A stretch of 64,000 nucleotides of DNA, from positions 15,378 to 79,377 of the forward strand of contig JANNOR010000280.1 in NCBI GenBank assembly GCA_031399265.1, in the 5' to 3' direction. Below the pieces are notes generated by a model, which did not search any database, was not told where the DNA came from, and worked only from the letters and a program-made list of their open reading frames with translations. Positions 1 to 64,000 of this stretch are shown here, one piece after another. A program made the translations under genes and the position numbers. Origin of the DNA: Cyanobacteria bacterium SOY_34_metabat_3. Its GTDB lineage: Bacteria > Cyanobacteriota > Cyanobacteriia > Cyanobacteriales > Microcoleaceae. The stretch's first letter is position 1. Each line of letters starts with the position of its first letter.

Positions 1-729
1 GCGGAAGTTTGGACAGTACCTATATCTTTAAAAAATGGTCGCGATTATTATCCTAGCTTCGCCGAGTTTGTTGAGGAAGAAACGAAACGCTTCGAGCAAA
101 TTTATGTAAGCGAAGCCTATTCTCATCCGAGTCAGTTCGACATCACGCGGTTTACGAGAGTTCCCAAGCACAACTTTGAGACAGAAGAAATAAAAATTAC
201 CTTTATTTGGCGGGAAGACCGCCTTTTTGTAAACAGTTTGCTGTTCCGAGTTCTGAGAAAATTGCATCTGCTGTCAATTGGGCTGGCGGTTCAAAATTGG
301 AAGGTGCGCCGCTTATTTGAGGGAATTCGATCGCGCGTACCGTTCGCAAAATTTGCAGTAGCAGGTTTAGGCACAAAGACTCAGTTCCCGGAATGGATTG
401 AAGATTGTAGGGTAGAGATGTTTAATGAAAAAATCGAACAGGAAATCTGCCAAATTTATGCTGATAGCCGTTTGGTAATAGGGCTGCACGGCTCTAATAT
501 GCTGCTGCCTTCTGGCCACGCTGGCATGACAGTGGATTTAATAGATGAACGCTGGGGCAATTTTGCACAAGACATTATCTACCAAGAGAGCAACCCGAAA
601 ATGGCTGCTTTTCGCTACAGATTTTTGCCCTATCAGACGAACACTGATACACTGGCATTCATAGCGGCTGTGATGGTTCTGACTCTTGATGAGTTTAAAT
701 CCCACATGACTGCTGATGTTGTTAATTGA
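1..729 (+). CDS. 5'-truncated hypothetical protein of the polysaccharide cluster (possibly glycosyltransferase-like)
   Basis: Frame 1 is open from base 1 (AEVWTVPISL...) through the 238..729 ORF; GLHGSNM motif; first gene of the GT cluster. Confidence 0.6.
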   Translation, partial: AEVWTVPISLKNGRDYYPSFAEFVEEETKRFEQIYVSEAYSHPSQFDITRFTRVPKHNFETEEIKITFIWREDRLFVNSLLFRVLRKLHLLSIGLAVQNWKVRRLFEGIRSRVPFAKFAVAGLGTKTQFPEWIEDCRVEMFNEKIEQEICQIYADSRLVIGLHGSNMLLPSGHAGMTVDLIDERWGNFAQDIIYQESNPKMAAFRYRFLPYQTNTDTLAFIAAVMVLTLDEFKSHMTADVVN

Positions 730-753
730 AATGGCGGAGGGTAGGAGTAAAAT

Positions 754-1623
754 ATGACGAACTCTAAAGTTATAGTAACCCTGGCAATTGGCAAAAGATA
801 TTTGAAAAATTGGCAAGATTTCTGCGGAGCCAACTGGCAAAAGTATGCCGATCGCCACGGATACGATATTATTTGTATTGAAAAGCCTTTAGATGATTCC
901 GAACGCGCTCAAAAGCGATCGCCCTGCTGGCAAAAGTGTCTGATCCTCGGCGAGGAATCCGTCCAGAAATACGATCGAGTAGTCTGGGTAGATGCAGACG
1001 TTTTGATCAATTGGGCAAATGCTCCTTGTATTGTCGAAGGGGTGGCTGTGGATAAAGTAGGTGCAGCGCCAGAATGGGCAACACCTAACGAGCAGTTATC
1101 TGCCGAAGCTAAAGACAGATTGTTTGAGACGTGGGGAATTACGGACGAAAAAAACGAGCGGGATACTTATGCTAAATACGGTATTGCGCCGGAATTCGAT
1201 CGCATTGTCCAAGATGGTATTATGGTACTGTCGCCGTCTCACCACCGCTCGATTTTAGAAAAAGTTTACCGTGAATGCGAAGAAACAGGATTCGGTGAAA
1301 TGCCTTGGCTTTCTTACGAACTGTTAAAAGCCGATCGCGTTCAATGGATCGATCCGCGATTCAGCACGGTCTGGAGCGTCCACAAAGCTTTGTATTACCC
1401 ATTTTTGCTGCCAAAACCGAAAACAAAAGCCAGTTTGTTCGATCGCGCCAAAGGCAAACTTTTAGCGAAAGGAGTGCCGCCGCGCCTGGTAGACAGGCGG
1501 GCTAGCGAGTGTGCGACGACGGCTTTGATCAATACTTTTTTTCTGCACTTTGCGGGTACTGCGGGAGAAATGAGACTGGTAGACTTAGAATCGACTTCCT
1601 GGCGCGATTTGCGATCGGCTTAA
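754..1623 (+). CDS. Putative GT-A fold glycosyltransferase (GT34/galactosyltransferase-like)
   Basis: WQKCLIL and WVDADVLIN (DxD) motifs, C-terminal FLHFAG; cluster context. Confidence 0.6.
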   Translation: MTNSKVIVTLAIGKRYLKNWQDFCGANWQKYADRHGYDIICIEKPLDDSERAQKRSPCWQKCLILGEESVQKYDRVVWVDADVLINWANAPCIVEGVAVDKVGAAPEWATPNEQLSAEAKDRLFETWGITDEKNERDTYAKYGIAPEFDRIVQDGIMVLSPSHHRSILEKVYRECEETGFGEMPWLSYELLKADRVQWIDPRFSTVWSVHKALYYPFLLPKPKTKASLFDRAKGKLLAKGVPPRLVDRRASECATTALINTFFLHFAGTAGEMRLVDLESTSWRDLRSA

Positions 1624-1721
1624 CCTTTTTTTAGTCGGTGCTGGAAGTACGGTAAATACTCGGAAGTGTTTTTGTACGAAGCGAAATTTGCATACAATTA
1701 TCAAAATAGTAGAGTAGGTAA

Positions 1722-2654
1722 ATGGCCGATTGGCAATTGAAAACTCCCGTCGCATTTATTATTTTTAAACGCCCCGAAGAAACCGAAAGGGTGTTTGCAG
1801 AAATTCGCAAAGTAAAGCCGCCGAAACTGTTAGTAGTTGCTGACGGGCCCCGTGCAGATAAACCGGGGGAAGACCGAGAGTGCGATCGGGCTCGGGCGAT
1901 TATTGACCGAGTAGATTGGGACTGCGAAGTTCTGAAAAATTACGCAGACGTAAATCTGGGCTGTCGGCGGCGGGTTTCTAGCGGTATAGATTGGGTGTTT
2001 GATACGGTTGAAGAGGCAATTATTATTGAGGATGACTGTCTTCCCCATCAGACATTTTTCCGTTTTGCTGAAGAATTGCTCGATCGCTACCGAGACGATG
2101 AAAGAATTATGTCAATCTCCGGTCAAAATGTGCAGTTCGGGCGAAAAAGAACTGACTACAGCTACTACTTTTCTCGCTACAATCACTGCTGGAGTTGGGC
2201 CAGTTGGAGGCGAGCTTGGCAGCACTACGATTTAGATATGAAGCTGTGGCCCGAAATTCGCGACGGTAATTTTTTGGAGGACGTATTGGGAGACTCGCAC
2301 GCTGCAAAAGTTTGGACAAAGACTTTTCAGCTTTGTTATGAACAAAAAATAGATACTTGGGATTTTCAGTGGGCGTTTGCTAGCTTTATTCAAAACGGTA
2401 TGAATATTCTGGCTAATGTCAATTTAACTTCTAACATCGGACACGGTACGGGAGGAACTCACACGGCGGATGTCAGCAGTCCGTACAACAATATGGCCGC
2501 CGAGGCGATCGCATTTCCGTTGAAACACCCGCCCTTTGCAATTCGGGACGCACAAGCCGATAATTTTACTCAAAATACTTTGTATGATTACGATCCGCCG
2601 CTGCTAAAAAAGGTGCAAAAAAAAGTCCATAAACTGTTGAAAAAAAACAAGTAA
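1722..2654 (+). CDS. Nucleotide-diphospho-sugar transferase (HlpA-like glycosyltransferase)
   Basis: PVAFIIFKRP, NLGCRRRVSSGIDWVF, IIIEDDCLP and WGWASW-like motifs. Confidence 0.8.
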   Translation: MADWQLKTPVAFIIFKRPEETERVFAEIRKVKPPKLLVVADGPRADKPGEDRECDRARAIIDRVDWDCEVLKNYADVNLGCRRRVSSGIDWVFDTVEEAIIIEDDCLPHQTFFRFAEELLDRYRDDERIMSISGQNVQFGRKRTDYSYYFSRYNHCWSWASWRRAWQHYDLDMKLWPEIRDGNFLEDVLGDSHAAKVWTKTFQLCYEQKIDTWDFQWAFASFIQNGMNILANVNLTSNIGHGTGGTHTADVSSPYNNMAAEAIAFPLKHPPFAIRDAQADNFTQNTLYDYDPPLLKKVQKKVHKLLKKNK

Positions 2655-2688
2655 AATTAGAAATAAATCTAGAGGACAGATAGGGTAG

Positions 2689-3936
2689 ATGAAGGTTGTA
2701 GTTCTCAATAATTCTGATAGTGAAGGCGGTGCAGCCAGGGCAGCTTACAGGCTGCACCAAGGTTTGCAGGGGATTGGCGTGTCTTCGCAAATGCTGGTGA
2801 AAAATAAGAAAAGCGGCGATCCGAATGTCATATTGTCACAGAATGGCATTGCGAATAAGTTTGATAAGATTATTTCAACTATATCTAACTCGCCATTGCG
2901 GCTTTACCCTAAGAGAAATCCTGTGATATTTTCTCCCCAATGGTTGCCAGATTCCCTAGCTGCGAAAGTTGCCAAAATCCAACCAGATATTATTAATTTG
3001 CACTGGGTTTGCGGGGGTTATATGCAAGTAGAAACCATTCCCAAGTTTAATAAACCCCTAGTCTGGACGCTTCACGATATGTGGTCTTTCACGGGTGGAT
3101 GCCACTACAGCGAAGAGTGCGATCGCTACACTAAATCTTGCGGTAGCTGTCCGCAACTTCACAGCAGCAAAGAGTCCGATCTGTCGCGGTGGGTGTGGGA
3201 GCGGAAAGCGAAAGCTTGGAAAAATATTGACTTAACTGTGGTTAGCCCTAGTGCTTGGTTGGCTAAATGCGCTAGTTCTAGTTCTTTGTTGAAAGATTGT
3301 CGAGTTGAGGTAATTCCTTACGGCATTGATATTAAAACGTACAAACCCATAAATCGTGAATGGGCGCGAGAAATCCTGAATTTACCTAAAGATAAACAAA
3401 TTGTACTCTTTGGAATTGCAGGGGGGACTAGCAACCGCTGGAAAGGATTTAACCTGCTAGTATCGGCTTTGCAAAGCCTGAGCAAGTCGGGCTGGAAAGA
3501 TCGGATAGAGCTGCTGGTTTTTGGTTCTTCTCAACCGGAAAATGCCGTTGAACTGGGTTTTAAAGCTTACTATTTGGGTAATCTAGCAGATGATATCTCC
3601 CTAGCAACAGTTTATGCAGCAGCAGATGTGTTCGTCGCTCCTTCTGTTTACGATAATTTGCCAAACACGGTGATGGAAGCTGGAGCCTGCGGCATTCCTA
3701 GCGTCGCATTCAATATCGGGGGAATGCCGGATCTGATCGAACACTGCTCAAATGGCTACTTAGCGAAACCTTATGAAACAGAAGATTTAGCTACAGGTAT
3801 TGCATGGGTACTGGAAAATCGCGATCGACACCAACAACTCTGCGCTAGGGCGCGTCAGAAAGTGGAACAAGAATTCACTTCAGACATACAAGCTAGGCGC
3901 TATTTGTCTCTTTTTTCCGAACTTGAGGGCGCTTAA
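2689..3936 (+). CDS. GT4 family glycosyltransferase
   Basis: GGAARAAYRLH, WTLHDMWSFTGGCH, DNLPNTVMEA. Confidence 0.9.
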   Translation: MKVVVLNNSDSEGGAARAAYRLHQGLQGIGVSSQMLVKNKKSGDPNVILSQNGIANKFDKIISTISNSPLRLYPKRNPVIFSPQWLPDSLAAKVAKIQPDIINLHWVCGGYMQVETIPKFNKPLVWTLHDMWSFTGGCHYSEECDRYTKSCGSCPQLHSSKESDLSRWVWERKAKAWKNIDLTVVSPSAWLAKCASSSSLLKDCRVEVIPYGIDIKTYKPINREWAREILNLPKDKQIVLFGIAGGTSNRWKGFNLLVSALQSLSKSGWKDRIELLVFGSSQPENAVELGFKAYYLGNLADDISLATVYAAADVFVAPSVYDNLPNTVMEAGACGIPSVAFNIGGMPDLIEHCSNGYLAKPYETEDLATGIAWVLENRDRHQQLCARARQKVEQEFTSDIQARRYLSLFSELEGA

Positions 3937-3950
3937 AACAGCACCGCCCA

Positions 3951-4709
3951 TTAAACCAACTGTTTGCGCTGCTCTGGCGCAGCAAAAAAATTAGACTTTC
4001 TAAATTGTCCGTTTTCTTTAACAAACACCATGTCTACTTGAGCTAAAGCTCCGTCGAGGGGACGGATGTAACCCCCAAAAATATCGTAGGTGGCAAATCC
4101 GCGCTCTTTCATATAACTGACAACATCGTATAATTGCGGGCCCCCGACAAAGAATTGAAACAGGGATACTTCCAGTATGACTACTTCTGTATCCTCAAGC
4201 ACCTTGCGACAGCCGTCTAAAACATTAAGCTCGGCGCCCTGCACGTCAACCTTCAATAAATAAGGCGCTTTTAAGTTTCTTTCCCGGCACAAATCATCAA
4301 CGACAACCAGAGGAATTTCCCTGGGAACACCGTCGGCAACACTACCTTCTGACTCGTTGAGAGTAGAAGATCCGTAAAGTTGAGGGTGAACATTAATCGT
4401 AATATTTCCCGCTTGAGAGCCGGCGCCAGCCATGATATACTGAGCGTTGTATTTTTGACAAATTTCTTTTAAATTTTTCTCGTATTCGATCAAAGGCTCT
4501 ACCAGCAAAAAGTTGGTTTGGGGGAATTTTTCGTACAATTCAAAAGTCCCGTAGGCAACGCCGACATCTATAACGGTTTCTGGTTGAAAACCCAACTTGA
4601 TGAACTGATCGAGTACGCCGTACATAGATGTTCTCATGCCTCGACGCGGGAGATCGAATCCCAAAGGCTTAAGTATTTTGTACGCTATCTTTTTGAGTAT
4701 TTGCCTCAT
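3951..4709 (-). CDS. FkbM family methyltransferase
   Basis: VIDVGVAYG SAM motif, LLKVDVQGAEL; opposite strand to the rest of the cluster. Confidence 0.88.
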   Translation of the reverse strand: MRQILKKIAYKILKPLGFDLPRRGMRTSMYGVLDQFIKLGFQPETVIDVGVAYGTFELYEKFPQTNFLLVEPLIEYEKNLKEICQKYNAQYIMAGAGSQAGNITINVHPQLYGSSTLNESEGSVADGVPREIPLVVVDDLCRERNLKAPYLLKVDVQGAELNVLDGCRKVLEDTEVVILEVSLFQFFVGGPQLYDVVSYMKERGFATYDIFGGYIRPLDGALAQVDMVFVKENGQFRKSNFFAAPEQRKQLV

Positions 4710-4753
4710 TTTTTTTTCCAGACTACAATATTGAATGAAACTATTATAGATTG

Positions 4754-4980
4754 GTCAGGAACTCAGGGCTTAAGCCACTGAGCTTGTAAGAAATTACAAG
4801 CTGTTCTGACCAGACCCCTTTCACGAGGAGACGTTATTTAGGTCACGACACCGGCGAATGCGACGCTAGTTTTGGGCTCTGTCATCTGCAATTAAACAGT
4901 TTTAAAGTCACTGAAACAGTGTTGCAGGTCTAACAAGCCTTTATAACCAGGTCGAAGCGAACATTACCCCGAAAGGGAGA
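4754..4980 (+). ncRNA. IscB-type omegaRNA scaffold (HEARO-like)
   Basis: Nested helices: 4833-4842 with 4938-4947, 4886-4891 with 4922-4927, terminal CCC-GAAA-GGG hairpin; 3' boundary approximate. Confidence 0.72.
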
Positions 4981-5122
4981 GCGAGGCAACCATACCTCTT
5001 TCATGAGGGGCAACCATACCCCTCCAACCCCGCAAGGGGATTTAAGGTGGTTGAAACCGCCCGCGTCGTTTCCCACGATCGGGCTAAAGCCACGCTCGTT
5101 TCCCACTTACCGATTGATTTTG
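4754..5122 (+). mobile_element. Non-autonomous IS200/IS605 element carrying an IscB-type omegaRNA (HEARO-like), no iscB ORF
   Basis: Closing stem GGTCAGGAAC 4753-4762 / GTTCTGACC 4803-4811; GCTTGTAA-GAAA-TTACAAGC hairpin; HEARO-like blocks GACCAG, ACGTTATTTAGGTCACGACACC, CTCTGTC, ATTAAACAG, CGAAGCGAACATTACC; GGCTAAAGCC end hairpin; ATGAA immediately 3'. Confidence 0.75.
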
Positions 5123-6004
5123 ATGAAACCACACAGCACTATAGCAACAATCGTAACTTGCCATAACCGCAAGCAAAAGACCTTAGCTAGTCTCGCGGCG
5201 CTATTCAATCAGGTGCTGCCGGCAGATGTCTTGCTGGTGGCGTACTTAGTGGACGATGCCAGCACTGACGGTACTGCCGAAGCTGTGCAGGAGACTTATC
5301 CGCAAGTTAAGTTGCTGCGCGGAGATGGGAATTTGTTTTGGAATGGGGGAATGCGACAAGGATTTGCTGAAGCCATGAAGCAAAATTATGACTGCTACGT
5401 CTGGCTCAACGATGATACTGTACTGGAACCGTTCGCCTTGAGCACAATGCTAGCAACGTCCCGCTGCTTGGCCGAGCAAGGCGAGACGCGAGCTATTGCA
5501 GTGGGTTCTACTCGTGACTCGGAAACTGGGGCGCTGACTTATGGAGGCTGGTTGCGGACTAGCTGGTGGCATCCTTTGCATTTTCGCTTGGTGACACCGA
5601 TCGCAGAAGCTCAGCAGTGCAGTACGATGAACGGTAACTGCGTTTTGATGCCGCGAGCAGTAGTTGAAGTAGTGGGAAACCTAGACCCCGCATTCATCCA
5701 CAGCATGGGAGATATTGACTACGGTTTGCGAGCGGTGCAACAAAATTGTACAGTTTGGGTGGTTCCTGGATACGTGGGCACCTGCTCGACCAACCCGCCG
5801 GAGGGTAACTGCTGGGAAGACCCGAACATGAGTTTGCTCGATCGATTTAAAAAGGTACTGCAACCGAAGGGTTTTGGGCCAAAAGAGTCGAAAGTGCTCG
5901 TACAGCGGCACACAAATATCTTGTGGCCGATATATTGGCTGTTACCTTATTTGAGGTTGATTTTGATCTCGGTTCGCCGAGGATCTGTAGGCTATCGCGG
6001 CTGA
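5123..6004 (+). CDS. GT2 family glycosyltransferase
   Basis: TCHNRK, VDDASTDGT, GNLFWNGGM, WLNDD motifs; start placed at ATG 5123 because the 5003 extension lies in the omegaRNA element. Confidence 0.88.
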   Translation: MKPHSTIATIVTCHNRKQKTLASLAALFNQVLPADVLLVAYLVDDASTDGTAEAVQETYPQVKLLRGDGNLFWNGGMRQGFAEAMKQNYDCYVWLNDDTVLEPFALSTMLATSRCLAEQGETRAIAVGSTRDSETGALTYGGWLRTSWWHPLHFRLVTPIAEAQQCSTMNGNCVLMPRAVVEVVGNLDPAFIHSMGDIDYGLRAVQQNCTVWVVPGYVGTCSTNPPEGNCWEDPNMSLLDRFKKVLQPKGFGPKESKVLVQRHTNILWPIYWLLPYLRLILISVRRGSVGYRG

Positions 6005-6092
6005 TAGTATTTTTGCAAGCACAGGGAATGGGGAAGATTTTTTGGCGATACCGCTGGCTTTCTTGTCGTCGCTACAACTAAAGGTGAACCGA

Positions 6093-7244
6093 ATGGATGA
6101 ACTCCGCATCGCTTGGCTTGTCCCGGAAGTGGGCCTGGGAGCTTACTGGCAGCCTGTTTTGAGAGAATTTACGAAAGTGTTTAAAAATACTGTGTTCTAC
6201 ACCGGCGGTGTCTGGCCGGGATTCGACCCAAAAATGCCTGGTTCGTCGGCCATTCAGCTAGTAGGGAAGACGAGTTTTGTCGAAACGACAAAGATAAATA
6301 CAGGCTATGATCGCGGATTCATTGTAGTATCGCCTAGGATTATCGGTTATCTACTCAAATTTCGTCCTCAAGTCGTATTTCCCCAAGCTTTCTCTTTGTG
6401 GACTGTAATTGTGGCTTTGTTAAAACCACTGATGGGATGGAAAATTGCGATTATTTATGATGGCAGTTCCCCGAATACAGACTTTAGAGATTCCAGTTTT
6501 CGGACATTTGTACGCCGCATACTTGTGCGGTTTGCCGATGCTTTTGTTTCTAACAGCAATGCTGGCAAACAATATCTGATGGAAGCGCTTAACGTACCCG
6601 AAAAAAAAATTTTTACTAGAACCTATCTTGTCCCGGATGCGGGAGCTTTAATGAAGCAATTGGATCAAACTAAGCCGCCAAAATTGCAGTTAAAACGTCC
6701 TATTTTTCTGTATGTAGGGCGCATCACGGCTAGAAAGGGAATTAAGACACTTTTAGAAGCTTGCGCTATTCTTAAAAATCAAGGTTATGCTGATTATTCG
6801 CTGTTGATTGTTGGCAAGGGAGATCAGCGGGAGGAACTGGAAGCTTTTATTAAAGAGCGCAATTTTGAAGAGCAGGTAACTTGGGCCGGATGGGTGGAAT
6901 ATGGAAGTTTGGGTGCTTACTTTCAGCAAGCTGATGTTTTTGTATTCCCTACTTTTGAGGATGTCTGGGGAATGGTGGTACCGGAGGCGATGGTTTTTGG
7001 CAAACCTGTACTCTGCTCAAATGGTGCAGCTTCCTGCGAATTGATTGCTGAAGGTGAGAATGGTTATATTTTCGATCCTAAAGACTCTCAAGGCTTGGCC
7101 TCGGCGATGCGGCGTTTTTTGGACAATCCAGATTTGATTGAGTCGATGGGAGAGCGATCGCGCGAATTAATTGCTCAAACAACTCCCGAAACAGCCGCCC
7201 AAGCTTATGTCGAAGTAACATCATTTTTAATGGTTAGTGGTTAA
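6093..7244 (+). CDS. GT4 family glycosyltransferase
   Basis: FLYVGRI, FPTFEDVWGMVVPEAM; likely start ATG 6093. Confidence 0.9.
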   Translation: MDELRIAWLVPEVGLGAYWQPVLREFTKVFKNTVFYTGGVWPGFDPKMPGSSAIQLVGKTSFVETTKINTGYDRGFIVVSPRIIGYLLKFRPQVVFPQAFSLWTVIVALLKPLMGWKIAIIYDGSSPNTDFRDSSFRTFVRRILVRFADAFVSNSNAGKQYLMEALNVPEKKIFTRTYLVPDAGALMKQLDQTKPPKLQLKRPIFLYVGRITARKGIKTLLEACAILKNQGYADYSLLIVGKGDQREELEAFIKERNFEEQVTWAGWVEYGSLGAYFQQADVFVFPTFEDVWGMVVPEAMVFGKPVLCSNGAASCELIAEGENGYIFDPKDSQGLASAMRRFLDNPDLIESMGERSRELIAQTTPETAAQAYVEVTSFLMVSG

Positions 7245-7325
7245 GCTGTTGTAGATAGTAGAAAAAAAACAGCGTTTTTAAGTAACCAACCAAAACTAAC
7301 CACTGACCACAAATTAAAAACTCAA

Positions 7326-7446
7326 GGTGCATCTCTATTTTGCACAAGGGCGAAGCATTTCGGCAGACAATTTATTAGTTATAACCAGAGGTTTACTGCC
7401 GAAATGCTTCGCCCCTACGAATATATTTGCAAAAATGAGATGCACC
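7326..7446. repeat. ~120-bp MITE/REP doublet with terminal IR GGTGCATCTC...GAGATGCACC
   Basis: Internal IR GGGCGAAGCATTTCGGCAG / CTGCCGAAATGCTTCGCCC; inverted second copy at 36155-36273. Confidence 0.8.
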
Positions 7447-7492
7447 CAAAACTCACGGCTAACAACTAACAACTAACAACTAACAATTGCCG

Positions 7493-8722
7493 ATGAAAAT
7501 TCTTTTATCTGCCTTTGCTTGCGAACCCGGACAAGGATCTGAGGAAGGAGTGGGCTGGAATGCGGTGGTAGAAGCCGCAAAACATCAGGATGTATGGGTA
7601 ATAACTCGCACCTTTTACCGTACCGCTATTGAAGCCTTCCTCGCCGCGTGCCCGATCGCTAACCTGCACTTCGTGTACATTGAGCCTTTCGGCTGGAGTG
7701 AAAACTTTAAAGGCAGACAGGGAGGGCTGCAACTGCACTATTACCTGTGGCAAATTTTGGCTTATCAAGAGGCGCGGGAACTCCACCGCCAAATTAATTT
7801 CGACATCGCCCGCCACGTCACCTACGTTAAATTTTGGTCGCCGAGCTTCATCTCGCTGCTGCCTATTCCTTTTATTTGGGGGCCTGTGGGCGGCGGTGAA
7901 GCTGCCCCGAAACCTTTTTGGGAAGATTTTAGCTCCAAGGCAAAACTTTACGAAACAGCGCGAGATTGGGGGCAGCGCCTCGGTGAGAGAGATCCGTTTG
8001 CGAGGATGACGGCTCAAAGAAGCGTCTTAGCTTTGGCGACAACGGATGACACGGCGAAGCGGGTGCGGGCGATGGGGGCTAAAAAGGTGCAGGTGCTTTC
8101 GGAGGCGTGTCTGTCGGAGGAAGAGATGGCGCGGCTGGGAGAGTGCCAGATGCCAGGGGATTCGCCGATCAGGTTCATCAGTATGGGGCGGCTGCTGCAC
8201 TGGAAAGGCTATCACCTCGCGCTGCGGGCCTTTGCCCGAGCTAACTTGCCGAATGCTGAATATTGGCTGCTGGGGGATGGCCCGGAACGCGATCGGCTTC
8301 AGTCTTTAGCGCAAGAATTGGGCATTGCTTCTCAAGTTAAGTTGTGGGGGAGGCTGCCGCGCGAGGAAAGTTTGGGGAAGTTAGGGGAGTCTCATGTACT
8401 GATTCACCCTAGCTTGCACGATTCAGGGGGGTGGACGTGTCTGGAGGGGATGGCGGCGGGGCGTCCGATCGTCTGTTTGGATCTGGGAGGGCCTGCTACT
8501 CAAGTGACTGCCAAAACTGGGGTAAAAGTACCTGCTTGCAATCCAGAACAGGCTGTGCAGGGTCTAGCTGAGGCTCTAGCTGATTTGGCCGGCGATGCCG
8601 AGTTGCGATCGCGATTGGGTGAAGCAGGTCGAAATCACGTCAGGGAAGTATATGACTCGGATGTTAAAGGTAAATTCTTTGCTCAATTGTGCGAAGATAT
8701 AGTCTATCGAAAATCTGGGTGA
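7493..8722 (+). CDS. GT4 family glycosyltransferase
   Basis: MKILLSAFACEPGQGSE, SMGRLLHWKG, HPSLHDSGGWTCLEGM. Confidence 0.9.
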   Translation: MKILLSAFACEPGQGSEEGVGWNAVVEAAKHQDVWVITRTFYRTAIEAFLAACPIANLHFVYIEPFGWSENFKGRQGGLQLHYYLWQILAYQEARELHRQINFDIARHVTYVKFWSPSFISLLPIPFIWGPVGGGEAAPKPFWEDFSSKAKLYETARDWGQRLGERDPFARMTAQRSVLALATTDDTAKRVRAMGAKKVQVLSEACLSEEEMARLGECQMPGDSPIRFISMGRLLHWKGYHLALRAFARANLPNAEYWLLGDGPERDRLQSLAQELGIASQVKLWGRLPREESLGKLGESHVLIHPSLHDSGGWTCLEGMAAGRPIVCLDLGGPATQVTAKTGVKVPACNPEQAVQGLAEALADLAGDAELRSRLGEAGRNHVREVYDSDVKGKFFAQLCEDIVYRKSG

Positions 8723-8781
8723 TATCTGATTTGTTCGATCGCACAAAACAAAGAAAACCATATTTTTTCAGGCGGTGAAAC

Positions 8782-9864
8782 GTGAGCGTTGCAATCATTA
8801 CGGGTTCTGCGGGTTTAATAGGCTCTGAGGCTTGTAAGTTCTTTGCCAAACAAGGCTTAGATATAGTTGGTATCGACAACAATATGCGCCAGTTTTTTTT
8901 TGGTGCTGATGGTTCTACAAACTGGAACCGCCAACTGCTCGAAAAGTCCTTGGGTACCAAGTATTATCACTTAGATGTGGACATTCGCGACTACGAAGCG
9001 ATTACCAATATTTTTCAGCGGTACGGCGAGTCGATCGAGTTAGTAATCCACACGGCAGCCCAACCGAGCCACGATTGGGCCGCCCGCGCTCCCAAAATAG
9101 ATTTTACCGTCAACGCTAACGGTACTCTCAATCTTTTAGAAGCAACTCGCTTGTACTGTCCCAAAGCGGTTTTCATTTTCACTTCTACTAATAAAGTATA
9201 CGGCGATACGCCGAACAAATTGCCTTTAATTGAATTAGAACACAGGTGGGAAATTGAATCGGGACACACTTACGAAAACGGGATTCGGGAAGATATGTCG
9301 ATCGACCAGTGCCTGCACAGTTTGTTTGGTGCTTCCAAAGTAGCCGCTGACATTTTAGTTCAAGAATACGGCCGTTATTTTAATATGAACACCGCTTGTT
9401 TTCGCGGCGGCTGCTTGACGGGACCAAATCACTCAGGAGCTCAACTACACGGCTTCCTCGCCTACTTGATGAAGTGCGCCGTGACGGGAACTCCTTACAC
9501 CGTGTTTGGCTACAAAGGCAAGCAAGTCCGGGATAACATTCACAGCGCTGATTTAATTTCGGCATTTTATGAATTTTATAAAGCTCCTAGAAGCGCCCAA
9601 GTTTACAATACAGGAGGAGGCAGATACAGCAATTGTTCGATGATAGAAGCTATCCAGATGTGCGAATCAATTGCGGAACGCAAATTTAATTGGACTTATG
9701 CTGAAGACAACCGCATGGGCGATCACATTTGGTGGATTAGCGACAATTCAAAATTTTCCAGTCACTATCCTGACTGGAAAATGAAATATAACGTCAAACA
9801 AATCCTGCAAGAAATTTATGACTGTAACCGCGAGCGTTGGCTGAAGGAGGAATCGAAGGATTGA
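8782..9864 (+). CDS. NAD-dependent epimerase/dehydratase (CDP-paratose 2-epimerase/RfbE-like)
   Basis: TGSAGLIG Rossmann motif, [23 protein letters not shown]. Confidence 0.88.
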
Positions 9865-9974
9865 GCGAAAAAGCATCTGGAGAGAATTGCGGTAAACGTT
9901 TCAAGAGAATGTTAAATCAATCCTAAAGGAGATTTATGAATGTAATGCCGAGCGTGGGCTTAAAGAGGTGTTCC

Positions 9975-10781
9975 ATGATTGATAAAGGGAAAAAAAATGT
10001 ACTCGGCATATTAGTAGATGCCGTTAATTATGAAGCGGCTGTGGACAAAATTATTGTGGCAGCTAGCGCCAGGAAACCGCTGTCAGTTTCGGCTCTAGCG
10101 GTTCACGGAGTCATGACAGGGGTGCTCGATCGCACTCACCGCTATCGGATTAATCACATTGATTTAGTATTGCCGGACGGACAGCCGGTCAGGTGGGCGT
10201 TAAATTTGCTCTACAATACGGAATTGCCCGATCGAGTTTGCGGGCCGAATGCGATGCTGCAAATCTGCGAACGCGCGGCCGAGGAAGGATTGTCTATCTA
10301 TTTGTACGGCTCCAAAGATTCTGTGCTGGAGGCTTTATCTAGCAATCTTTGCCAGCGTTATCCCAAGTTAATTATTGCTGGAACTCAGCCTTCTAAATTC
10401 AGGCACGTTAAGCCCGAAGAAAAACAGGAAATTGCGCGGCAAATTCGCGATAGCGGTGCAGCAATTACTTTTGTTGGTTTGGGGTGTCCGCGACAAGAAG
10501 TTTGGGCTTATGAATACCGCGACGATTTATCAATGCCGCTGATTGCTGTAGGTGCTGCTTACGATTTTCATGCCGGTAATTTGGCTAAATCTCCAGATTT
10601 TTTAGGTAAGATAGGTTTGGAATGGTTGTTTCGGCTGATTATGGAACCCAGGCGTCTTTGGCAGCGGTATGTTTTGTTGAATCCGCTTTACGTCTGGCTG
10701 TTTTTGCTGCAAGCTTTGAAAATAAAAGAGTTCGACCCCAAAGACGCCACTGCGCCAGTGGAAGAAGTATTGTATGGTTAA
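9975..10781 (+). CDS. WecB/TagA/CpsF family glycosyltransferase
   Basis: PDGQPVRW, RVCGP, VGLGCPRQE, GLEWLFRL. Confidence 0.92.
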   Translation: MIDKGKKNVLGILVDAVNYEAAVDKIIVAASARKPLSVSALAVHGVMTGVLDRTHRYRINHIDLVLPDGQPVRWALNLLYNTELPDRVCGPNAMLQICERAAEEGLSIYLYGSKDSVLEALSSNLCQRYPKLIIAGTQPSKFRHVKPEEKQEIARQIRDSGAAITFVGLGCPRQEVWAYEYRDDLSMPLIAVGAAYDFHAGNLAKSPDFLGKIGLEWLFRLIMEPRRLWQRYVLLNPLYVWLFLLQALKIKEFDPKDATAPVEEVLYG

Positions 10782-10960
10782 AATTTCATTTATCTGTTGT
10801 GAATTTACAGTTTTGACAAATAAAAAGCCAAAAGCCAAAAGTAAAAGTAATTATTAATTATTTTTACTTTCGACTTGAAAGTTATGACGATTAAAATCTA
10901 GAATTTATGGGTTGTTTTCTGTGACTTCTGTTGTACTTGGTGTGTAACTTACTATTTATG

Positions 10961-11257
10961 TTATTGAGGAACTGACAGCCGTCCTTGTTGGATGGCTTGG
11001 AGGACTTGAGTTCGACAGCCATTGCAGTCGCAGCCTAAAGTTAGGATTGCCAGGTTTCCTATTTTGTCAGAGTTGATTTCGGGGAGTGAGGATTGGCTTT
11101 CGTCTCGATCTATTCCTGGATTGGCTGAGATTTCGCTACTGGGCTCTATGCTGAAATTTGGGGAAATTGGGGTGCTAGCATTGGCGGGATTTACCGCTAA
11201 GAGCATTAAGGTTAAAGAACCGGAGCATCCCAGCAAAGTCAGTAGGTTTTTGTTCAT
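10961..11257 (-). CDS. Small secreted hypothetical protein with CxCxxC motif
   Basis: Signal peptide ending ANA-S; C-terminal GCDCNGCR. Confidence 0.7.
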   Translation of the reverse strand: MNKNLLTLLGCSGSLTLMLLAVNPANASTPISPNFSIEPSSEISANPGIDRDESQSSLPEINSDKIGNLAILTLGCDCNGCRTQVLQAIQQGRLSVPQ

Positions 11258-11408
11258 GATAATTTTTCAGCAAACAAGCAGGATTTTAGTTTAACAGATG
11301 GAGCGATAGATTTGAGGATATCGCATAAAATTTAACTGGTTATTCGAGATTGCTTGTTTGTATTGAAACAAGTTTAGGTAAAAGTTTAGTCTAAATTCAG
11401 GCTGTTGT

Positions 11409-12872
11409 ATGTTTGTGGCAAAATTAAAAAGGTTTGAGCCGATCGACCGCGCGGCTGTATCATTAATTCTATTGCTGAGTTTGACGATCGGGTTTTTGCT
11501 GCTGGGGGGCGATCGATCTTTGCCGAAAGTGCGCGATTTTAGCTGGCAAAACAAACAAGTAGGAGCGAGAGATACCGCTTTTATTCTGACTTTCAGCCGC
11601 CCGATGGATCGTCCAAGCGTAGAAGCAAATCTGCACATCGAGCCGCCAATGCCTGGAAAAATTAGTTGGTCGGGGCGACGGTTGGTATACACTTTGATAG
11701 CGCCTCCTGAGTACGATCGCACTTATAAAATTGAATTGCAAAAAGCGCGGGAGAAACTCGGTTTTGATAAACAAGGAAAGGCGATCGCACCGTTTGTCAG
11801 TCAATTTAGCACGCCCGATCGAGCTTTTGTTTACAAGGGGACAGAAGCCGCAGAAAAAGGGCGGTTAATTCTGTACAACCTCACCCGCAAACAAAAAATC
11901 ATCCTCACTCCTGAGAACTTAGTCGTTAAAGATTTTAGAATTTACCCGGCGGGCGATCGCATCTTATTTTCTGCTAGCGAATGGTCGAAATATCAGCCTG
12001 GTTTCTACGAACAATCTTTGTATACCGCAACCACCGGCAGAAGTTCCGATCCGGCTCAAAAACCGGGCATTATCCAGCAAATTTTAGGCAATCAAGACTA
12101 CGAAAATCTCAAATTCGATTTGTCTCCTGACGGCAAGGCGATCGCCATTCAGCGCGCCAAGAGAGGTAATGCAGAAGACATTGGTTTGTGGGTGCTGCGA
12201 CCGGAAACTTCCCCGATTCCTTCTCGGCTGTTGAGTCGCCCGGCGGGAGAATTTGCGATCGCCCCAGACAGTGCAACTTTTGCCAATCCCCAAGCAGACG
12301 GCATCGCTATTTTATCCCTGACACCAAATGTCAAACCTTTAGAATTTATACCATCTTTCCGGCGAGTTTTTAGCTTCACTCCCGACGGCAGAAAATCGGC
12401 AATGCTGAAATACAACAGTGATTTTAGTCAATCAATATTCTTAGTCACAAACCAGGAATTTCAAAAAGAACTAATCCGCACCGCAGGTGAATTTCTCAAC
12501 TGTCAGTTTGACCCCAGAAATCCTCAGCTTTACTGCTTGTTAACCAGGCGGAAGCCGGGGGGAAAGTTTTCTGAGCAACTCACTCTCGAAGCAATTAATT
12601 TACAGACATTTGCCGTAAAATCGCTGTTAGTTTTGCCCGACCAAGTGGAGACAAGAATGAGTTTGTCGCCCGACGGGTTAGAATTGCTGTTGGATCGGGT
12701 TGTTACCAAGAAATCGGAAGCAGTGACAGGAGATTTGAGAACAGATGGCGGAAGTGCGATCGGCTCTTCAAGTCTTCTACTTTTAAACTTGAAAAAAGCA
12801 CCAGCATCTCATCCTTCTCCATCACCCGAAGAATTACCATTACAAGGATTTCGCCCTCGCTGGCTACCCTAG
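11409..12872 (+). CDS. Membrane-anchored Ig-like domain plus TolB-like beta-propeller protein
   Basis: N-terminal TM helix, FILTFSRPMDRPSVEANL Ig-like start, repeated SPDG/TPDG. Confidence 0.7.
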   Translation: MFVAKLKRFEPIDRAAVSLILLLSLTIGFLLLGGDRSLPKVRDFSWQNKQVGARDTAFILTFSRPMDRPSVEANLHIEPPMPGKISWSGRRLVYTLIAPPEYDRTYKIELQKAREKLGFDKQGKAIAPFVSQFSTPDRAFVYKGTEAAEKGRLILYNLTRKQKIILTPENLVVKDFRIYPAGDRILFSASEWSKYQPGFYEQSLYTATTGRSSDPAQKPGIIQQILGNQDYENLKFDLSPDGKAIAIQRAKRGNAEDIGLWVLRPETSPIPSRLLSRPAGEFAIAPDSATFANPQADGIAILSLTPNVKPLEFIPSFRRVFSFTPDGRKSAMLKYNSDFSQSIFLVTNQEFQKELIRTAGEFLNCQFDPRNPQLYCLLTRRKPGGKFSEQLTLEAINLQTFAVKSLLVLPDQVETRMSLSPDGLELLLDRVVTKKSEAVTGDLRTDGGSAIGSSSLLLLNLKKAPASHPSPSPEELPLQGFRPRWLP

Positions 12873-12915
12873 ATCCCTGCGCCGGACAGGGCATTGCCGT
12901 GTCCCTACAAACCTG

Positions 12916-13875
12916 TTATTTGCCCGCGTAAGCCCCCATCCGTTCTTTGATAAACCGGATATAAAAATGCCTGAAAGTAGACTTAATCACCCGAGGCATT
13001 CCAAAGTCGATGGGCATCATATTTTCCGGCAACTTCCAATCCAAAACCTTGAGAGTTTCAGGGTGCAAAAGCGGGAAATCGATCGCCTCTAAATTCGAGC
13101 AAAGTCCCAATCTCATCGCCGCAGCTACAGTCGGAACCAGCGCCGGATCGACATTAATAATTTCAACTACCGTTCTGTCCAAAGCAAAAACATCATCAGA
13201 CGCGCCCAAAATCCCTAAAAACTTAGGTTCGCCACCACTTGGTCCATTTCCTTCGTGACCGATAATTCCATCTAAAATTGTCAAATTCGGGTTAATTGTG
13301 CGGGCAGTTTCTACTAGCATTTGACCAAATCTGGCGCTATCTTTGCCAGCTTCCATATGCCACCAAGCCTTCATTTTACCAGGGACACAGCCGAACAAAT
13401 TTTTGACGCCCATTGTCGCGGTTAATTGAACGTGAGATTTCAGTTTGGGCAAATTAATTACTGCATCCGCTTCCATTGCTTCTTTGCAAATCCGCAGATG
13501 ATTGAAGTCTTCGCTGACAGTTTCGTAGCGTTTCCCCTGAAATTCAACTACTGGCAAATTGAGTTCTTGTAGCAGTGGCAAATAACCGTTGGCTTTGGCT
13601 ACACCCATCGCACTACCAAAGGCTGGACTGTCGCCTAAAAAAGGTTTTCCGCCCGCTTCTATGACCATTTTTGCCACGCAGTAAACTAATTCTGGGCGGG
13701 TGACGCATTCTTTGGTAGGCCGAGAACCGGTGAGAAGATTTGGTTTGAGTAAAACCCGATCGCCCTTTTTGACAAAAACCGAGATTCCGCCCAAGGGTGC
13801 GAGCAAATTTTCTAAAGATGCTTGTAAGATTTGGCGATCGTATGAATTAGCTCGAATTAAACTAACAGAAGACAT
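12916..13875 (-). CDS. DUF362 domain protein
   Basis: VLLKPNLL, TRPELV, INLPKLKSH, GVKNLFGCVPG. Confidence 0.85.
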   Translation of the reverse strand: MSSVSLIRANSYDRQILQASLENLLAPLGGISVFVKKGDRVLLKPNLLTGSRPTKECVTRPELVYCVAKMVIEAGGKPFLGDSPAFGSAMGVAKANGYLPLLQELNLPVVEFQGKRYETVSEDFNHLRICKEAMEADAVINLPKLKSHVQLTATMGVKNLFGCVPGKMKAWWHMEAGKDSARFGQMLVETARTINPNLTILDGIIGHEGNGPSGGEPKFLGILGASDDVFALDRTVVEIINVDPALVPTVAAAMRLGLCSNLEAIDFPLLHPETLKVLDWKLPENMMPIDFGMPRVIKSTFRHFYIRFIKERMGAYAGK

Positions 13876-14017
13876 GATGTTATTTGTTATTTGTTATTTG
13901 TTATTTGAGATGGGGCATTGCTAATTGGTGATTGATAATCATCGGTAATGACAAATTACCAATGATTAGTCCTCATATCCAATGCCCCATGCCCCATGCC
14001 CCATGCCCAATTCCCAA

Positions 14018-14344
14018 TTATGTAGACATCGGCAACCTACCAGCAGCAGCCCGCTGCATGGTACTAACTCGCATCGAATTAGGGAATATTCCTTGACCTT
14101 GAAGTTCGGGAATAGACGGTTTTACTTCCACTTTTACCAAGCGGGCAGTGCAGATAAAAACCGTTTGATCGACTAAATGGAAAGTCAACCAAGGTTGGCT
14201 TAACAAATGCAGCACTTCCTCTTGAAAATCTTGTGCGGGCATCGGAATACTAAAGGTTTCTGTGTGACCTTCCACATAATGAAATGTCACTTGAGTTGTG
14301 TTCTCTCTATCTTGAGTTAATTGGGCAAATGAACCTGCACGCAT
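14018..14344 (-). CDS. Hypothetical protein
   Basis: 108-aa ORF downstream of and co-oriented with aspA. Confidence 0.6.
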   Translation of the reverse strand: MRAGSFAQLTQDRENTTQVTFHYVEGHTETFSIPMPAQDFQEEVLHLLSQPWLTFHLVDQTVFICTARLVKVEVKPSIPELQGQGIFPNSMRVSTMQRAAAGRLPMST

Positions 14345-14394
14345 AAATTTTGCTCCTAAAGATGAGACTGTAAAATAATACTGCCATCTTGTGG

Positions 14395-15819
14395 CTAAGC
14401 ATTAGCAGATGATGTTGGCATCGCACTCATTTTTTCTAAATCTAGAACTTTAGCCAAATCTTCTGCATTCATTAAACCGCGTTCTAGCACAATTTGCCGC
14501 AGGGATTTGCCTGTTTCTAGGGATTCTTTGGCCACGGCGGCGGCGTTGAGATAGCCGATGTGGGTATTGAGGGCGGTAACGAGGGCGAGACTACCTTCAG
14601 CATATGCGAGACACCGATCGCCCTTAGCTTCAATTTTTTCGAGGCATTTGGTAGTCAGCGCGCTGATGGTATTGCCCAAAATTTCGATGCTGTGAATCAG
14701 ATTGTAGGCGATCAAGGGCATCATCACGTTCAACTCCAATTGTCCTGCTTGGGCACAAAGGGCGATCGCACTATCGTAACCCATGACTTGAAAACACACC
14801 ATCGAAGTCATTTCCGCCATCACAGGATTGTATTTCCCCGGCATAATTGACGAACCGGGTTGCACCGGAGGCAGTTGAATTTCTTTCAAACCCGTTTTCG
14901 GCCCGGAGTCCATCAAACGCAAGTCATGGGACATTTTAACGCAGTCCTGAGCCAGATTTCGCAGTGAACCAGACACATTTACAAAGGGTGCCATACTCTG
15001 CATAGCTGCCATTAAATTCGGTGCTGGCTTCAGAGGTTTGTCGATCAATTTAGAGAGAATTTGAGCGACTTTTTCACAGTATTCAGGATGAGTATTTAAG
15101 CCAGTTCCCACCGCACTACCCCCCAATCCCAAGGATGTCAAATCGCCCGATGCAGTCTCAATTCTGACTTTATGTTCTCTGAGAATTTGCGCCCAAGCGC
15201 GGAAGGTTTCACCGAGTCGAACCGGCACTGCATCTTGCATATGAGTGCGACCGGATTTGACGATATCTTGGAATTCTATTGCTTTGTTTTCTAAAGCCGC
15301 TACGGCATTCGACAAAGCCGGCAACAAAGTTTTTTCCAGCGCCAACAATCCGCCGATCCGAATCGCCGTCGGAATCACATCATTGGTCGATTGTCCGTAG
15401 TTTACGTGATCGTTCGGACTAACGCGCTTGTAGTTACCTTTTTCATCGCCCATAATTTCCAAAGCGCGATTAGAAAGAACTTCATTAACATTCATGTGGT
15501 GAGAAGTTCCGGCCCCAGCTTGGTAGACATCAACTACAAATTGATCGCGCAATTTACCAGCTAGGATTTCGTCCGCAGCTTCCACAATTGCTTGACTGAT
15601 GTCTTGGGGAATGCAGTCGAGTTCGCCATTGGCGATCGCGGTAGCTTTCTTAATTAAAACACAAGCATCGACGTATGTTGATAAAGGCTTAATCCCGCTA
15701 ATCGGAAAATTTTCGATAGCGCGCAGAGTTTGGATGCCGTAGTAAACATTAGATGGGATTTGTTTGTCTCCCATCGAATCGCTTTCGGTGCGGTAGGTTG
15801 CGGTTGGCTGTTCGGTCAT
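14395..15819 (-). CDS. aspA: Aspartate ammonia-lyase (class II fumarase/aspartase superfamily)
   Basis: GSSIMPGKYNP signature, QAGAGTS, GRTHMQDAVP; aspartase versus fumarase activity cannot be settled by eye. Confidence 0.8.
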   Translation of the reverse strand: MTEQPTATYRTESDSMGDKQIPSNVYYGIQTLRAIENFPISGIKPLSTYVDACVLIKKATAIANGELDCIPQDISQAIVEAADEILAGKLRDQFVVDVYQAGAGTSHHMNVNEVLSNRALEIMGDEKGNYKRVSPNDHVNYGQSTNDVIPTAIRIGGLLALEKTLLPALSNAVAALENKAIEFQDIVKSGRTHMQDAVPVRLGETFRAWAQILREHKVRIETASGDLTSLGLGGSAVGTGLNTHPEYCEKVAQILSKLIDKPLKPAPNLMAAMQSMAPFVNVSGSLRNLAQDCVKMSHDLRLMDSGPKTGLKEIQLPPVQPGSSIMPGKYNPVMAEMTSMVCFQVMGYDSAIALCAQAGQLELNVMMPLIAYNLIHSIEILGNTISALTTKCLEKIEAKGDRCLAYAEGSLALVTALNTHIGYLNAAAVAKESLETGKSLRQIVLERGLMNAEDLAKVLDLEKMSAMPTSSANA

Positions 15820-15902
15820 TCGATTTTAGATTTTAGATTTTAGATTTTAGATTATCGCACGTTTAGGGGTAACATCAAACCCAGTAACTCCGCAATCATA
15901 CA

Positions 15903-15960
15903 GTAGTAGTGCGAGCGTCTGGCTCGCGAGTCCTGCCGCGAGCCAGACGCTCGCACTGAC
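15903..15960. repeat. GTAG-type REP hairpin
   Basis: Perfect 20-bp IR 15909-15928 / 15937-15956. Confidence 0.75.
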
Positions 15961-16258
15961 CATCCAAATATATAATCCGATCCAACCGAAAACTATATAA
16001 TTTAATGGTGCAACTCTATCTAAAAAGCAACAAATGCAGAATATCTGCCAACCACTCTGCCGCTCCTCTCCAACCTCCTGCTAAACTATTAATAACCGCA
16101 TCCTCACCCACATTTACGATCGCAATATCAAGATTTGGCCATCTGATGAGTGAAGGAACAGAGAAAGATGAAAATTATGGCGCGATTTGCAAATATGGAA
16201 CTACAAAACTTGGCTGCATCATAAATCAACCGATAAACGCTTAAGGAAGGTAATTCAG

Positions 16259-16600
16259 ATGCCAGAAACAATTGATTTTGAGCAAGAAGTGTTAGAGAAT
16301 CTGCGACAATTGCCAGCAGAGAAACAAGAAGAAGTCCTCGATTTTTTACAATTTCTCGTGCAAAAAGCGTTACATAAAAAGCAGTTACCCACCGAAAGTT
16401 CTGAGTCAAATAGTTCGTCAACAACCGAACCTACTCTCAAGCTATCACTTAGAGAAATTGCTAGATTGCCGATCGCAGAACGCCATAAAATACTAGCACC
16501 ATATATGGCTGCTACAGCCGAAGATTTTTTGACAGATCCTGAATTAACCGAGTTTTCGGTACTTGATGGAGAAGACTGGGAGACTGAGTATGACTGCTAA
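16259..16600 (+). CDS. Putative antitoxin (DUF2281-like N-terminus)
   Basis: LRQLPAEKQEEVLDFLQFL; overlaps the downstream toxin start; likely start ATG 16259. Confidence 0.7.
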   Translation: MPETIDFEQEVLENLRQLPAEKQEEVLDFLQFLVQKALHKKQLPTESSESNSSSTTEPTLKLSLREIARLPIAERHKILAPYMAATAEDFLTDPELTEFSVLDGEDWETEYDC

Positions 16601-16946
16601 CCCAAAACGAGGAGAGGTTTGGCTGGTACAACTCGATCCAACCCGAGGGCAAGAAATTCAAAAAACACGTCCTGCGGTTGTGATTAGTTCGGAAATGTTT
16701 AGTTCTATCCCCATGCGGATTATAATTCCTGTGGCTACATGGCAACCTAAATTTCAAAATCGCCCCTTCATGATTCTGATTCAGCGAACTGAAGAAAACT
16801 GTTTAGACGCGGACTCAGCCGGGAATATTTTGCAAGTTCGGAGTGTAACTACTGAGCGCTTTGTCAGATGTATCGGCAAAGTTTCAGAAATGGTTTTGCA
16901 AGAATTAGTAACAGGCTTAATTCTCTGTGTTGATTATCGTCCATAA
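16590..16946 (+). CDS. PemK/MazF family toxin
   Basis: RGEVWLVQLDPTRGQEIQKTRPAVVIS. Confidence 0.92.
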   Translation: MTANPKRGEVWLVQLDPTRGQEIQKTRPAVVISSEMFSSIPMRIIIPVATWQPKFQNRPFMILIQRTEENCLDADSAGNILQVRSVTTERFVRCIGKVSEMVLQELVTGLILCVDYRP

Positions 16947-17007
16947 AATCAAGAATGTCGATCGCCCTTACGACCACAACTGATCTGAATGTAGTAAAAT
17001 TTGATAT

Positions 17008-17724
17008 CTACCCATATCTGAGTGAAAATCGTCTTATTTCATTGGCTGCTTCTTGGCGTAGATTTATTGGTTCAAGCCCACCTAGCTCTAGCCACACCAC
17101 ATTAACAGGCCTAAGTACGCCATTATTCACTGTAATAGCAGGGTATTCACAACCTGGATAATCTCCTCTAACAATCCAATCACCTTTTACTCTGCGTCGT
17201 ATAACCTCTCCTACATAGGCAATTAGATTATCATATAAATCAGCTTGAACTTTTTCAAATCCATAACTTTCAGCCTTGCTAGATACAATATCTAAACTTT
17301 TGTATGAATAATCCAATTCCTTATACAAAATATCTAAATAAATTGTTAACTGATTAATCAATTCATCAACCTTGTTAACAAGCTGTGCTTTGTTCTTTGA
17401 AAAATATATCCAATGATTTACAGAACTACCGCGATTATTAGCATAGTCATCCCTCACCTTCTGTGTCCATCGAATCATTCGCAGAAAATATTCTTTATAG
17501 TAAATATCTCCTCTACCAGGAATTAAAAACCCTTTTGGATCGAAAACAAATAGAAATCTATCATTTGATAACTCATAAATTTGAGGCTGATTCTTGTATC
17601 CAGTGTTATCTGTCTCCTCAAAGAATTTTGTAAACTCCTCATGCAGTCTTCCCTCAAATTCTATTAATTTCTGAACCTGATTTCTTTTGAGCCGTTTTGC
17701 ATTAAGAGCTTTCTTGTTTCCCAT
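17008..17724 (-). CDS. AT-rich hypothetical protein
   Basis: 238-aa ORF with low GC; LDYSYKSLD...LIAYVGEVIRRR motif. Confidence 0.7.
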   Translation of the reverse strand: MGNKKALNAKRLKRNQVQKLIEFEGRLHEEFTKFFEETDNTGYKNQPQIYELSNDRFLFVFDPKGFLIPGRGDIYYKEYFLRMIRWTQKVRDDYANNRGSSVNHWIYFSKNKAQLVNKVDELINQLTIYLDILYKELDYSYKSLDIVSSKAESYGFEKVQADLYDNLIAYVGEVIRRRVKGDWIVRGDYPGCEYPAITVNNGVLRPVNVVWLELGGLEPINLRQEAANEIRRFSLRYG

Positions 17725-17954
17725 TTTGATAATAAATTTAAATCCAACTAATACCCTGTCCAGTCAATTACCCGAAATACAAAAGTTTCGTAGTGAGGAA
17801 TGTGAGTCCCCATGCATCCCAGGACTAAAGTCATGACTATATTTTATTCTGCCCTATTGTATTTAGCATTCGCGACAAATTCTGATTTAGAATTTCATAC
17901 TCCTGTGCGTTCAAGTGCAGTTCATCACGTCTATATTTCGGCCTCAGCGCAATG

Positions 17955-18734
17955 TTAAGTGGCAGTATACATGAAATAATACCCTACATCATACTGCCTC
18001 TGCTGACGTAAATATCCATACTTGTGATTCCATACTCCTGTCTCTAAATCCCGCTCCAAACTTGATAACCCTTGCTCTAATTCATCATCAGTAATTTTGG
18101 AAAAGCTAGAGATCCCATTGCGAACGCTGTTATCCAAGTAAAGTTCCGGTCGTGCCCAACCCACCGCAGCAAATGAGTCTGACAAATCATTCGGTAACGG
18201 GAAAGGAAGTATATTCACGGGTGCATCCATAATTGACTCAATTTCAAACTTTAACTTGGCAATTGGCAAAAATGTGGACTGCACATCTGCAACAAAAGAG
18301 GGAAAATATTGCGTTAGCCAAAAACTCTCAATCATCCCTGGATCGTAATTAAAAATAACTACCTGACCGCCACCTGTAACCCTGTGGATTTCTTGCAGTG
18401 CTTGTCGATAGTTTTGGAAGTGATGGAACGCAACCATGACAATAGCTGCATCTGCTGATTGATTTGGCAAAGATAGAAGATCGGCATAGGAATCTATCCA
18501 TTGAATTGCAGGATGCGCGATCGCCTGACTTCGCATTGTTGCTGACGGCTCAACTGCCAGAACACGATACCCATGCTCAGCAAGAATAAGTGCATAAGAA
18601 CCTGTGCCAGCACCAATATCGGCAATTGTAGAAGCCTGTGAAGATTGCAGAATTTCTAACAGTTTTGTCGCTATGCGTGGATCGCTTCTTCTGGTTTGGG
18701 CGTAGGTTTTGCCGATCGTGTCGTAAAGTGCCAT
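17955..18734 (-). CDS. Class I SAM-dependent methyltransferase
   Basis: ADIGAGTGSY; likely start MALYDTIG at 18734. Confidence 0.88.
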   Translation of the reverse strand: MALYDTIGKTYAQTRRSDPRIATKLLEILQSSQASTIADIGAGTGSYALILAEHGYRVLAVEPSATMRSQAIAHPAIQWIDSYADLLSLPNQSADAAIVMVAFHHFQNYRQALQEIHRVTGGGQVVIFNYDPGMIESFWLTQYFPSFVADVQSTFLPIAKLKFEIESIMDAPVNILPFPLPNDLSDSFAAVGWARPELYLDNSVRNGISSFSKITDDELEQGLSSLERDLETGVWNHKYGYLRQQRQYDVGYYFMYTAT

Positions 18735-18937
18735 CCTCCCTCCTCCCTCTCCAATGCTTGGCCATAAATTTATCATACCGATCGCCTTCAACTCCCCCCC
18801 TCGCATCCTCCAACCCAAACAATTCTTAATAAAAACTTTATAAAACTTACCATGCTGTCAAGCATAGGTTAGAGTTATCCTAGAAAATCCAGCAATCCTG
18901 CAAAGCGTCAACATTCCCGTCACTTATCCGTGGTTCG

Positions 18938-20083
18938 ATGACTCAAACCCAAAGCACCAAAACTACCACCGCAACTGAAATACTATCCTTGACAATTGCT
19001 CCCGCGTGTGTATTGCGCGGTCAAAATGCCCTGGGGCGATCGGCAGATGCGATCGCCCGTCTCGGAAAACGCCCCCTAATCGTCGGCGGTAGCAACTCCC
19101 TCGCCACCGCCCAATCTTACCTGCAACCAATCGTCGAACACCAGCAGTTACAATCGGCCCAATTAGCCTATGGCAATGATTGCAGCGAAGTCAGCCTCGA
19201 ACGCCTGCGCGAAGCCGCTAGCAACCATCAAGCCGATTTCATCATCGGAGTTGGCGGGGGGAAAGCCCTAGATGCAGCCAAACTCCTCGCCCATCAGTGC
19301 CAAATCCAGATCGTCACAATTCCCACATCCGCAGCCACCTGCGCCGCTTGGACAGCCCTTTCTAACATCTATTCAGAACAAGGTGCATTCCAATACGATG
19401 TTACATTAGCCCGATGTCCCGACTTGCTAATCCTTGACTACGGCTTAATTCAAACAGCGCCACAGCGGACATTAGTAGCAGGAATTGGAGATGCGATCGC
19501 CAAATGGTACGAAGCATCAGTCAGCAGCGGACACTCCGAACAAACTCTGATAATTTCGGCCGTCCAACAAGCTAGAATATTGCGAGATATCTTATTTCAA
19601 AAATCTGCGATCGCACTCAAAGAGCCCGGTAGCGAAACCTGGCAAGAAGTCACAGATGCTGTCGTATTGCTAGCAGGAGTAATCGGCGGAATTGGCGGCG
19701 CCCAGTGTCGCACCGTCGCCGCCCACGCAGTCCATAACGGCTTGACTCATTTATTAGCAAGTCACGGCACATTGCACGGCGAAAAAGTTGCCTACGGAAT
19801 TTTAGTGCAACTGCGACTAGAAGAAATGTTGCAAAACAATCAACTCGCAGCCAGCGCCAGACAGCAACTATTAAAATTCTACGGCGAGATTGGATTACCC
19901 CAAACTTTAGACACTTTAGGACTCAGAGACATTACTATAACAGAATTGCAGGGTGCCGCCGAAATAGCTTGCAATCCCAATTCCGACATCCACAGACTGC
20001 CATTCAAAGTAGTTCCCGAACAATTAATGGCAGCGATGGTTTCAACGACCGCACCTGTGGGAGAATTAAAAGTCAAGAATTAA
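18938..20083 (+). CDS. Iron-containing alcohol dehydrogenase family (glycerol dehydrogenase-like)
   Basis: IGVGGGKALDAAK, IPTSAATCAAWT, HAVHNGLT, LHGEKVAYG. Confidence 0.88.
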   Translation: MTQTQSTKTTTATEILSLTIAPACVLRGQNALGRSADAIARLGKRPLIVGGSNSLATAQSYLQPIVEHQQLQSAQLAYGNDCSEVSLERLREAASNHQADFIIGVGGGKALDAAKLLAHQCQIQIVTIPTSAATCAAWTALSNIYSEQGAFQYDVTLARCPDLLILDYGLIQTAPQRTLVAGIGDAIAKWYEASVSSGHSEQTLIISAVQQARILRDILFQKSAIALKEPGSETWQEVTDAVVLLAGVIGGIGGAQCRTVAAHAVHNGLTHLLASHGTLHGEKVAYGILVQLRLEEMLQNNQLAASARQQLLKFYGEIGLPQTLDTLGLRDITITELQGAAEIACNPNSDIHRLPFKVVPEQLMAAMVSTTAPVGELKVKN

Positions 20084-20091
20084 TACCGTTC

Positions 20092-20232
20092 GTAGTAAGG
20101 ACTTTAGTCCTTCATTAAGTAAATTTTTAAGGACTGAAGTCCTCACTACAAGCTCGGAAAAATGACAACTGTTTGTAGTAAGGACTTTAGTCCTTCATGA
20201 AGTAAACTTTTAAGGACTGAAGTCCTGACTGC
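20092..20232. repeat. Two tandem GTAG-type REP doublets (AAGGACT-x-AGTCCT)
   Basis: Copies at 20092-20149 and 20175-20232. Confidence 0.8.
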
Positions 20233-20266
20233 AAACAACTAACAACTAACTACTGATAACAAACTA

Positions 20267-21448
20267 ATGACCTTGGATTGGATTACCACTGCTGACAGGT
20301 TGCAAACACTACCGCCCTATGTATTTGCCCGTCTCGATGAACTCAAAGCCCGTGCCCGCGAACAAGGATTAGACCTGATAGACTTGGGAATGGGAAACCC
20401 AGACGGTGCGACTCCACAACCAGTAGTAGAAGCCGCCATCGCAGCCATCCAAAATCCAGCTAATCATGGCTATCCACCATTTGAAGGAACAACGAGTTTT
20501 CGCCGCACCATTACTAAATGGTACAGCCGCCGCTACAACGTTGAATTAGATCCAGAAAGCGAAGCATTACCTTTGTTGGGTTCCAAAGAAGGTTTGGCGC
20601 ATTTTGCGATGACCTACATCAATCCAGGGGATGTAATATTAGTACCAAGTCCTGCTTATCCGGTATTATTTCGCGGCCCAATTATCGCCGGCGCGAAAGT
20701 TCATAACATTATCCTCAAACCAGAAAATGACTGGGTAATTGATTTAGCCGACATTCCCGATCGCGTAGCCGAACAAGCCAAAATACTCTATTTCAATTAT
20801 CCCAGCAATCCGACTGGGGCGACTGCGCCCCGTGAATTTTTCAAAGATATTGTGGCCTTCGCGCACAAGCATCAAATCTTGTTAGTTCATGACTTATGTT
20901 ATGCCGAATTGGCTTTTGACGGCTATCAACCGACAAGTTTATTAGAAATTCCCGGCGGTAAAGAAATTGGCGTGGAATTTCACACTATGTCAAAAACCTA
21001 CAATATGGCTGGTTGGCGAGTCGGTTTTGTGGTAGGAAATAGCAAGATTATCCAAGGTTTGCGGACATTAAAAACTAACTTAGATTACGGTATATTTTCC
21101 GCATTGCAGACAGCGGCTGAAACAGCACTGCAATTACCAGATAGTTACTTGAATGAAGTGCAGAATCGTTACAGAACTCGCCGGGATTTTATGGTTGCAG
21201 GATTGGCAGAATTAGGATGGAATATTCCTAAACCTCTGGCTGCGATGTATCTTTGGGTTCCCTGTACTCGCGGCATGAGTTCGACGGATTTTGCCTTGAA
21301 TGTTTTGCAGCAAACTGGTGTTGTTGTCACTCCCGGAAATGCTTTTGGGCCTGGCGGCGAAGGATATGTGAGAATTAGTTTGATTGCAGATTGCGATCGC
21401 CTGGGAGAAGCCTTGCGCCGCATGAAACAAGCTAATATTCGATATTAG
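20267..21448 (+). CDS. Class I/II PLP-dependent aminotransferase (aspartate/LL-DAP aminotransferase-like)
   Basis: DLGMGNPD, NYPSNPTG, FHTMSKTYNMAGWRVG. Confidence 0.9.
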   Translation: MTLDWITTADRLQTLPPYVFARLDELKARAREQGLDLIDLGMGNPDGATPQPVVEAAIAAIQNPANHGYPPFEGTTSFRRTITKWYSRRYNVELDPESEALPLLGSKEGLAHFAMTYINPGDVILVPSPAYPVLFRGPIIAGAKVHNIILKPENDWVIDLADIPDRVAEQAKILYFNYPSNPTGATAPREFFKDIVAFAHKHQILLVHDLCYAELAFDGYQPTSLLEIPGGKEIGVEFHTMSKTYNMAGWRVGFVVGNSKIIQGLRTLKTNLDYGIFSALQTAAETALQLPDSYLNEVQNRYRTRRDFMVAGLAELGWNIPKPLAAMYLWVPCTRGMSSTDFALNVLQQTGVVVTPGNAFGPGGEGYVRISLIADCDRLGEALRRMKQANIRY

Positions 21449-21560
21449 TTATTGGGCATGGGGCATGGGGCATCGGGCATCGGGTACGATCGGACAATCA
21501 TTTTTGATTAACCAATTCCCAATTCCTAATTCCCATTTCCCAATCCCCAATTCCCAATTA

Positions 21561-22706
21561 CTATAAGCTTTTAATTTCCTCAACAACCCAGTCAAAAGTT
21601 TCGAGAACTTGGTGGAGATCGGATTCATCTTGTAAAGTAAACAAAGCCAAACTCGGCGACCTTCTTTCACCAGGTTCCGTAGGTAGCGACAGACCGATCG
21701 AACTAAACTTATTTCTCAATTCCAGCCACTTTTCTTCTCCGTCAAAGGGCGGCTGCAAACCGTAATTGTGAGCTGCAATCTCCATTTTGCCAGCAATATT
21801 AACGGTAAACAACTGATAGAGTTTTTTACCTTTGCGGTGCAATTGGGCCGCAAAGCCTCCGTAGGTGTCCCCCGTACCCCACTGAATCTCCATTTCTGGC
21901 GATCGATCTTTCGCCCAAACGTATATTGCTTTTGCCATTTGCGCCTCTTCTGCGCCCCGTCTGGCCTTCATTTCGGCAAAAAATGAAGATTCATCCCAGC
22001 GCCTTCTTTCGCGGGTTGCGCTAGATTTTTTCTGCTGTGCTTCGGCTGTCTGACCGATGATTCTGGGAACCAAAGTTCTCAGCCCGTCTTGACTTACATA
22101 CTGCTTAATTTCCAGGGCCAAAACTTCAACCGGATCCATTTGTTCGTTGAGAAATTCCACCACCCGGCGCATTTCAGCGGAAATTTCATCAGCTACAAAA
22201 ACCAAGCGAATTTTACCAGCTTGCAAATTAGTTTTAACTTTTTGCCAAAACCGGTCTTCATTCGCATCCGCACCGAGAAACTCTTCAAAAATCTGTTCGG
22301 GATCGCGACCCCGATCGCGACAATTAGCTTCAAACAAAGCAATAATCGAATCGATCGGCCAATAAACGACCGCATTAGCAGCATAGTCGATCGACTGACC
22401 CAAAACTTTTTGCCGCAGTTCCGCATTAGGAGTGCGCCGGACATCAACCAAAGTCGGAATTGCATCTTGGTCGATAAACAAATGATCCAGCGACCACTGT
22501 ACGGCTGTTTCCTCATCGCTGGCCGCTGTCACTTCCCGCGAAATTAACAGCCACCTGCGCGGTGTCGCCCGATCGATCTGGTCTCCGGCGATCAGATTCG
22601 GATAAGTTACTAGCAAGTCTTGTAACTGATCTTCTGAATCGTAGGGCTGTTCCATCATTTCCACAAGTCGATCGTCGTCCTGAATCAGATAAATACCTCC
22701 AGCCAT
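21561..22706 (-). CDS. PD-(D/E)xK-like (NucS/EndoMS-related fold) protein with a C-terminal domain of unknown function
   Basis: EDQLQDLL, LDHLFIDQDAIPTLVDVRR, GQSIDYAA, IRLVFVA. Confidence 0.6.
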   Translation of the reverse strand: MAGGIYLIQDDDRLVEMMEQPYDSEDQLQDLLVTYPNLIAGDQIDRATPRRWLLISREVTAASDEETAVQWSLDHLFIDQDAIPTLVDVRRTPNAELRQKVLGQSIDYAANAVVYWPIDSIIALFEANCRDRGRDPEQIFEEFLGADANEDRFWQKVKTNLQAGKIRLVFVADEISAEMRRVVEFLNEQMDPVEVLALEIKQYVSQDGLRTLVPRIIGQTAEAQQKKSSATRERRRWDESSFFAEMKARRGAEEAQMAKAIYVWAKDRSPEMEIQWGTGDTYGGFAAQLHRKGKKLYQLFTVNIAGKMEIAAHNYGLQPPFDGEEKWLELRNKFSSIGLSLPTEPGERRSPSLALFTLQDESDLHQVLETFDWVVEEIKSL

Positions 22707-22795
22707 GCAAGTCCACCTACTTAATTTTAGATTTTATTTTTTGAACAGCTAACTATTTGTTGACTGTTAACTGTTGACGGTTAACTGTTAACGGA

Positions 22796-23719
22796 CTAAT
22801 GACTAATCCCAGTAAATACTCGCTGTGCCGGCCCTGTCATGTAAATCCGTCCAGAAACTTCAGCCCATTCGATTTCTAAAACGCCGCCGGGGAGCTCAAC
22901 CGCAGTTGTCCGATCGCACTTACCGACCAATACCCCAGCCACCACAGCCGCACAAGCACCAGTCCCACAAGCTAGAGTAACACCTGCCCCTCTTTCCCAC
23001 ACTCGCATTTTTACATAGTCCCGTCGTATGACTTGAATAAATTCCGTATTTGTACGCTGCGGGAACGCTTGGTGGTGTTCAAATTGAGGCCCGACAGTTT
23101 CTAAAGCCACAGCCGCAACATCCTCGACAAAAGTAATGCAGTGAGGATTTCCCATGCTGACGCAGGTAACAGACCAAGATTTGCCGTCCGATTCGATCGG
23201 CACATCTACTGCTTTGGCATCCGGTGCGGTTAAAGTTGTCGGAATTTCCGCAGCCAGCAGCCGGGGAATTCCCATATCCACCTTTACCTGAGAGTCCGAT
23301 CGCAATTCTGTGACAATCACCCCCGCACCCGTGTGAATCCGGTACTCAGTCTTAGATGTACTCCCCCCCTTAGCAACCGGGGATTGAATTTCCTGAGATT
23401 TACTCCCCCCCTTAGCAAGGGGGGGCTGGGGGGGGTTCATTTCCGCTGCTTCCAAATCGGCGATAAACTTAGCCAAACAGCGAATCCCGTTGCCGCACAT
23501 TTCCGGTTCCGAACCGTCGGAGTTAAAAATCCGCATCGTATAATCAGTGTCGTTTTGTCCGGGAAGAGCAAAGATGACGCCATCTGCACCAATGCCAAAA
23601 TGTCGATCGCACCATTCCACAGCTTGTTGTGGTGTTAGCACAGGTTCCGACGAGTGGCGGTTGTCAATCAGAATAAAATCATTGCCCAGTCCGTGATACT
23701 TGGTAAACTCGATCGGCAT
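22796..23719 (-). CDS. dapF: Diaminopimelate epimerase with an in-frame repeat-derived insertion
   Basis: [42 protein letters not shown]. Confidence 0.97.
23358..23438. repeat. Two CCCCCCTTAGCAAGGGGGG-type small dispersed repeats inside dapF
   Basis: They encode [10 protein letters not shown] and SPVAKGG in DapF. Confidence 0.8.
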
Positions 23720-23765
23720 AAAAACAAACCTCTTTTAGTTAAAACTGATGAGATGATGTGATGAC

Positions 23766-24083
23766 CAAGAAACTGAGATTCAAGCCCCGTCCTTCTAGTA
23801 CGGCTTTGATTTTCCTATCTTGTTGGCAAAAGCTAGTATAAGATAATAACACCCAAAAGATTTCTAGGCCCAAGACACGTTGAAATAGCTACGATGCGGG
23901 CAAACTTAGAAACGGCTAGAAAGGCAATGGTTAACTCCAACCGTAGGATAGCAGGGTAAAAAGTCGCCACAGGGCATTGGGAGACTTTAAACGGACATGG
24001 AGACAGAGTAAGACTACGCTTGCGTTGCATCAGTCGATGAAGTGTCAAGAATCACCGCACTTTTAGGGCGGTGAGTATGTCAA
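23766..24083 (+). mobile_element. Non-autonomous IS200/IS605 (TnpB family) miniature element retaining an omegaRNA
   Basis: Left end CAAGAAACTGAGATTCAAGCCCCGTCCT..ACGGC and right end GATGAAGTGTCAAGAATCACCGC..GCGGTGAGTATGTCAA match the ends of the tnpB element at 43527-44936; preceded by ATGAC. Confidence 0.88.
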
Positions 24084-24103
24084 CAAATTACCCATTTCTC
24101 AGT
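23959..24103 (+). ncRNA. TnpB omegaRNA scaffold (23959-24083) plus predicted guide (24084-24103)
   Basis: Collinear with 44812-44936 (AAAAGTCG..TAAACGGAC..GATGAAG(T/C)GTCAAGAATCACCGC..TCAA); 5' boundary approximate. Confidence 0.75.
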
Positions 24104-24316
24104 ATGTCTGAATTTGAGACCGGATTGCCCAGTGTTCGCTTAATACAAAGCTACATCAAAGACAAACAACAGATAGAACTAAAACTCGTTACAGGCGATT
24201 TGCTAACAGGCAGAATTTTTTGGCAGGATAATAGCTGTATTTGCCTCCTCGATGCCTCAGAAACACAAATTCTCATTTCGCGATCGGCAATTGCTTATCT
24301 CAAGCCCAACGCTTGA
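24104..24316 (+). CDS. hfq: Cyanobacterial Hfq homolog
   Basis: [32 protein letters not shown]...FWQD...AIAYLKP Sm fold; divergent from dapF; start ATG 24104. Confidence 0.9.
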
Positions 24317-24322
24317 GGAGAA

Positions 24323-24477
24323 GGGGCATGGGGCATGGGGCATGGGGCATGGGGCATGGGGCATGGGGCATGGGGCATGGGTCAAGGGGCATGGGGCATG
24401 GGAATCGGTAGCCAATTCCCAATTCCCAATTCCCAATTCCCAATTCCCAATTCCCAATTCCCAATTCCCAATTCCCT
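24323..24477. repeat. STRR heptamer tracts (GGGGCAT)n and (AATTCCC)n
   Basis: Direct tandem heptamers between the convergent hfq and antiporter genes; similar tracts near 13980, 21450, 48200 and 53490. Confidence 0.95.
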
Positions 24478-26791
24478 AATCGCTAAACAGCTTTTCGGTC
24501 ACTTGCGCGGCGAGAATAGGCATCTTTAAGGCTGGTTGCAAAACTGGCGGGGAAGCAGTCCGCTGCATCAAGCCGAGTTCGTAAAAGCCACCGCACAGCA
24601 GCAAACGATCGCCCTCTTGTAAATCGGTAGTTCCGTCCGGCCAGCGAGTAAACTTCCCTTCCCGGCGGATCGCCCGCACCTGCACCCCGTACTGAGGCAG
24701 CAACTCAATCTCCGACAGTTTTTGACCCGCCCAAGGGCTGTTTGATGGCAGCCTCAGCCACTGACAAGAACTGTCGCCCTGCGGGACGGCAATTTCCCCC
24801 TTCGCCAGCAACTCAAAACTCACGAGTTCTTCCGGTTCTCCGACTACCAAAACCCGATCGCCCGACTCCAAAGCTGCCTTACCGTTGGGATAGTCTATTT
24901 CCCGGCCATCCTCGCGGACGATCGCCATCACGCTGACCCCTGTCAACTGCCGCAAGTTAGTTTCTTCCAGAGTCATGCCGGCGATCGGAGCACCTTCGGG
25001 CAAACTGTACCATTCGCTGTTCATATCTTGAACCGCCACTTTCAAATCCCGCGAAACCGCCAAAGGTTCGCGCGCCGGCCGCAGTTCCAGATAGCGACTG
25101 CTGCGAATTTGCTGTACTTCCCGCCCGATCGCCATTGCGGAGACTCCCATCCCAGCCAGCAAGTGTGCAGACAGTTCTAAACTCGCCTCAAAATCCGGCT
25201 GTACCACTTCCCACGCCCCCAGTTGGTAAAGCAGTTCAATATCTTTATCTTTGTTAGCCCGCACCACAATATCCAAATCCGGGACTAATTCCAAAGCCCG
25301 CTTCAGACACAAACGAGTGCTCATCGGATCGGGAAGCGTCACCGCCATTGCCTTTGCCCGTCCTACCCCAGCAGATTCCAAGACGTGCAAACTGGCAGCA
25401 TTACCGTAAATATAAGGAATTCCCTGCGTTCTGCACTCTTGAATTCGGCTTTCGGACTCGTCGATCACCACAACTGAACAGTTGCGGCTTTGCAGCATTT
25501 TGACTAAATTTCTGCCAACTCGCCCGTAGCCGCAAACCACAACATGATTTTGTTCCGGCAAACTTTCCGCTATTTCTACAGGTTGAGACATTTGGTCAAA
25601 ATAGCGCTGCAAAGGCCCGAAATTTTCCGCCCAATTGAATAACTGCGGCACGCTTCTCAATACAAACGGCGTTAGTACAAGAGTGACTGCTGTCGTTCCT
25701 AAAATTAACAAGTAAACGTCTCGCGAAACCAGCCCCAATGCTTGGCCGGAACTAGCGAGTACAAAGGAGAATTCTCCTATTTGAGCTAAGCCCAAACCTG
25801 CGATTAATGCGGTTTTTAGCGGATAGCCAAACAGTCGAACGATCGGCGTTATAATTAAGAACTTGCCGACAAATACTAGAAATACCAGTCCCAGAATTAA
25901 TTCTAGATGATTCCAGAGAAAGAACGGGTCAATTAGCATTCCGATGGTCACAAAAAATAGGGAAGCAAAAATATCTCGCAAAGGCTCGACATAAGTTAGA
26001 GTTTGGTCGGCATATTCCACCTCGGAAATCATTAAACCCGCCACAAAGGCGCCCATCTCGATCGAGAAACCCAAATATTCTGTCAGCAGCGCAATACTCA
26101 AAGCCAAAACTACAACTCCCAGCAAAAACAGTTCCCGGCTTTCTGTTTTAGCCAGGTAACGCAGCAACTGCGGTACGATCCAGATTCCCGCAACTACAGC
26201 ACCCGCAGCAAATAAACTAATCCGCAGCAGCGCCCACGCTACCGTGATGCCGATCGCCTCTGCTGGCTGGTTGAGAGCCGGCAAAACTGCTAGCATTAGC
26301 CCCAAGGCCAAATCTTGAACTACTAATATTCCCAGCATGACTTGACCGTGGGAAGTACCGCTTTCGGAACGCTCCATCAAGCACTTGAGTACAACTGCTG
26401 TCGAGGAAAGCGACAGGATCGCTCCTAAAAACACGCCTTGGGCGGGCGATTCTACCCAGCCTACAGCCAAGGAAATTGCCGTGGTAAAGGCGATCGTCAG
26501 CACAATTTGCAAGCCCCCGCCGCCCAAGCTAATCGCTTTAACTTTTTGGAGTTCTGCGAAAGAAAACTCAACTCCCAGAGCAAATAACAGAAAAGCAACG
26601 CCAAATTCAGCCAGGGTGTCCACCTGAATTAATTCCTTAATCAGCCCCAAACCCGCCGGCCCAACTACGATCCCTCCCAGCAGGTAGCCGAGAATTACCG
26701 GCTGTCGCAACAGCGAGGCAAAGAGTCCTCCTGCTGCGGCAGCAGCGAGAACTAGAACTAAGTCAACGATAAGTCGGAAGTCTTCTTGCAC
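24476..26791 (-). CDS. CPA2 family cation:proton antiporter with TrkA-N and TrkA-C domains
   Basis: [33 protein letters not shown]; likely start GTG 26791. Confidence 0.92.
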
Positions 26792-26959
26792 AACTTTATG
26801 AAAAAAGTGTAAAGTTATATTATAGTATCTAATGTGTTGACTGTGTTTAATGTATTGACTATGCTTTAAAAGCAAGTGCAACAGCCGCCAAAATGTTGTA
26901 ATTAAGTTTGGCACTACAAGCAAAAACAGATGGATTTTGTTTATTGCCGCAAATTGAGC

Positions 26960-27350
26960 ATTTGCAGGCTTATTAATATTTTATGCTGGGAACAGCTTAG
27001 AAATAGAGCGAATCAGCAGTTTTGGAGTTTTGGCCGCGTTGTTAATCGTAGGTTCGGCATCGATCGACCTTAACGACTCTCCCAAAGTCCCCAAAATTCT
27101 AACATACTTGGGAGATACCTCCTACTCGATATTTTTAATCCACAGCCCGATCGTATCAGCCACAACAAAAGTGCTGCAAAAGGCGAATTTAGGAAAATAT
27201 TATGATGGCTTCTTTGCCCCCGCGTTGGTAGCATTGATTACTGTAGTTGCAGGCTGCATATTCTACTCTTTAATCAAAAAACCGCTGACAGTTTATCTGC
27301 GGAAAAATGTAGTTAAAAAAATAAATTTATCCAAAGCGCCAGCCAGCTAA
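26960..27350 (+). pseudogene. 3' remnant of an acyltransferase-3 (OafA-like) gene
   Basis: YLGDTSYSIFLIH motif and C-terminal FYSLIKKPL; frame is closed by a stop about 25 codons upstream of 27030. Confidence 0.65.
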
Positions 27351-27370
27351 TTGTAGGGTAATTTCCGTTG

Positions 27371-27531
27371 GTAGGGTGCGTCGCGATCTAGAATCTCCGT
27401 AAAAAATCGAGAAATCTAAAAGCGACGCACCGCAGGGTTTAATTAGTTCGATCGCAAGCAACATATTTTGGATGGTGCGTCGCTGTGAAATTGTCGATCG
27501 CATTTGCAGATTGTAGAAGGCGACGCATCCT
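27371..27531. repeat. GTAG-type REP doublets (GGTGCGTCGC / GCGACGCACC)
   Basis: Two IR pairs at 27371-27431 and about 27474-27531. Confidence 0.7.
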
Positions 27532-27596
27532 GCAAAGAATTGAGAGAGAAAATAGCAAAAGGGCTAGAGAGAAGAGAAAAGTCCTCGCCGGGAAAA

Positions 27597-28697
27597 CTAG
27601 GACGAGGAAGAAACAGATGGAACCGCTACGCGAAAACCCCCGAAACTCAACCTGTTGACCCCCGAGATGTGGAGACGAATGGCACTACGGCAACCGACCG
27701 CATTGAAGGACCAGGAACCACCACGGTGCACTGGGTGATTATATGTTCCTGTTTCCCAAGAACTTCCGTCAGTCGGTGCGCCACTATAATTACCATGCCA
27801 TTTATCGCTGCACCATTCCAAAACATTCCCGTGCATATCATATAAACCAAATGAATTCGGCGGAAAACTCCCCACATCCGTTGTTTGTTGGCGGTAAAGT
27901 AGTCCCTGCGGTGCAGCACCGTAGAGATTATTGCCATCATAATTAACTAAATCCGGGGTAATCGTGTCGCCAAAATAGAAAGGTGTTGTAGTTTCCGCGC
28001 GACAAGCATATTCCCATTCCGCTTCCGCAGGTAAACGATAAGTCTTTCCTGTTTTTTCAGAAAGTTTATGGCAGAATTTCATAGCGTCATCCCAATTTAC
28101 TTTTTCCACAGGACGTTTCGCACCTTTGAAATCAGAAGGATTATTTCCCATCACCGCTTCCCACTGTGCTTGAGTAATCGGATATTTGCCCAGATAAAAA
28201 GGTTGGACAGTTACTTGATGCACTGGTTGTTCCGAAATACTTTCATATGAACCCATCTGGAACGTACCAGCGGGAATATAAACCATTTCCAGTATAACTC
28301 CATTACCTAAGTCTTCAGGGAAGAAGCTCGCAAAGGACTTAGTGCGGCTGTTTTCTCTGCCATGCGAATCGACTGTGATGACATCAAATTCAAATGTGGG
28401 TAAATAGTCTTGTAACTGTAGTTTTATCTTTAAATCATCCCTATCTTTCAGCAATGAATAGGCTGCTACTTTCACCTCCATTGACTCATCCCGCAATGCT
28501 CCAATGATTAAATCTAATCCTGCTTCTCCATATTTCAGCGCTTGGGACAGTGCAGCGATTCTGACTTCGATCGCAGGTGAAGCCAATCGGCTTTTAACGC
28601 CCGCAATTCCTCCCAGTACCGCAGCATTGACAGGAGTTGAATTTTGACCGCCTTTGACGGCATCATATTCTCCGGGTTGATTTTGCTCATTTGGCAT
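27597..28697 (-). CDS. HEAT-like N-terminal module fused to a formylglycine-generating enzyme (FGE-sulfatase) domain
   Basis: ALSQALKYGEAGLDLII; FQMGS, YRLPAEAEWEYACRA, PNSFGLYDMHGNVLEWC, RGGSW. Confidence 0.9.
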   Translation of the reverse strand: MPNEQNQPGEYDAVKGGQNSTPVNAAVLGGIAGVKSRLASPAIEVRIAALSQALKYGEAGLDLIIGALRDESMEVKVAAYSLLKDRDDLKIKLQLQDYLPTFEFDVITVDSHGRENSRTKSFASFFPEDLGNGVILEMVYIPAGTFQMGSYESISEQPVHQVTVQPFYLGKYPITQAQWEAVMGNNPSDFKGAKRPVEKVNWDDAMKFCHKLSEKTGKTYRLPAEAEWEYACRAETTTPFYFGDTITPDLVNYDGNNLYGAAPQGLLYRQQTTDVGSFPPNSFGLYDMHGNVLEWCSDKWHGNYSGAPTDGSSWETGTYNHPVHRGGSWSFNAVGCRSAIRLHISGVNRLSFGGFRVAVPSVSSSS

Positions 28698-28936
28698 GGC
28701 ATTTTCATCTTTCTATGATTAACCACTGTGGCATTTACTGAACAAATACGCCAAATACTCAAAAATTACCCAGTTACGCTACTTTCCAAGGCAAATCGCG
28801 CGTTGGGTTTTGCGCTTTTACAGGCTACATTTACCGATTTGGCGCAAGTCCTAGCATTGCTTTATTCTTTGCGGTCAGAGCGTGCTAGAGTTAGCTACTT
28901 TATGTAACATGAGCTAGATAAGAATTTAGGATATCG

Positions 28937-29872
28937 GTGATGATGACTGTAAATCAAAGCAACTGCCGACAAAGTGCAAAAATAATTGTGAATCCTATTT
29001 TCCGGTGGGGAGGGTTGAAGGCAAAGCAGCTAACGATCGTAACTGGGGGAATTGTTGCCAGTATTCTCAGTCTGGTATCGCCCGTGCAAGCTTTGCAGGT
29101 GCAGGTGACGCCGGCAAATCCAGAACTGGGAGATACGCTGTCAGTAATCATTCAGGTAAATAGCAGCAGCCCGACTCCAACGGTTTCTGTACAGCAAAAA
29201 AACTACCCGGCTTTTCCAATGGGCAATAATCGCTTTCGGGCGCTGTTACCTACAACTCCGCTAGAGAAAGCCGGTGCTCGCCAAATTCAAGTCGCTGGTG
29301 ACGGACAAGTGCAGAAGTTGAGCGTGCAAGTTCGATCGCGCAATTTTCCCACTCAATCTATCGTTCTACCTCCGGGTAAAGACAGTGAAGGTACTGACGC
29401 GGAATTCGATCGGGTAGACGCATTTAAAGCACTGGTGACACCCCAAAAGTTTTGGAACGGCCCACTTTTGCGACCCAACTCCGGCGAAATTACCACCATT
29501 TATGGCGTGCGACGGTACTATAATGGGGTTTTTGCGCAAGACTACTACCACCGTGGCGTCGATTACGCGGGTGCTTACGGTTCCCCTGTAGTTGCACCGG
29601 CAGCCGGTCGGGTGGCTCTAGTCGGCCGCGAATCTCAAGGGTTTAAAATCCACGGGAATGTCGTCGGTATCGACCACGGGCAAGGGGTAGCAAGTATTTT
29701 GATGCACCTGAGCCGGATAGATGTTAAAGAAGGTGATTTTGTGCCGGCCGGTCAAGTAATTGGCGCTCTGGGATCGACCGGAGCTTCGACGGGCCCTCAC
29801 CTGCACTGGGGACTTTATGTCAACGGGCAGGCGATCGATCCGGTACCTTGGCGGCTTGTTGGAGTTGAGTAG
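28937..29872 (+). CDS. M23 family metallopeptidase
   Basis: YHRGVDYAG, GSTGASTGPHLHW; true start may be further downstream. Confidence 0.9.
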   Translation: MMMTVNQSNCRQSAKIIVNPIFRWGGLKAKQLTIVTGGIVASILSLVSPVQALQVQVTPANPELGDTLSVIIQVNSSSPTPTVSVQQKNYPAFPMGNNRFRALLPTTPLEKAGARQIQVAGDGQVQKLSVQVRSRNFPTQSIVLPPGKDSEGTDAEFDRVDAFKALVTPQKFWNGPLLRPNSGEITTIYGVRRYYNGVFAQDYYHRGVDYAGAYGSPVVAPAAGRVALVGRESQGFKIHGNVVGIDHGQGVASILMHLSRIDVKEGDFVPAGQVIGALGSTGASTGPHLHWGLYVNGQAIDPVPWRLVGVE

Positions 29873-30081
29873 GAATTTTTAGGTTTTTTGACGGATAAAG
29901 CCGTCAATTATGGGGTAAGTTTGTGGCTGAGGCGTGCAGATAACTGAAATTGGTTATCGCTATTGAGTTAGGATTGATATCAAAATTCTCGATTCCAACC
30001 TCAAAACTCCAATCTCAAGACGCTAGCAATCGCGTCTTCAAAAAAAATCTATTAATGATGCCGTTGAGCGGGGACGCATAT

Positions 30082-30618
30082 ATGAGTATTGAAAAAATTG
30101 TTGAACAAGCTTTGCAAGATGGCTATTTAACGCCGTCTATGGAGGCTGAGGTGGGACGGATCTGCAACACGGCTTCTGAATTGTCGATCGAAGAGTACAT
30201 GGCTCTCGATCGCCTGATGGGAGCTTTGTTGACTGGGGAAGTTGTGGTTCTGCCGCGCAAACAGTTCATCAACGTAATGGAAGAGTTGGTGCTGAGCGAT
30301 GCGATCGCTAGGGTGGCAGAAATTGAGGCGACGAGCGACCTGAGTCTGGATGTGGGAGATATTGCGGCTTATGCTTTAAATAGGCTGCCGCCTCTGTACG
30401 CGACGACGGAAGAGGGAGCTCACTTTCAAAGGGCTAGGGCTAAAGAGCAACTTCACGATTTGATTTCCAAAGAAGTCAACGCAGCGATCGCCCGCAACTT
30501 GGATAGGCCAGACACCCCAAACCCCACAGCTTTGGGCAAGTCTTCTGGAAACGAAGTTCTTTCACAGCTAAGCACTTGGCTGCAAGCTAACGCCACTAAT
30601 TTTGAGCCGAATCCCTAG
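30082..30618 (+). CDS. ComFB domain protein (CdgR-like cyclic dinucleotide receptor)
   Basis: MSIEKIVEQALQDGYLT..., DIAAYALNRLPPLYATT; start ATG 30082. Confidence 0.82.
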   Translation: MSIEKIVEQALQDGYLTPSMEAEVGRICNTASELSIEEYMALDRLMGALLTGEVVVLPRKQFINVMEELVLSDAIARVAEIEATSDLSLDVGDIAAYALNRLPPLYATTEEGAHFQRARAKEQLHDLISKEVNAAIARNLDRPDTPNPTALGKSSGNEVLSQLSTWLQANATNFEPNP

Positions 30619-30653
30619 GCTCGCACCCAACGGCCCTATCTTGATTTAAGTCG

Positions 30654-30690
30654 ATCCCGCTCTATTTACAAAGCGGGATTTCTAGTTTTT
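30654..30690 (+). terminator. Intrinsic terminator after the ComFB gene
   Basis: ATCCCGCT / AGCGGGAT stem followed by T-rich tail. Confidence 0.6.
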
Positions 30691-30814
30691 GAGCAACCGA
30701 CATTCATCGGTCGGTAGAAGCCAGAAGCCAGAAGCCAGAAGCCAGAAGCCAGAATTCAATAACAAACAATGAGAATTTAAGAATTTTATTTAGTTGTTAC
30801 TTAAAAAAAAAATC

Positions 30815-30955
30815 GGCGTTGCTGATTTGGAGTATGATTCATCTCCGGAATTTAGTAGGGGCAATTCTTGAATTGCCCGGGCAATTCATGAATTGCCCCT
30901 ACTAAATTTCAGGGATTCACTCGCCGAGTGAATCATACCTAAATTCACCAACGCC
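30815..30955. repeat. MITE-like element with terminal IR GGCGTTG...CAACGCC and an internal REP
   Basis: Internal GTAGGGGCAATTC..GAATTGCCCCTAC palindrome 30855-30902. Confidence 0.7.
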
Positions 30956-30993
30956 AAAAACTCCTCTTCCCTCTTCCTTCTTCCTTCAAACGA

Positions 30994-31707
30994 TTAATTG
31001 TTGCTGTCAGAAGAGTCTGCCGAGGGGCTAGCTACAACTTTTGTATCTCGCTTTTCGCGTTTTTTCCGTTCCGCTTGGATGACATCTTGAAGCACTATTC
31101 GCGCTTGAGCCATTTTTTCCAAATTGCTGCGGTACAAATCTAAATCTTTACTAACTTTGTCTTCAGGTAAGTGTAAGGCCGCACTAACTTTGGCGATCGC
31201 GTCGTTTCGCGTTTCCTGGTCTTTTACCATGTCGGCGTCAGCTTTTTCTAACAGCGAGAACAAACCGATCGCGAATAAGCGGCTGTACTTAAATTGAGGG
31301 TTGCTGGCGATCGCCTCTAAAGACGCTTGCAAATCTGCTGTATCTTCAAAGCTAGTAGAGCGATCGAGCCACGAGAGCAACTCAGAGCCGGAAAGTCGCT
31401 CTGCCAAGCTTTCCAATCGGTGAGCGTCAAGCTTGTAACGATCGGGGTCTTCCTCTAAAGACTTGCACAAACCGTTAAAAATCGAAACTCGGTCTGCTTC
31501 AGGGGCGTACCCGAGCATGAACCGATCGAAAGCTGTCACCACACCCAAAGCATAAATCGGGTCGTATTGAAAACCGGCATTCGCCGAAAGCAAGTGCATT
31601 TCTACCATCAACTCTTCTACCACTCGACGGTAAATTGAGTTGATCGGTCGAGTGTGAATCGTATAGAAACTTCGCTTAGTATCTGAAACAGTACGGTTAT
31701 TGTTCAC
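30994..31707 (-). CDS. psb29: Photosystem II biogenesis protein Psb29/Thf1
   Basis: RTVSDTKRSFY..RPINSIYRRVVEELMVEMHLL, FKYSRLFAIGL. Confidence 0.96.
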   Translation of the reverse strand: MNNNRTVSDTKRSFYTIHTRPINSIYRRVVEELMVEMHLLSANAGFQYDPIYALGVVTAFDRFMLGYAPEADRVSIFNGLCKSLEEDPDRYKLDAHRLESLAERLSGSELLSWLDRSTSFEDTADLQASLEAIASNPQFKYSRLFAIGLFSLLEKADADMVKDQETRNDAIAKVSAALHLPEDKVSKDLDLYRSNLEKMAQARIVLQDVIQAERKKREKRDTKVVASPSADSSDSNN

Positions 31708-32045
31708 CTGAGTCTTATAGATAATAATTCTGCCGTAGCGGGCTATCCGAGCGGCATGAGTAAAGTCGGGGGAGTTAATGTGCGATCGGACTGACCATAA
31801 TTGCCAGTTTTTTTTAAGCGGTGCTGTCGGAAACCAGGCAAAATTTTATCAAAAAGATTTTACGGGCGATCGACAGCAACAATTAATTTGTCGCACTACC
31901 AGAGCAAAACCCCAGTATCTTTACAATAATAGCTCTTCTGGGATCGCACAGAAATCTAATCTTCTCAGTTTCGCAGCAAGTTCTGGCAAGACATATCACA
32001 ATAAGTTTTTACTGTCAATCCCAAATTCTCAAAATTCAAACAAAC

Positions 32046-32666
32046 ATGACAATTTCTCCTGAATTAAGAGCGTTAGCCCAGTACATGGCCGGCGAATTTG
32101 ATAACCGGGAACAAGCGCTAGCAGACCCGGCTTGGTACGTGCACCTGCGTTTCTGGCAAAGACCCTTGCCCGTTTCCCTGTTTGCCGAACCCAGTATTGC
32201 TCTGTTTGCCGAACAAGCCAATATTCTGGAATTGGACAAACCATACCGCCCGCGCATCGTGCAACTAAGGCACTCACAGACAGCGCCAGGACTTATAGAA
32301 GCTCAGTATTATATGTTTAAGGATATTGAAGCGGTTAAAGGGTCTGGTCGCGATCGCGATTTGTTAAGAAAACTCACTCGCGAGCAAATCGAGATCCTTC
32401 CCGGCTGCACTCTCTCCGTTGCAGTGCAAAATTTAGGCTTAAACGGCTATCGCTTTCGCGCATCTTTGCCGGAGGGAAATCTCTGCGGCTTTACCTACGG
32501 TGGGCAAAATTTCCAAGTAGACTTGGGATTTGAAGCCAGCGCCGAGGGATTTTTCAGCTACGACAAAGGAATCAGCCCCACGACAGGTAAAGCTATTTGG
32601 GGAGCTTTAATGGGCCCTTTTAGATATGTCAAGCGTCAGGATTTTGCTTCTGAAATATTGGTTTGA
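32046..32666 (+). CDS. cpcT: Phycobilin chromophore lyase CpcT/CpeT
   Basis: AGEFDNREQALADPAWYVHLRFWQRP, YDKGI, WGALMGPF. Confidence 0.88.
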   Translation: MTISPELRALAQYMAGEFDNREQALADPAWYVHLRFWQRPLPVSLFAEPSIALFAEQANILELDKPYRPRIVQLRHSQTAPGLIEAQYYMFKDIEAVKGSGRDRDLLRKLTREQIEILPGCTLSVAVQNLGLNGYRFRASLPEGNLCGFTYGGQNFQVDLGFEASAEGFFSYDKGISPTTGKAIWGALMGPFRYVKRQDFASEILV

Positions 32667-32760
32667 ACTCAGAAAAAAGCCAGGAAAAAAGCAATGCCGG
32701 TTGATTGACAGCAAGCGGTTTGTGACATTTGGGATCGTACATCACTGACATTTTGCAGTA

Positions 32761-32897
32761 ATATCAATTCCACTTGCATTAGAATTCATATCACCCGAAA
32801 TCAGGACACGGCAGTGCCGTTTCCCTACAATTAATGGGGCGCAAGAAACGGCACTGCCGTGTCCTCTATATTATTCAGGGGCAGCCGGAATTGATAT
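32761..32897. repeat. MITE-like element with terminal IR ATATCAATTCC...GGAATTGATAT
   Basis: Internal REP GACACGGCAGTGCCGT / ACGGCACTGCCGTGTC; related copies at 35775-35865, 36121-36388 and about 46535-46630. Confidence 0.75.
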
Positions 32898-32924
32898 AAG
32901 TAATTGCTTATATTTTTCCATAAG

Positions 32925-32960
32925 AAAAGGAAGCAGGTAAATCCTTACCTGCTTCCTTTT
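32925..32960. terminator. Bidirectional intrinsic terminator
   Basis: AAAAGGAAGCAGGTAA-ATCC-TTACCTGCTTCCTTTT perfect hairpin between convergent genes. Confidence 0.8.
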
Positions 32961-33038
32961 GTTCTGATAGGTTCCTGCGCGCTTCGGAGTCTCAAGCTCG
33001 CATAGCTATTAAACCGCAACCGATAAAAGCAGGAGTGC

Positions 33039-33401
33039 TCAACTGGCGCGTGGAACCCCCTCTAGAGCTTCTTCTTCAGTTTCAAATATTTCAAACACAG
33101 AATCCATCATGGTGACTTCAAACACCAGTTTGGCTTCGGGATGAACATTGCAAATTCGGAAACTACCCTTAACTTTATCCGCATCGCGCATACCTGCGAC
33201 TAACGAGGTCAGGCCAGAACTATCGATAAAGTTTACCTGACCAAGATTCACGACGACATGGCGGCTGAGTTTGGAAATACACTCTTGCAACTTGAGGCGG
33301 AATTGCCAAGCTGTCGTGATGTCCAACCGTCCTGTCGGTGCTAAGACGATAACTGTTGTACCGTCAGATAGCGTGTGGGTTTTTTGATCAATATGAATCA
33401 C
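33039..33401 (-). CDS. STAS domain anti-sigma factor antagonist
   Basis: GRLDITTA, VNFIDSSGLTSLV. Confidence 0.9.
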   Translation of the reverse strand: MIHIDQKTHTLSDGTTVIVLAPTGRLDITTAWQFRLKLQECISKLSRHVVVNLGQVNFIDSSGLTSLVAGMRDADKVKGSFRICNVHPEAKLVFEVTMMDSVFEIFETEEEALEGVPRAS

Positions 33402-33477
33402 TGACCCTGCCCTCAAATTTATGACTATTTATCACGGTGGTTACTTGCTCAGTCAGTTTAACTCACTTCAGTGACTG

Positions 33478-34506
33478 CTAAGGCATCCAATTCGCCCAAT
33501 CTTGCGGTTTTAAGAACTTTGAGTATAGTTCGGCTTCTGGAGAGTTGGGTTCTGGCTCGAAGCAATATTCCCAGCGTACCAGAGGTGGCAGGGACATCAG
33601 AATCGATTCGGTGCGTCCGTTGGTCTGCAAGCCAAAGGTCGTGCCCCGATCGTACACTAAGTTAAATTCAACGTAGCGGCCGCGGCGGTAAAGTTGGAAG
33701 TCGCGCTGGCGATCGCCATACTCTTGCGATCGACGCTTGTCAACAATTGGGGTGTAGGCCGGCAAAAATGACCTACCGCAGTCCTGTACGAAGGCGAAAA
33801 GCGACTCCCAACTCCTAGGTTCCGGCATCCCAATCTTCTTGCTGCACTCAGCGGCCTTTCCTTTGACATTCTGGTCGCGGTAAAGCGGGCCTTGAGCGTT
33901 TTGGTAGTCAAAAAACAGACCGCCCACACCGCGAGTTTCTTGACGGTGCGGGAGATAGAAATATTCGTCGCACCAGAGTTTAAATGTCGGATAATATCCG
34001 GGATGGTGGCGATCGCAAGCTGCTTTCAGAGTTTTGTGAAAATGAGCTGCATCTTCAGCAAACGGGTAATAAGGAGTCAAATCGACACCGCCGCCAAACC
34101 ACCAAATCGGCCCAGCCTCAAAATAGCGGTAATTCAGGTGAACCGTAGGCAAGTAGGGACTGCGGGGATGCAGCACCATCGAAGTGCCAGTGGCATAGAA
34201 ATCGTGACCGGCCGCTTCTGGGTGCTTTGCCAGAATCAAAGCCGGCAAACTTTCGCCCCACACTTGGGAAAAATTGACTCCGCCTTGTTCAAACACATCG
34301 CCTTCGCGCATGACGCGAGAACGTCCGCCGCCCCCTTCGGAACGTTCCCAAGAGTCCTCTTTAAATTTGCCGCCGCCGTCGAGCTGTTCGAGGGATTGAC
34401 AAATTTCGTCTTGTAGGCTTTTCATAAACTGGCTGACTCTAGCTCTAGAGTCAGCGGGCGGCAAAAACGGGGAAGTGGCTGTTTTAAGAGTTGTAGAAAC
34501 TGTCAT
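33478..34506 (-). CDS. hemF: Oxygen-dependent coproporphyrinogen III oxidase
   Basis: [40 protein letters not shown]; start ATG 34506. Confidence 0.97.
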
Positions 34507-34695
34507 AAAATTTCTGTTGTCAGATTTGAGTTTTAGATGGGCGATGATTCCCAAATCCAGTCGTCCTGTAATTATGCCACCGCAGGTCTGCAAATGATCG
34601 CAATGAAGATACATTAAAAAATAGCAACAAAAATATACTTAAACTTGCGATCGAACATTCGCTGACCCAATTGCAGAGCTATCGTGGAGAACACA

Positions 34696-35766
34696 ATGCC
34701 CAATACACTCGATATTAGTTCAGTCTTAGAAATCCTGCGACCCGTGCAAGACCCCGAACTGCAAAAAAGTTTGGTGGAATTGAACATGATTCGTAACATC
34801 AAAATTGACGGCGGTGTTGTCAGTTTTACTTTAGTGCTGACAACGCCTGCTTGCCCGCTGCGAGAATTTATTGTCGAAGATTGCCAAAAAGCGGTCAAAC
34901 AGTTGCCAGGAGTCGAAACAGTGGCGGTGGAGGTGACAGCCGAGACACCGAAGCAGAAAGGAATGGTCGATCGCCAAGGCATTGAAGGCGTTAAAAATAT
35001 CATCGCAATTTCCAGCGGCAAAGGCGGAGTCGGCAAAAGCACAGTGGCGGTAAATGTAGCCGTAGCGCTGGCGCAAACCGGCGCTAAAGTCGGTTTGCTG
35101 GATGCGGATATCTATGGGCCCAACGACCCGAATATGTTGGGTTTGGGAGATGCGAAAGTGATGGTTAGGGACGGAAAAAGCGGAGAAAGTCTCGAACCCG
35201 CCTTTAATTACGGCGTCAAATTGGTGTCGATGGCGTTTTTAATTGAGAAAGACCAGCCTGTAATTTGGCGCGGCCCGATGTTGAACGGGATCATCCGGCA
35301 GTTTCTGTATCAGGTGAATTGGGGCGATTTAGATTATCTGATTGTGGATATGCCTCCGGGTACTGGAGACGCGCAGTTGACGATGGCGCAAGCGGTGCCG
35401 ATGGCTGGTGTGGTGATTGTGACTACGCCGCAGACGGTGGCTTTGTTGGACTCCCGCAAGGGGTTGAAGATGTTCCAGCAGTTGGGTGTGTCGGTGTTGG
35501 GAATTGTGGAAAATATGAGCTATTTTGTGCCGCCGGATATGCCAGATAAGCAATATGATATTTTCGGTTCCGGCGGCGGGGAAAGGACGGCTGCTGAGTT
35601 GGGAGTGCCGCTGTTAGGCCGCATTCCGCTGGAAATTCCGCTGCGGGAAGGTGGCGATTCCGGTGTACCGATCGTCGTGGGACAACCGGATTCTGCTTCG
35701 GCGAGGGAGTTGCGGGCGATCGCCGGTCGGATTGCTGGTAAAGTTTCCGTAGCAGCCTTAGCCTAA
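34696..35766 (+). CDS. mrp: Mrp/NBP35 (ApbC) Fe-S cluster carrier ATPase
   Basis: SSGKGGVGKST, DADIYGP, WRGPM, VDMPPGTGD. Confidence 0.93.
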   Translation: MPNTLDISSVLEILRPVQDPELQKSLVELNMIRNIKIDGGVVSFTLVLTTPACPLREFIVEDCQKAVKQLPGVETVAVEVTAETPKQKGMVDRQGIEGVKNIIAISSGKGGVGKSTVAVNVAVALAQTGAKVGLLDADIYGPNDPNMLGLGDAKVMVRDGKSGESLEPAFNYGVKLVSMAFLIEKDQPVIWRGPMLNGIIRQFLYQVNWGDLDYLIVDMPPGTGDAQLTMAQAVPMAGVVIVTTPQTVALLDSRKGLKMFQQLGVSVLGIVENMSYFVPPDMPDKQYDIFGSGGGERTAAELGVPLLGRIPLEIPLREGGDSGVPIVVGQPDSASARELRAIAGRIAGKVSVAALA

Positions 35767-35919
35767 ATTACATTGGAATTAACATTACCCGAAATCAGGA
35801 GACGGCATTGCCGTGTCCCTACCTGATTATTTTGGGGTAGGGAGACGGCATTGCCGTCTCCGAACTCGATCGCCAAGAAACGGTAAACTATAAACAGCAA
35901 ACATCACATACAAAAAATT

Positions 35920-36111
35920 ATGATTTTTCCTGGATCGGCAGTTCGAGTTAAAGATAAGGGCGAGATTTACTACGCTTTTCAAGGACAAGTCCAGCGAGTT
36001 ACCGATGGGAAAGTCGCGGTATTGTTTGAAGGCGGAAATTGGGACAAGTTAATCACTTTCCGGCTCTCGCAGTTGGAACTTGTGGATGCTACTGCTGGCC
36101 GCGCTAAGTAG
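35920..36111 (+). CDS. ndhS: NDH-1 subunit NdhS
   Basis: [34 protein letters not shown]. Confidence 0.95.
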
Positions 36112-36120
36112 TCATTAGTC

Positions 36121-36520
36121 ATATCAATTCCGGCGGTGCCGGAATGATCAGCGGGGAGCATCCCATTTTTGCAAAAATACTCGTAGGGGCGAAGCATTTC
36201 GGCAGTAAATCTCTGGTTATCACTAATAAATTATCTGCCGAAATGCTTCGCCCTTTCCAAATTGAGATGCACCCGATAAGCGAGGACACTCAAGATGCCG
36301 TTTCCCTAGCGTAATTAATCGTAGGGACACGGCAGTGCCGTGTCCTGATTTGGGGTAATATTAATTCCGATGCAACCGGAATTGATATCATTAGTAATAC
36401 CAAATCCGGTTGAGAAACCTCTTTCGATCAGAATCGGCGGTTGAAACTGCTGCTAAATAAACGAATTTGTCCTTCGCTGACTCAAGAATAAATCGGTATT
36501 AAAGTCGGATTTGGTAAAAT
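36121..36520. repeat. Nested cluster of MITE/REP elements
   Basis: GGTGCATCTC-family copy (36155-36273) lies inside an ATATCAATTCC-family copy (36121-36388), followed by TACCAAATCCG...CGGATTTGGTA. Confidence 0.75.
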
Positions 36521-36596
36521 TAGTTTCTGCGTAATTCCTGCGATCGCTAATAACTGATAACTGATAACTCATAACTCATAACTCATAACTAAAACT

Positions 36597-37265
36597 ATGC
36601 GTTTACCTTTACCCCAATTTGCGACAAAAGAGCGCCATCCCGATCGCATTGCTGAAGTCATCGAGACAGCTACTTCGGAGTTTTTGGCTCAATGTTTGGA
36701 ACCGGAAGACTTGAGTTTTCCGGCGATGCCGCCTTTTGGGAGTTGGGTGAAGGCCCAGGATGAAGAGTCGAAAAATCAAATCTACGGTGTGGTTTACTAC
36801 GCGACGACTAGCCCGATCGACTCGGTGCACAGAGCTCGGGCTTTGGGTTTGTCGCTGGAAGAGTTGCGGGAAGAACAACCGCAGATTTTTGCGATGCTCA
36901 AAACCGAGTTTCGAGTGGCGATTGTGGGGTTTGAGACTGCGCCGGAAAGGTTCAACGGGCACGGCCCATCCAGGGGTAAAATTTATCAGTATTTGCCGCC
37001 GCGCCCGCCACAAATTCACCAGGCGGTTTATCGCTGCGAACCCGATGAGGTGGTTGATTTTACGGTACAGTTGGACTTTTTGAGGACGCTGCTGGGAGTG
37101 ACTAATGCGCCGGTAGATGCGCTGACGGCGGCGACGATTCGGGAGATTTATCAGTTGCGGATGCGCGATCGATCTTGGTTGGTGGAAGCGGGGAGGAGTT
37201 TGAGTGTTTTGTTGAAGGATGATTACGACAGATTGAGGGTGATTTTGAGTCAGATTCATCCGTAG
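36597..37265 (+). CDS. Conserved cyanobacterial protein (HAS-barrel-like)
   Basis: AEVIETATSEFLAQC, MPPFGSWV, YLPPRPPQIHQAVY. Confidence 0.7.
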   Translation: MRLPLPQFATKERHPDRIAEVIETATSEFLAQCLEPEDLSFPAMPPFGSWVKAQDEESKNQIYGVVYYATTSPIDSVHRARALGLSLEELREEQPQIFAMLKTEFRVAIVGFETAPERFNGHGPSRGKIYQYLPPRPPQIHQAVYRCEPDEVVDFTVQLDFLRTLLGVTNAPVDALTAATIREIYQLRMRDRSWLVEAGRSLSVLLKDDYDRLRVILSQIHP

Positions 37266-37267
37266 CG

Positions 37268-37300
37268 AAAAGAGGACTGTTAATCTTATTAGTCCTCTTT
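37268..37300. terminator. Bidirectional terminator
   Basis: AAAGAGGACT / AGTCCTCTTT stem between convergent genes. Confidence 0.7.
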
Positions 37301-37311
37301 ATTCATCGCAC

Positions 37312-37524
37312 TTATTCCCCTACTTTTTCTTGCAATCGGCGATATTTGCCATCTAAACGTTCCTGTCGCTGACGGCGATTATCAGCTTCTAACATTGCGA
37401 GCACTTCATCTAATTTTAAATTGACCAAATCAAGCTGCTGGCAAACTTTACGTATCCCAGCAACATTTCGCTGTCTTGTCTCTAAATCTGGTATTCTGGA
37501 CTGTTGAGTCATGGCAGGTTCCAA
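37312..37524 (-). CDS. Small coiled-coil hypothetical protein
   Basis: 70-aa ORF overlapping the upstream gene. Confidence 0.55.
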   Translation of the reverse strand: MEPAMTQQSRIPDLETRQRNVAGIRKVCQQLDLVNLKLDEVLAMLEADNRRQRQERLDGKYRRLQEKVGE

Positions 37525-37853
37525 CTCCTTTTAATTTCTCGAATACTTGCTTCTGAGCCATCGGCTGCTGCTTCTGTCTCTGCGATCGTCCGATACAGAA
37601 ACTCTAGCACATCGGCTGTTGCTATCGGTTGAGATTCTGCCACCTGTTGCAAGATTCTGTGCAAACGGTTGTAGGGAATTCTCAGACGTTCCTTGACATT
37701 ATCAATTGCTTCTAACTCAGGCATTGTTTCCTCTGTTTCGCCAAATTGCTGTAAGAGGGAATATTCTGCTGCTGTTGCTGTGTCTAGAAGTGCGACTAAC
37801 CGCTGTTGCAATCTGAAAATAGTGCTGATAGTTTGGTCGGGTAATTTTGCCAT
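37509..37853 (-). CDS. Helical hypothetical protein
   Basis: 114-aa ORF MAKLPDQTISTIFRLQQRL. Confidence 0.7.
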   Translation of the reverse strand: MAKLPDQTISTIFRLQQRLVALLDTATAAEYSLLQQFGETEETMPELEAIDNVKERLRIPYNRLHRILQQVAESQPIATADVLEFLYRTIAETEAAADGSEASIREIKRSWNLP

Positions 37854-37944
37854 TAATTTGAATTTGGAGTGACAAATTATCAGTATAATAGCACTTCAGG
37901 ATAGCCAATCAGTCGGTCATAATTTATTTAAACCAAAAAATCAT

Positions 37945-38244
37945 ATGTGGGTAGAGATAACAGCCATAAATCAGATTCCAGAGTCGGATATTTTGAAGGC
38001 TAAAGTTGAGGGAATTTCACTAATTTTCAACCGTCAAGGTATGAATGTGACTTGTTACCGCAATGCTTGCACTCATTTGGAATATCCGCTGGACATGGGT
38101 AAGGTAAGTGACGGTATCATTACCTGTCCTTTTCACAAATTTCGGTACAAATTAGATACTGGTAAATGTTTGAATGCACCCGATTCGCTGGAATCTTATC
38201 CGGTGAAGATTGAGGGCGATCGCGTTTTTGTGGAAATAGATTAG
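37945..38244 (+). CDS. Rieske [2Fe-2S] ferredoxin
   Basis: CTHLEYP and CPFH ligand motifs. Confidence 0.9.
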   Translation: MWVEITAINQIPESDILKAKVEGISLIFNRQGMNVTCYRNACTHLEYPLDMGKVSDGIITCPFHKFRYKLDTGKCLNAPDSLESYPVKIEGDRVFVEID

Positions 38245-38374
38245 TTGCCCTTTTGTCACTCGGCGGTTGAAACCGCTACTACACAAACGAAGTCCGCCTT
38301 CGCGGACTAAAGAATGAATCTATCCGATCGATAATTCGGCGGTTCCAACCGCTGAATTATCGATTTTGTAGCTT

Positions 38375-41236
38375 TCAACCTACTATTTTGGCGCGCCGCT
38401 GGCGGAGGAAAATCCCCAAAAGCCCGATCGCCCCAACGATCAAAAGCAGCCATTCTTCCGGTTCGGGAACCCCAGAAACATTCAAAGGATTGTTCGGTTT
38501 AGTCAACTCCTCCTTACCGGATTCTACCTCTCTATCAAATCGATCCTTTTTAGCTTCCGCTGCCTTTAACTGCTCTCTTTGCGCGTCATTCACCAACACA
38601 ATCATCGAAGAATAAGGCGTCACCACCTTAAAGGTTTTAGCCAGCGAGTGCATCGCATCCAATTGAGTCAATTGATTAGCAGTTTTCTGCTTGCTAAGTG
38701 CGGTGATTAACTGCCGCGCAGCTACGGGTTTAAATCCTTCATTATCAGCATCTGTGATTCTCGAAACCGCTTTCACCTTGGGAGTTTTGGCATAACTCCA
38801 AACATAGCCATCAACAACGTTAACTGTAGATTTACCCGATGCTGCTGTCGTCGCTACTCGCTGAATCGCTTCTTTGATATCTGTTGCAACTCCGCCGCCG
38901 CTATCTTGAATTACCTTTAAAGTTGCGTCGTCATAACCGGGTGGTAAACCTCCCAAATTCACTATCCACAGCGGTGCAGATATGGAAAACTTAGTTTTGC
39001 GATCGTCCGATAATTCGTAACTATGTCGATCGCTCACCACAAATACAGTATCATAAGTGCGATCGTCGCGCAATTGTGCAAATTGTTGCAGCATATCCTT
39101 AAGTTGGATCGTACCGTAAAACGTTAACTTTCCAGTATCGAAACTGCGTAAATCTTGCACCAACTTAGGCGGGATTCCCGCAGCACTAGCCACATACAAA
39201 TCAACCGCATTTTTTCCAAAAGTATTGGATTTCAACCATTCAAAAGTCTCCTTTACCTGCTTATCTTCCGTAGCCATACTGCGGGAAGTATCGAGAACCA
39301 ATGCAAATTTTTTGTCCTGCGGTAGCGAGTAATTTGCATCAACCAGTGGCTTAGTAGAAATCGTATTTTCTCCAGGTAAATTCGCAATCTGTGGTATTGG
39401 CTGCTGTTGCGAAACTCCCTTTACAAATGTCGGCAGCCAAGTTTCTTTTGCCTGTTGCCCACTGTATTTTACCTCTTTTCCGGCGATCGTACGATGAGTA
39501 TTTTTGTCCCAAAAAATGTTACGTTTTTCAGCCAAAACAGGCATCGCCCAACCCTGCGGCTGTCGCATGACTTTATAAGTAAGCCACAGATTCATCTCCG
39601 TTGGGGCGTTAGTTGGTGTTCCCGAAAACTCTCGTTTAGCCGGAATTGGAAAAGCCCGCAAACGATATTGTTTCGGGCCAATTTGTTCTACCAAAGCCGG
39701 ATCTACATTTTCTCTCACTTGCTGGTTATAAACTTGCTGCGCGGCACCGCGAGGCGATACAGTAAATGCAAAACGCTTTTTCAAATCGCCCGTATCGCCC
39801 AGCCAAACTCCCGTAACTGCGGCACTTTCCGGCAGGGAAAAGTAGTAAAATACTTCTTGCAAGTTCGGCGTTTGATTTTTGTAAACTTCATAAAGTTGAA
39901 CATCAGCCCAATCACCATTTTCTGTGATTGTAACTTCTTGCGATTCCAGCCATACTTTTTCCTGATTGACATTCAGCAAGCCAGCTTTAGCTTCTTCGCG
40001 GTTAGATGTTGACTGTACCGCGTGCTTTACTGCTGCTGCGTCGCCTTTTTGAATTTCGGTATCGAAGAATTCGCCGTAAAGTTTTTCCGCTTTTTTAACA
40101 TCCGATCGAGAGCCTTGATACAAAAACGGCGACATTAAAAAATTGTAGCTGTTTTGTAAGTTTCGAGCCGCTGAATCTGGCAAATTGAAACTTTTGTACA
40201 TAGCATAGATGTGGTTGTTTTCTCCCACAGTGCTGAGGTAGCGGTAATCGGACAAATAAGCGTTCACTAAGCCCGATCGCACAATATCAGATTTGGCTAA
40301 CAAAGTTTGGCGCACAGTGTCATTTGCTGCGGGAGTCGCCAGCATTTTCAGTGCTTGGACTTGCGGTTGCTGCTGCAAAGCCGCGAAAATAGCCAGCCAA
40401 GCTGCTATCACTCCCAAGCTTCCCATTATTGCCTGATTTTTTCCGTATTGCGAAGCAAAACTGCACCATATTTTACGTCCAGATTGGATGTAGAGAAAGC
40501 CATAAAGCAAAGGCATTGCCACAAATAGGCTACAGCTTGCACCAAACAGAATCAAGGACAAGATGAGCCACATGGTTCCAGTAAATAAACCATATTTTAA
40601 GATATCTAAAATTGGTGGAACCCATGAAAAACTAAAGAAGACAGTAACTGTAACAACTGCCACTGGCAGAGCATAAAACATCAGCAATGTAGCCGCCCAA
40701 ACTCCAATCAGCAACATTAAACTGTGGCATCCTAACTGCAACCATGCTTTTTGCTTGTCTCCTATTAATTGTGTTCGATGATGATTTGTACTGTTGGCAG
40801 ATTGAGAGTCTAAAATATTTTGAGAATTTTCTCTTTTTCCGAGATATCCGTACAACATTTCTACTAAAAATGCTGCCATGCACAAGGCTAATGTACCGAT
40901 AGCTTGAGAGCTAGCTGGAGTTAGTTCTCGCAGCACAAACAGCCGGAGTAAACACAACAAAAACAGCGGCGCTTCTACGCCGTAAAACAAGGGCATTAGC
41001 TTTATAGGCTGATTTCTAAAATGCTTCGCCCCTATGAGTGTACACGCTGTCGGGACTACGATTAAAGCTGTCAGTGTCAACGAAAACTCAAGCGGAATGA
41101 TACCGTCAATTGTCGCCATAATTAATGGCCCTACTAATAACGGCAATATTCCTAGATAAACAATTGATAAAAATGTCAAATTCCACAGCCAAAAAATGGC
41201 TTGAAAAGTTCCATCAAATACTGGTTTGGTTTTCAT
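38375..41236 (-). CDS. PEP-CTERM integral membrane protein with VIT-like domain (TIGR02921-like)
   Basis: Multiple N-terminal TM helices, EVFYYFSLPESAAVTG, C-terminal VPEPEEWLLL+TM+RQRR. Confidence 0.85.
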   Translation of the reverse strand: MKTKPVFDGTFQAIFWLWNLTFLSIVYLGILPLLVGPLIMATIDGIIPLEFSLTLTALIVVPTACTLIGAKHFRNQPIKLMPLFYGVEAPLFLLCLLRLFVLRELTPASSQAIGTLALCMAAFLVEMLYGYLGKRENSQNILDSQSANSTNHHRTQLIGDKQKAWLQLGCHSLMLLIGVWAATLLMFYALPVAVVTVTVFFSFSWVPPILDILKYGLFTGTMWLILSLILFGASCSLFVAMPLLYGFLYIQSGRKIWCSFASQYGKNQAIMGSLGVIAAWLAIFAALQQQPQVQALKMLATPAANDTVRQTLLAKSDIVRSGLVNAYLSDYRYLSTVGENNHIYAMYKSFNLPDSAARNLQNSYNFLMSPFLYQGSRSDVKKAEKLYGEFFDTEIQKGDAAAVKHAVQSTSNREEAKAGLLNVNQEKVWLESQEVTITENGDWADVQLYEVYKNQTPNLQEVFYYFSLPESAAVTGVWLGDTGDLKKRFAFTVSPRGAAQQVYNQQVRENVDPALVEQIGPKQYRLRAFPIPAKREFSGTPTNAPTEMNLWLTYKVMRQPQGWAMPVLAEKRNIFWDKNTHRTIAGKEVKYSGQQAKETWLPTFVKGVSQQQPIPQIANLPGENTISTKPLVDANYSLPQDKKFALVLDTSRSMATEDKQVKETFEWLKSNTFGKNAVDLYVASAAGIPPKLVQDLRSFDTGKLTFYGTIQLKDMLQQFAQLRDDRTYDTVFVVSDRHSYELSDDRKTKFSISAPLWIVNLGGLPPGYDDATLKVIQDSGGGVATDIKEAIQRVATTAASGKSTVNVVDGYVWSYAKTPKVKAVSRITDADNEGFKPVAARQLITALSKQKTANQLTQLDAMHSLAKTFKVVTPYSSMIVLVNDAQREQLKAAEAKKDRFDREVESGKEELTKPNNPLNVSGVPEPEEWLLLIVGAIGLLGIFLRQRRAKIVG

Positions 41237-42794
41237 TTACTTCTCCTTTTAAGCTTTTTTTGACAGTATTGTGGACATTCGTAGCAAAGCTTTGCACTTC
41301 ATCATTTTTAGGATTTACGGAACTGTCGAAGAGAATGGAGACTAGCACCCAAGTATGATTTTTGTTGGTGATATCGCTGCTGATGCGCGATAAAAAGTTA
41401 TCGGTAGTTTGCTGCGGAGATTGCAGCCAGTATGCAGCAGACAGTTGATTGTCTTTGAGAGATAGCCAGCGGGCTTTGACATCAGATGTTAGCTGTTTTC
41501 TTTCTATGCGATCGACGGGGATGCCGCTGGCTACAAAACACAACTCCGGTGCGTGATAAGTTTGCCAAGATGTGCTGGCTACTGTGAGTATGGAACCGCG
41601 CAAGTTTCCTGAAACAAATCTCTTTTTTTCTGTTTTCGTGGCTGGGTAATTGCCAAAGAATCTTTGTTCGCTGGGATTTAGGGGAATTGATTCGGATCGG
41701 ATTTGTTCGGGAAATATCAGCGGGGCGATCGCTAATTTTTGAGTTTCTACATGATACATTTGAGAAATGACTGCTAAAACAGCCACCGCCACAATTAGTC
41801 CGGGTTTAGCCAAGGGCTGATTTTTCAATATTTCTGAATCCCGTTGCGAGTCAAAATTATTGTTTTTGGTTTCTGCAAACTTGGGTACTTTTTGTAGCAT
41901 CAACCAACTTAAAAAACTTGCGCAAACTAAACCGACAATTCCCAGGGGTACGTGCAGAATTTCTGCATACATTGGTTGTTTGAAAACTTGGGCAACCAGC
42001 ACTAATACGGTAACTCGCAAAGCGTTGGCAGATACTAACATTAAGAAGTTAGCAGCGCATACTCCCAGCCACCTTAAACTCAATTTTCGGCCTTCTAACC
42101 AGGTAGCAGCCAGTAAAAATAGTGTCCCCACTAAGAGGGTTTTAATGCCGCTGCAAGGCACGTCAACGTGAGCGATGCCATTTTCCAAGACGATGATGTC
42201 GTAGGAAGAAATAGCCCCAATCTTAAGCATTGAGAGTAACTGTTCTACGACTTGAGCCGTAATCACTCGCGCTGGTAAACCCAATCCGCTATTAAACTGA
42301 CTGTTGAAGGGTAGAATACAAGCCAGCAAGCCGGCAACTGGCAAGTTTTTTTGCCAAAAATTCGGATTCGCAAACAAGCCCCACAGCCCGTAAGTTCCGA
42401 GGATAAATAGCAGTACGGTAATTTGTTTGATATCAATTATGCACTGAAGGACGATCGAGCAAATGCCCGCGCCCAACATTAACAGCAGCGGATAGCGCCT
42501 CAAAACGAAATTTGGCGAAAATCCGGGTGGGCGATGGGAGTTAAGAGTCGATCGCACTACTAATGCTACAATCAGAAAACCAATTACTATCTTGTACAGT
42601 GTCGGTATCTCAACAAACGAGGATAACAGCCACTTAACTGCTGATATATTGGTCAAAAACCAAGTGAGCCACAGTAAAAAAGGAGCTAGCCAAACCAAAT
42701 TAACCGCCCTATGGGGAATAACAGAATCTGAAATTCCAGAATCAGGAACATTGGTGCGCTGCATGATACCGCTTGACATTGACGTTGGTGACAT
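41214..42794 (-). CDS. xrtO: Exosortase (exosortase O-like)
   Basis: VDVPCSG catalytic Cys, NALRV Arg, LHVPLG His; overlaps its PEP-CTERM partner. Confidence 0.8.
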   Translation of the reverse strand: MSPTSMSSGIMQRTNVPDSGISDSVIPHRAVNLVWLAPFLLWLTWFLTNISAVKWLLSSFVEIPTLYKIVIGFLIVALVVRSTLNSHRPPGFSPNFVLRRYPLLLMLGAGICSIVLQCIIDIKQITVLLFILGTYGLWGLFANPNFWQKNLPVAGLLACILPFNSQFNSGLGLPARVITAQVVEQLLSMLKIGAISSYDIIVLENGIAHVDVPCSGIKTLLVGTLFLLAATWLEGRKLSLRWLGVCAANFLMLVSANALRVTVLVLVAQVFKQPMYAEILHVPLGIVGLVCASFLSWLMLQKVPKFAETKNNNFDSQRDSEILKNQPLAKPGLIVAVAVLAVISQMYHVETQKLAIAPLIFPEQIRSESIPLNPSEQRFFGNYPATKTEKKRFVSGNLRGSILTVASTSWQTYHAPELCFVASGIPVDRIERKQLTSDVKARWLSLKDNQLSAAYWLQSPQQTTDNFLSRISSDITNKNHTWVLVSILFDSSVNPKNDEVQSFATNVHNTVKKSLKGEVNENQTSI

Positions 42795-42905
42795 CTTAGC
42801 TCAGCAAAATTGGTAATGCCTAGATCGGTAATTTAAGTTTTGTCAAGTTTCTATTTTTTATACAGAGAAGCTAGCGTTATAATAAAAATTTTATCGGAGG
42901 TAAAA

Positions 42906-43373
42906 ATGAGCGAAAAAAGTCCAGGATACAAAATTGTTAGCGATAACCGACAAGCGCGCCATCTCTATGAAATCATAGAGACATTTCAGGTGGGTATCGA
43001 ATTGAAGGGAACCGAAGTAAAATCAATTCGGGAAGGAAAAGCCAATTTGCGGGACGGATATGGCTTAGTTCGGAATGGCGAAATCTGGCTGATCAACGTT
43101 CATATTTCTCCCTGGAGAAGTGCTAGCAACTATTTCAATCACGAACCCCGCCGCACCCGCAAATTGCTGATGCACAAGCAAGAAATTCGCAAATTAATCG
43201 GCAAAGTAGAAGAAAAAGGCTTGACTTTAGTGCCGTTAAAAATGTATTTGAAAGGCGGCTGGGTAAAACTTGATATTGGTTTGGGGAAAGGTAAAAAACT
43301 GTACGACAAGCGCGAAGATTTGAAGAAACGGGAAGACAAGCGGGATATGGAACGCGCGATGAAGCAATTTTAG
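42906..43373 (+). CDS. smpB: SsrA-binding protein
   Basis: DNRQARHLYEI, GIELKGTEVKS, HEPRRTRKLLMH, KGKKLYDKRE. Confidence 0.97.
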   Translation: MSEKSPGYKIVSDNRQARHLYEIIETFQVGIELKGTEVKSIREGKANLRDGYGLVRNGEIWLINVHISPWRSASNYFNHEPRRTRKLLMHKQEIRKLIGKVEEKGLTLVPLKMYLKGGWVKLDIGLGKGKKLYDKREDLKKREDKRDMERAMKQF

Positions 43374-43526
43374 TCATCAGTCATCAGTCATATCCTAAAA
43401 AACAACTGAAACTATTGCTAATCCCAGGTTTTAATGGAACAGTCCCGGATGTCGAACCTATATATTTAGGATGCGGCGTGCATGGAGGCTTACCGCTATA
43501 ATTCGCGCGTCAAGCAATTTTTTGAC

Positions 43527-44936
43527 CAAAAAGATGGGATTCAAGCCCCGTCCTTTTAGGACGGCTTTTCTTCCTTAAGTTTATCAATCCAGTCCTCTAC
43601 AAGTTGGGTCATCGTTTTCTCTTTCTGTTTGGCAATTCTCCGTAACTTCTCTAGCCGACTCACGGCAATGCGAATACTTAATCTTTCTTTAGTCATTGGG
43701 CTACCCAATTGCTACTCTACTATGTGATCATAGTAAGCATGAAAGCAAGATACCAGTACCGTTTCTATCCAACAAGCCAGCAGCAACAGAGCTTAGCTCA
43801 GTTGTTCGGTTGCGTTCGTGTTGTGTATAACGATGCCCTTGCAATCTGTAAACAATCAGAAAAGAAGCCTAAGTCGGCAGAACTTCAAAAGATTGTTATT
43901 ACTCAGGCAAAAAAAACTGAGGCAAGAGCTTGGCTTAGTGAAGTCTCAAACATACCTTTACAGCAATCTGTAGCGGACTTAGAAACGGCTTTTAAGAACT
44001 TCTTTAACTCCTGCAAAGGAAAGCGGAAGGGTCGCAAAGTTGGGTATCCTAAATTCAAGAAAAGAACAAACAGTCAATCGGCACGATTTAGAATTGGAGG
44101 TTTTTCTCTTAAGAATGGCGGTGTTTATTTAGCCAAGATTGGTATTGTCAACCCAATATGGTCGAGAAGCCTCCCGTCCGAGCCTAGCTCTGTCACAGTA
44201 ATTAAAGATTGTGCAAACCGCTATTTTTTGAGTTTTGTTGTAGAAGTTCAACCAATTCAGATTGAGACAAAAAATCCGAGTATCGGAATCGATTTAGGGA
44301 TTAAAACCTTTGCAGTAATGAGTAATGGTGAGAAAGCTGAAAGCCCTAGCTACAAAAAGTTAGACCAGAAAGTTCGCAAGCTACAACGCAAATTAGCTCG
44401 CCAACCCAAAGATTCCAAGAGAAGGAATATAACTTGCATTAGAATCGCCAAGCTGCACAATCGAATTGCGGATACCCGTAAAGACTTCCTGCACAAATTG
44501 TCAACCAAAATAGTCAACGAAAACCAAGTGATTGTTTTGGAAGATTTGAATGTATCAGGGATGGTCAAGAATCGAAAACTTGCTAGGGCGATTAGTCAGC
44601 AAGGATGGAGAGAATTCAGGACTCTCTGTGAAGCTAAATCCGAAAAGTTTGGTAGAGAGTTCAAAGTAATTAGTCGATGGGAACCTACTAGCCAAGTGTG
44701 TGCGGATTGTGGGTTTAAGTGGGGTAAAATTGATTTATCTATTCGTTCAGTGCTTTGTTTAAATTGCGGTACTGAACAAGACAGAGACGAAAATGCTGCT
44801 AGGAATATAGAAAAAGTCGGGATGGGGAATCGCCACGACTCTAAACGGACGCAGAGGGATTGTCAGACTATTTCGGTAGCAGAACCCGATGAAGCGTCAA
44901 GAATCACCGCTCATAAGAGGACGGTGAGTATTTCAA
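43527..44936 (+). mobile_element. IS200/IS605 family element (tnpB, no tnpA) with a small divergent RHH gene
   Basis: TTGAC at 43522-43526, then left end CAAAAAGATGGGATTCAAGCCCCGTCCTTTTAGGACGG; right end hairpin TCACCGC..CGGTGA ending TTTCAA; no target-site duplication. Confidence 0.9.
43556..43696 (-). CDS. 46-aa ribbon-helix-helix (CopG-like) protein, below the ORF-track cutoff
   Basis: Manual translation MTKERLSIRIAVSRLEKLRRIAKQKEKTMTQLVEDWIDKLKEEKPS; alternating beta strand followed by two helices. Confidence 0.72.
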   Translation of the reverse strand: MTKERLSIRIAVSRLEKLRRIAKQKEKTMTQLVEDWIDKLKEEKPS

Positions 44937-44941
44937 CTTAG
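43739..44941 (+). CDS. tnpB: RNA-guided endonuclease TnpB
   Basis: YRFYPT HTH, GIDLG (RuvC-I D), LEDLNV (RuvC-II E), CADCG/CLNCG zinc finger, DRDENAARNI (RuvC-III D). Confidence 0.96.
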   Translation: MKARYQYRFYPTSQQQQSLAQLFGCVRVVYNDALAICKQSEKKPKSAELQKIVITQAKKTEARAWLSEVSNIPLQQSVADLETAFKNFFNSCKGKRKGRKVGYPKFKKRTNSQSARFRIGGFSLKNGGVYLAKIGIVNPIWSRSLPSEPSSVTVIKDCANRYFLSFVVEVQPIQIETKNPSIGIDLGIKTFAVMSNGEKAESPSYKKLDQKVRKLQRKLARQPKDSKRRNITCIRIAKLHNRIADTRKDFLHKLSTKIVNENQVIVLEDLNVSGMVKNRKLARAISQQGWREFRTLCEAKSEKFGREFKVISRWEPTSQVCADCGFKWGKIDLSIRSVLCLNCGTEQDRDENAARNIEKVGMGNRHDSKRTQRDCQTISVAEPDEASRITAHKRTVSIST

Positions 44942-44956
44942 TCGTGTTGAATTTCT
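44812..44956 (+). ncRNA. TnpB omegaRNA overlapping the tnpB 3' end; predicted guide 44937-44956 (CTTAGTCGTGTTGAATTTCT)
   Basis: Established TnpB architecture; region conserved with the miniature copy; 5' boundary approximate. Confidence 0.75.
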
Positions 44957-45428
44957 GGGGATGTCGGTTGGTGACTGATTATTTTAGGTCGAGTCCGGTT
45001 AATTACCGATCGTCAAATTGTTAGATATCCCCGTAGAGGATTTTGAGGACGAATGCCGTCACTGCAAACTTAATTATAGTTATTTCACCAGACTCGATTT
45101 TATGTCCTAATACAGTCGCGTACTGTTGGCGATCGCCAGCCCTACACTAAGTATTATTACTTATTCGCTTTGAAGCAGCCCTACTTTTTTCCCCTTGCAG
45201 CTTCCTTTTTCCTAAAAACATCCGGATCGCTGGTGGAGTGCCATGAAGAATCAACCTATGCTCGAATACATCTAGGTAATCGCAGCATTACGCAAGCATT
45301 AGGCTGTGGAGCTGCAAACTCTTATGAGGAATGGGTTCAAGCCTTCCTTCATTTCGTAAAATTATGATGTCATTAGGGTGGCAATTAAATGTGGCAAACA
45401 AAATATCACTTAACTCTCAAGTTAAAAT

Positions 45429-46154
45429 ATGCCAAAAACGACACCATTAGCTAACATTTTTAATGTCATGAAAGAGCCAGGAAAAAAGTATCACCAGTCA
45501 AAATTGGCGGCATTCCTATTAATGCTAACAGTAGGCTTTGGCGGCTGGCAATTTGGGTTGCCGGAACTCGCATCATTTTTTAATAATAAAGGTATTGAAA
45601 ACTACAAAGCCAATCGATTAGCTGATACTCAACAAGCCTATGAGTTAGCGCTATCCTTAGATCCAAAAAGCCGACCGGCTCTTTATAATTTGGGATGGCT
45701 TTGCGAAGAAGTACAAGATTTAGAATGTGCCCGAGGAAAATATATGCAAGCTGCCAAACTCGGTATGCCTGCTGCTTACAGCAATTTGGCTCGATTATAC
45801 ATAGTTGAGAAGAAAAACTATCCTGCTGCCGTTCACTTGCTGTGGCAAGGTTTGAAATTAGCTGAGGACGAGCCAGTTAAATATTCTTTACTCAAAAACT
45901 TGGGATGGGCTCGGCTGAAACAGGAACGATATTCCGAAGCGTTGCAACATCTGGATGCAGCGATTAAGCTTGATAGTGAAACTCCAGCAACTTATTGCTT
46001 AAAAGCTCAAGTCCTAGAAGGGATGAAAAAGACGAAGGAAGCACTACCCCAGTGGAAAAATTGTCTAAAGTATGCGGATTCTCAAGAATTCGATGAGGAT
46101 ATATGGATAGGAATGGCACGTCAACGATTAAAAGAGGAAAAAACAAATAAATGA
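45429..46154 (+). CDS. Membrane-anchored tetratricopeptide repeat protein
   Basis: TM helix followed by TPRs (ALYNLGW, AAYSNLARLY, LLKNLGWARL). Confidence 0.85.
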   Translation: MPKTTPLANIFNVMKEPGKKYHQSKLAAFLLMLTVGFGGWQFGLPELASFFNNKGIENYKANRLADTQQAYELALSLDPKSRPALYNLGWLCEEVQDLECARGKYMQAAKLGMPAAYSNLARLYIVEKKNYPAAVHLLWQGLKLAEDEPVKYSLLKNLGWARLKQERYSEALQHLDAAIKLDSETPATYCLKAQVLEGMKKTKEALPQWKNCLKYADSQEFDEDIWIGMARQRLKEEKTNK

Positions 46155-46384
46155 AACGCACAGTTTTGCTTTCATCAACCATACTGGCAATTATAACGGT
46201 AATGGAGCTGAGTCCAGCCTCAAAAGCGGTGCCAACTCCTGTGACTGTTAGACCTACAGTTAATCAATCCGTCGAAACGCCGTTCAACTCGAATCAGTCA
46301 ACGTCGTGGCGGAGGTGCAGAGATAGAGATGGTGGAAATTATCCGTGCCCGAGGTTCGTCATGCCTTCGGAAAGCGAAGAATAA
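46151..46384 (+). CDS. Small secreted peptide with a two-Cys C-terminal motif
   Basis: Signal peptide, RRCRDRDGGNYPCPR; ATGA overlap with the TPR gene stop. Confidence 0.65.
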   Translation: MKRTVLLSSTILAIITVMELSPASKAVPTPVTVRPTVNQSVETPFNSNQSTSWRRCRDRDGGNYPCPRFVMPSESEE

Positions 46385-46747
46385 GAGTTATTTTCCAGAA
46401 ATTTTGTAGAGTGCGCCATCAGCGCTTCGATAAGAACAGGTTGTGTAGTATGTAGTAGTATTATGTAGGGTGCGCCAGCGCACCTTTATACTATTTTTAA
46501 ATTCCAGATTTTAGATTAAGAATTGGGAAGGGTATCAATTCCGGTGGCATCGGAATTATCAGGGCGATCGCCTCGTCTCGATCGCACTTATATCATCCAA
46601 ATATATTATTCTGATGCAGCCGGATTCGATCTAATTTGTCTTTACCTGCGGGCGATATCATCGGCAACGCCCAATTTTAGAGCCACCAAGTACCGATATT
46701 TACAGCATCCGCACCGGGCGGGGAGAAAACCCCGCCAGCACTTCAAT

Positions 46748-48187
46748 CTACTCGCCATCTGTCAAAGCTGGATTTTGTGGTTGCTGCGAGTTGGTGTAAA
46801 AACTAGCAATAATCGCCACCATCAACCACCAAAGCATATTAACTTCGGGCCGATACCAAACAGTATCGACGAAACCGTGGGCCATCATTCCGGCTAAAGT
46901 GGCGATCGCCGCCATCAACCAAAACCCTTGATTCGATTTAAGATTTGGGGATTCTTCCTGGGAGTTAGAGCTGTTAAATTGCGCTTCGCGCAATCTTTTG
47001 ATCTGCAACAAACCTTGATTGATGGTGACAGTCATCAGCCACAGGAAACACATTAAACCGATAAAACCAGTCTCCACCGCAATTTCCAGCAGCACGGAAT
47101 AAGCACTCAAAGCAGTGAATCTCGGCTTCATATAAAGCGGATAAACTTTATTAAACGCAGTGTTTCCCGGCCCGATTCCGAGAATTGGCCGATCGCGAAT
47201 CATTTCAATCACCGCAGTCCAAACATTAATCCGAAAATTGTTGCTGCTGTCACCGCGGCCGATAAACATACTCAAAATTCGATCGCGCAGCGGCTCCACC
47301 AAAGCCACTCCCAAAATTAACGCCCCGGCTAAACCTCCCAATCCTAACGGCAGCGCCCAAGTCCGCCAGAACTTAGGCATCAAAGGGCTGTACCAGTACC
47401 AAAGCAGCACTAAAAACACCACGAGCAGAGCCACAAAACCGATCCAAGCACCCCGGCTGTCGGTGTACCGCAAACACGCTAAATTTACCACCAACATCGT
47501 CAGCGCTAAAAGTTTTGTGCCCCATCCCTTCCACACAAAAAGCGCGGCAGCGCTCAATGCAATTGCCGGCAGCAAATAGGAACCTAGCAAGTTTGGATTG
47601 CCCAAAAAGCTGTAAACCCGCGTGAGATTGGCTTGAGTAGAAGTCGGATCGTTCCAAGTAGCTAATGGCGGCACTTTATCAATCCACTGCCGCACGCCGT
47701 AAAAACTGACAACTAGAGCAACATTAAGATATACGGCAATTAACCACGATCGCCAGCGGGAATCTCGCAAGATCCGCGCCATCAGCGCAAAAAACAGCAA
47801 ATACAGCGTTAGCTTGCTCCAACCTGTAAAAGCGGCGGCTTTCACCGGCGACATGGCGGTGGCGACGGTAGCAATGCCCCAATATGCCAGTACCAGTAGG
47901 TGGATGGGTGTAAGGGCGATCGCGCGATCGTCGGAAACAGTCAGCAGCACCCAAAATGCAGCGCCAGCCCCCATCAACACTCCCACTAACGCATTGTTCA
48001 CAAACGGCCCCAAACCGAACGTCAAGGCCAGCAAAACAAAACCCAGGGGTTCTGCCCACTGCATCAGCCAGCTACTCTGGCGCCAACTGCGCAATGAGCC
48101 GATCGCCAAATTCAATAAATAACTGCCATTTTGCCACTGAGAGAGCGGAAAATTTGCCAGAGTTAACTGTTGCCAAACTGAATTCAT
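46748..48187 (-). CDS. ictB: IctB family protein (O-antigen ligase-like)
   Basis: [39 protein letters not shown]; start ATG 48187. Confidence 0.93.
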
Positions 48188-48336
48188 TTTTAGATTGATT
48201 ATTGGTAATTGGGCATCGGGAATTGGGAATTGGGAATTGGGAATTGGGAATTGGGAATTGGGCCGAAGAACCCAAGAGCATAGTTTCTTCTTCTTCCTTC
48301 TTCCTTCTTCCTTCTTCCTTCTTCCTTCTTCCTTCT

Positions 48337-49230
48337 TCAACCTTCCAACAACTCCGTAGCATTAGTGCAGGGGAGCGAGAGTACGTAGCGATATCCAGAT
48401 TCCGGGGTACCTTGAATCGAGAGTTGGCCGCCTTGAATTTCCACCAACTGGCAGCAAAGTAGCAGCCCCAAGCGTTCCCGCGCCCCGTAACCAGCTAACG
48501 CCGGTGCGGTATCTGCGGCATTTTGGGCTACCAAAGCCGCCAACTCAGAAAACGCCAGCGTTAATTGCTGAGAACCCTGCGTCTGTGTCGGAAGTTGCGG
48601 TTCGAGTCCGAGTTCCGAGGTTTCGGAGTTCGATCGCGAATCGCTACCCGATCCGACCTTCAACAAGTAATCGGAGTAGAGTTTAGCATGGGGCAAACTT
48701 TCTCCCAACCAAGGATGAAAAACCCAAACTCCGATGTTGATACCCTCTTCTTTTCTAGAAACGTGAACTCGAATCACGCTACCTGCTCCAGCAGATTGAA
48801 TAATGCTAAAAATTAAGTGGTGGAGCATTTGCTGAACTTTATCCTTATCGGCCAACCAGATGCGCGGCCCGGGCCCCATCGATAAGTTAATTTCTTGCTC
48901 TCGTCTACTTGCGGCCTGCGACAAAACTGTTACCACCTGCTGACATAAAGTTTCTATATCGACTGCGGTTCGCTTCAAAGTGAAAGCGGAATCATCTAGT
49001 TCTGCCAGTTCCAAAATTTCTTCAACTAGCGATCGCAAAGACCGGCTGCTGTCTTGGATCACGTCGATATATTCTTTTTGCTTGCTCGTTAAGGGGCCGT
49101 AAATTTCTTGGTTCAACACGCTTGCCATGCCGAGGACAGCAGTGAGCGGCGTGAGTAATTCCTGGGCTAAATGATTCAGCAGTTTTACCTTAATTGAGTG
49201 AGTAGACAAATCGATAGGTTTGTTATTCAT
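48337..49230 (-). CDS. Histidine kinase-like protein with a degenerate H box
   Basis: [13 protein letters not shown] in place of HELRTPL; degenerate HATPase. Confidence 0.75.
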
Positions 49231-49328
49231 CGGTTATTTTTCTGGCTTTATTATCGAGCGTTGATTATTGGCGGTTTATGAGGTCTCTTTCAAAAGTCTA
49301 TAACAACTTGTTGACGAATGACTGATCA

Positions 49329-50768
49329 CTAATTAATCATTCCTTCTAAAGCCGATTGCAAGTCTTGAGTGAGTTCGGCAACTGCTAACCTGCGACTGCT
49401 TTGATATCCTTCCCAGCGATCGCTCACTGATATCGGTTCGCCCACCGTCATTTGTACCTGCTGTTTGCCCAAAGAAGGCCGAGCGAAAGGATTTCCGCCT
49501 TTGATGCGAGTCAGTACGTCCTGGAGCAGTAAAGTTGTTTCTGCCAAACGTTCTGCTGTCAGTTGTTCTTGGACGTACCTGCCGGTGACGGACACGAAAC
49601 TTTCGACAAGTCTCATGTGCCACATCCGAAGACTTGCTTCTTCAGCGAGGCGATCGGCTAATCCTCTTTCTAAGGGACAAAGTGCTGCAATATCTTTGAT
49701 ATCTTCTCGATAAATATAATCCCAGCCTGCTTGTTCCAGACGGCGGCAGCGGTCTATCAAACTGCCTTTTGGCTTTAAGTTAAAATATTCTTCTGCTACT
49801 TGCAATGCCGTGTCTAACAGTGTTTGCAGGCGAGCCACCAGCACTTCATTGCCAGAATCGTTTGCTGTTTTTTCCGGCAGTGATAATGATGTTAAATTCG
49901 ATTTTGCTGGCAGTAAATTTCGATGATAAAAACGGGTATAAAAGTTTTCCATTACTGCTAGCAAATGGCTGCCCAGTCGAATCAAGCGCAGATATTGAAA
50001 TTTGCGTTCGGGGTTTTCTGAAGCGAGATTTTCCGCCTCTAAATTGGCGGTGTCGCTGCGTTCTAACGGTGGCAGCCCGCAATCTATTTCTAATTGAGTT
50101 AAAAGTTTTTCTAGGGATTCCCAAGGTGGATTGACATAGCGGTATTGAATGCCGATCGGCACAATTAACACTTTTTCAGTGCGATCGGCTTTGTGCAAGT
50201 CTTCAACGCACCAGAAGCCCATTTGAGCAATTCCCGGTTCGAGGGGGCTAACTATTTCATTGTGACCGTTGGTAGCGCCTTCTGGGGCGGCGGCGATCGG
50301 GAATTGGCTGTTGGCGAATAAATCGCGGGCCGATCGCAATCCAGGGCGATCGATCTTGCCGCGGACGATCGGAGTCCCGCCGAGGCGAGAATACAGCCAG
50401 CCGACAGCAGAACCAGCCCACAGCGGAATGCCGCGATCGTAGATAAAGTGGGAATGTACGGGAAATTGCAGGGGAATGCCTTTTTGGCGCGCAGCTTGCG
50501 GAACGAGTTTCCAAACCAGTTGTCCCAAACAGTAGGGATCGTCTGAGTTGGGGTGGCGGAAGGCCAGCAAAAAGCGAACTTTCTGATTTTGAAATTGGTG
50601 GAATAGTTCGGCGAGGGTTTCGACGTTTTCGGCTTGAATATCGCTGATATTCGTCCGCAACCGCAGCCAACAGGGGAGTATTTGCTGACAGCCCCGCACG
50701 ATTAGGGGGTTGTAAGCAGGGGGTATGAATTCCAGCGGCGGCTGAACTTGGTTAATTGAATTGGGCAT
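49329..50768 (-). CDS. 1-acyl-sn-glycerol-3-phosphate acyltransferase-like protein
   Basis: FRHPNSDDP (HxxxxD), PIAAAPEGATNG. Confidence 0.8.
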   Translation of the reverse strand: MPNSINQVQPPLEFIPPAYNPLIVRGCQQILPCWLRLRTNISDIQAENVETLAELFHQFQNQKVRFLLAFRHPNSDDPYCLGQLVWKLVPQAARQKGIPLQFPVHSHFIYDRGIPLWAGSAVGWLYSRLGGTPIVRGKIDRPGLRSARDLFANSQFPIAAAPEGATNGHNEIVSPLEPGIAQMGFWCVEDLHKADRTEKVLIVPIGIQYRYVNPPWESLEKLLTQLEIDCGLPPLERSDTANLEAENLASENPERKFQYLRLIRLGSHLLAVMENFYTRFYHRNLLPAKSNLTSLSLPEKTANDSGNEVLVARLQTLLDTALQVAEEYFNLKPKGSLIDRCRRLEQAGWDYIYREDIKDIAALCPLERGLADRLAEEASLRMWHMRLVESFVSVTGRYVQEQLTAERLAETTLLLQDVLTRIKGGNPFARPSLGKQQVQMTVGEPISVSDRWEGYQSSRRLAVAELTQDLQSALEGMIN

Positions 50769-50884
50769 TTGGCGATTTTAAATTTGAGCTTTGAGATTTT
50801 AGAAAATAGGGCGGTTGAAACCGCTTCTATACAGACAAAACCGACTCCAAGCGGGTTGAAGAGTCAGCAGTTTTAACCGAATAG

Positions 50885-51046
50885 CTAACTAACCGTAGGG
50901 TGCGTCAGGCAGAAAATTCTGAGTCTGCCATCCTTATATTCTCACCTGACGCACCCTACAATAACTAACTAACCGTAGGGTGCGTCAGGCAGAAAATTCT
51001 GAGTTTGCCATCCTTAGATTCTCACCTGACGCACCCTACAATAACT
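50885..51046. repeat. 80-bp tandem duplication of a GTAG REP doublet
   Basis: GTAGGGTGCGTCAG...CTGACGCACCCTAC at 50895-50959 and 50975-51039. Confidence 0.85.
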
Positions 51047-51073
51047 AAAATCTCAAATCTCAAATCTCAAATC

Positions 51074-53080
51074 CTATTGTGCAGCTTCAAGAATTACCTC
51101 TTGGAAGTTAATCACGTCCGATCGCGGATCGCAGTGAGTGACTTTGACTTCAAATCGATCGCCTATTTCGACCGATCGACCAAACCGCATCGCCAATTCT
51201 AAACCCAACTCTTCCAACAAAATCAATCCGAGATTGCTATCTTCCCTTAGCCAGCGCAACATTAAAGCTTCCCAGACTTCTTCAGGATTTCGCCGCAAAT
51301 ATTCCAATCCCCAATAGCGATTTGTTTGGCGTTCGACACTAGAAGCTTCTCTGACTGCTGTACCCAAACACATTACAATGTCCTGCATTTCTTCAGGAGA
51401 AAAAGGTTGCGGTTCATCGCGCAAATGAGCTTTGATTTGGAAATGAGTCAGCAAATCGGTATAACGGCGGATCGGAGAAGTAACTTGAGTGTAGGCTTCC
51501 AAACCCAAACTAGAATGCCTTCCAGGAGTCAAATTCATCTCACTGCGGGGCATACAGCGGCGCACAGCGCAAGCGCGGGCGGGGCCTGCGGGGACTGCTA
51601 ACAGTTCTTCCTCTGGTGGGAGTTCCGGCTGGGGCTGATGGCGGTAGGGTATGGCGAGGCTGTGTGTTTGACCGTAGCGGGCTGCGACTTCTCCGGCTAA
51701 AATCATCATTTCAGCTACTAGCAATCGGGCTGTCGAGTCGTCGATGACGTGAATTTTGATTTCATCGCCGTTGACTTTGATCACCGATTCGGGCATGAAA
51801 ATGCTGATTGCGCCTTGGGTTTCCCGCCATTTTTGTCGGAGTTTGGCAAGTGTGGCGATCGCACTTATTTCCGGTTCTGCTTCGATTCCCAACTCCAACA
51901 TCTCGTCTACATCATCGTAGGTTAAGCGGTAGGTAGGTTTCACCGTGCTGATGTGAATGCTGTAATCTTCGACTGCACCAGTTTCATCTAAAATAATGCT
52001 AAAGCTGAGAGCACTGCACTCTTTACCTTGAATTAAACTCATCGGCCCCGTTGCCAACTCTGGCGGAAACATCGGTATCATCCCTGTGGGGAGGTAAACC
52101 GTGGTAGTGCGTTTCCGGGCTTCCATGTCGAGTTCATCTCCGGGGGAGAGTAAACGAGTGGGATCTGCTATATGTATCCACAGGCGCTGCTGGCCGTTTT
52201 CGAGAAATTCTAAGCTGAGTCCGTCGTCGATTTCGGTAGTGCTTTCATCGTCGATCGTGTAAACCTTTAAGTGAGTTAAATCGAGGCGATTGGTGTCGGA
52301 GTCGCTTGGCAGATTTTCTAGACAGCGTTGAGCTCCTTCTAATACCTTGGCAGGTAATTGTAGGGGAATTTGGCTGCGCCGCAAAAACAGGTTTTCGTGG
52401 TGACTCCATAGGCCGAGATCGACTAAGAGTTGAAAGGCTGCTTCCGGATTTTCGGAACGTTCTAAGCTGGCTAAGGTTTCTAGGGCTGGGGTGCGGTGTG
52501 TAGCTTCTTCTCCCAGGGTGGCAAATCGTTCGAGGGCATCGAGGCGAGTTCGATCGCTACTTGCCCAGTCTACATTTTCCCCGGCCAGTCGCTGCTTGAC
52601 TCGATCCCAAAATCCTTGGGATTCTTGGTGTCGCAGAAATTCTACTTCTTGCTGGTGTTTGATTTCGGCTACTTGGGCGGCCGGCCGCGGTTCGTAACGA
52701 TCGCCCTTTTGTTTGAAATACAATTTGTCTGTTGACAGCAAACAATAGGCTGCATAACATTGGGCCGCAGTGCGATCGGAAAATAGGAGCACTGCTAAGG
52801 ATTCGGGATCGGCGGTTTCTCCACCGTCTACTAGCAATTCCCAAGCTACTTCTAGACTCGATGGATCTGAATAAACTTCTACTTCTTGGAGAAATTTTGG
52901 AATGTCGGAGGGTTTGTAGGTTTCTCCGGCAATTTCATAGGTGATTTGTTTAGGCGGTATGCTGTGCGGTTGACTGTTTTCGTCTACCAACACCCAGTTC
53001 TTTTTGCCGTCGGGGCGATCGGCAACAGCTAGACGGCGGTCGCCGTGGAGTCTAAATTCTACTAAGGTTCCCTTGTCCAC
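51074..53080 (-). CDS. rnb: Ribonuclease II/R family exoribonuclease (RNB domain)
   Basis: TIDDESTTEIDDGLS, HIADP, YTQVTSPIRRYTDL. Confidence 0.92.
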   Translation of the reverse strand: MDKGTLVEFRLHGDRRLAVADRPDGKKNWVLVDENSQPHSIPPKQITYEIAGETYKPSDIPKFLQEVEVYSDPSSLEVAWELLVDGGETADPESLAVLLFSDRTAAQCYAAYCLLSTDKLYFKQKGDRYEPRPAAQVAEIKHQQEVEFLRHQESQGFWDRVKQRLAGENVDWASSDRTRLDALERFATLGEEATHRTPALETLASLERSENPEAAFQLLVDLGLWSHHENLFLRRSQIPLQLPAKVLEGAQRCLENLPSDSDTNRLDLTHLKVYTIDDESTTEIDDGLSLEFLENGQQRLWIHIADPTRLLSPGDELDMEARKRTTTVYLPTGMIPMFPPELATGPMSLIQGKECSALSFSIILDETGAVEDYSIHISTVKPTYRLTYDDVDEMLELGIEAEPEISAIATLAKLRQKWRETQGAISIFMPESVIKVNGDEIKIHVIDDSTARLLVAEMMILAGEVAARYGQTHSLAIPYRHQPQPELPPEEELLAVPAGPARACAVRRCMPRSEMNLTPGRHSSLGLEAYTQVTSPIRRYTDLLTHFQIKAHLRDEPQPFSPEEMQDIVMCLGTAVREASSVERQTNRYWGLEYLRRNPEEVWEALMLRWLREDSNLGLILLEELGLELAMRFGRSVEIGDRFEVKVTHCDPRSDVINFQEVILEAAQ

Positions 53081-53255
53081 TTGCCGCTTTTATATTTTAT
53101 ATTTTAGATTTTTACATTTGCCGCTTATCAGGTTTCGACTTGGGGATTTTAGATTTTGGAGACTTGTATTTTTTCTGGTTAAATGACGTGTACACGTTAC
53201 TTTTGCCTAGGTTTTATTCCAGCCCAAAATCTAAAATCTAAAATCCAAAATCCGA

Positions 53256-53471
53256 TTAGCCTTCTTGGTTTACGAAGGGCATCAGAGCTACAATTCTGGC
53301 TCTTTTGATGCTTCTGGTCAGGTCTCGTTGCTGTTTTGCTGTCAAGCCTGTAATCCGACGGGGCAGGATTTTACCGCGTTCTGTGACGTATTTTTTGAGC
53401 AAATCGACATCTTTATAGTCGATCGGATCTCCTGGTTTGATTGGCGATACACGCCGGCGAAAGTAAGTCAT
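53256..53471 (-). CDS. rpsR: 30S ribosomal protein S18
   Basis: [24 protein letters not shown]; start ATG 53471. Confidence 0.97.
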
Positions 53472-53580
53472 TTTTTGGAGAATTGGTAATTGGGCATTGG
53501 GCATTGGGCATTAGGCATTGGGCATTGGTTACTGTTAGATCGTCACAAATAACAAATGACTAATGACTACTGACTAATGA

Positions 53581-53769
53581 CTACTTGATCTCTTTGTGAT
53601 TCGTGTGCTTGTTGCAATGAGGGCAGAACTTTTTGAGTTCCAGTCGCGCCGTCGTGTTGCGACGGTTCTTGGAGGTGGTGTACCGAGACACGCCTTTCGA
53701 GCGTTTGCTCGCGTTTGTTCGGCACTCAGTACACTCTAGGGTAATTACGATGCGGACGCCTTTAGCCAT
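53581..53769 (-). CDS. rpmG: 50S ribosomal protein L33
   Basis: [27 protein letters not shown]. Confidence 0.97.
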
Positions 53770-53807
53770 AATTCTAAATAAATTTCGACTAATTTAAACA
53801 CAATTTG

Positions 53808-54347
53808 TTATCTTCTCACATTAGTCTGCACTTGGTCAAGCAATCTTCTAACTTTGATGTCGAGGGAGTAGCCGCGCCTGGTGCCGATGACGATCGTCCC
53901 GCCGAGTCGATCGTGAAAAGCTTGCGGAAAGCGGGAGGTGTCCGTGAAGGCAACGCTACAGTCGATCGCCAGGGGCAACACGAGCAGCACAACGCCCGCA
54001 TTGGTGGATGTGAGTCCCCCCAGGGCTAGGAAGGCTAAGGCAGCGCAAATGCCCAGCAATGCCTCGCGTTTGGACAGTTCTTGCAGGCCGGGAGTGCGAT
54101 CTAGTCTGGGATCGACAATTTTCATATCCAAAGCCCAGCGCCCAAGGCTTTGACCTTTATTTTTCCTGACGATGGCTACGCGCATAATCAGCCAGAGTAG
54201 GAAGAAAAAGATGGTTTGGGCGATCGGATTTGTACCCAGAAGCAAACTGGGCAGCCAAACGGCAAAGCCATCGATGCAGAAAGCAGCGGCGCGACGCCCG
54301 ATCGATACTTTGGGAAGGAGAGGAACTAAATCGGAACTCATGGGCAA
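53808..54347 (-). CDS. RDD family membrane protein
   Basis: RRAAAFCID, GQSLGRWALDMKIV, HDRLGGT. Confidence 0.85.
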   Translation of the reverse strand: MPMSSDLVPLLPKVSIGRRAAAFCIDGFAVWLPSLLLGTNPIAQTIFFFLLWLIMRVAIVRKNKGQSLGRWALDMKIVDPRLDRTPGLQELSKREALLGICAALAFLALGGLTSTNAGVVLLVLPLAIDCSVAFTDTSRFPQAFHDRLGGTIVIGTRRGYSLDIKVRRLLDQVQTNVRR

Positions 54348-54417
54348 AAAAGAATTACTTTAAAGTGCGTAAGTCCTGTTTCTATCATACCTGAAACTTC
54401 AGAAGTTATTTCACAAT

Positions 54418-54699
54418 TTAATAAACCTCATCATGGCTTCCAATATCAACCAAGACAATTAAATCATCACCTGTTGTAGCATCTTTTTTGAAAGCAAAAA
54501 TGATTCGACAATCATAAGCCACTGAACAAGACCATAAACCGTCCAATTTCCCCGTCAACTTATGAGATTTCAAAGCTGGATTAAAAGGATCATCGCCCAA
54601 CAATCTTACAACCTCTAATATCTGGTCTTGTAATTGGTGATTTTTTTTGATTAATCGCTTAAAACGTTTTTTGAAACACGGATCGGTTGTTAAAATCAT
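54418..54699 (-). CDS. RelE/YafQ-type type II toxin (complete copy)
   Basis: LKSHKLTGKLDGLWSCSV, DIGSHDEVY. Confidence 0.88.
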   Translation of the reverse strand: MILTTDPCFKKRFKRLIKKNHQLQDQILEVVRLLGDDPFNPALKSHKLTGKLDGLWSCSVAYDCRIIFAFKKDATTGDDLIVLVDIGSHDEVY

Positions 54700-54772
54700 T
54701 CTTCCTCATCCTCCAATAAATATGACTTCAAATTCTCACAAGCTACTCTCATGGCTGTTCTCGGCTATACAG
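54588..54772. repeat. 185-bp direct repeat, copy 1 (antitoxin 3' end plus toxin 5' end)
   Basis: Collinear, substitution-diverged copy of 56373-56557. Confidence 0.88.
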
Positions 54773-54879
54773 AATTAAAAAAAATGTATGTACAGAATCG
54801 CCAAGGCGCTTTACTCATCACCCAGTTCGCGCAGTAGAAGGGAGCAATTACCAAAGCGCCTTAATAGCCTTGGCGGTTG

Positions 54880-55062
54880 CTATAACTTGATAAGTCCTCT
54901 AGCAATTTGCTCAACAAGTTCCGAGCGAGAAATGCGGTATCTTTTAGAAAAAGCATCCAGTTTTTTGATAGCCGTTTTGGTAAGGCTAAAGGCGCAGCTT
55001 TGTTTGATCTCGTCGTACATCTCTGGCTGATTTCTCATGCTTTTATGTTTGGGTTTAGCCAT
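54880..55062 (-). CDS. Ribbon-helix-helix (CopG-like) protein
   Basis: AFSLTKTAIKKLD..ISRSELVEQIARG; AGGAG RBS 8 nt before ATG 55062. Confidence 0.75.
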   Translation of the reverse strand: MAKPKHKSMRNQPEMYDEIKQSCAFSLTKTAIKKLDAFSKRYRISRSELVEQIARGLIKL

Positions 55063-55123
55063 GTCAAAAACTCCTTTCTGATTCAGAAAACAAAATTTCA
55101 GCTTGATCCGACGTGAAAATGAC

Positions 55124-55152
55124 AAAAAAAAAGGAGTTCTTGATAGGACTCC
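55124..55152 (-). terminator. Intrinsic terminator upstream of the RHH gene
   Basis: GGAGTCCTATCAAGAACTCC followed by T9 on the minus strand. Confidence 0.75.
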
Positions 55153-55320
55153 CTGGCGAAGGTTGCATTATTCAATTTTTGGTTGTGAAGCGCTGGAAGA
55201 ACCAAACGCTTTCCCGACAAGATAGTCGAGTTTTTTGAGAAGGTTATGATTGCTAAGTTTGAATATTAGCACTTGCTTTGCGAAGCAGGGAGTGCCGGAA
55301 TTCCTAAGCTTTGGGCTTAT
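55124..55320 (-). ncRNA. Candidate structured sRNA or attenuating leader (~197 nt)
   Basis: Sigma70-like promoter upstream, several consecutive hairpins, and terminator GGAGT..ACTCC-T9. Confidence 0.55.
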
Positions 55321-55327
55321 AAAACTC

Positions 55328-55356
55328 ATCATAACACAAACAATCAAAATCGGCAA
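55328..55356 (-). promoter_or_regulatory. Sigma70-type promoter
   Basis: TTGCCG, 17-bp spacer, TATGAT. Confidence 0.7.
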
Positions 55357-55622
55357 GATTTTTGTAATTTATTCTTTAAGTCTTTGCTAGATTGCTTTTA
55401 GCTCTTAATAAGAGCATGGTAGTGGTTGAGGACTTAACTTTTAAAGCGGTTCCTCCTGTTATTACGGCATACTCAATGAATCCTCAATATTCAAGAAATT
55501 GGTTTGTTAATTGTTGCTGCTATACCTCATGAAAGCAGGAACCGCTGTATTTGCGATACGCTTTCCACCCTGTGCATATTAGGTCAAGTTTCTCGATTCA
55601 GCATCAAGGTTAAAAATACCAT

Positions 55623-56318
55623 TTAATCGTCATTCAGTATCATGTCAAATCTTTTTTTAAGCGTTTCAACTACCTCCTCTTCACTCCTACGATGTTTTAG
55701 GATCTCACTGAGTTCTGTTCTAGTATATTCTAACAAATCTTTTATCGAGTGTATTCCTGCTCTTTTTAGAGGATTATAGGCACGAACTGACAACTGTAAT
55801 TCTTCAATAGGAAATAAAGATAGAGGATCGGCATCTTCATTTTCAGTCTCTTCACTTTCTATATTTTGATTATAAGGATCGGTATCTTCATTTTCAGTGT
55901 CTTTACTTTCTATATTTTCCTTGTTTAGTATATTTGCCAATTGATCCAAACACAACTCGGATGACTTTTTTTCCAATAAATAAACATTGCTAGTATAAAG
56001 TTCCATTGTACCTTGAGAGTTTTTTCCAGGAAAACGTCGTTCCGTAACGCTAATAAATCTCCAACCCAGATTTCCTAATTCATTTAATAATTCAATTCTA
56101 TCTATGTTATACTTCTCATCTTCGTAGGCCCCTGTAATTACAAAATGAGGAGTAAAGTTAGACAAACCGTAGAAATTTGTTATTGGTAATGTCTTATAGT
56201 AAAATTCAATATATTGATATTTGGCTTTAATCGCTACTTCTTCGACCAAAGATCGTAGTTCAGATATGAATTCTTTGTCTGTCACAAAAATATTTATTTC
56301 ATCTGAATTGTCATTCAT
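55623..56318 (-). CDS. Fusion of a DUF4177-like N-terminal domain, acidic linker and RNA polymerase alpha-CTD-like domain
   Basis: C-terminal PIEELQLSVRAYNPLKRAGIHSIKDLL..SEEEVVETLKKRF; N-terminal LNELGNLGWRFISV. Confidence 0.8.
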   Translation of the reverse strand: MNDNSDEINIFVTDKEFISELRSLVEEVAIKAKYQYIEFYYKTLPITNFYGLSNFTPHFVITGAYEDEKYNIDRIELLNELGNLGWRFISVTERRFPGKNSQGTMELYTSNVYLLEKKSSELCLDQLANILNKENIESKDTENEDTDPYNQNIESEETENEDADPLSLFPIEELQLSVRAYNPLKRAGIHSIKDLLEYTRTELSEILKHRRSEEEVVETLKKRFDMILNDD

Positions 56319-56352
56319 AATAATACCCTCAACCGTTCAAAATTTTAATATC

Positions 56353-56484
56353 CTAGAGATTATTATAGCAGCGATCATCACCCAACAATTCTAAAACCTC
56401 TAATATCTGGTCTTGTAATTGCTGATTTTTTTTAATTAATCGCTTAAGACTTCTTTTGAAACTCGGATCGGTTGTTAAAATCAT
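56353..56484 (-). pseudogene. Truncated RelE/YafQ-type toxin (43 codons)
   Basis: MILTTDPSFKRSLKRLIKKNQQLQDQILEVLELLGDD then diverges and stops. Confidence 0.8.
56362..56370 (-). promoter_or_regulatory. Extended -10 promoter for the alpha-CTD fusion gene
   Basis: TGCTATAAT immediately inside the cassette junction, about 45 bp before the ATG. Confidence 0.55.
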
Positions 56485-56557
56485 TCCTCCTCATCCTCTA
56501 ATAGATATGACTTCAACTCTTCAAAAGTTCCTCTCATGGCTGTTCCCGTCTCTACAG
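56373..56557. repeat. 185-bp direct repeat, copy 2
   Basis: See copy 1 at 54588-54772. Confidence 0.88.
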
Positions 56558-56699
56558 CCCTAAAGACTTCCTGAGTATTAGCTAAAATTTCAGCCCGCCG
56601 ATTTTCAATCCGTCGCTTGCGGATAAACTCAAAAAACTGATCCTGATCTTCTACTGATAAACTTTCGACCTGATCGATAATTTCTTGTAAAGTCATCAT
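56481..56699 (-). CDS. Putative antitoxin (complete copy)
   Basis: 72-aa ORF with acidic tail; ATGA overlap with the toxin start. Confidence 0.75.
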   Translation of the reverse strand: MMTLQEIIDQVESLSVEDQDQFFEFIRKRRIENRRAEILANTQEVFRAVETGTAMRGTFEELKSYLLEDEEE

Positions 56700-56876
56700 A
56701 CAGCCTCCTTTAAAGTAAAATCAACTAAAGACTTTGCCTCCGCCAAAACCCGATCCTTAATCAAACGACTTAATCCTTGTTCCGTCACAATATCTGCCTT
56801 ACCACCTAGTATATCTTGCAAATCCATCAATAGCCCCCCTGGGAACCAATGCGAAATTTTCTGTAAATCATAGTTT
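56696..56876 (-). pseudogene. 3' remnant of a minimal nucleotidyltransferase (MNT) gene
   Basis: Manual translation YDLQKISHWFPGGLLMDLQDILGGKADIVTEQGLSRLIKDRVLAEAKSL; in-frame stop just upstream. Confidence 0.65.
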
Positions 56877-56965
56877 CTGTCGCGTTAACAGGCAAAGCTA
56901 TGACAGAAATAAATGAGATGATAGGAAGTATAAGCAAGCTTATTTTCATGATTTTAATCATTTCA

Positions 56966-57595
56966 TCACCTTTTTGGCAAAGTGTCACTACAACCAGCTT
57001 CTTTAAATTGTTGAAGCAACCGATTTCTATCTGCTTGGGGAATGTAACTCATTAATTTAGCTGGATCGACTAGCGGTTTAGGCCAAGCATATTCGTAGAT
57101 ACCAGGTTGATTGTTGCTAGTGTTAATAAAAGTCACCCCTAAATAGTTACCTTGTTGAACCAAAATCGTGCGTTCGCTTGTTCTGATTTGTTTACCAGAG
57201 ATAGTTCCTTGAGCAAAACTTATCCCGATGTCATTGGCTGTGGGAATAAAAGTTTCTAAAATACATACCCGACCTTTGATAGTTGAGGGATAAATATCTA
57301 GATTTTCTTCTAGTGCCGTCCATTTACCGAGAAAAGGTGCTACATCAGGATTAACTGGCAACCAAGCTCTAACAAACGCTTTCAAGTTCTGAATTTCATT
57401 TTGATTACGGCGATCTCGAAGATACAAATCACGATTTCCCGGCTGTGGAGAAGCAACAAAACTGCGAAACCGATTCATTAATTGCTGCAATTCATTCTCA
57501 GTTGGATATCGTTTAGATTGTTGTGCAATAATTGGTAAACAGCAACCCAAAATTATCATATTGACTATCAAGGCTACTAGCCCGCGTTTTCTCAT
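56966..57595 (-). CDS. Secreted hypothetical protein
   Basis: Signal peptide MRKRGLVALIVNMIILGCCLPIIA. Confidence 0.7.
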   Translation of the reverse strand: MRKRGLVALIVNMIILGCCLPIIAQQSKRYPTENELQQLMNRFRSFVASPQPGNRDLYLRDRRNQNEIQNLKAFVRAWLPVNPDVAPFLGKWTALEENLDIYPSTIKGRVCILETFIPTANDIGISFAQGTISGKQIRTSERTILVQQGNYLGVTFINTSNNQPGIYEYAWPKPLVDPAKLMSYIPQADRNRLLQQFKEAGCSDTLPKR

Positions 57596-57637
57596 AAGTA
57601 ATACTTTCCAGTTCTGTCAACCCTTAGTTTACCAGCC

Positions 57638-58381
57638 TTGCTCATAAAATTTATGTATAAACCACCACTCTCACAAGCCCAACTCGATCGCGCACCAATC
57701 ACTTCCGATCGCACTGTGCTAAATAAAGCATATGCGATCGCCAAAAAAGCAGGGCGTCACAATTTGGCAAAACTAATGACCTGTATGGTTATCTTACTGC
57801 CTACAAACCTCGCTTTTTCTGCTCCTACTTACTTAGGCAGCAAACCTACTTACTTAGGTAGCGAACCTAGTGCTGAGGCTGACAGCGCTAAATTCACTCA
57901 AAAGGTTAACATCATGTTGGCTCAAGAAAGCACCCAGTTACCGCTGAGCATTCGGTATGGTGGGACAGAAGCTAGGGGAGGTTTTGTCCTTATGCAACTT
58001 ACTGCACCCAATCGAGATACAACTCAACCGGCTTACGGTGGCAGGCTTCGTCTCTACGATGTTCATCTTGCCAAAATGTTTGAAACTTCCCATTTTTTGT
58101 GCCAGCAATTTACAAGCGTTTCCGGTTATGAATGGGTTTATTCAGCAGGTAATGGAAGTATTCGCATGGGGAACTTTAGAATTCCCTGTAGTTTAGCTAA
58201 AGAAATGGCTTCAACCTACGGCTTAGGTAAGCCAGAACGCACAAGCATTGCCAAAGATACCGAGGGAGGCCCTACTGAATCAGATGTCTATTCTATTCCG
58301 ATTTTTGACATCACCGGTTCTAAGGTTCAGCGATGGATGAATTTTGTCCAAAATTTTAAACCAACGATCAGAGGTCTGTAA
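57638..58381 (+). CDS. Hypothetical protein, probably secreted; start uncertain
   Basis: Signal-like segment near 57777-57822; 21-nt tandem duplication encoding PTYLGSKPTYLGSE. Confidence 0.6.
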   Translation: MLIKFMYKPPLSQAQLDRAPITSDRTVLNKAYAIAKKAGRHNLAKLMTCMVILLPTNLAFSAPTYLGSKPTYLGSEPSAEADSAKFTQKVNIMLAQESTQLPLSIRYGGTEARGGFVLMQLTAPNRDTTQPAYGGRLRLYDVHLAKMFETSHFLCQQFTSVSGYEWVYSAGNGSIRMGNFRIPCSLAKEMASTYGLGKPERTSIAKDTEGGPTESDVYSIPIFDITGSKVQRWMNFVQNFKPTIRGL

Positions 58382-58438
58382 TGATCTACAATACTAAATA
58401 CTCTGCAATAAGCCGTTCTTCGTTCTTCTTTCTTCCTA

Positions 58439-59293
58439 ATGTCTCCAAATGTGCGATCGCCACGCCCCAAACCTCTATTAAAGCAAATAGTCATCAGAAT
58501 TGCCCTAGCCGTAATTGCTGCTATTATTGCCTTCAACATTCCTCACTCCTTATTTCCCGTGTCTACAGAACCCGTATCCGAAGCCAGCCCACCGCCCGAA
58601 ATCCAAAACGTGCTCGCCGGTAAGCGCAAGATTGTGACAGTGGGCGACAGCATCACCGAAGCCGGGAAGTACCCCGGAGGTTACGTTTGGCTGCTGCAAC
58701 GCTATCTAAATGCGCTTTATCCCGATCGCCAAATCGAAATCGTCAACGCCGGAATTTCCGGCAACAAGGCGAGTGATATGCAAGCGCGGTTTCAAAAAGA
58801 TGCGATCGACCAAAAGCCAGATTTAGTCATGATTAACGTCGGAGTAAACGACGTTTGGCACGCTTTCTTCGACTTCCAAAACAGTCAATTTCATCCGCAA
58901 GGCAACTTGCAGACGGGAGTACCATTGGTAGAATATCGAGATAAATTAACTCAAATGGTGCTATCTGCAAAAGCCGCAGGAATTCGAGTTTTGCTGCTTT
59001 CTCCTACTCCAATCCGCGAGATTCTCGACGGCCCAGAAAATCGCCGATTGCAAGAATACGTTGCCGCAATGAGAGAAATTGCCTTGCAAAATAAGTGCCT
59101 ATTTATTGATTTGAACGCGCCTTTTCGCGAAGTTATCGGCACCTATCAAAGACACGCAGGTAAAACTCTGAACTTGTTAGCCGCAGATGGAGTTCACCCA
59201 AATCCGTCGGGATATCGAATTATTGCCTTTACTATCTTGCGCGGTTTGGGAGTACCCGCCAAGGATATTGAGAATTTGCAAGTCAAAAATTGA
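58439..59293 (+). CDS. SGNH/GDSL hydrolase
   Basis: VGDSIT, NAGISG, GVND, DGVHP. Confidence 0.9.
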   Translation: MSPNVRSPRPKPLLKQIVIRIALAVIAAIIAFNIPHSLFPVSTEPVSEASPPPEIQNVLAGKRKIVTVGDSITEAGKYPGGYVWLLQRYLNALYPDRQIEIVNAGISGNKASDMQARFQKDAIDQKPDLVMINVGVNDVWHAFFDFQNSQFHPQGNLQTGVPLVEYRDKLTQMVLSAKAAGIRVLLLSPTPIREILDGPENRRLQEYVAAMREIALQNKCLFIDLNAPFREVIGTYQRHAGKTLNLLAADGVHPNPSGYRIIAFTILRGLGVPAKDIENLQVKN

Positions 59294-59476
59294 AAAGAAG
59301 GAAGTTCGGCAACGAGCAATGTACGGGATATAACGGATGTCGGGAAGAAAGTTGAAGAATGAAGGATTTCTCTTCAGTCTGCGCAGGCAGACTTCGGTTG
59401 TGTGCCCGTAAACTCCGCGGTTTCTAACCGCCGGGGCTGCGGTTAGAAACCGCCGGATCTTCTACCGGATTTGATA

Positions 59477-60376
59477 TCATTCAACTGGCGGATGATACCG
59501 TTTTAACCAACAGCTACCAATAATCACCAACGCCACTACAACGATAATTTCTGTCCAAAAAAACGATAGGAAATCGCTCGCAGTACCCACCGGAGGAACC
59601 CCCGGCTGGGCGTTGCGAATAGCGGGAAAAGCAAACAGCATCACACCAGTCCAACTCAGCATTCCCACTTCTGGCAACTTCCCCGATTTCATCACTTTCA
59701 ATGCTAGCAAAAGTGCCATAGTTGACAACACCCACATGATGACAATAATTACCAATGCAAAGAATCTCACTGGAATTGAGCGACTTGCAGCCACATCAAT
59801 ATAAATAAAGATAGATGAATTCTCTTCCATCGGCTGATAACTGATGTCAAAACCGGGAACATCGGCATGAAACTTAAATTCCAGCGGCACGGGATTGAGT
59901 TGAAATGGAGCAAATTTTTTACCAATTGAAGCCAGCGGATCGATCGAAATAGCTACTTTAGCAATATGCTTGTCAAATGGATAATTGTTAATTTTGCCCT
60001 TGACTAAGTTGAATTTTAATGCAGGCACTATCATGGGTTTGCCTTCTTTAAAATTGATTTCAGAATCCTCTACATTTGCGCCGTTAACTGTCATTAACAA
60101 ATCTTGAGCTGGGTAAGTTGGCCCTTTTTTGTAAATTCCTTTGAGTTCAAACTGCAAGCGGGTTTCTAATTCGTTTTTAATGGGATCGATTCCAATTACC
60201 GTCATTTTGACCTCAACTAAGCCTTTGGGGGCTACAGCGGGATCGGGAGATGGTTTGTAAGGCTCTTGGGCATTGGCATTGTGAGAGTAAATAGATAAGA
60301 TAATTACCAAACTTATGGCGATGCTGGAAATTACAATAAGTATTTTTTTGAGATTAAACTTGTTGACAGTTTGCAT
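59477..60376 (-). CDS. DUF4436-like membrane protein
   Basis: NYPFDKH, three C-terminal TM helices, LFAFPAIRNAQPGVPPVG. Confidence 0.75.
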   Translation of the reverse strand: MQTVNKFNLKKILIVISSIAISLVIILSIYSHNANAQEPYKPSPDPAVAPKGLVEVKMTVIGIDPIKNELETRLQFELKGIYKKGPTYPAQDLLMTVNGANVEDSEINFKEGKPMIVPALKFNLVKGKINNYPFDKHIAKVAISIDPLASIGKKFAPFQLNPVPLEFKFHADVPGFDISYQPMEENSSIFIYIDVAASRSIPVRFFALVIIVIMWVLSTMALLLALKVMKSGKLPEVGMLSWTGVMLFAFPAIRNAQPGVPPVGTASDFLSFFWTEIIVVVALVIIGSCWLKRYHPPVE

Positions 60377-60464
60377 TTATTATGAGTATGACATATTTTG
60401 TATAACTTTAAATAATCTGCTATCTGAAACAGGCTCTAGGGCCTGTTTCAGAATAGATAAAGAA

Positions 60465-61952
60465 TTAAGGAAGCAATACATTTGGTGTAAAACTACCGTG
60501 TAAACCGTAGGGAATGTGTTGTTTTAAATGCAAGCGGGCTATGGGTTCTTTCGTGATGTCGCGGGCATCTAGAATCACTAAGGTCGATCGATGTTTAGCT
60601 GCATCATACATCAAAACCAGCAGCCAGCCGTCATCTTCAGCCACAGCATCGGGACGAGGTACAAACACCGGTTCCCCGGCAAAACCGCGCGGCGCCACAC
60701 TCCAAACTTGCCTTTCACCAGTAACGAAATCTATTTTAAGAATAGCTTGCAAAGGAGCATTTCCAGTCGAAGAATCAGCGGCGCCGATATACAGATATCG
60801 GTAAGGCTGTCCCACATTATCGGGATGCAAAGTCGGAAACTCGCAGCATCGAGTTTCAACAACTTGATGCTGTACTGTTTTGTCTTGCAAGTTTAACTTA
60901 AACCGCCATAATTCCCCGGCGGGAATGGTGTTAAAATCAATCTCCAAAAAATCGCCATCATGCTCTACAGTTGGAAATGATTCGTAGCAAACTGAGTCAA
61001 CAAAAACTGTTCCTGCTTCTTCCCAGGCGTTGCAGTGGTGGAAAACAAAACAAGGTTCAGTTTCCAATATCTTCACCTCGTCAGTGCCGTTGCGGGGAAT
61101 TAAAATTGCTTGGGTGGGCTTGTTTGGCGAAAATTGAATGCACTGGGCTGCACTCCGAAATCCTAACAAGAAAAGCAGCGGATTGAAGGAGACGGGATTT
61201 TGAAAAAATATGCAGTAATTCGGGGTAATTACCATATCGTGCAAGAAGGCAAAACCCGGGATTGCATGGGCGTGTTTCTGCAAAAGTTTGCCGCTTTCGT
61301 CGAATTCGTAAATGGTAATTGTACTCGACAAACCGGGCTTGACGGAAAAGTTGATTAATCTGTCTCCGGCTCCGTTTTTGCCTTTTTCAATTCTCGGGTG
61401 GGCGGCGAAAGCTTCGCCCGGTTCCAAGATGCCATCTAGGGTGTCTAAACCGAGGGTTTCTAGGGTGCGGGGGTCGAGTCTGTAGGGCTGTGCTGCTTCC
61501 CAAAGTGCTAGCAGTTTGTCGCCCCAATAAATGATGTTGGTGTTGGCAATGTTTTTGATTTTGACATCAAAGATGTTGGCTAACCAGCCGCCCGCTTTCT
61601 GTGTACCGAAAACGCCTCGGTGCAGGATTTTTCCGGCTTTTTGTTCGGCAAGATAGCCTTCTGTGCGGACGAATCGGTTGCGGAAATGGGCGCGGCTTTC
61701 GGAAAGTACGATCGCACAAACCATTCCATCACCATCAAAGGGATGGTGGATGCGCTCGCCGTTGACATCCAATAATCCGGGCCCGTTGCGAAAGAATGTG
61801 CCTTGTAAGCCGGCGGGGATTTCGCCTTCTATGTCGTCAATCCAGTAGTCGGATTCGTTGGGTTGAGATTCATAGCCGCGCTGCCAGTCTGTGCGATCGT
61901 ATGATAAGGTTTTGGCTGCTGTTTGAGATTGGGAAGTTTCTAAGTTTTGCAT
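60465..61952 (-). CDS. Carotenoid oxygenase family protein
   Basis: FRNGPG, HPFDGDG, AAHP, FLHD, FVFHH, EPVFVP, PYGLHGSF. Confidence 0.93.
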   Translation of the reverse strand: MQNLETSQSQTAAKTLSYDRTDWQRGYESQPNESDYWIDDIEGEIPAGLQGTFFRNGPGLLDVNGERIHHPFDGDGMVCAIVLSESRAHFRNRFVRTEGYLAEQKAGKILHRGVFGTQKAGGWLANIFDVKIKNIANTNIIYWGDKLLALWEAAQPYRLDPRTLETLGLDTLDGILEPGEAFAAHPRIEKGKNGAGDRLINFSVKPGLSSTITIYEFDESGKLLQKHAHAIPGFAFLHDMVITPNYCIFFQNPVSFNPLLFLLGFRSAAQCIQFSPNKPTQAILIPRNGTDEVKILETEPCFVFHHCNAWEEAGTVFVDSVCYESFPTVEHDGDFLEIDFNTIPAGELWRFKLNLQDKTVQHQVVETRCCEFPTLHPDNVGQPYRYLYIGAADSSTGNAPLQAILKIDFVTGERQVWSVAPRGFAGEPVFVPRPDAVAEDDGWLLVLMYDAAKHRSTLVILDARDITKEPIARLHLKQHIPYGLHGSFTPNVLLP

Positions 61953-62070
61953 GGGTAGAATAAGCTTTTATTTGTTTAACCGCAGAGAGCGCAGAGGGCG
62001 CAGAGAGGGAAAGTGTTCGAGTGGGAGAATTAGAAAAATATTCCTTCCTTCTTCCTTCTTCCTTCTTCCT

Positions 62071-63525
62071 TCATTTGCTATCTGCGGTGCGGGTTTCGGG
62101 AAGTGATGTCGGTACTAAGTCGGGAAAGTATTCGGGCATAAAATGCTGTCCGCCTGGTTTGGAAGATCCCATTTCTGGTTCTAATACTGGTAGAGAATGT
62201 TGGTAGTCTGGTTCGCCGCTTTCTGTGCTATCTGCGGGTAGCCAATTTAAGAACGGTAGGGGCAGAAGTGTAGATAGGTTTGTGATGACAACTAGCAGCC
62301 AAAGGTTGTCGAAATTGCGATCGGTAATTCCCAGCCAGTGAGTCAGAATTGCACCACCTTCATAGGATATAATTCCTGCTAAGTTGGTGACTGACATTAA
62401 CACCGCGAATAAAGTTGCTTCGACGCCTCGGGGACACAATCGTGCCGAGAGTACCAGCACCGGCATATAAGCAATTTGTCCGATTACTGTCAGGATTAGG
62501 CTGTCTCCAATACTGAACCACTGATCGTCAATTCCTAAACTGCGGTTAGCATGAGTTACTAATAATAAAGTAGTCATGCCCAAAGCAGTGGCAAGCACTG
62601 TTGACCAGCCAAAAATTACTCGAAATGGAACTGTTTTTAGGAAGCGCTGAAACAGCCAGATTCCAGCAAGAGCTGCAAGGCTGGTAACAAGACGTACTCG
62701 GCCGAGAAATTCTGGTTGAAACCCTAATTCGTTGGTGGTGAAGAAGAAGAAGGCGGAGTCAGAACTTGGGGTAGCTTGCCACAGGAAGAGAAAGGCGGTG
62801 GGTAGCCAAATTGTTTTTTGGCTAATAGCTTGTCGCAGTTGTTTGAGTTGGTCTTTGACAGTTTCAAAGTCGGTTCTTTTATCGGTTTTTTCTTCAGCAA
62901 TTAACCAAGCTGTTGCTGATACAATTAGCGGAAAAGATGCGGTGATTAAAAAGATAGTCTGGGTGCTGAAGTGTTGCAGCAAAGAACCGCTGAGGTAGGC
63001 GGTAATTAGTCCGCCGAGGGCTGATGCGCCCCAAGATAAGGATTGCAGGGAACCGGCGTCGGTAACGGATTCTTTTCTGGCTCTTTCTACTACCAGGGAG
63101 TCGGCGATTACGTCGCTGACTGCTAGGGAAACGGAACTCAGGGCGATCGCCCCTGTAGCTGCTAAGGGCGTGTGTACGACTGTAGCCATCCCCACCCATG
63201 CTGCCGTCCCCAACAGCCCGGAGAGGACGATGTAAGGTCGTCTGCGGTAGCCAAATATTGGCAACCCGTCGGACATGAAACCAAACAGAGGTTTGATAAT
63301 CCAAGGTATGGCGACGACACCTAGCATGGCTGAGACTTCGGCGGGAGTCATTCCCAGCTCGTCTTTAAGGAAGAAGCTGACGGCTAAGCGAGCTAGTCCG
63401 AGAATGCCTTGGACGAAGTAAATCAGTAAGATGGCTATGAGTTCCGGGGTTGGCTCATTCCCAAAAAATACTTTTTCTTTTAAAGATTCTTTGAGTTTGC
63501 TGGCGCCAGAGGGGGAAAGGAGCAT
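62071..63525 (-). CDS. Folate/biopterin transporter (BT1 family, MFS)
   Basis: IPWIIKPLFGFMSD, YRRRPY, CPRGVEATLFA. Confidence 0.9.
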   Translation of the reverse strand: MLLSPSGASKLKESLKEKVFFGNEPTPELIAILLIYFVQGILGLARLAVSFFLKDELGMTPAEVSAMLGVVAIPWIIKPLFGFMSDGLPIFGYRRRPYIVLSGLLGTAAWVGMATVVHTPLAATGAIALSSVSLAVSDVIADSLVVERARKESVTDAGSLQSLSWGASALGGLITAYLSGSLLQHFSTQTIFLITASFPLIVSATAWLIAEEKTDKRTDFETVKDQLKQLRQAISQKTIWLPTAFLFLWQATPSSDSAFFFFTTNELGFQPEFLGRVRLVTSLAALAGIWLFQRFLKTVPFRVIFGWSTVLATALGMTTLLLVTHANRSLGIDDQWFSIGDSLILTVIGQIAYMPVLVLSARLCPRGVEATLFAVLMSVTNLAGIISYEGGAILTHWLGITDRNFDNLWLLVVITNLSTLLPLPFLNWLPADSTESGEPDYQHSLPVLEPEMGSSKPGGQHFMPEYFPDLVPTSLPETRTADSK

Positions 63526-63672
63526 TTGAGCAATATTTCTTAATGAATCTCAATATTTATAACACATTCTTAATCAGTTGGGTGACAGTCGGAGGTTGGA
63601 TGCGAAATTGACGGAGAGCTGCCAAGGGCTATAAAATTGTAATTACCTTAAATTAAAGCGTGTTTTGTAATA

Positions 63673-64000
63673 ATGAAAACAGAAATTAGAATTGTTTCTC
63701 TGGCAGTTGCTGGGATTTTAGCAGGATGGGCTAATTTAGCCTTAGCTTTACCTGTTGCTAACCAGCAAGGAGATTATACGGGGCTGCTGGCGAGGACACG
63801 AGGTAATAGACAGGTGAATTGGGTAGTTGTTGACTCGGATACTCAAGGGTTGAATTGCCGCATGGCTCAGCGATTTCAATCGATTTCTGTTGACGGTATT
63901 GATGCACCGGATGAGTTATTTATCAGAAATAAACACAATGTTTCCCAGTGGGCTGTAGTGACTACTTTTCGGCGGGGACAGCGCTTGCAAGCGGTGACAG
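63673..64000 (+). CDS. Secreted hypothetical protein, truncated by the window end
   Basis: ATG 63673, signal peptide MKTEIRIVSLAVAGILAGWANLALA, frame open to the end. Confidence 0.6.
   Translation, partial: MKTEIRIVSLAVAGILAGWANLALALPVANQQGDYTGLLARTRGNRQVNWVVVDSDTQGLNCRMAQRFQSISVDGIDAPDELFIRNKHNVSQWAVVTTFRRGQRLQAVT

Follow-up and report, generated by a model that had tools for sequence, protein, structure and literature searches.

A probable IscB-derived mini-transposon carrying an omegaRNA scaffold separates the start codon of a cyanobacterial glycosyltransferase gene from the 5' leader

INTRODUCTION

In ISGst5-type elements, such as that of GstIscB from Geobacillus stearothermophilus, an RE-bounded omegaRNA of the HEARO type is located upstream of iscB, and the guide is taken from the flanking DNA, 5' of the scaffold; the TAM of GstIscB, TTCAT, lies 5' of LE, and most copies lack tnpA, the transposase being provided in trans (bioRxiv 10.1101/2023.03.14.532601). 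The same work describes PATEs, protein-less IS200/IS605 derivatives that carry omegaRNAs, and proposes that these RNAs are used in trans by the nucleases of other elements. In IStrons, IS607/IS605 elements are joined to group I introns, and this architecture makes it less costly for the transposon to reside within a host gene or beside it (PMC13565253).

How a guide that lies outside an IscB transposon gets transcribed is an open question, on which the docking of such elements at gene start codons, described below, has a bearing. The locus studied here belongs to a cyanobacterial stretch of 64 kb (the window), whose positions are used throughout.

RESULTS

An orphan HEARO scaffold upstream of a GT2 gene

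The only match above the gathering threshold in an Rfam cmscan of the whole window was the HEARO RNA (RF02033), at positions 4754 to 4967 of the plus strand. With 130.3 bits (gathering cutoff, 83), an E value of ∼1e-28, and coverage of model positions 1 to 211 of 211, this match corroborates the HEARO/omegaRNA-like fold that a first-pass annotation had claimed for the region. A permissive Rfam search of positions 4500 to 5400 returned HEARO plus a chance-level match to CRISPR-DR36 (E = 0.72) in the middle module of the element (see below). When 41 orphan copies were analyzed with RNAalifold, the nested helices were kept, and 21 of 77 pairs showed compensatory changes on both sides. Orphan scaffolds scored 122 to 145 bits, compared with 127 to 159 bits for those linked to iscB.

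The orphan status proposed in the same annotation was also borne out. The ORF that follows the scaffold is the GT2 gene, and a related IscB used as the tblastn query had no match anywhere in the 64-kb window, in which no iscB was found. The adjacent downstream HNH/RuvC (IscB) ORF that characterizes the HEARO family, found at L047, L025, L045, and other loci, is therefore missing here. No tnpA was detected among the window ORFs scanned. The annotation had also likened the junction to those of two TnpB elements; one TnpB gene was found, at positions 43709 to 44941, and neither tblastn nor Pfam scans of 20 window ORFs revealed a second TnpB element; blastn found no second copy of the intergenic region within the window.

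The scaffold is flanked by a divergent gene for an fkbM-type methyltransferase (positions 3951 to 4709, minus strand; Pfam PF05050, E = 3e-16) and by the GT2 glycosyltransferase gene (5123 to 6004, plus strand; Pfam PF00535 and PF13641), which encodes 293 amino acids from its native ATG. Upstream of it, the GT2 frame of the filled allele is open as far as an ATG at position 5003, within the element. That the ATG of the motif flanking the element is the native GT2 start, as had been suggested, is supported by the position of the Pfam GT2 domain, which starts 7 to 10 residues after it. GT2 orthologues (89 to 91% identical) begin at the same ATG, and the empty allele carries an in-frame TGA 6 codons upstream of it. 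The MAG annotation, for its part, gives a truncated GT2 product of 251 amino acids.

Empty alleles delimit a 369-bp insertion

The empty allele was reached by using the fkbM neighbor as the query against metagenome contigs; the 293-amino-acid GT2 protein gave no match in such a search. The empty site predicted beforehand, ...TATTATAGATTG|ATGAAACC, was recovered, position 4753 being joined to 5123 in four independent empty alleles. The sources were Logan contig L005, a 369-bp skipping joint (4750 to 5120) in run X5, and JGI metagenome loci L123, L124, and L126. One of the four was found together with the filled allele in a single metagenome; the other three are from relatives that are 86 to 94% identical. 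Filled and empty alleles thus coexist in one population, in which the joint reached a depth of 483 versus ∼820 for the flanks (X5).

Since the empty alleles join 4753 to 5123, the insert comprises positions 4754 to 5122. The junction is ambiguous by 3 nt (TTG), and these exact ends were assigned because the family consensus starts with GTCAG. The insertion is precise: the empty site is scarless, neither a target-site duplication nor terminal inverted repeats are present, and the insert sits exactly between the GT2 gene and that gene's 5' leader. On the minus strand, the reading TTCAT|CAAAATC is present at 5127 to 5116, as claimed. The target site and predicted TAM is ATGAA at 5123 to 5127 of the plus strand (TTCAT on the minus strand), of which 5123 to 5125 are the GT2 start codon. 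This motif occurs once in the empty alleles, where only 44 nt separate the fkbM start codon from that of GT2. We consider it likely that positions 4754 to 5122 represent a 369-bp nonautonomous mini-transposon of the IS200/IS605 type, PATE/MITE-like and derived from IscB (HEARO) elements, made up of the omegaRNA scaffold, a hairpin module, and an LE-type tail.

Anatomy of the element

The hairpin at 4762 to 4782 (CTCAGGGC-TTAA-GCC(A)CTGAG) is subterminal, at a distance of 8 nt from the end of the element. It is of the RE type that a Y1 transposase would recognize and is at the same time the first inner helix of the omegaRNA. Its DNA fold is strong (z = −4.1 and −4.4 for the two strands), and a similar hairpin was observed in the tails of the family consensus and of the full-length element L047.

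Downstream of the scaffold, a 94-nt module specific to the mini-element family (4968 to 5061, plus strand) is conserved in 41 copies. It contains the hairpins CCC-GAAA-GGG (4968 to 4977), two with the identical loop CAACCAUA (4983 to 4998 and 5005 to 5024), CCCC-GCAA-GGGG (5028 to 5039), and GGTG-GTTGAAAC-CGCC (5046 to 5061). In this module 92% of the cells were paired, versus 37 to 57% in slid controls, and 10 pairs showed compensatory change. Sequence comparison revealed no counterpart of the module in L047; its last hairpin, GGTG-GTTGAAAC-CGCC, is also found 3' of the iscB stop codon in L088.

The LE-type tail (5062 to 5122) contains GTTTCCC direct repeats around an imperfect hairpin, followed by CCCACTTACCGATTGATTTTG. 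It is common to full-length IscB elements, with 81% identity to the final 60 nt of L047. In the window copy the LE hairpin is weak (z, approximately −1.2); in the family consensus it is strong and conserved, with covariation (helices 8 and 9). Subterminal imperfect hairpins, a feature of IS200/IS605 (PATE-like) elements, are thus present at both ends, that of RE with a z value of approximately −4. At the HEARO end, the foot of the hairpin is 8 nt away from the cleavage site, and at the tail this distance is ∼24 nt; the two values resemble the 10 nt at RE and 19 nt at LE of IS608.

Two further structures were considered and discarded. The T-run of the tail was dropped as an intrinsic terminator, given that a terminator scan detected none in positions 4400 to 5300 and that the hairpin is ∼20 nt away from the T-run. 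A long-range pairing of 262 to 266 with 433 to 437, as numbered by RNAalifold, was rejected, the pair counts favoring local hairpins.

A multicopy family with full-length IscB relatives

A scan of one genome per species yielded 117 loci, mainly in Microcoleus and other Oscillatoriales. Among the copies recovered, 41 distinct mini-elements share 75 to 90% identity, measure 360 to 395 bp, start with GTCAG, and end in ...CCCACTTACCGAGnTTTTTT. In DNA metagenomes, the HEARO core had 10 to 40 times the depth of the flanking genes, and flanks other than that of the window adjoin position 4754. In a plasmid collection, HEARO matches were partial only and lacked useful annotation.

Full-length elements of 1.6 kb, with a 423-amino-acid IscB and the same ends, occur in Microcoleus and other cyanobacteria. 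L047 consists of a HEARO scaffold 92.5% identical to that of the window, the 423-amino-acid IscB, and the same tail, ending TTTTTT|ATGA; its IscB contains Pfam RRXRR (3e-74) and HNH domains and matches IscB entries in the PDB down to 1e-37. L088 is an intermediate in which an internal iscB deletion has removed IscB residues 147 to 309.

Deletion derivatives of this sort, together with an iscB remnant of ∼70 codons in run X6, speak for the possibility that a full-length IscB element once stood at the window locus and lost its nuclease gene after insertion. We regard such an in situ deletion as very improbable: at least 40 copies at unrelated sites have the same 94-nt module and the same internal junctions, the module is without counterpart in the full-length element, and no iscB fragment is detectable in positions 4968 to 5122. 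The module and junctions being common to unrelated sites, the mini form was amplified as a unit.

Target motif and docking at start codons

The flank was RTGA in all 57 independent insertions, with A favored at +5; the count was made with a regular expression that required [AG]TGA, and an alignment-based extraction shows the same flank. RTGA (TCAY on the other strand) also adjoins the tail in at least 15 full-length elements. ATGA(A) is thus an invariant target of the family, and its predicted function as the TAM-side motif is suggested by the conservation of the flank and by the distant GstIscB.

In ∼65% of the 57 insertions, the ATG of the flank is the start codon of a gene, versus ∼13% expected from nondisruptive ATGA sites (P, ∼1e-20), and the docked insertions are sense oriented. 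The genes downstream of docked elements are intact and include those for HU, trigger factor, and CobQ. Several insertions are common to different species-level genomes (e.g., L022, L042, L070, and L081). Docking was also observed in approximately 7 of 15 full-length IscB elements. The HEARO/IscB transposons of cyanobacteria, and in particular the protein-less derivatives of 370 bp, can tentatively be seen as "start-codon dockers." Docking at ATGA, usually a start codon plus A, would then ensure that a host promoter transcribes the external 5' guide, that is, the leader of the gene, while the conserved end of the element (GAG, T-run, and ATG) would replace the displaced ribosome-binding site, so that the gene would survive. 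A full-text literature search found no relevant report tying HEARO to ATGA or cyanobacterial IscB to start codons. The HEARO description by Weinberg et al. in 2009 may already have noted insertion next to ATGA or GTGA.

The bias could also reflect the choice of target by the transposase, through an extended motif or a locally single-stranded, AT-rich stretch at gene starts, instead of selection for transcription or tolerance; we hold this possibility to be as tentative as the docking reading itself. The flank logo is A/T rich at +5 to +9, and the bias affects mini and full-length elements alike, both of which would be expected from target choice. On the other hand, no bases are conserved beyond RTGA(A) on either side, and 8 of the 20 nonstart insertions still lie <250 nt upstream of a co-oriented ORF, which is easier to reconcile with a need for sense transcription than with a sequence motif.

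Promoter-like site and predicted guide

A sigma-70-like site, TTGCCT-17-TACAAT, was identified at 4701 to 4729 of the plus strand by a consensus scan (9 of 12 matches), which gave 3 sites versus 0.9 expected in shuffled sequences. The region of this site is conserved in the empty orthologous loci L123, L124, and L126. Transcription is predicted to start near position 4736, which would place a leader of ∼17 nt before the scaffold. As a consensus match, the site is compatible with a putative co-transcript of guide, scaffold, and GT2. The predicted guide segment, AAACTATTATAGATTG (4738 to 4753, plus strand), adjoins the 5' end of the scaffold and corresponds to the final 16 nt of the native leader of GT2; in all four empty alleles it runs straight into ATGAAAC. 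Both the co-transcription with GT2 and the length of the guide are deduced from this arrangement.

Helper nuclease and transcripts

The filled allele was present in runs X1, X3, and X6 at depths of 24, 8, and 1,067, respectively. Contigs with iscB of the L047 or L025 type (≥80 to 85% identity) were absent from these three runs save for a 5' remnant of 210 nt, in a contig search that detects close relatives of the L047/L025 iscB and shows presence rather than absence. The remnant, about 70 codons long, was found in X6 at strain depth. Among the runs examined, only the mixed population X5 contained an intact iscB, at a depth of 440. L047-type genes, in elements with matching ends, exist in relatives; no intact close iscB was found in X1, X3, or X6. 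Thus, the helper IscB may be missing in the strain with the window insertion, and since no closely related intact iscB is detectable there, the element may now be a transcribed passenger in the GT2 5' leader. That an IscB from another locus uses its RNA in trans, as first proposed, is hypothetical.

In metatranscriptomes, RNA contigs of the HEARO region were thousands deep, versus 5 to 50 for flanking genes, in contigs that are unstranded, lack 5'-end information, sum over many copies, and belong to a related strain.

The great abundance of this RNA and the failure to detect a closely related iscB in runs holding dozens of copies raise the question of whether the element is an IscB-independent 5'-leader module, either co-opted or behaving as such, that docks between leader and start codon and rides on the host promoter. 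It would provide a replacement initiation region (GAG, a T-rich spacer of 7 to 8 nt, and ATG), and its structured RNA would stabilize or regulate the downstream gene. The excess of sense start codons at insertions, the intact downstream ORFs, essential-type genes included, the insertions common to different species-level genomes, and the conserved 94-nt hairpin module missing from full-length elements would all be in accordance with this role. We nevertheless think it unlikely. Polymorphism within a population and empty alleles in close relatives indicate a recent and dispensable insertion, the docked genes have no common function, and both transposon ends are kept along with the entire nuclease-binding scaffold. 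Furthermore, full-length IscB elements dock likewise, and docking therefore belongs to the transposon itself rather than to a domesticated derivative.

DISCUSSION

The features of the probable mini-transposon suggest how it reached its site and how its RNA may act. It keeps both ends needed by a Y1 TnpA, namely RE, which corresponds to the 5' part of the omegaRNA scaffold, and the LE-type tail, and it retains the whole omegaRNA without iscB. Its insertion, which left no target duplication, took place immediately upstream of ATGA on the plus strand, or 3' of TCAT as seen from the strand of the transposase; the target ATGA here consists of the GT2 start codon and the base after it. If transcribed from the GT2 promoter, the omegaRNA would have as its guide the final 16 to 17 nt of the native leader, since IscB guides sit 5' of the scaffold, outside the element. 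The guide sequence followed by ATGAA (target plus predicted TAM) exists only in the empty allele. Given a cognate IscB, the RNA could direct the cutting of empty or excised sites, and the insertion would thereby be restored or spread. Such "restorative homing" logic has been shown for IS200/IS605 nucleases.

This natural locus displays OMEGA logic with unusual clarity: the filled allele occurs alongside the empty one, and the sequence directly shows the scaffold together with the predicted guide and TAM. The finding that about two-thirds of the insertions are docked and co-oriented with intact genes suggests that guide expression is tied to host promoters at a low cost to the host. If the start-codon docking reading is true, it would explain how IscB elements secure the expression of their guides, and the elements would be natural 5'-leader cassettes, highly expressed and persisting even in strains that have lost IscB. 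If confirmed, the apparent persistence and high expression of dozens of intact orphan scaffolds in populations without a detected close IscB would point to long-lived parasitism on a lost helper, to the use of a divergent nuclease, or to a role independent of any nuclease. Engineers of IscB editors may also take an interest in the compact scaffolds and the predicted ATGA(A) TAM.

Orphan omegaRNA elements and the TTCAT TAM have already been described, and the interesting part is the family-wide docking at start codons. Like the ISGst5-type elements, the window element has an RE-bounded omegaRNA, and its minus-strand TTCAT is identical to the GstIscB TAM; it differs from them in its size of 369 bp, the absence of iscB, the extra 94-nt module, and its cyanobacterial lineage, and it is known here from sequence. 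With PATEs it shares the lack of coding capacity, the subterminal hairpins, and a retained guide-RNA scaffold. However, the statement on PATEs covers TnpB-type RNAs at the 3' (RE) side, whereas the window carries an IscB-type RNA, the guide of which is 5' and external to the element and must therefore be transcribed from a host promoter. The nested helices and the multicopy occurrence in filamentous cyanobacteria are those of the HEARO RNA family (RF02033), although the adjacent HNH ORF that defines it is missing at the window locus. With regard to OgeuIscB-omegaRNA (PDB 7XHT, 7UTN, and 8CSZ), the L047 IscB is homologous (E, ∼1e-25), with RuvC/RRXRR and HNH domains; the similarity is distant, and the window encodes no protein partner. 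Finally, the resemblance to IStrons is in concept only, as an OMEGA-bearing transposon tolerated at a host gene: the element has no intron, and its tolerance would come from docking at the start codon and not from splicing.

Locus and RNA identity

The insert lies between two divergent genes, an FkbM-type methyltransferase gene (fkbM, 3951-4709, minus strand) on its 5' side and a family-2 glycosyltransferase gene (GT2, plus strand, from ATG 5123), which encodes a Pfam GT2 domain and is the next ORF 3' of the insert. The window, DNA of a filamentous cyanobacterium, has a G+C content of 45.6% and contains the HIP1 octamer GCGATCGC 37 times; genes for polysaccharide biosynthesis are clustered at its positions 750-10800 (several GT4 glycosyltransferases, GT2, FkbM and a NAD-dependent epimerase/dehydratase).

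The sole above-threshold match to an Rfam covariance model in the entire 64 kb was HEARO (RF02033) at 4754-4967 on the plus strand, with 130.3 bits (cut-off, 83), an E value of ~1e-28 and all 211 model positions aligned. HEARO is the RNA now called IscB omegaRNA (bioRxiv 10.1101/2023.03.14.532601; PMC13565253). No iscB was found in the window and no tnpA among the window ORFs scanned, and tblastn with a related IscB gave no similarity across the whole 64 kb. Since the locus has the RNA of the HEARO family but lacks the adjoining ORF of that family, it was counted as an orphan. The full-length match and the absence of iscB anywhere in the window thus confirm, far beyond chance, the IscB-type omegaRNA without iscB described in the first-pass annotation.

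Minus-strand TTCAT|CAAAATC at the insert, which that annotation had likened to the junctions of two TnpB elements in the window, was borne out by the sequence. Just 3' of smpB (42840-43373) there is one TnpB gene (43709-44941, plus strand; OrfB_IS605, Cas12f1-like TNB and HTH domains); a second was not found by tblastn or by Pfam scans of 20 window ORFs. Alignment of contig L001 to the window also revealed an intergenic repeat of ~122 bp, present at both 7326-7447 and 36154-36273 with 91% identity, which may be another small repeat family.

Empty alleles and the GT2 start codon

A search of public assemblies with the fkbM protein yielded five contigs. The MAG contig of GCA_043751495.1 contained the insert and was 99.98% identical to the window, three Logan contigs ended 49 nt inside the insert, and contig L005 read ...gaaactattatagattg|atgaaaccacacagc, with window position 4753 fused directly to 5123. 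When metagenome contigs of run X5 were mapped onto the region, an identical joint skipping 369 bp was observed at a depth of 483 beside flanks of ~820; this single population thus contains both alleles, filled and empty. In JGI metagenomes, a protein-guided scan rendered three further orthologous loci (DNA identity, 86 to 94%), all of them empty and with the identical junction, which makes the empty state ancestral and the insertion recent. The empty site is exactly the one that had been predicted from the window, 4753 being joined to 5123 in every case. No target duplication accompanied the insertion. The joint is ambiguous by 3 nt (TTG), and the limits were fixed at 4754-5122 because every member of the element family starts with GTCAG.

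DNA and RNA contigs of several communities stop exactly at the element boundaries (4652-4753 and 5120-5124; runs X5 and X16-X19), as expected if both alleles co-occur in these communities too. In the RNA runs, contig ends near 5121 could possibly be a real transcript 5' end.

In the empty allele, no more than 44 nt separate the fkbM and GT2 start codons. The GT2 ATG is preceded there, six codons upstream, by an in-frame TGA, and the Pfam GT2 domain begins 7 to 10 residues past this ATG; both features argue for ATG 5123 as the native GT2 start. When the insert is present, the GT2 frame is open upstream to ATG 5003 within the element, with a possible 40 extra residues. For its part, the public MAG annotation gives a truncated GT2 product of 251 amino acids starting near window position 5249 (L001:1706-2461); gene callers were probably misled by the insertion.

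A family of protein-less elements

In DNA metagenomes the depth of the HEARO core was 10 to 40 times that of the single-copy genes beside it, and loose ends were observed, with foreign flanks adjoining 4754 and with other copies whose ...CCGAGCTTTTTTT end leads into ATGAAC. Some loose ends at 4753 (runs X1, X3 and X5) showed another copy's scaffold start directly after an element-tail-like ...CCCACTTACCAGAACATATTGATTGTG; tandem elements also occur in locus L112 (2513-3292), where 55 nt separate two mini copies.

A scan with a 22-mer from the scaffold, using one genome per species, rendered at least 117 loci, those among the matches listed belonging almost throughout to Microcoleus or other Oscillatoriales. 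The mini elements comprised at least 41 distinct sequences of 360 to 395 bp, collinear with the window element end to end at 75 to 90% identity. Among the matches listed, a variant of ~430 bp accounted for at least 23 sequences and iscB was present in ~22 loci. The full-length element of L047, a locus from an Oscillatoriales MAG, measures 1,590 bp and consists of a HEARO 92.5% identical to that of the window, a 423-amino-acid protein with Pfam RRXRR (3e-74) and HNH domains that is homologous to solved IscB structures, and a tail of 82 nt whose end reads CCCACTTACCGAGCTTTTTT|ATGA; the window element has the scaffold and the final ~60 nt in common with L047. The HEARO element of L088 (296-1395) has an internal iscB deletion (residues 147 to 309). 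Its end is still TTTTTT|ATGA, with the ATG opening an ORF of 213 codons, and it resembles a transitional form between full-length and mini elements.

Positions 4968-5061 are conserved across the mini family but are not matched in the full-length element. A GNRA-capped hairpin, compensated in L047, lies directly 3' of the Rfam model. Two adjacent hairpins with covarying stems and an identical 8-nt loop, CAACCAUA (4983-4998 and 5005-5024), are kept in the mini family and absent from full-length IscB elements. Also within 4968-5061 are a CCCC-GNRA-GGGG hairpin and a GGCG-GTTGAAA-CGCC hairpin, the latter of which recurs after the iscB stop codon in L088. The module structure made up of all these hairpins paired in 92% of cells, compared to 37 to 57% in slid controls, and ten pairs showed compensatory change, compared to three or four. 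Neither the twin-loop hairpins nor the module had an Rfam match.

Near each end is an imperfect hairpin of similar sequence, CTCAGGnC-TAAA-GnC(n)CTGAG, spaced by 8 nt at the scaffold end and by ~24 nt at the tail end, distances that we take, from IS608, to be RE-like and LE-like, respectively. HEARO is bounded by RE, and the TAM of GstIscB, TTCAT, lies 5' of LE (Meers et al., bioRxiv 10.1101/2023.03.14.532601). The locus shows the structural features of a nonautonomous IS200/IS605 element. The paired end hairpins, their RE/LE-like spacing, the TTCAT flank and the ends common to L047 all point to a protein-less IS200/IS605 derivative, comparable to PATEs, with an IscB-type omegaRNA.

Insertion at start codons

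Grouping by flank of the copies among the matches listed gave 57 independent insertions. The 3' flank was RTGA in all 57 (A51/G6, T57, G57, A57), a count that is partly by construction, as the regular expression demanded [AG]TGA; A was favored at +5, and the 5' flank had no consensus. Alignment-based extraction, empty alleles and flanking ATGs matching recognizable protein N termini agree, which argues that the boundary at RTGA is right.

The flanking ATG opened a long ORF in 37 or 38 of the 57 insertions (65%; loci L006-L122 among the matches listed, e.g., L093, L101, L082, L054 and L015, and window position 5123), the docked genes being intact and co-oriented with the element. Native N termini were recognizable in many of these, including HU (MNKGELVDAVAEK), trigger factor (MKVTQEKLP), CobQ, HoxH and an EF-G-like GTPase. 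Background ATGA sites in the same loci, with the preceding base outside any ORF of ≥100 amino acids, opened ≥90 codons in only 13% of cases, a figure that still includes the docked sites (binomial P, ~1e-20). Among the other 20 insertions, 8 lay <250 nt 5' of a co-oriented ORF. The ...TTTT|ATGA ending is also that of full-length IscB elements, ~7 of 15 of which sit where a long ORF begins; thus, docking is a trait of the transposon lineage. Shine-Dalgarno-like motifs were present in the 5' flanks of 12 of 37 docked copies, about twice the 15% background, which is consistent with entry of the element between the start codon and its ribosome-binding site. We infer that the displaced site could be replaced by the conserved end of the element (GAG, a T-rich spacer of 7 to 8 nt and ATG).

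Proposed guide and helper nuclease

Orphan scaffolds scored 122 to 145 bits, compared to 127 to 159 for iscB-linked ones, and keep their helices through compensatory changes. In metatranscriptomes, HEARO-region contigs were thousands deep, compared to 5 to 50 for neighboring genes, these depths being summed over copies of a related strain and carrying no strand or end information. These data are consistent with a functional RNA.

IscB guides are encoded beyond the element, on the 5' side of the scaffold. Here the guide would be the last 16 to 17 nt of the native GT2 leader (~4738-4753), and its target with TAM (guide sequence followed by ATGAA) is present in the empty allele alone. The empty orthologues conserve a promoter-like site, TTGCCT-17-TACAAT (4701-4729), a consensus match that is not evidence of function; transcription from it would begin near 4736, producing a guide-length leader for which processing would be unneeded. 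If a cognate IscB were available, excised or empty sites would be cut under the guidance of the RNA, and the element would then be restored by repair from a filled copy. Such a cut-then-restore mechanism has been shown for IS200/605 nucleases (Meers et al., bioRxiv 10.1101/2023.03.14.532601).

The contigs of four metagenomes were mapped onto the two closest full-length iscB genes among the matches listed (L047:250-1950 and L025:7040-8000). X5, a mixed population that also has the empty allele, contained an intact iscB contig of 1,413 nt (~94% identity; depth, 440, about half the population depth). The filled allele reached depths of 24 in X1, 8 in X3 and 1,067 in X6, and in these runs intact L047- or L025-type iscB was not seen, with essentially nothing at ≥80 to 85% identity among contigs, which can miss things. 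The exception in X6 was a 404-nt contig at strain depth (1,042) with a rearranged HEARO and only the first ~70 iscB codons. The simplest reading is that a closely related IscB was lost from the strain while dozens of orphan scaffolds were kept; a divergent IscB is possible. Accordingly, the proposed use in trans by an IscB encoded elsewhere is plausible in the lineage and putative for this genome.

Comparison with known systems

The anatomical part of the first-pass annotation (RNA type, exact boundaries, empty site and native start codon) held in detail, and its functional part was supported only in part. The searchable literature yielded no account of start-codon docking in quantitative terms, of the hairpin module specific to mini elements or of apparent persistence without a cognate nuclease; the 2009 HEARO paper is said to have perhaps remarked already on ATGA or GTGA beside the element. 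The main value lies in the family-wide docking pattern and in a locus where the question of guide expression becomes directly testable.

Orphan omegaRNA elements are already an acknowledged class, and the TTCAT TAM of Geobacillus IscB is known; this TAM, as measured for GstIscB, matches the flank of the window element. Protein-less elements with TnpB-type RNAs have been described, together with the proposal that these RNAs depend on use in trans (Meers et al., bioRxiv 10.1101/2023.03.14.532601). The published inference of trans use for such PATE-type elements concerns TnpB-type RNAs, whereas the RNA of the window is of the IscB type.

What the first reader, a model, noticed from the sequence alone, without database searches (positions are those of the whole stretch)
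23761..24106. Miniature TnpB omegaRNA element whose predicted guide is the hfq 5' UTR
Seen: a 318-bp element between divergent dapF and hfq shares its left end and its ~125-nt right end with the full tnpB element at 43527-44936. It is preceded by ATGAC (TTGAC for the full copy) and ends in TCAA. The next 20 nt (CAAATTACCCATTTCTCAGT) end exactly at the hfq ATG. Established: TnpB guides derive from the flank 3' of the right end. Inference: it encodes a trans-acting omegaRNA against element-free hfq alleles (other chromosome copies or incoming DNA). The hfq mRNA probably carries the omegaRNA as its leader, so TnpB binding or processing could change Hfq output.
Basis: partly seen in the sequence, partly recalled or inferred. 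Interest (0 to 1): 0.8.

Follow-up and report, generated by a model that had tools for sequence, protein, structure and literature searches.

The report
Guide-RNA mini-transposon inserted before hfq
A 318-bp protein-less offshoot of an IS605-type transposon sits 20 bases upstream of the hfq gene in a Microcoleus-like cyanobacterium; it keeps the transposon's guide-RNA gene, so its guide is the hfq leader, but this kind of element is already known and the hfq position looks incidental.

Summary
Window 23766-24083 is a 318-bp element with the left-end hairpin and the ~125-nt right end of the tnpB element at 43527-44936. It is flanked by ATGAC and ends in TCAA. The next 20 nt run exactly to the hfq ATG at 24104.

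Relatives carry the predicted 66-bp empty allele (…GATGAC|CAAATTACCC…), and one metagenome holds both occupied and exactly empty alleles.

The element belongs to a large cyanobacterial IS200/IS605 family with three forms: tnpA+tnpB copies, tnpB-only copies and many 178-325-bp minis. The target/TAM is TGAC. The right end folds into a strongly covarying ~125-nt structure, and the mini keeps 23 of its 25 pairs. Most minis have a consensus extended -10 box just upstream of it. The TnpB 20 kb away is ISDra2-like with an intact active site.

The best reading is therefore a non-autonomous, omegaRNA-bearing PATE served in trans by TnpB. Meers et al. 2023 already described this kind of element.

That the guide equals the hfq leader follows automatically from the insertion site. 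A regulatory link to Hfq is possible but untested, and minis show no orientation bias toward neighbouring genes.

Verdict: a new member of a known kind, of moderate interest.

The parts
22796..23719 (-). dapF (diaminopimelate epimerase), the divergent left neighbour
   Evidence: ORF; Pfam DAP_epimerase E 4e-68; orthologues in 80 cyanobacterial genomes
23749..23757 (+). TGAGATGAT, an extended -10-like box of the pre-insertion hfq promoter (inferred); the predicted start site falls at about 23764, the insertion point
   Evidence: Read from the sequence. A GAT(A/G)AT hexamer sits at the same distance from TGAC|CAAATT in L013, L017, L019 and the M. vaginatus group. Inference only
23762..23765 (+). 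TGAC target / transposon-adjacent motif (TAM), preceded by A at 23761
   Evidence: TGAC is invariant in 38 unique insertion sites of this subfamily; the base before it is T17/C13/A5/G3
23766..24083 (+). 318-bp non-autonomous IS200/IS605-family mini-element (PATE/MITE)
   Evidence: exact 318-bp presence/absence; no tnpB similarity inside it
23781..23807 (+). Left-end subterminal imperfect hairpin (AAGCCCCGTCC...ACGGCTT)
   Evidence: 87% identical to 43542-43568; folds at -13.1 kcal/mol, z = -2.6; conserved in 65 family copies
23820..23849 (+). Degenerate promoter-like segment: AGCTAGTAT at 23831-23839 and GATAAT at 23842-47, in the position of the family's TGnTAnAAT box
   Evidence: Alignment with the other ~300-bp minis. 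21 of 30 unique minis have TGnTAnnnT right after the left-end hairpin; this copy does not match exactly. The consensus promoter scan did not call it
23860..23945 (+). Middle module shared only with other ~300-bp minis (GCYCAAGACACGTTGAAAYAGC...); function unknown
   Evidence: blastn to L148 (83.5% over 85 nt) and L099/L106 (76.6% over 77 nt); alignment
23944..23949 (+). TAGGAT, a second -10-like hexamer about 8 nt before the scaffold; it is homologous to the tnpB 'AARNI' codons of full copies
   Evidence: Comparison of the sequences upstream of the scaffold; inference
23958..24083 (+). omegaRNA scaffold / transposon right end
   Evidence: 83 unique family copies: 25 consensus pairs, 15 with compensatory changes, 95.7% of cells paired against 29-43% when partners are slid. 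This copy keeps 23 of 25 pairs
24052..24074 (+). Right-end terminal hairpin TCACCGC...GCGGTGA, followed by GTATGTCAA
24084..24103 (+). Predicted guide (first 16-20 nt of flank), which is the whole sequence between the element and the hfq ATG; this 20-mer is conserved across Microcoleus relatives
   Evidence: conserved in L001-L033; unique in the window at up to 3 mismatches
24104..24316 (+). hfq (70 aa, cyanobacterial type)
   Evidence: Pfam Hfq_1 E 1.4e-30; tblastn alignments in relatives start at residue 1
43527..44936 (+). Full tnpB-only family member (1410 bp), preceded by TTGAC at 43522-43526; candidate source of TnpB in trans
43739..44941 (+). tnpB (400 aa), ISDra2-like; RuvC D/E/D and zinc-finger cysteines conserved; the stop codon lies 3-5 nt beyond the right end
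   Evidence: Pfam OrfB_IS605, Cas12f1-like_TNB and HTH_OrfB_IS605. PDB 8bf8/8exa ISDra2 TnpB, E 2.4e-64 over residues 5-360, with GIDLG, LEDLN and DRDENAARNI aligned to the catalytic motifs
43556..43696 (-). Small 46-aa ORF (ribbon-helix-helix-like) occupying the place of tnpA in tnpB-only family members
   Evidence: weak DUF6364/CopG hits. Positional counterparts in L179 and L191 hit RHH_1 above its cut-off

Best explanation
Window 23766-24083 is a non-autonomous, protein-less derivative (PATE/MITE) of an IS200/IS605-family insertion sequence.

Shown:
- It keeps the left-end hairpin needed for TnpA-mediated single-strand 'peel-and-paste' transposition.
- It keeps the ~125-nt right end, which is also the gene for the TnpB guide RNA (omegaRNA) scaffold.
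- It inserted 3' of a TGAC motif in the dapF-hfq spacer, 20 nt before the hfq start codon, without a target duplication.
- It belongs to a large family that includes autonomous tnpA+tnpB copies.
- The right-end structure is under selection for base pairing in minis as well as in full copies.
- Empty and occupied alleles co-exist in nature.

Inferred:
- Transcription starts inside the element, or reads through from the old hfq promoter at its left edge. It would yield an RNA made of the scaffold followed by the hfq leader.
- TnpB made by full copies, such as the one at 43739-44941, would bind this RNA.
- TnpB would use the first ~16-20 flank nucleotides (CAAATTACCCATTTCT...) as a guide to cut any chromosome copy or incoming DNA carrying the element-free allele TGAC|CAAATTACCC.
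- Repair from an occupied copy would then restore or spread the element. This is transposon 'homing' or retention as shown for IS605 elements by Meers et al. 2023.
- The occupied allele is immune because the guide match is preceded there by GTCAA, not TGAC.

Side effect: hfq now lies directly downstream of the scaffold with no terminator between them, so at least part of the hfq mRNA probably carries the scaffold as its leader. I regard this as incidental rather than an evolved regulatory device.
For: Anatomy and boundaries.

Empty allele: a 66-bp form with the exact junction is present in L017 and L005. In run X9 an exact 318-bp skip sits beside an occupied contig.

Family: more than 120 metagenomic loci carry this right end, giving 35 minis and 30 longer copies with both ends. 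Members of 1.68-1.73 kb carry a Y1_Tnp transposase, E 1.5e-36. TGAC is invariant at 38 unique sites, 5 of them ATGAC.

RNA structure: there are 25 consensus pairs, 15 with compensatory changes. 95.7% of cells are paired against 29-43% in slid controls, and the covariation score is 0.48 against about 0.05. G-U pairs are tolerated on this strand. The window mini keeps 23 of 25 pairs.

Selection in minis independent of coding: the stem-1 variant GCC...GGGA is a compensated swap of GGG...CCAC. It occurs in 25 minis and in 0 of 51 tnpB-linked copies.

Promoter: 21 of 30 unique minis have TGnTAnnnT at a fixed place between the left-end hairpin and the scaffold.

TnpB: ISDra2-like with the catalytic D/E/D and zinc finger intact.

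RNA libraries: family right-end sequences, and a 313-nt contig of a sibling ~300-bp mini running 36 nt into its own flank, occur in metatranscriptomes.

Recent spread: a contig in X11 differs from the window by about 10% in dapF (22961-23599) but by at most 1% in the element.

Against: - No RNA data exist for this strain or locus.
- This copy lacks an exact match to the family's extended -10 box, and the consensus scan found no promoter in it.
- It has two broken scaffold pairs.
- Its scaffold is only about 78% identical to that of the neighbouring tnpB copy and is of the mini-only stem type, so cross-recognition by that TnpB is unproven.
- Whether TnpB accepts A at the position before TGAC is unknown. 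Insertion-site statistics report on TnpA, not on TnpB.
- No tnpA was looked for or found in the 64-kb window.
- Metatranscriptome contigs can contain DNA carry-over.
Confidence: 0.7

Rival explanations
1. Inert relic. The mini-element is a decaying, no longer expressed or TnpB-competent remnant. It matters only as 318 bp of spacer DNA that moved the hfq promoter.
For: This copy lacks the consensus TGnTAnAAT box and carries an extra 36-nt insertion relative to sibling minis. It has two mismatched scaffold pairs. One left-end hairpin pair is weakened compared with the full copy. No transcript evidence exists.
Against: 23 of 25 scaffold pairs are intact, which is within the family norm: 31 copies have 0, 28 have 1 and 13 have 2 broken pairs. 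The element is at most 1% diverged between lineages whose flanking dapF differs by about 10%, so it arrived or spread recently. Near-identical copies of the same ~300-bp type occur elsewhere, including in an RNA library.
Confidence: 0.2
2. Exapted hfq regulator. The element has been co-opted so that its promoter and scaffold form the hfq leader. TnpB binding or processing of that leader, or guide sequestration, would then tune Hfq synthesis.
For: Only 20 nt and no terminator separate the scaffold from the ATG. The old promoter-like box sits immediately left of the insertion. In a relative's metatranscriptome the hfq transcript extends at least 21 nt upstream of the junction, so the leader is normally longer than the 20-mer. 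The occupied allele is kept in several strains.
Against: The element is absent from this site in all 80 related species representatives. Those fill the same spot with heptamer arrays, an unrelated tnpB insertion sequence or a 246-nt insert. Occupied and empty alleles co-occur. Minis show no orientation bias toward downstream genes, 9 against 9. TnpB is nuclease-intact, unlike domesticated TldR regulators. No expression data exist.
Confidence: 0.08
3. The conserved right-end structure serves DNA transposition only, as single-stranded DNA recognised by TnpA. On this view it is not a guide RNA, and the mini is an ordinary MITE with no RNA product.
For: IS200/IS605 ends do function as folded single-stranded DNA. 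The terminal hairpin and the TCAA cleavage site are the most conserved parts, although that is partly because the search pattern selected for them.
Against: Four further helices, spanning about 85 nt upstream of the terminal hairpin, covary strongly. In the closest solved relative, ISDra2 TnpB, this region is the omegaRNA scaffold; that rests on my own knowledge of the ISDra2 structures. Most minis place a consensus extended -10 promoter about 8 nt upstream of the first helix, pointing into it. Frequent G-U pairs fit an RNA of this strand. Family right-end sequences are present in RNA libraries.
Confidence: 0.05

Closest known systems
[quoted passage not shown] 2023, bioRxiv 10.1101/2023.03.14.532601; the term is from Dyall-Smith et al. 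2011, PMC3119063)
   Same: A protein-less element bounded by the left-end and right-end hairpins of a tnpB/tnpA insertion-sequence family. It retains the omegaRNA-encoding right end and would need TnpA and TnpB supplied in trans.
   Different: The host is a cyanobacterium and the sequence family is different, with TAM TGAC. Here the minis outnumber or equal the full copies in the sample. Most carry a consensus extended -10 box fused to the scaffold, and many carry a mini-specific compensated stem variant. I did not find these last two features described in the papers I read.
ISDra2 (Deinococcus radiodurans) TnpB-omegaRNA (reRNA) system; PDB 8bf8, 8exa, 8h1j
   Same: TnpB is homologous over its full length (E 2.4e-64) with conserved RuvC D/E/D and zinc finger. 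The scaffold lies at the tnpB 3' end and right end, and the guide comes from the 3' flank. The TAM is a 4-5-nt motif 5' of the left end (TTGAT in ISDra2; from knowledge).
   Different: The TAM here is TGAC (TTGAC/ATGAC). The element of interest has no tnpB. The scaffold sequence is unrelated at the nucleotide level, and no Rfam family matches it.
IS608 (Helicobacter pylori), the IS200/IS605 paradigm
   Same: Inserts 3' of a tetranucleotide (TTAC in IS608). The right end finishes in TCAA. It has subterminal hairpins, makes no target duplication and uses a Y1 TnpA (from knowledge). All of these features are seen in this family.
   Different: The target is TGAC. One subfamily in the sample uses TTAT, three copies use TCAC and one uses TTAC.
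TldR (TnpB-like nuclease-dead repressors) with adjacent guide RNAs (Wiegand et al., 10.1101/2023.11.30.569447)
   Same: A TnpB-type guide RNA whose guide matches a promoter or leader region of a host gene.
   Different: TldRs are nuclease-dead, immobile and have conserved targets. Here TnpB is intact, the element is mobile and polymorphic, and the guide match is a by-product of insertion. In the occupied allele the match lacks a TAM.

Membership tests
IS200/IS605-family non-autonomous element (PATE/MITE) | Subterminal imperfect hairpins at the left and right ends instead of terminal inverted repeats | tested here: met
   Left-end hairpin 23781-23807 and right-end hairpin 24052-24074, shared with the full copy and 65 other copies
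IS200/IS605-family non-autonomous element (PATE/MITE) | Insertion immediately 3' of a short conserved motif, with no target-site duplication | tested here: met
   TGAC is invariant at 38 unique sites. The empty allele ...GATGAC|CAAATT... equals the two flanks joined with nothing duplicated
IS200/IS605-family non-autonomous element (PATE/MITE) | Same ends as autonomous relatives that encode a Y1 (HUH) TnpA transposase | tested here: met
   Copies of 1.68-1.73 kb with the same left and right ends encode a 132-aa Y1_Tnp protein, E 1.5e-36. No tnpA was sought elsewhere in this genome
IS200/IS605-family non-autonomous element (PATE/MITE) | No transposase or nuclease gene inside the element | tested here: met
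   318 bp; no tblastn match to TnpB; only short unsupported ORFs on the opposite strand
IS200/IS605-family non-autonomous element (PATE/MITE) | Evidence of mobility (presence/absence polymorphism at exact boundaries) | tested here: met
   Exact 318-bp skip in an X9 contig next to an occupied contig; 66-bp empty alleles in L005 and L017
TnpB omegaRNA (OMEGA) guide-RNA gene | Conserved structured scaffold at the right end, co-linear with the tnpB 3' end | tested here: met
   25 pairs, 15 compensatory, 95.7% paired against 29-43% in slid controls; the mini keeps 23 of 25
TnpB omegaRNA (OMEGA) guide-RNA gene | Cognate TnpB with intact RuvC and zinc finger in the same genome | tested here: met
   tnpB 43739-44941; D/E/D and CxxC motifs align with ISDra2 TnpB. 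Compatibility with the mini-type scaffold was not tested
TnpB omegaRNA (OMEGA) guide-RNA gene | Guide plus TAM match the element-free allele and not the occupied one | tested here: met
   L017 reads ATGAC|CAAATTACCCTTTTCT, with 1 mismatch at guide position 11. In the window the guide match is preceded by GTCAA. No other match occurs in the window
TnpB omegaRNA (OMEGA) guide-RNA gene | The RNA is transcribed | tested here: inconclusive
   There are no RNA runs for this strain. Family right-end sequences and a sibling mini appear in metatranscriptome contigs, but DNA carry-over cannot be excluded. This copy lacks the exact promoter box of the family
TnpB omegaRNA (OMEGA) guide-RNA gene | Forms an RNP with TnpB and directs TAM-dependent DNA cleavage | not testable with these tools
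   Needs RIP-seq and interference or cleavage assays
TldR-like domesticated RNA-guided repressor | Nuclease-inactivated TnpB homologue | tested here: not met
   The catalytic D, E and D are all present
TldR-like domesticated RNA-guided repressor | Guide RNA and target conserved at a fixed host locus across related species | tested here: not met
   None of the 80 dapF-hfq loci from related species carries the element

The most novel reading that the evidence does not exclude
The omegaRNA scaffold is the functional 5' leader of the hfq mRNA in this lineage. TnpB binds the scaffold, buries the 20-nt leader as its guide, and its 3' trimming would fall at the start codon. If so, guide-RNA maturation and Hfq translation compete on the same transcript. 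That would make a transposon nuclease a post-transcriptional governor of a global RNA chaperone, which in cyanobacteria is tied to pili and natural competence. A weaker variant is that mini-elements form a self-propagating lineage of promoter-plus-guide cassettes that parasitise TnpB and home between diverged Microcoleus lineages.
Probability: 0.1. Interest if true: 0.7.

Novelty: new member of a known kind. Interest (0 to 1): 0.4.

Why it matters
This is a clean natural example of an omegaRNA-only mini-transposon, with three things rarely available together:
- the exact empty allele in relatives;
- occupied and empty alleles in one community;
- a near-identical element embedded in flanks that differ by about 10%.

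That pattern is what TnpB-driven homing, or transfer of the occupied allele by recombination, predicts in the wild.

At the family level, minis keep base pairing through a compensated stem swap seen only in non-coding copies, and most carry a consensus extended -10 box fused to the scaffold. This argues that guide-RNA expression itself is selected in protein-less elements.

The hfq location offers a convenient test of whether such insertions rewire a neighbouring gene. Nothing here shows that they do.

Tried and rejected
- Exact-protein look-ups of Hfq (70-aa and 81-aa forms) found no record.
- Rfam gave nothing for the element at gathering or at permissive thresholds; the only hits were chance-level snoRNA and S15 matches.
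- The consensus promoter/terminator scan found nothing in the element.
- The right-end pattern occurs in none of the 80 dapF-hfq loci of relatives, so no second species carries it at this site.
- The guide has no second match in the window at up to 3 mismatches.
- A rough ORF-based test of orientation bias of minis relative to the next gene was negative, 9 against 9.
- The 35-nt similarity of 23904-23938 to tnpB codons 43977-44011 (74%) was not supported as a tnpB remnant: the middle module matches only other ~300-bp minis.
- The single-sequence fold of the mini RNA is not unusually stable (z = -1.0 for 293 nt, -1.8 for scaffold plus guide). The case for structure therefore rests on covariation, not on energy.
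- A recent review of OMEGA systems contained nothing on omegaRNA-only elements.

Full report
**1. The observation**

The sequence is as described. dapF (22796-23719, minus strand) and hfq (24104-24316, plus strand) are divergent neighbours. Pfam confirms both: DAP_epimerase at E 4e-68 and Hfq_1 at E 1.4e-30.

Between them lie 384 bp, made up of three parts:
- a 46-bp left flank ending in ATGAC;
- a 318-bp element (23766-24083) ending in TCAA;
- 20 bp (CAAATTACCCATTTCTCAGT) that abut the hfq ATG.

The element's first ~45 nt match the left end of the tnpB element at 43527-44936 (46 nt at 87%, counting the shared TGAC). Its last ~125 nt align with that element's right end. Exact or near-exact end patterns occur only at these two places in the window, with none expected in shuffles.

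Because CAA follows both junctions, the boundary is formally ambiguous by up to 3 nt. Other family copies diverge immediately after TCAA.

**2. Organism and the empty site**

dapF orthologues place the window in the Microcoleus/Tychonema group of Oscillatoriales; the best match is 91% amino-acid identity. dapF-hfq divergent synteny is conserved across filamentous cyanobacteria.

- L017 has AAAAACAAACCTCTTTTAGTTAAAACTGATGGGATGATGTGATGAC|CAAATTACCCTTTTCTCAGT.
- Tychonema BBK16 (L005) also has 66 bp.

In metagenome run X9, a contig that skips exactly 318 bases (depth 19.7) co-occurs with a contig carrying the element (depth 21). In X3 the exact window sequence is present at about 800x.

The same spot is a general hot spot in relatives:
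- TAATGAC heptamer arrays that end in TGAC exactly at the junction;
- an unrelated full tnpB insertion sequence (L001);
- a mini version of that element (L006);
- in the M. vaginatus group, a 246-nt insert between the conserved 20-mer and the ATG.

**3. The family**

An exact-pattern scan of public metagenomes with the right-end hairpin returned more than 120 loci. Among copies with both ends I found 35 minis and 30 longer copies. Most minis are about 178 bp; some are 200-325 bp.

The 1.68-1.73-kb copies encode a divergent 132-aa Y1 transposase (Pfam Y1_Tnp, E 1.5e-36). The 1.3-1.4-kb copies, like the one in the window, lack it. Many of them instead carry a 46-63-aa ribbon-helix-helix ORF in its place.

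The motif 5' of the left end is TGAC in 38 unique insertions, with T/C/A/G = 17/13/5/3 at the preceding base. Five of these are ATGAC. A sister subfamily uses TTAT. There is no target duplication.

These are the defining properties of IS200/IS605 elements, and the minis fit the definition of PATEs.

**4. The right end as an RNA gene**

I aligned 83 unique right ends of 128 nt each.
- RNAalifold predicts 25 pairs in six helices, and 15 of the pairs show compensatory double changes.
- On the named structure, 95.7% of cells are paired, against 29-43% when partners are slid by 1-3 columns.
- The covariation score is 0.48 against about 0.05, and no shuffle out of 500 reaches the observed values.
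- The terminal hairpin is invariant by construction, because it was the search pattern. The signal therefore comes from the four upstream helices.
- G-U pairs are common on this strand.
- The window mini keeps 23 of 25 pairs, within the family norm.

Two further observations argue that the RNA itself is selected in protein-less copies.
- Stem 1 exists as GGG...CCAC in all 48 classifiable tnpB-linked copies and in 7 minis; in tnpB-linked copies it also encodes the TnpB tail. The compensated swap GCC...GGGA occurs in 25 minis and in no tnpB-linked copy.
- 21 of 30 unique minis have TGnTAnnnT, typically TGTTAAAAT or TGCTAGAAT, and 24 of 30 have TAnAAT. In most the box sits at a fixed position directly after the left-end hairpin; in the ~178-bp minis that is about 8 nt before the first scaffold helix.

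The short minis are thus hairpin, promoter and scaffold and nothing else.

**5. This copy in particular**

The window mini belongs to a rarer ~300-bp class (L083, L099, L148, L196). This class shares an additional ~85-nt middle module of unknown role.

It also has a private 36-nt insertion, and it does not match the consensus promoter box exactly. It has AGCTAGTAT and GATAAT at 23831-23847 and TAGGAT at 23944-23949. The simple promoter scan calls nothing there.

A TGAGATGAT box at 23749-23757, conserved in position in several empty-allele relatives, would start transcription at about the insertion point. This is inference.

No terminator separates the scaffold from hfq.

**6. TnpB**

The 400-aa TnpB at 43739-44941 aligns end to end with ISDra2 TnpB (PDB 8bf8/8exa, E 2.4e-64). 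The RuvC D, E and D (GIDLG, LEDLN, DRDENAARNI) and the zinc-finger cysteines are conserved. It is therefore a credible active nuclease in the same replicon.

Its own scaffold is about 78% identical to the mini's and is of the other stem-1 type. Cross-recognition is therefore plausible but untested.

**7. RNA evidence**

No RNA-seq exists for this strain. Environmental metatranscriptomes give some indirect evidence:
- They contain family right-end sequences, at contig depth up to about 1300 in X33.
- A 313-nt contig of a sibling ~300-bp mini runs 36 nt into its own flank.
- An hfq transcript of a relative begins at least 21 nt upstream of the junction, inside its heptamer array.

The last point implies that hfq leaders normally extend beyond the conserved 20-mer. 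All of these are assembled contigs, and DNA carry-over cannot be excluded.

**8. Population signal**

A 1112-nt contig in X11 (also present in X9) spans 22961-24073 with 80 differences. They are distributed as follows:
- about 66 in 22961-23599 (10%);
- about 12 in 23600-23765 (7%);
- at most 3 in the 308 nt of element covered (at most 1%).

In X2, a contig has 17 differences, all within 23603-23702, and none in the element.

The element is therefore much younger than the divergence of its surroundings. The simplest readings are transfer of the occupied allele by homologous recombination, which is the outcome predicted by TnpB homing, or repeated insertion of the same rare variant into a hot spot. 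The contig data cannot separate these.

**9. Interpretation**

The element is an omegaRNA-bearing PATE. Its guide equals the hfq leader because guides are by definition the 3' flank.

Guide plus TGAC matches the empty allele. The occupied allele is protected because GTCAA precedes the match there.

This is the mechanism demonstrated for IS605 elements. The trans-acting PATE case is explicitly anticipated by Meers et al. 2023.

An evolved link to Hfq is not supported:
- The element is absent from this site in 80 related species.
- It is polymorphic.
- Minis show no orientation bias.
- TnpB is not nuclease-dead.

A physical consequence for hfq expression remains likely enough to be worth testing.

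**10. Verdict**

This is a new member of a known kind. Interest is moderate, and it rests on the family-level and population-level features rather than on the hfq coincidence.

Noticed in passing
window 4754-4967 (+): A full-length HEARO RNA (Rfam RF02033, 130 bits, E 1e-26), the IscB-type omegaRNA. No iscB ORF follows it; the next ORF (5003-6004) was not checked. This is a second guide-RNA-only element of a different OMEGA class in the same window.
   Followed up: partly
window 43556-43696 (-); L179, L191, L174, L100 left ends: tnpB-only family members carry a 46-63-aa ribbon-helix-helix ORF (RHH_1 or NikA-like hits for L179 and L191) on the opposite strand, exactly where autonomous members carry tnpA. 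The ORF ends inside the left-end hairpin (...KKPS). Its role is unknown; it may be a regulator.
   Followed up: partly
window 23351-23424 (inside dapF): Two copies of a ~42-nt repeat containing CCCCCCCTTAGCAA(C/G)GGGGG lie in frame within dapF, adding roughly 30 residues relative to many orthologues (924 against 828 nt). Metagenome word depth at 23402-23435 is 25-50 times the flanks, so this is a very high-copy short palindromic repeat tolerated inside a coding region.
   Followed up: no
window 24320-24475; homologous spacer in L003, L007-L012, L024 and others: Heptanucleotide arrays (GGGGCAT)n and (CCCAATT)n fill the hfq 3' spacer. In relatives, (TAATGAC)n arrays fill the dapF-hfq spacer and each unit contains the TGAC target of this insertion-sequence family, ending exactly at the insertion point.
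   Followed up: partly
L001:2568-4000 and L006 (dapF-hfq spacer of two relatives): An unrelated full tnpB insertion sequence (1.37 kb, co-oriented with hfq) and, in another genome, a mini derivative of it occupy the same spacer at a different junction (GGTTAA|CTAGAC...). The M. vaginatus clade has a 246-nt insert between the conserved 20-mer and the hfq ATG.
   Followed up: partly
window 44937-44941: The tnpB reading frame runs through the whole omegaRNA scaffold and stops 3-5 nt beyond the transposon end. The last TnpB residue (Thr) and the stop codon are therefore supplied by the insertion-site flank, and the ~40-residue tail is the translated scaffold.
   Followed up: no
L099:3655-5352 and L106: Tandem arrangement: a ~300-bp mini begins directly after the TCAA of a full tnpB copy, with no TGAC/TTAT motif between them. 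The full copy's guide is therefore the mini's left end.
   Followed up: no
window 23951-23956 with 24089-24094: In the minimum-energy fold of the mini transcript, GGGUAA just upstream of the scaffold pairs with UUACCC inside the predicted guide / hfq leader. This is 6 bp and may be chance. The segment differs from sibling ~300-bp minis.
   Followed up: no
window 23603-23702 (runs X2, X5): In a strain otherwise identical to the window (0 differences in 22800-23376 and 24054-24310), a 100-nt patch at the dapF 5' end, next to the element's left flank, carries 17 substitutions. This looks like a recombination import adjoining the element.
   Followed up: partly

Follow-up and report, generated by a model that had tools for sequence, protein, structure and literature searches.

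Probable remains of two tandem YafQ/RelE-type toxin–antitoxin modules around a patchwork insert in a cyanobacterial genome island

A low-GC islet (54350-58400) in a genome of the Microcoleaceae (Cyanobacteria bacterium SOY_34_metabat_3, assembly GCA_031399265.1) probably holds the worn remains of two tandem, paralogous type II toxin–antitoxin (TA) modules of the YafQ/RelE type, with a patchwork insert between them. What survives is an intact antitoxin and, 1.8 kb away across that insert, an intact toxin. All positions refer to the window, the 64,000-nucleotide stretch of contig JANNOR010000280.1 that was analysed; W denotes the window sequence, in which all TA and insert reading frames at this locus lie on the minus strand. 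The locus is an ordinary kind of genome-island decay and no new kind of system.

Layout of the locus and its TA genes

The islet sits between two conserved borders, an RDD-family gene and a lipase gene, and its parts are as follows.

53808-54347, minus strand: RDD-family membrane protein (Pfam RDD, 2.6e-14); conserved right border, syntenic in all relatives
54418-54699, minus strand: toxin T2, intact, 93 aa, YafQ/RelE family, mosaic
54588-54779, no strand: left repeat copy (repeat search, blastn)
54700-54779, minus strand: antitoxin remnant A', the last 26 codons with an in-frame TAG, assigned to the paralogous module TA-B'
54790-54885, no strand: palindromic MITE-like element, TATAGCAACCGCCAAGG...CCTTGGCG..., directly 3' of the RHH stop codon
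54880-55443, minus strand: RHH gene region, 60 aa from the ATG at 55062, plus about 380 nt upstream
55441-55622, no strand: MITE-like interspersed repeats, one with inverted arms (55442-55462, 55529-55549)
55623-56372, minus strand: cargo unit, a 54-nt leader with a Shine-Dalgarno sequence, then a 231-aa protein
56353-56484, minus strand: truncated upstream toxin T1', a pseudogene of 43 aa (37 toxin codons plus 6 unrelated, RCYNNL, then a stop)
56371-56376, no strand: putative deletion junction, GCGATC; toxin ...GGTGATGATC joined to GCTGC...
56373-56564, no strand: right repeat copy, covering toxin codons 1-37 and the 3' end of the antitoxin; of the resident TA-B type
56481-56699, minus strand: antitoxin A, intact, 72 aa, module TA-B (reading-frame list)
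56696-56830, minus strand: 3' remnant of an MntA-type nucleotidyltransferase gene, 44 codons; its stop overlaps the antitoxin A start
58439-59293, plus strand: SGNH/GDSL lipase (Pfam Lipase_GDSL on the orthologue); conserved left border

The repeat copies form one direct-repeat family (54588-54779 and 56373-56564), collinear over 192 nt at 87% identity in a repeat search; blastn against the whole genome aligns them over 185 nt at 88.1%. Neither a third repeat copy nor a second cargo copy was found by blastn of the 6.3-Mb assembly. A preliminary description of this DNA had placed a complete antitoxin and a toxin truncated after 37 codons on the right, and an antitoxin 3' end with a complete toxin on the left; the reading frames agree on both sides, as do profile matches on the left. 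It had also called the copies collinear yet diverged and hence no fresh target duplication, which holds for a repeat 7 nt longer than it gave. The interior that it described as AT-rich measures 29-40% GC, and the right junction is where it was said to be, at the sole GCGATC of the TA/cargo stretch (56371). No HIP1 octamer occurs in 54348-57733, again as described, an absence that is not significant because only about two octamers are expected there from the window density.

Antitoxin A is the only complete antitoxin of its family in the genome. The antitoxins of uninterrupted operons in four related genomes (G001, G044, G057, G087) share 89-93% identity with it, and it has no Pfam or NCBIfam match. 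T2 matches PF15738 YafQ_toxin (43 bits, cut-off 30) and TIGR02385 RelE/StbE (35 bits, cut-off 27.9), and thus scores above curated thresholds of the RelE/YafQ family. The closest solved structures are those of Helicobacter pylori HP0892 and HP0894 (PDB 4nrn, 2otr, 1z8m), which align over the full length with E about 1e-5 and share the C-terminal GSH motif; the similarity is weak, the window antitoxin has no recognisable family, and the toxin activity of T2 is putative. T2 does not stand in an operon of the usual form: upstream of it lies only the 26-codon antitoxin remnant with its TAG. The antitoxin stop and toxin start overlap (ATGA) in the uninterrupted operons of the same four genomes. The A' remnant carries GGAGG, the putative ribosome-binding site of T2, and includes an ATG-started frame of 18 codons, MRVACENLKSYLLEDEEE.

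The T2 frame is open in all five full-length T2 genes (5/5). The pN/pS ratio of T2 against intact operons is 0.4-1.0, compared with 0.13-0.21 among intact operons; an alternative reading of this raised ratio is that the toxin could be losing function. Seven non-synonymous B'-type changes fall in the first 32 codons of T2, and the corresponding N-terminal part of such toxins usually contacts the antitoxin. On the other side of antitoxin A, the nucleotidyltransferase remnant aligns to residues 63-107 of a complete 107-aa protein of G052 (Pfam NTP_transf_2, 7e-10); nucleotidyltransferase sequence lies upstream of the antitoxin in all relatives.

Composition of the insert and variation of the hot spot

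Three kinds of sequence are patched together in the insert: a gene for an alpha-CTD fusion protein, MITE-like repeats, and an RHH gene that comes from an integrase-bearing element. In the 231-aa cargo protein, an orphan N-domain is joined through an acidic repeat linker to an RNA polymerase alpha C-terminal domain (Pfam RNA_pol_A_CTD, 1.2e-14). Its AlphaFold model matches alpha-CTD structures such as 9dvt_A (TM 0.84, 57% identity); in this fold search only the alpha-CTD part was matched, with no confident match for the N-domain, which forms just 5 clusters among 1.84 billion representatives. The cargo unit also occurs in the same hot spot without any TA gene (L048) and upstream of the TA genes (G088). 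The interspersed repeats next to it (55441-55622) have dozens of matches of 80-110 nt at 80-90% identity, dispersed over genomes of the genus.

The RHH gene matches Pfam RHH_3 at 21.8 bits (threshold 21.6) and has a promoter-like site upstream at 55356-55328. This stretch has 72-75% DNA identity to a module in G007, G085, G074 and G081, where the related module precedes a 121-aa reading frame and a 661-aa protein with a Phage_integrase domain; TA fragments were looked for next to these integrase-bearing relatives and not found. The palindromic MITE-like element at 54790-54885 has copies at unrelated sites in G088, G048, G008 and G005 and a predicted hairpin. It makes up the spacer between RHH gene and toxin, and that spacer folds no better than shuffled sequences (z = -0.53). 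No Rfam family was detected in 54300-57000, and the insert has no transposase, integrase or recombinase reading frame and no terminal inverted repeats at its ends. Searches of all insert proteins against defence-system and phage libraries returned only the RelE-like toxin and weak RHH-regulator matches.

The interval between the SGNH lipase and RDD genes is a TA hot spot of the genus and is variable in Microcoleus-type genomes, as a survey of 79 genomes of the genus makes plain. It is flanked by RDD, L33, S18 and RNase II genes on one side and by lipase, DUF4436 and RPE65 genes on the other. An uninterrupted antitoxin–toxin operon, the empty site, lies next to the RDD gene in G044, G057 and G087. 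The preliminary description held that recombination between the repeats would restore an operon, and these three sites look exactly like such a product. G012 and G058 have an orphan antitoxin, and in G001 a 262-nt repeat brackets another TA unit. The interrupted layout recurs in at least seven others, namely G060, G024, G052, N047 (L047, NCBI JAUBVR010000012) and the metagenome contigs L059, L060 and L061, and its carriers belong to several species. T2 is replaced by a HepT gene in G052, and the alpha-CTD is lost in G024. Two complete TA operons at this place in relatives, which the preliminary description had named as evidence against its reading, do exist in tandem in G001, but as a different pair, TA-A and TA-B.

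Origin and decay of the two copies

The left copy appears, from fixed sequence differences, to derive from a diverged paralogue, with gene conversion having made T2 a mosaic. About ten changes in the first approximately 55 nt of the A' remnant are fixed in all seven left copies (7/7); no right copy and no intact copy has them. In the toxin pseudogene on the right, no right-specific change is fixed, and the right repeat copy is 96% identical to the intact G001 operon over 183 nt. The preliminary description had already proposed paralogous TA modules, and this asymmetry supports the proposal. Within the toxin the left-type marks fade: they occur at codons 8-12 in 5/7 left copies, at codon 21 in 4/7 and at codons 31-32 in 2/7, and none is present beyond codons 31-32 in W, G024, N047 and L059. 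T2 of the window accordingly has B'-type changes to codon 32 and the resident B type thereafter; in G060 and L060 the toxin is about 8% diverged over its entire length. The left copy is 88.5% identical to G001 within the repeat and 95.9% identical beyond it (Fisher p = 0.01). The window and G024 also differ as a mosaic, with 98% identity in antitoxin A, 99% in the RHH gene and 99% in the 3' part of T2, as against 84% in the RDD gene and 71% in the cargo N-domain. A full A' at the locus is something we infer, because no intact TA-B' operon was found in the 79 genus genomes, the GTDB species genomes or the JGI metagenome contigs: a left-type-specific 32-35-nt pattern, searched in all three (at up to 3 mismatches in the 79 genomes), matched only interrupted layouts.

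The truncation of the upstream toxin is a later and separate event. Metagenome contig L059 (Ga0209591_10032088) has the order antitoxin, full-length upstream toxin, cargo, RHH gene, remnant and toxin; about 22 nt of downstream homology follow the upstream toxin stop, and then a full HIP1 site, TGTGCGATCGCTGC, before the cargo. Because L059 retains a full-length upstream toxin ahead of the cargo, the cut at codon 37 is a secondary deletion. In the window lineage this deletion would have run from toxin codon 37 to the GATC at the downstream HIP1 site, a link that rests on about 9 shared bases (GATC plus GCTGC). The deletion in N047 is independent, because its junction falls inside the L059 spacer. 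Elsewhere the upstream-toxin remnant has lost its start codon (G060), is frameshifted (G052) or is cut further (N047). The earlier claim that one operon was split by a single capture is contradicted by the full upstream toxin of L059 and the separate deletion of N047.

A history that would accommodate these observations starts with TA-B upstream and TA-B' downstream, next to the RDD gene, in tandem in the lipase/RDD hot spot. An ancestor like contig L059 would then have carried antitoxin A, full-length T1, the cargo, the RHH gene, a 5'-truncated A' and T2. T1 would subsequently have been inactivated independently in each lineage, by the putative codon 37-to-HIP1 deletion in W and by a different deletion in N047; in L059 a 1-nt deletion in a T run may have inactivated it, which in this single metagenome contig could also be an assembly error. 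Gene conversion or allelic recombination, whose end points varied, has made part of T2 conform to the B type, as shown by the gradient that the B' marks form across the seven left copies. Antitoxin A probably neutralises T2 in trans, T2 being transcribed from the putative RHH promoter or by read-through and possibly translated from the ribosome-binding site that survives in A'. A RecA-type crossover between the 192-nt repeats would delete the insert and yield an ordinary operon like those of relatives.

The geometry of the locus invites comparison with insertion-duplication through a cloned internal gene fragment, which is classic Campbell-type integration. By that account a small circle bearing the cargo and a related TA fragment recombined once with the resident operon, producing both incomplete copies in one step and remaining able to excise and re-integrate through the repeats. 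The likeness is real: the repeats are direct and duplicate an internal piece of the operon, with the 3' end missing from one copy and the 5' end from the other; recombination between them would restore the operon, some relatives have the unduplicated empty site, the type of the left copy is foreign, and G001 has the comparable 262-nt repeat around another TA unit. The truncations are nevertheless of different times, that of the upstream toxin being secondary and having occurred at least twice (L059, N047), and the copies are not reciprocal mosaics, in that B' marks are missing from the right copies N047_R and L059_R downstream of the point at which their left copies switch type. With no circle known, no second cargo or repeat copy in the genome, and no donor found among the genus genomes, GTDB contigs and JGI metagenome contigs, we consider this origin unlikely, although a weaker form, in which a circle with about 385 nt of homology gave the L059 state, may apply. 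A one-step crossover at codon 37, by which the left toxin would be chimeric exactly at the truncation point, was rejected: L059, N047 and the conversion gradient mark that coincidence as non-mechanistic. An old target-site duplication, in which the toxin gene was hit by a transposable or site-specific element and the copies diverged where they stood, is very improbable. It would fit direct, collinear repeats that flank low-GC DNA, and relatives of the RHH module do adjoin a tyrosine recombinase gene in other genomes. To our knowledge, however, 192 nt far exceeds any known target duplication, the insertion point is variable (L059), and transposase, integrase and terminal inverted repeats are all lacking from the insert. 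The non-functional right toxin remnant has no lineage-specific fixed change in 110 nt and the left antitoxin remnant about ten in 55 nt, an inequality that is incompatible with neutral divergence over equal times and that refutes the duplication; repeat length, the lack of a transposase and this unequal divergence together led to its rejection.

Selection on the layout itself, the separated antitoxin and toxin making the alpha-CTD and RHH DNA between them hard to lose, would explain why at least eight genomes or contigs, from several species, retain it, why T2 is open in every full-length copy and why the TA parts are more alike between species than the flanks. The simplest loss, by recombination between the repeats, would nonetheless spare toxin and antitoxin and would not be counter-selected, because both are retained; neither the toxin (HepT in G052) nor the cargo (alpha-CTD lost in G024) is constant, and the cargo unit persists in the hot spot without any TA gene (L048). 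We regard such selection as distinctly unlikely. Co-oriented small genes, TA modules and content that varies within conserved borders also recall a sedentary integron or CALIN cassette array shuffled by IntI at attC sites, yet a crude RYYYAAC...GTTRRRY scan of 54300-58500 gave no attC-like pair, the borders are housekeeping genes without an integrase, and the cassette borders share no motif and have their junctions inside genes, which leaves this reading with hardly any probability. A more speculative proposal, quite unlikely in our estimation, is that the hot spot stacks units by homology without a recombinase, each unit bringing its own diverged end of the neighbouring gene (192-385 nt here, 262 nt in G001). 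The B antitoxin and mosaic B'/B toxin would then be a selected split pair acting in trans, the toxin 5' end having been tuned by conversion to the sole remaining antitoxin, and the 18-codon remnant frame might be a micro-antitoxin. The reading as two worn tandem modules is the one that we retain.

Related systems and significance

Phage 21 in icd exemplifies integrative elements whose insertion within a gene supplies a substitute end for that gene. Likewise, incoming DNA at the present locus would have brought a diverged start of the downstream gene, which leaves the gene intact and the old start as a repeat; unlike in that system, the insert has no recombinase and its insertion point varies, lying after the whole toxin gene in L059. 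Chromosomal type II TA loci are known to decay into orphan toxins and antitoxins, for example in an E. coli survey (PMC10790755). The present locus resembles such decayed loci in that each module's partner is lost or truncated, the surviving antitoxin presumably acts in trans and the locus varies among close relatives. It differs from them in that its two orphans complement each other, one half from each of two paralogous modules, at one locus and 1.8 kb apart, and in that the layout is common to several species, with the same upstream toxin inactivated repeatedly and independently. As cited in that paper, the VapD/VapX pair of Neisseria gonorrhoeae is split, with the toxin on pConj and the antitoxin on another element. 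So far as that citation describes it, the gonococcal pair is similar in that toxin and antitoxin are encoded apart, and different in that it spans separate replicons and was studied experimentally, whereas the two genes here share a chromosomal islet and are predicted to interact.

These genomes provide a clean natural series of decay, from an intact operon through a tandem pair, one-and-a-half operons and complementary halves to a replaced toxin. Where two toxins shared one antitoxin, the same toxin copy was knocked out on at least two independent occasions, and conversion has brought part of the surviving toxin to the type of the antitoxin that remains. Annotators should bear in mind that the partner of an "orphan" toxin may lie a few genes off. 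The locus is a small, testable case of TA specificity and dosage shaping genome-island evolution in naturally recombining cyanobacteria.

Layout of the interrupted toxin-antitoxin stretch

The toxin-antitoxin (TA) genes lie in a low-GC islet (54350-58400) bordered by an RDD-family gene and an SGNH/GDSL lipase gene, and the minus strand carries every gene of interest in the TA/cargo stretch.

Features of the TA/cargo stretch, in minus-strand 5' to 3' order
56830-56696, minus: MntA-type nucleotidyltransferase gene, 44-codon 3' remnant, first in the order
56699-56481, minus: antitoxin, intact, 72 aa; its stop overlaps the toxin start
56484-56353, minus: upstream toxin gene, broken off past codon 37
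56348-55623: cargo unit proper
56318-55623, minus: 231-aa gene, behind a 54-nt leader
Between the 231-aa and ribbon-helix-helix (RHH) genes: non-coding DNA, ~560 nt
55441-55622 and 54790-54885: MITE-like repeats with copies throughout the genus
55441-55550: MITE-like element of ~110 nt whose inverted arms are 21 nt long; numerous copies in the genus
55062-54880, minus: RHH gene, 60 aa
54790-54885: ~95-nt palindromic MITE-like element, TATAGCAACCGCCAAGG...CCTTGGCGAYTGCTATA, directly after the RHH stop
Between the RHH gene and the antitoxin remnant: spacer, ~100 nt
54779-54700, minus: antitoxin remnant, final 26 codons with in-frame TAG
54699-54418, minus: toxin, intact, 93 aa
70 nt past the intact toxin, in minus-strand reading: RDD-family gene

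The preliminary description was right about a repeated TA-operon segment, which is a 192-nt direct repeat (54588-54779, the left copy, and 56373-56564, the right copy) with 87% identity; no further copy of the repeat, the TA genes or the cargo was found elsewhere in the 6.3-Mb assembly. The intact toxin scores above the curated thresholds of Pfam YafQ_toxin and TIGR02385 RelE/StbE, with H. pylori HP0892 and HP0894 as its nearest solved relatives, and the 72-aa antitoxin has no match in any library searched. Two further islet genes (56966-57595, minus, 209 aa; 57638-58381, plus, 247 aa) are conserved, and searches of Pfam, NCBIfam, PADLOC and PHROGs gave no match for either. Elsewhere in the genome the 247-aa protein is represented by two paralogues (42-49% identity).

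The insert is a patchwork. The cargo unit occurs by itself, with no TA genes, in the same lipase/RDD interval at four other loci (L048-L051), and upstream of TA in genome G088. Its protein joins an orphan N-domain, through an acidic linker of variable tandem repeats, to a genuine RNA polymerase alpha C-terminal domain (alpha-CTD; Pfam 1e-14), and its structure model matches 9dvt_A (TM 0.84, 57% identity). Among 1.84 billion representatives the N-domain is confined to five clusters, and family members P0010 and P0011 have one or two alpha-CTD-like helix-hairpin-helix modules. In G024 (L025:5307-5804) the alpha-CTD is absent, and the N-domain is only 71% DNA-identical, compared with 98-99% for the adjoining RHH and TA parts. 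The fusion gene evolves far faster than its neighbours: across relatives (window 55623-56318; G024; G052, L029) the N-domain has 71-77% DNA identity versus 88-99% for adjacent RHH/TA sequence. The RHH gene and ~380 nt upstream (54880-55443) are 72-75% identical to a module found elsewhere; in four other genomes of the genus (L065:1173-3158, L064, L067, L068) the homologous module is followed by an ORF of 121 aa and a 661-aa protein whose C-terminal part is a Phage_integrase (tyrosine-recombinase) domain. The window module is probably a leftover fragment of an integrative element, and the integrase-bearing form may be an undescribed one; no TA fragments were found near the integrase-bearing elements.

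A variable interval and repeated loss of the upstream toxin

The window belongs to a metagenome-assembled genome whose genus also contains "Microcoleus sp. CAN_BIN18". A search of 79 species genomes of the genus, from which the best loci were cut out, shows the lipase/RDD interval to be a hot spot that takes many forms. The site is empty in G044, G057 and G087, where a single uninterrupted operon of the resident type (TA-B) adjoins RDD. TA-A, another module, stands alone in G088 and G014 and is accompanied by an orphan B antitoxin in G058, and G012 has an orphan antitoxin alone. G001 has two complete operons in tandem (L026:5081-5910, G001:C57; TA-A toxin 62% and TA-B toxin 89% identical), bracketed by a 262-nt direct repeat (84% identity) that comprises a nucleotidyltransferase remnant and the antitoxin 5' half. 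Its two antitoxins are nearly identical over their first ~45 residues and differ in the C-terminal half, with toxins only 62% identical, which points to modular exchange within antitoxin genes. Some metagenome relatives have the hot spot without any TA; one (L048, ENA ERZ27334325 k141_30687, 2669-7417) contains orf209, a DUF4087 gene, the alpha-CTD gene, a 50-aa ORF, a weak KilA-N-like 128-aa ORF, an Anthrone_oxy gene, a partial second lipase copy and a DUF7219 gene.

The interrupted layout recurs in G060 (96% identity to the window over 2.5 kb), G024, NCBI assembly JAUBVR010000012 (L047) and metagenome contigs L059-L061. G052 has a variant in which a HepT (DUF86) gene replaces the antitoxin remnant and YafQ toxin. 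Its array (L029, G052:C78:136531-140529, minus strand) has a complete 107-aa MntA-type nucleotidyltransferase at the far left and the 126-aa HepT/DUF86 toxin (Pfam 8e-21) at the far right, so that a second TA pair is also split, ~1.9 kb apart, with antitoxin, toxin stub, cargo and RHH gene between its members. In all genomes but G052 the nucleotidyltransferase is reduced to its 3' end, fused ahead of the antitoxin.

Contig L059 is the key intermediate: lipase, nucleotidyltransferase and antitoxin are followed by an upstream toxin of full length (one nucleotide is deleted from a T run), ~22 nt of normal toxin-downstream sequence and a HIP1 site, and then by spacer, cargo, RHH gene, antitoxin remnant and toxin. 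The duplicated segment thus formerly spanned ~385 nt (antitoxin 3' end, whole toxin and 22 nt beyond), and the codon-37 break in the window is a later deletion. The GCGATC hexamer reported at the right junction is present at 56371, and the reported lack of HIP1 octamers inside the stretch holds. The window junction (GGTGATGATC joined to GCTGC) and the L059 sequence 3' of its upstream toxin (TGTGCGATC joined to GCTGC) are likely related by deletion between two GATC, the distal one inside a HIP1 site, in a match of few bases. In L047, toxin codon 16 is joined to a point within the L059 spacer, an independent deletion. The G052 remnant has a frameshift, and that of G060 has additionally lost its start codon (L028:1674-1898, G060:C59; antitoxin stop TGA changed to TCA, which lengthens the antitoxin by two residues and destroys the toxin-stub ATG). 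The upstream toxin was thus disabled independently at least twice, possibly three times. A single capture event splitting one operon does not accommodate the full upstream toxin of L059 or the other deletion of L047.

Origin of the left copy

In an alignment of 17 copies, all seven left copies have in common ~10 changes within the first ~55 nt of the antitoxin remnant, none of which occurs in any right copy or intact operon. The toxin pseudogene on the right, though just as unconstrained, has not one fixed change specific to the right copies in 110 nt. This imbalance excludes in-place divergence from an exact duplication and bears out the view that the repeats are not a fresh target duplication. 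The left copy instead derives from a diverged paralogue, TA-B'. The recombination of paralogous modules envisaged earlier thus stands as to paralogue origin, whereas capture in one event is not supported.

B' marks fade stepwise into the toxin, at codons 8-12 in five of seven left copies, at codon 21 in four, and, in the window and G024 alone, at codons 31-32; none lies beyond in the window, G024, L047 or L059. Gene conversion with variable end points would produce such a gradient, as would allelic recombination with variable end points and an anchor in the RDD flank. The G060 and L060 toxin is ~8% diverged over its entire length, and since its changes Y62K and R65L match residues of HP0892, it seems to be a functional B' toxin, not a ruined one. 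Left-copy identity to G001 switches from 88.5% to 95.9% near codon 33-37 (p = 0.01); a one-step insertion read from this switch was rejected because, given the gradient, it is by chance that the switch lies at the truncation point. In L047 and L059 the right copies have no complementary marks of the kind expected from a single reciprocal crossover. Searches of the genus, GTDB genomes and JGI metagenomes yielded no intact B' operon. For the tandem-module reading this is the chief gap, and it leaves room for a weaker Campbell-type scenario in which the L059 state arose from a circle with ~385 nt of homology.

The separated pair and related systems

One antitoxin and one toxin of the family are left intact in the window, and the GGAGG ribosome-binding site of the toxin is retained inside the antitoxin remnant. 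No terminator-like site was found in 54300-57000, and hence none between the RHH gene and the toxin; the RHH gene is preceded by a promoter-like site. The antitoxin would be expressed from its own promoter 1.8 kb upstream and would neutralise the toxin in trans; the cargo gene would be co-transcribed with the antitoxin, and the toxin transcribed via the RHH promoter or read-through. All five full-length separated toxin copies are open, and pN/pS between separated and intact-operon toxins is 0.25-1.0, compared with 0.13-0.21 among intact operons; this marks relaxed or shifted constraint on a gene that is not dead. In RelE/YafQ complexes the N-terminal part, here the first 32 codons, usually touches the antitoxin. 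All changes there in the window toxin are non-synonymous (S8C, R11K, S12R, L13F, Q21H, L31V, E32R), which puts cross-neutralisation in question. The suggestion that the pair stabilises the cargo is weak because the easiest deletion, across the repeats, retains both genes and because relatives have changed cargo and toxin.

Variable cassette regions are a well-known setting for TA modules. The layout resembles insertion-duplication, but the single event is missing here, and it resembles elements that bring their own copy of a gene start, but a fixed point and a recombinase are missing. Orphan toxins, orphan antitoxins, antitoxins that act in trans and a split VapD/VapX pair have all been recorded before (PMC10790755). 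In our view the stretch is a further case of decaying TA modules and mosaic recombination at a genomic hot spot, and the convergent loss of the same toxin copy and the conversion gradient give it moderate interest.

Follow-up and report, generated by a model that had tools for sequence, protein, structure and literature searches.

In Listeria, the small RNAs SreA and SreB are products of riboswitches in the OFF state, and in phage P4 the CI RNA derives from the leader of the early operon. Plasmid copy control provides a second group of comparable systems, in which pMV158 uses CopG and RNAII, and pIP501 and pT181 use antisense-driven attenuation. A third group consists of non-coding RNAs at the ends of insertion sequences, such as RNA-OUT of IS10, the 5′ UTR of IS200 and the bridge RNA of IS110/IS621. 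In the window, the whole 64,000-nt stretch of cyanobacterial DNA analyzed here, a conserved, terminator-ended non-coding RNA of about 200 to 250 nt lies ahead of a small ribbon-helix-helix (RHH) gene, rhh. A sequence-only reading of the window had proposed such a terminator-ended non-coding unit directly 5′ of the RHH gene, and sequence, conservation and RNA contigs from relatives all bear this out. That first reading was partly supported; the corrections concern the 5′ end, the structure and the partners of the RNA.

The locus resembles leader-derived terminated RNAs and attenuators in combining a promoter, a conserved RNA of about 200 nt, an intrinsic terminator and a regulated gene, and in accumulating a terminated small RNA with nearly silent downstream genes. 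Like the P4 CI RNA, it is found in a mobile-element setting. Unlike the leader-derived RNAs, however, it has no ligand-binding architecture and no Rfam match, C4/CI included, and it differs from the P4 CI RNA in that neither seqA/seqC-like repeated target sites nor an antiterminator was found. Plasmid copy control likewise brings together a small CopG-like RHH gene, a short RNA and a leader terminator, and relatives of the recombinase that accompanies the RNA elsewhere occur on small cyanobacterial plasmids. In contrast, the RNA described here is co-oriented with rhh rather than being a countertranscript, the downstream protein is a tyrosine recombinase rather than Rep, and the plasmid collection contains nothing that matches the RNA-bearing elements. 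A countertranscript promoter of the pT181/pIP501 type was not found on the plus strand between 55063 and 55356.

The unit is read on the minus strand, where inspection of the sequence recovered every motif listed by the sequence-only reading in its place. Its outer left non-coding region (..GAGAAACTTGACCTAATATGCACAGGGTGGAAAGCGTATCGCAAA; 55551 to 55610, minus strand), delimited by alignment of left flanks, abuts the next conserved segment in relatives. An upstream transcript start may lie in this outer part: RNA contigs of relatives start within or ahead of the homologue of GGTGGAAAGC.. (loose ends in runs X35 and X38), and the promoter scan called no canonical promoter within 55551 to 55610. 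A repeat search identified the intervening sequence in the window as a MITE-like insertion with 21-nt terminal inverted repeats (I1; 55442 to 55549). The upstream conserved segment that follows (55357 to 55443, minus strand, from the alignment) carries the palindrome GCTCTTATTAAGAGC at 55399 to 55413. It is present as a single copy in the window, is conserved in 12 loci, and may represent a separate RNA or the 5′ portion of a longer precursor transcript. Next comes the promoter-like sequence TTGCCG-17-TG-t-TATGAT (55356 to 55328, minus strand), on which the original proposal and a consensus scan agree; it has nine of 12 consensus matches, a TG extension and a 17-nt spacing that fits the 16 to 18 nt of sigma-70 promoters, and its use as a start is putative.

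The body of the RNA (55153 to 55320, minus strand) was delimited by alignments A2, A3 and A4, pair counts and covariance model R1. In the sequence it contains hairpin 1, TAAGC/GCTTA (55319 to 55315 with 55309 to 55305); the variable hairpin 2, GCACT..AGTGC (55295 to 55269); hairpin 3, GCTAA/TTAGC (55270 to 55266 with 55256 to 55252), which overlaps hairpin 2 by two bases; a hairpin CGAC/GTCG (55228 to 55225 with 55218 to 55215), whose conserved core is GAC/GTC at 55227 to 55216; and a hairpin AAGCG/CGCTT (55211 to 55207 with 55192 to 55188). Alignments A2 to A4 also place the conserved single-stranded blocks AACTTAGCAaTCATAACcTTCTC and ACAaCCAAaAAtTGAATAA within the body. An intrinsic terminator ends the unit (55124 to 55152, minus strand), comprising GGAGTCC-TATCAA-GAACTCC (55152 to 55133) and T9 (55132 to 55124), with one C·A mismatch in the stem, a 6-nt loop and a U9 run. 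Alone, it folds at −8.6 kcal/mol, and its counterparts in relatives at −8.7 to −11.5 kcal/mol. A terminator scan missed it only because the tool reads it as 5 bp of stem around a 10-nt loop and accepts loops of at most 8 nt. The 203-nt RNA as a whole folds better than shuffled sequences (z = −2.95, with one of 200 shuffles equal). A 62-aa ORF spans 55168 to 55356, and a small-protein reading of the region was rejected: the ORF has no Pfam match and no ORF keeps its position or length among homologues.

The terminator ends 62 nt 5′ of the RHH ATG, leaving a leader of 61 nt (55063 to 55123, minus strand; defined from conservation in A2). The leader is predicted to be unstructured (fold z-score +1.05) and ends in the ribosome binding site (RBS) AAAGGAG, where it is complementary over 11 to 12 nt to the 3′ arm of the terminator and the U-run. 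The scan called zero sigma-70-like promoters between terminator and RBS, as the sequence-only reading had held, and the layout is that of an attenuator, with the terminator between promoter and ATG and no promoter-like site called at 55063 to 55123. A weak −10-like CATTTT/TATTTT is present in the leader, and by eye the TAnnnT form occurs in roughly 10 of 17 homologues. The RHH gene (54880 to 55062, minus strand; 60 aa; Pfam RHH_3, 8.8e-5) encodes a complete ribbon-helix-helix domain without the 10-aa C-terminal tail seen in intact elements (alignment A1). RHH homologues numbered 134, and every named source was cyanobacterial.

Scans of genomes and of metagenomes, together with look-ups of RHH homologues, gathered 36 loci. 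Across relatives the sequence can be aligned from about 55610 through the whole RHH gene. The homologue collection that had been suggested as a check yielded 22 distinct alignable sequences with partly conserved structure and, judged on these alignments, the observation is real and beyond chance. Carriers include Microcoleus spp. (among them strains B3-D7 and LAD1_D3), Kamptonema (sp. UHCC 0994), Leptolyngbya sp. FACHB-671 (with two copies) and one Nostocaceae MAG. Covariance model R1 scored 171 bits on window positions 55122 to 55299 and picked out the RNA in 22 distinct homologues. Neither a second site in the window nor the surroundings of more distant RHH-recombinase pairs (L020 to L029 and L032) gave a hit. 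Therefore, the RNA is restricted to an RHH subfamily of about 64% identity or more. The proposed promoter survives this comparison in part: its −10 box has the form TAnnnT in all 17 sequences aligned over it, whereas the −35 box varies among homologues.

Much the same applies to the proposed set of hairpins. Pair counts gave 86 to 90% of cells paired, compared to 29 to 42% when the 3′ partners were slid. The hairpins GAC/GTC and AGCGTT/AACGCT were conserved, with 95 to 98% of cells paired (96 to 97% for the latter), as was the terminator, whose stem was 94 to 97% paired in 16 to 22 sequences, with freely varying loops and a retained U-run. In relatives a 4-bp outer stem, TGGC/GCCA, encloses the AGCGTT/AACGCT hairpin. 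In contrast, hairpin 1, with 58% of cells paired, the outer stem of hairpin 2, with 71%, and hairpin 3, with 68%, were not conserved, and hairpin 2 is entirely deleted in L002. The long unpaired blocks are nearly invariant across the 22 sequences. In the conservation lines of A2 the leader is the most conserved stretch, at 98 to 100% identity within the window clade; there the RNA body has 90 to 93% identity and is no better kept than the adjoining MITE. Covariation is weak, with four of 27 pairs altered on both sides. The basal pair of hairpin 2 is CG in seven sequences, GC in seven and UA in one. The overall covariation score was 0.082, compared to 0.060 for shuffled alignments (0/500 reaching it), for sequences that are related and an alignment (A4) fitted to the model. 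RNAalifold on A2 returned a covariation term of only −0.64 and no alternative fold; it missed the terminator because of gap placement, and this region was realigned as A3 and A4. The suggestion that the RNA belongs to no known family agrees with the covariance models of Rfam 15 (riboswitches, C4/CI, STAXI, int-alpA, Yfr/NsiR and others), none of which matched the region at gathering thresholds. On the window at E values up to 10 only chance-level matches appeared, and on five intact relatives at E values up to 1 there were none.

Outside the window clade, the RNA and rhh belong to an intact module of about 3.2 kb that comprises, in order, a non-coding RNA left end of about 540 nt, an RHH gene of 70 aa, a spacer of about 500 nt, a tyrosine recombinase of 614 to 662 aa and a terminator. 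The module recurs in unrelated surroundings, and homology stops past the recombinase terminator. The recombinase is identified by Pfam Phage_integrase, an XerC/D (XerD-like) box II and a PHROG integrase match. RNA and recombinase occur together in every intact element, and a large recombinase-type ORF follows the RHH gene in 19 of the 36 loci, including every intact RNA-bearing one. Within the spacer, a 15-bp hairpin with clear compensatory changes precedes a T-run, beyond which lies a TATAAT box; together they form a candidate terminator and recombinase promoter. Relatives of the recombinase are common on small cyanobacterial plasmids, and a search of PLSDB plasmids for the RNA plus RHH DNA gave no match. 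From eight copies, neither inverted repeats nor a clear att core could be defined at the element termini. The element is a mobile or plasmid-derived module of filamentous cyanobacteria, and literature searches returned no description of this RNA or of the RHH-recombinase module.

The copy in the window is truncated. Members of its clade (L001 to L003 and L013 to L016) retain only the left end and a 60-aa RHH gene, and neither recombinase nor spacer remains in the window copy. Clade members with upstream sequence, L002 excepted, share the MITE at 55442 to 55549 with the window; it interrupts the conserved left region solely in this clade, is absent at L004, L005, L007, L014 and L017, and is bypassed by RNA contigs with joints from 55441/55443 to 55548/55560. 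Together with a DUF4177/RpoA-alpha-CTD gene, the piece in the window is flanked by two 192-nt direct repeats, which are copies of an antitoxin/YafQ-toxin junction. The window RHH gene thus adjoins a YafQ/RelE-family toxin gene, as RHH antitoxins do in type II toxin-antitoxin systems. Unlike in those systems, a remnant of the toxin's own non-RHH antitoxin (54700 to 54780; repeat D1) intervenes between the two, and the RHH gene of intact elements precedes a recombinase. The adjacency is found only in the window, L001 and L002, and L003 has a different ORF after its RHH gene. A role of this RHH protein as type II antitoxin of YafQ was rejected, the pairing not being conserved and the RHH gene elsewhere preceding the recombinase. 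The idea that proteins of the surrounding cassette are partners of the RNA fares no better: because the ancestral RNA and RHH gene precede a large tyrosine recombinase, lost from the window copy, the toxin-antitoxin proteins of the window are not its conserved partners.

Transcript evidence comes from assembled, unstranded contigs of public metatranscriptomes and concerns relatives, not the organism of the window. Runs X6, X8, X9 and X33, with DNA-like, long flat contigs, were set aside, and X24 to X27 had flat coverage that is uninformative on transcript ends. Contig ends may also reflect strain microdiversity. In three biocrust runs, the intact relative L006 was represented by discrete contigs of 200 to 211 nt lying exactly over the RNA, at 1647 to 1854 (depth 30), 1644 to 1854 (depth 7.8) and 1655 to 1854 (depth 10) of that locus. 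Coverage was 0 immediately upstream, at 1582 to 1622, and in X35 and X38 it was also 0 across rhh and the spacer (about 1870 to 2700). In X36, positions 1901 to 2110 drew low-depth contigs from a relative of roughly 90% identity, giving 0.1 to 1.3 at a 92% threshold. Recombinase mRNA from related copies had a depth of 2 to 10, and the RNA was present at one to five times that depth. In soil run X30, a 136-nt contig over window positions 55167 to 55275 was likewise discrete, with a depth of 51 compared to about 2 on both flanks. At the 3′ side, the three biocrust contigs stop at L006 position 1854, before the hairpin, and such contigs give no exact ends. Some transcripts pass the terminator. 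In X34 an L006 contig (1651 to 1900) crosses it and overlaps another (1872 to 1969) that runs into rhh, and in X22 a contig over window positions 55013 to 55132 takes in the complete U-run together with the leader and the first part of rhh. Therefore, rhh can be reached by read-through. Near-identical contigs of the window type cover rhh (X21 and X22) and 55216 to 55459 plus the MITE (X32). The RNA family is expressed in desert-crust, soil and freshwater communities, and in an ice metatranscriptome coverage extends to rhh and to a related copy.

These contigs revise the 5′ end of the unit. A start near 55320 had been proposed, and it is probably not the 5′ end, or not the sole one. The L006 contigs start at 1644 to 1655, about 30 to 40 nt upstream of the start expected near 1683, adjoining the L006-specific TGTTATAAT, and contigs of the L006 type do not begin about 7 nt past the −10 box as a sigma-70 start would. 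Other contigs cross the promoter (X32 at 55216 to 55459, X35 record 1 and X36 record 9), and some extend from the upstream segment through the promoter into the RNA body. In biocrust run X36 the upstream segment reached a summed depth of about 150 over the L010 and L014 homologues. Therefore, the unit may be longer than proposed, or processed, and a second, internal start may exist alongside an upstream one.

We consider the chances about even that this is a leader-type RNA, whose terminator passes only read-through transcripts to rhh and whose terminated product accumulates as a small RNA. Transcription would start in the left end, at the conserved TATAAT-type −10 box, further upstream, or both, and would traverse about 200 conserved nucleotides, including the two conserved hairpins. 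Most transcripts would halt at the intrinsic terminator 62 nt before the RHH start codon, leaving a discrete RNA of about 200 to 250 nt, and a minority of read-through transcripts would carry rhh. If transcription is mostly terminated in this way, the terminator would therefore hold RHH expression at a low level, as an attenuator or insulator. From the orientation of the terminator, we infer that the RNA is made from the same strand as rhh. Read-through would be the main source of rhh mRNA, and its level would matter biologically. The sequence-only reading had suggested that read-through gates RHH expression; contigs that cross the terminator do exist, but the alternative antiterminator structure such gating might use was not found. 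Inspection of A2 and A3 and RNAalifold revealed no conserved segment complementary to the 5′ arm of the terminator, and a GAACU/AGUUC pairing amounts to 5 bp in three homologues only.

An alternative hypothesis, which we consider somewhat unlikely, is that the RNA is an independent small RNA, acting in trans or cis-encoded and working in trans, with its own promoter and terminator, and that rhh has a weak promoter of its own. In this case the invariant blocks would pair with a target in the element or host, for example silencing the recombinase or rhh, or conferring immunity against a second copy. Several observations would suit such a molecule: the RNA is discrete, with coverage of rhh in the same copy at zero (X35, X38) or near zero (X36); its depth is one to five times that of recombinase mRNA; and its unpaired blocks hardly vary across the homologues. 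The homologue represented by the X30 contig carries another MITE between RNA body and terminator, so that the RNA accumulates even where the two are split. A contig in X21 that is identical to the window spans 54820 to 55106 only, and its start at 55106 would fit a separate rhh start near 55109, past the CATTTT/TATTTT site. Yet no canonical rhh promoter was called, and the read-through contigs again count against a separate rhh unit.

The search for a target of such a small RNA within the element, which required 9 nt or more of uninterrupted complementarity, exact or with GU pairs (long-window duplex folding being uninformative), returned three results: the RBS match, the palindromic motif ATTTATAAAT, of which there are two copies, and a match, conserved in part, to the loop of the spacer hairpin. 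The first of these, a 12-nt complementarity between the terminator 3′ arm plus U-run and the rhh RBS, is trivial because the terminator 5′ arm resembles a Shine-Dalgarno sequence. The third joins UCAUAACUUU to the spacer hairpin loop: 10 bp are complementary in L004, L006 and L010 and 6 to 8 bp in L017, L019 and L023, but L005 lacks the complementarity, and in L008 and L011 it is broken by interruptions. No target with a compensatory change was found. The matrix of cognate and non-cognate duplex energies, set up for the variable hairpin-2 region and positions +950 to +1100, had no diagonal signal and revealed no specificity, and a co-evolving antisense pairing was rejected.

It is also conceivable, though unlikely, that the conservation acts mainly at the DNA level, as an array of sites for the recombinase, the RHH protein or both (arm-type, operator or att-like), and that the transcript is a by-product. 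The motif GCTAA/TTAGC occurs in 6 to 9 copies in six of eight intact elements and in 4 to 5 copies in L019 and L023, where about 2 are expected. It is enriched 3- to 4-fold at conserved positions across the left end and spacer, and one of its sites is the invariant AACTTAGCA block within the RNA. Therefore, part of the conservation may reflect protein binding to DNA. The palindrome GCTCTTATTAAGAGC and a second one, TTCAATTGAA, found in the leader of most homologues, lie in positions that are not transcript-like, the leader is highly conserved although predicted to be unstructured, and the low covariation of the body would also be expected here. Nevertheless, a hairpin and U-run with a conserved stem and free loop is a signal at the RNA level, as is a TAnnnT box at fixed distance, and a discrete RNA is observed. 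DNA sites and a function of the RNA can, moreover, coexist.

A riboswitch-like leader that senses a metabolite or protein and gates rhh by regulated antitermination is very unlikely. The order of promoter, structured leader, terminator and gene would fit, and terminated products accumulate as in an OFF state. Against this, Rfam gave no match even at E values up to 10, A2 and A3 contain neither a multi-stem junction nor a conserved alternative pairing for the terminator 5′ arm, covariation is slight, and the repressor gene of a recombinase element is not a typical riboswitch target.

The RNAs at insertion sequence ends are similar to this one in being structured, about 200 nt long and located in a non-coding left end upstream of a recombinase, and this RNA is expressed at least as well as the recombinase. 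By analogy with IS110 bridge RNAs, the abundantly transcribed non-coding left end (RNA plus upstream segment) might serve as a cofactor or guide of the unusually large tyrosine recombinase that sets site choice or directionality, but this is extremely improbable. An IS110-type bridge or guide RNA was rejected: the recombinase is of the tyrosine and not the DDE/DEDD type, the unpaired blocks stay constant among elements in different places and do not change with target and donor as in the IS110 bridge RNA, inspection found no complementarity of the RNA to element ends or flanks, and the duplex energies gave no cognate-specific complementarity.

A leader-type RNA is the most economical reading, and the RNA is a new, uncurated family of about 22 distinct members and of a familiar kind. 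For annotation, the RHH protein of the window is not the antitoxin of the neighboring YafQ toxin, and no gene should be assigned to the 62-aa ORF. If confirmed, the RNA would represent an uncurated family spread across at least four cyanobacterial genera, and the element a compact, hitherto undescribed module in which an RHH gene and a recombinase come with an RNA of their own. It would also give a concrete way into the question of how the recombinase and regulator of such elements are kept quiet in ecologically important mat- and crust-forming cyanobacteria.

Within the conserved non-coding left end, the window carries a MITE-like insertion (55442-55549) bounded by 21-nt terminal inverted repeats, which has no counterpart at the equivalent point in five homologous loci (L004, L005, L007, L014, and L017). 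In the metatranscriptomes it is present as stand-alone short contigs of high depth, the pattern expected for a multi-copy repeat. A second, different MITE, with the terminal repeat AGACCTCTTGCAA, separates the RNA body from its terminator in a soil Microcoleus homologue (public runs X24-X27 and X30), where the insertion point lies between the equivalents of window positions 55167 and 55152. The RNA body accumulates in this homologue despite the MITE before the terminator.

Upstream of the promoter lies a further conserved segment containing the palindrome GCTCTTATTAAGAGC (minus strand 55357-55443 in the window; 3611-3697 in L010 and 152-251 in L014). The equivalent segment reaches a summed depth of ~150 in the biocrust run X36, and in L010 it is tandemly duplicated. 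The segment may encode a second small RNA, or it may form the 5' portion of a longer precursor. The left end is immediately preceded by a gene on the minus strand (55623-56318) encoding a 231-aa protein annotated by Pfam with DUF4177 and an RNA polymerase alpha C-terminal domain (alpha-CTD), of which the alpha-CTD match is clear (1.2e-14) and the DUF4177 match weak. This arrangement is shared by the window and all members of its clade with upstream sequence (L001-L003, L013, and L016); in the window, the gene contains a 44-nt tandem duplication at 55824-55918.

On the other side of the RHH gene, the spacer that leads to the tyrosine recombinase contains a 15-bp hairpin showing several compensatory changes; an A-run and a T-run enclose it, and a TATAAT box comes next (~2505-2560 in the intact relative L006). 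The hairpin also occurs at the equivalent place in L004, L005, L008, L010, L011, L017, L019, and L023, and together with the TATAAT box it is a candidate for a terminator plus recombinase promoter. An ORF of 117-121 aa is called at this hairpin; its start codon is lost in L010 and it is shortened in L008, and it may therefore not be a gene. Across the non-coding parts of the elements in L004-L023, the motif GCTAA/TTAGC occurs in 6-9 copies in six of eight elements and in 4-5 copies in L019 and L023, compared to ~2 expected. Its conserved positions relative to the RHH ATG are about -357, -260, -197, +249, +350, +367, +428, and +446, and the copies are candidates for sites bound by RHH or the recombinase. 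In L024, a more distant RHH-recombinase pair, iteron-like TGTCTAYT repeats (~4080-4170) stand 5' of RHH, where the RNA would be.

Just outside the element, an ORF of 99-140 aa on the minus strand (304-726 in L006, 2309-2608 in L008) returned no match in a Pfam search and reaches a biocrust metatranscriptome depth of up to ~1900, far exceeding all its neighbours. Elsewhere in the window, the plus strand carries at 4754-4967 a full-length HEARO, the partner RNA of IscB/HNH elements, which scores 130 bits with the Rfam model RF02033, whose gathering score is 83.

The window copy is set among toxin-antitoxin genes. Direct repeats of 192 nt, 87% identical (54588-54779 and 56373-56564), flank a 1.6-kb insert comprising the DUF4177/alpha-CTD gene, the non-coding left end, and RHH. 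On one side (54418-54780) a YafQ-family toxin is intact and its antitoxin a remnant; on the other (56353-56699) a 72-aa antitoxin is intact and the toxin truncated to 43 aa. Adjoining these remnants is a fragment of an MNT-type nucleotidyltransferase gene (56696-56830, minus strand). In L003, from the same clade, the same insert is flanked (979-1302 and 3215-3595) by an MNT-like gene that is complete and, on the opposite side, by an ORF of 126 aa resembling a HepT/DUF86-like toxin by eye only, a layout that points to nested insertions into a toxin-antitoxin hotspot.
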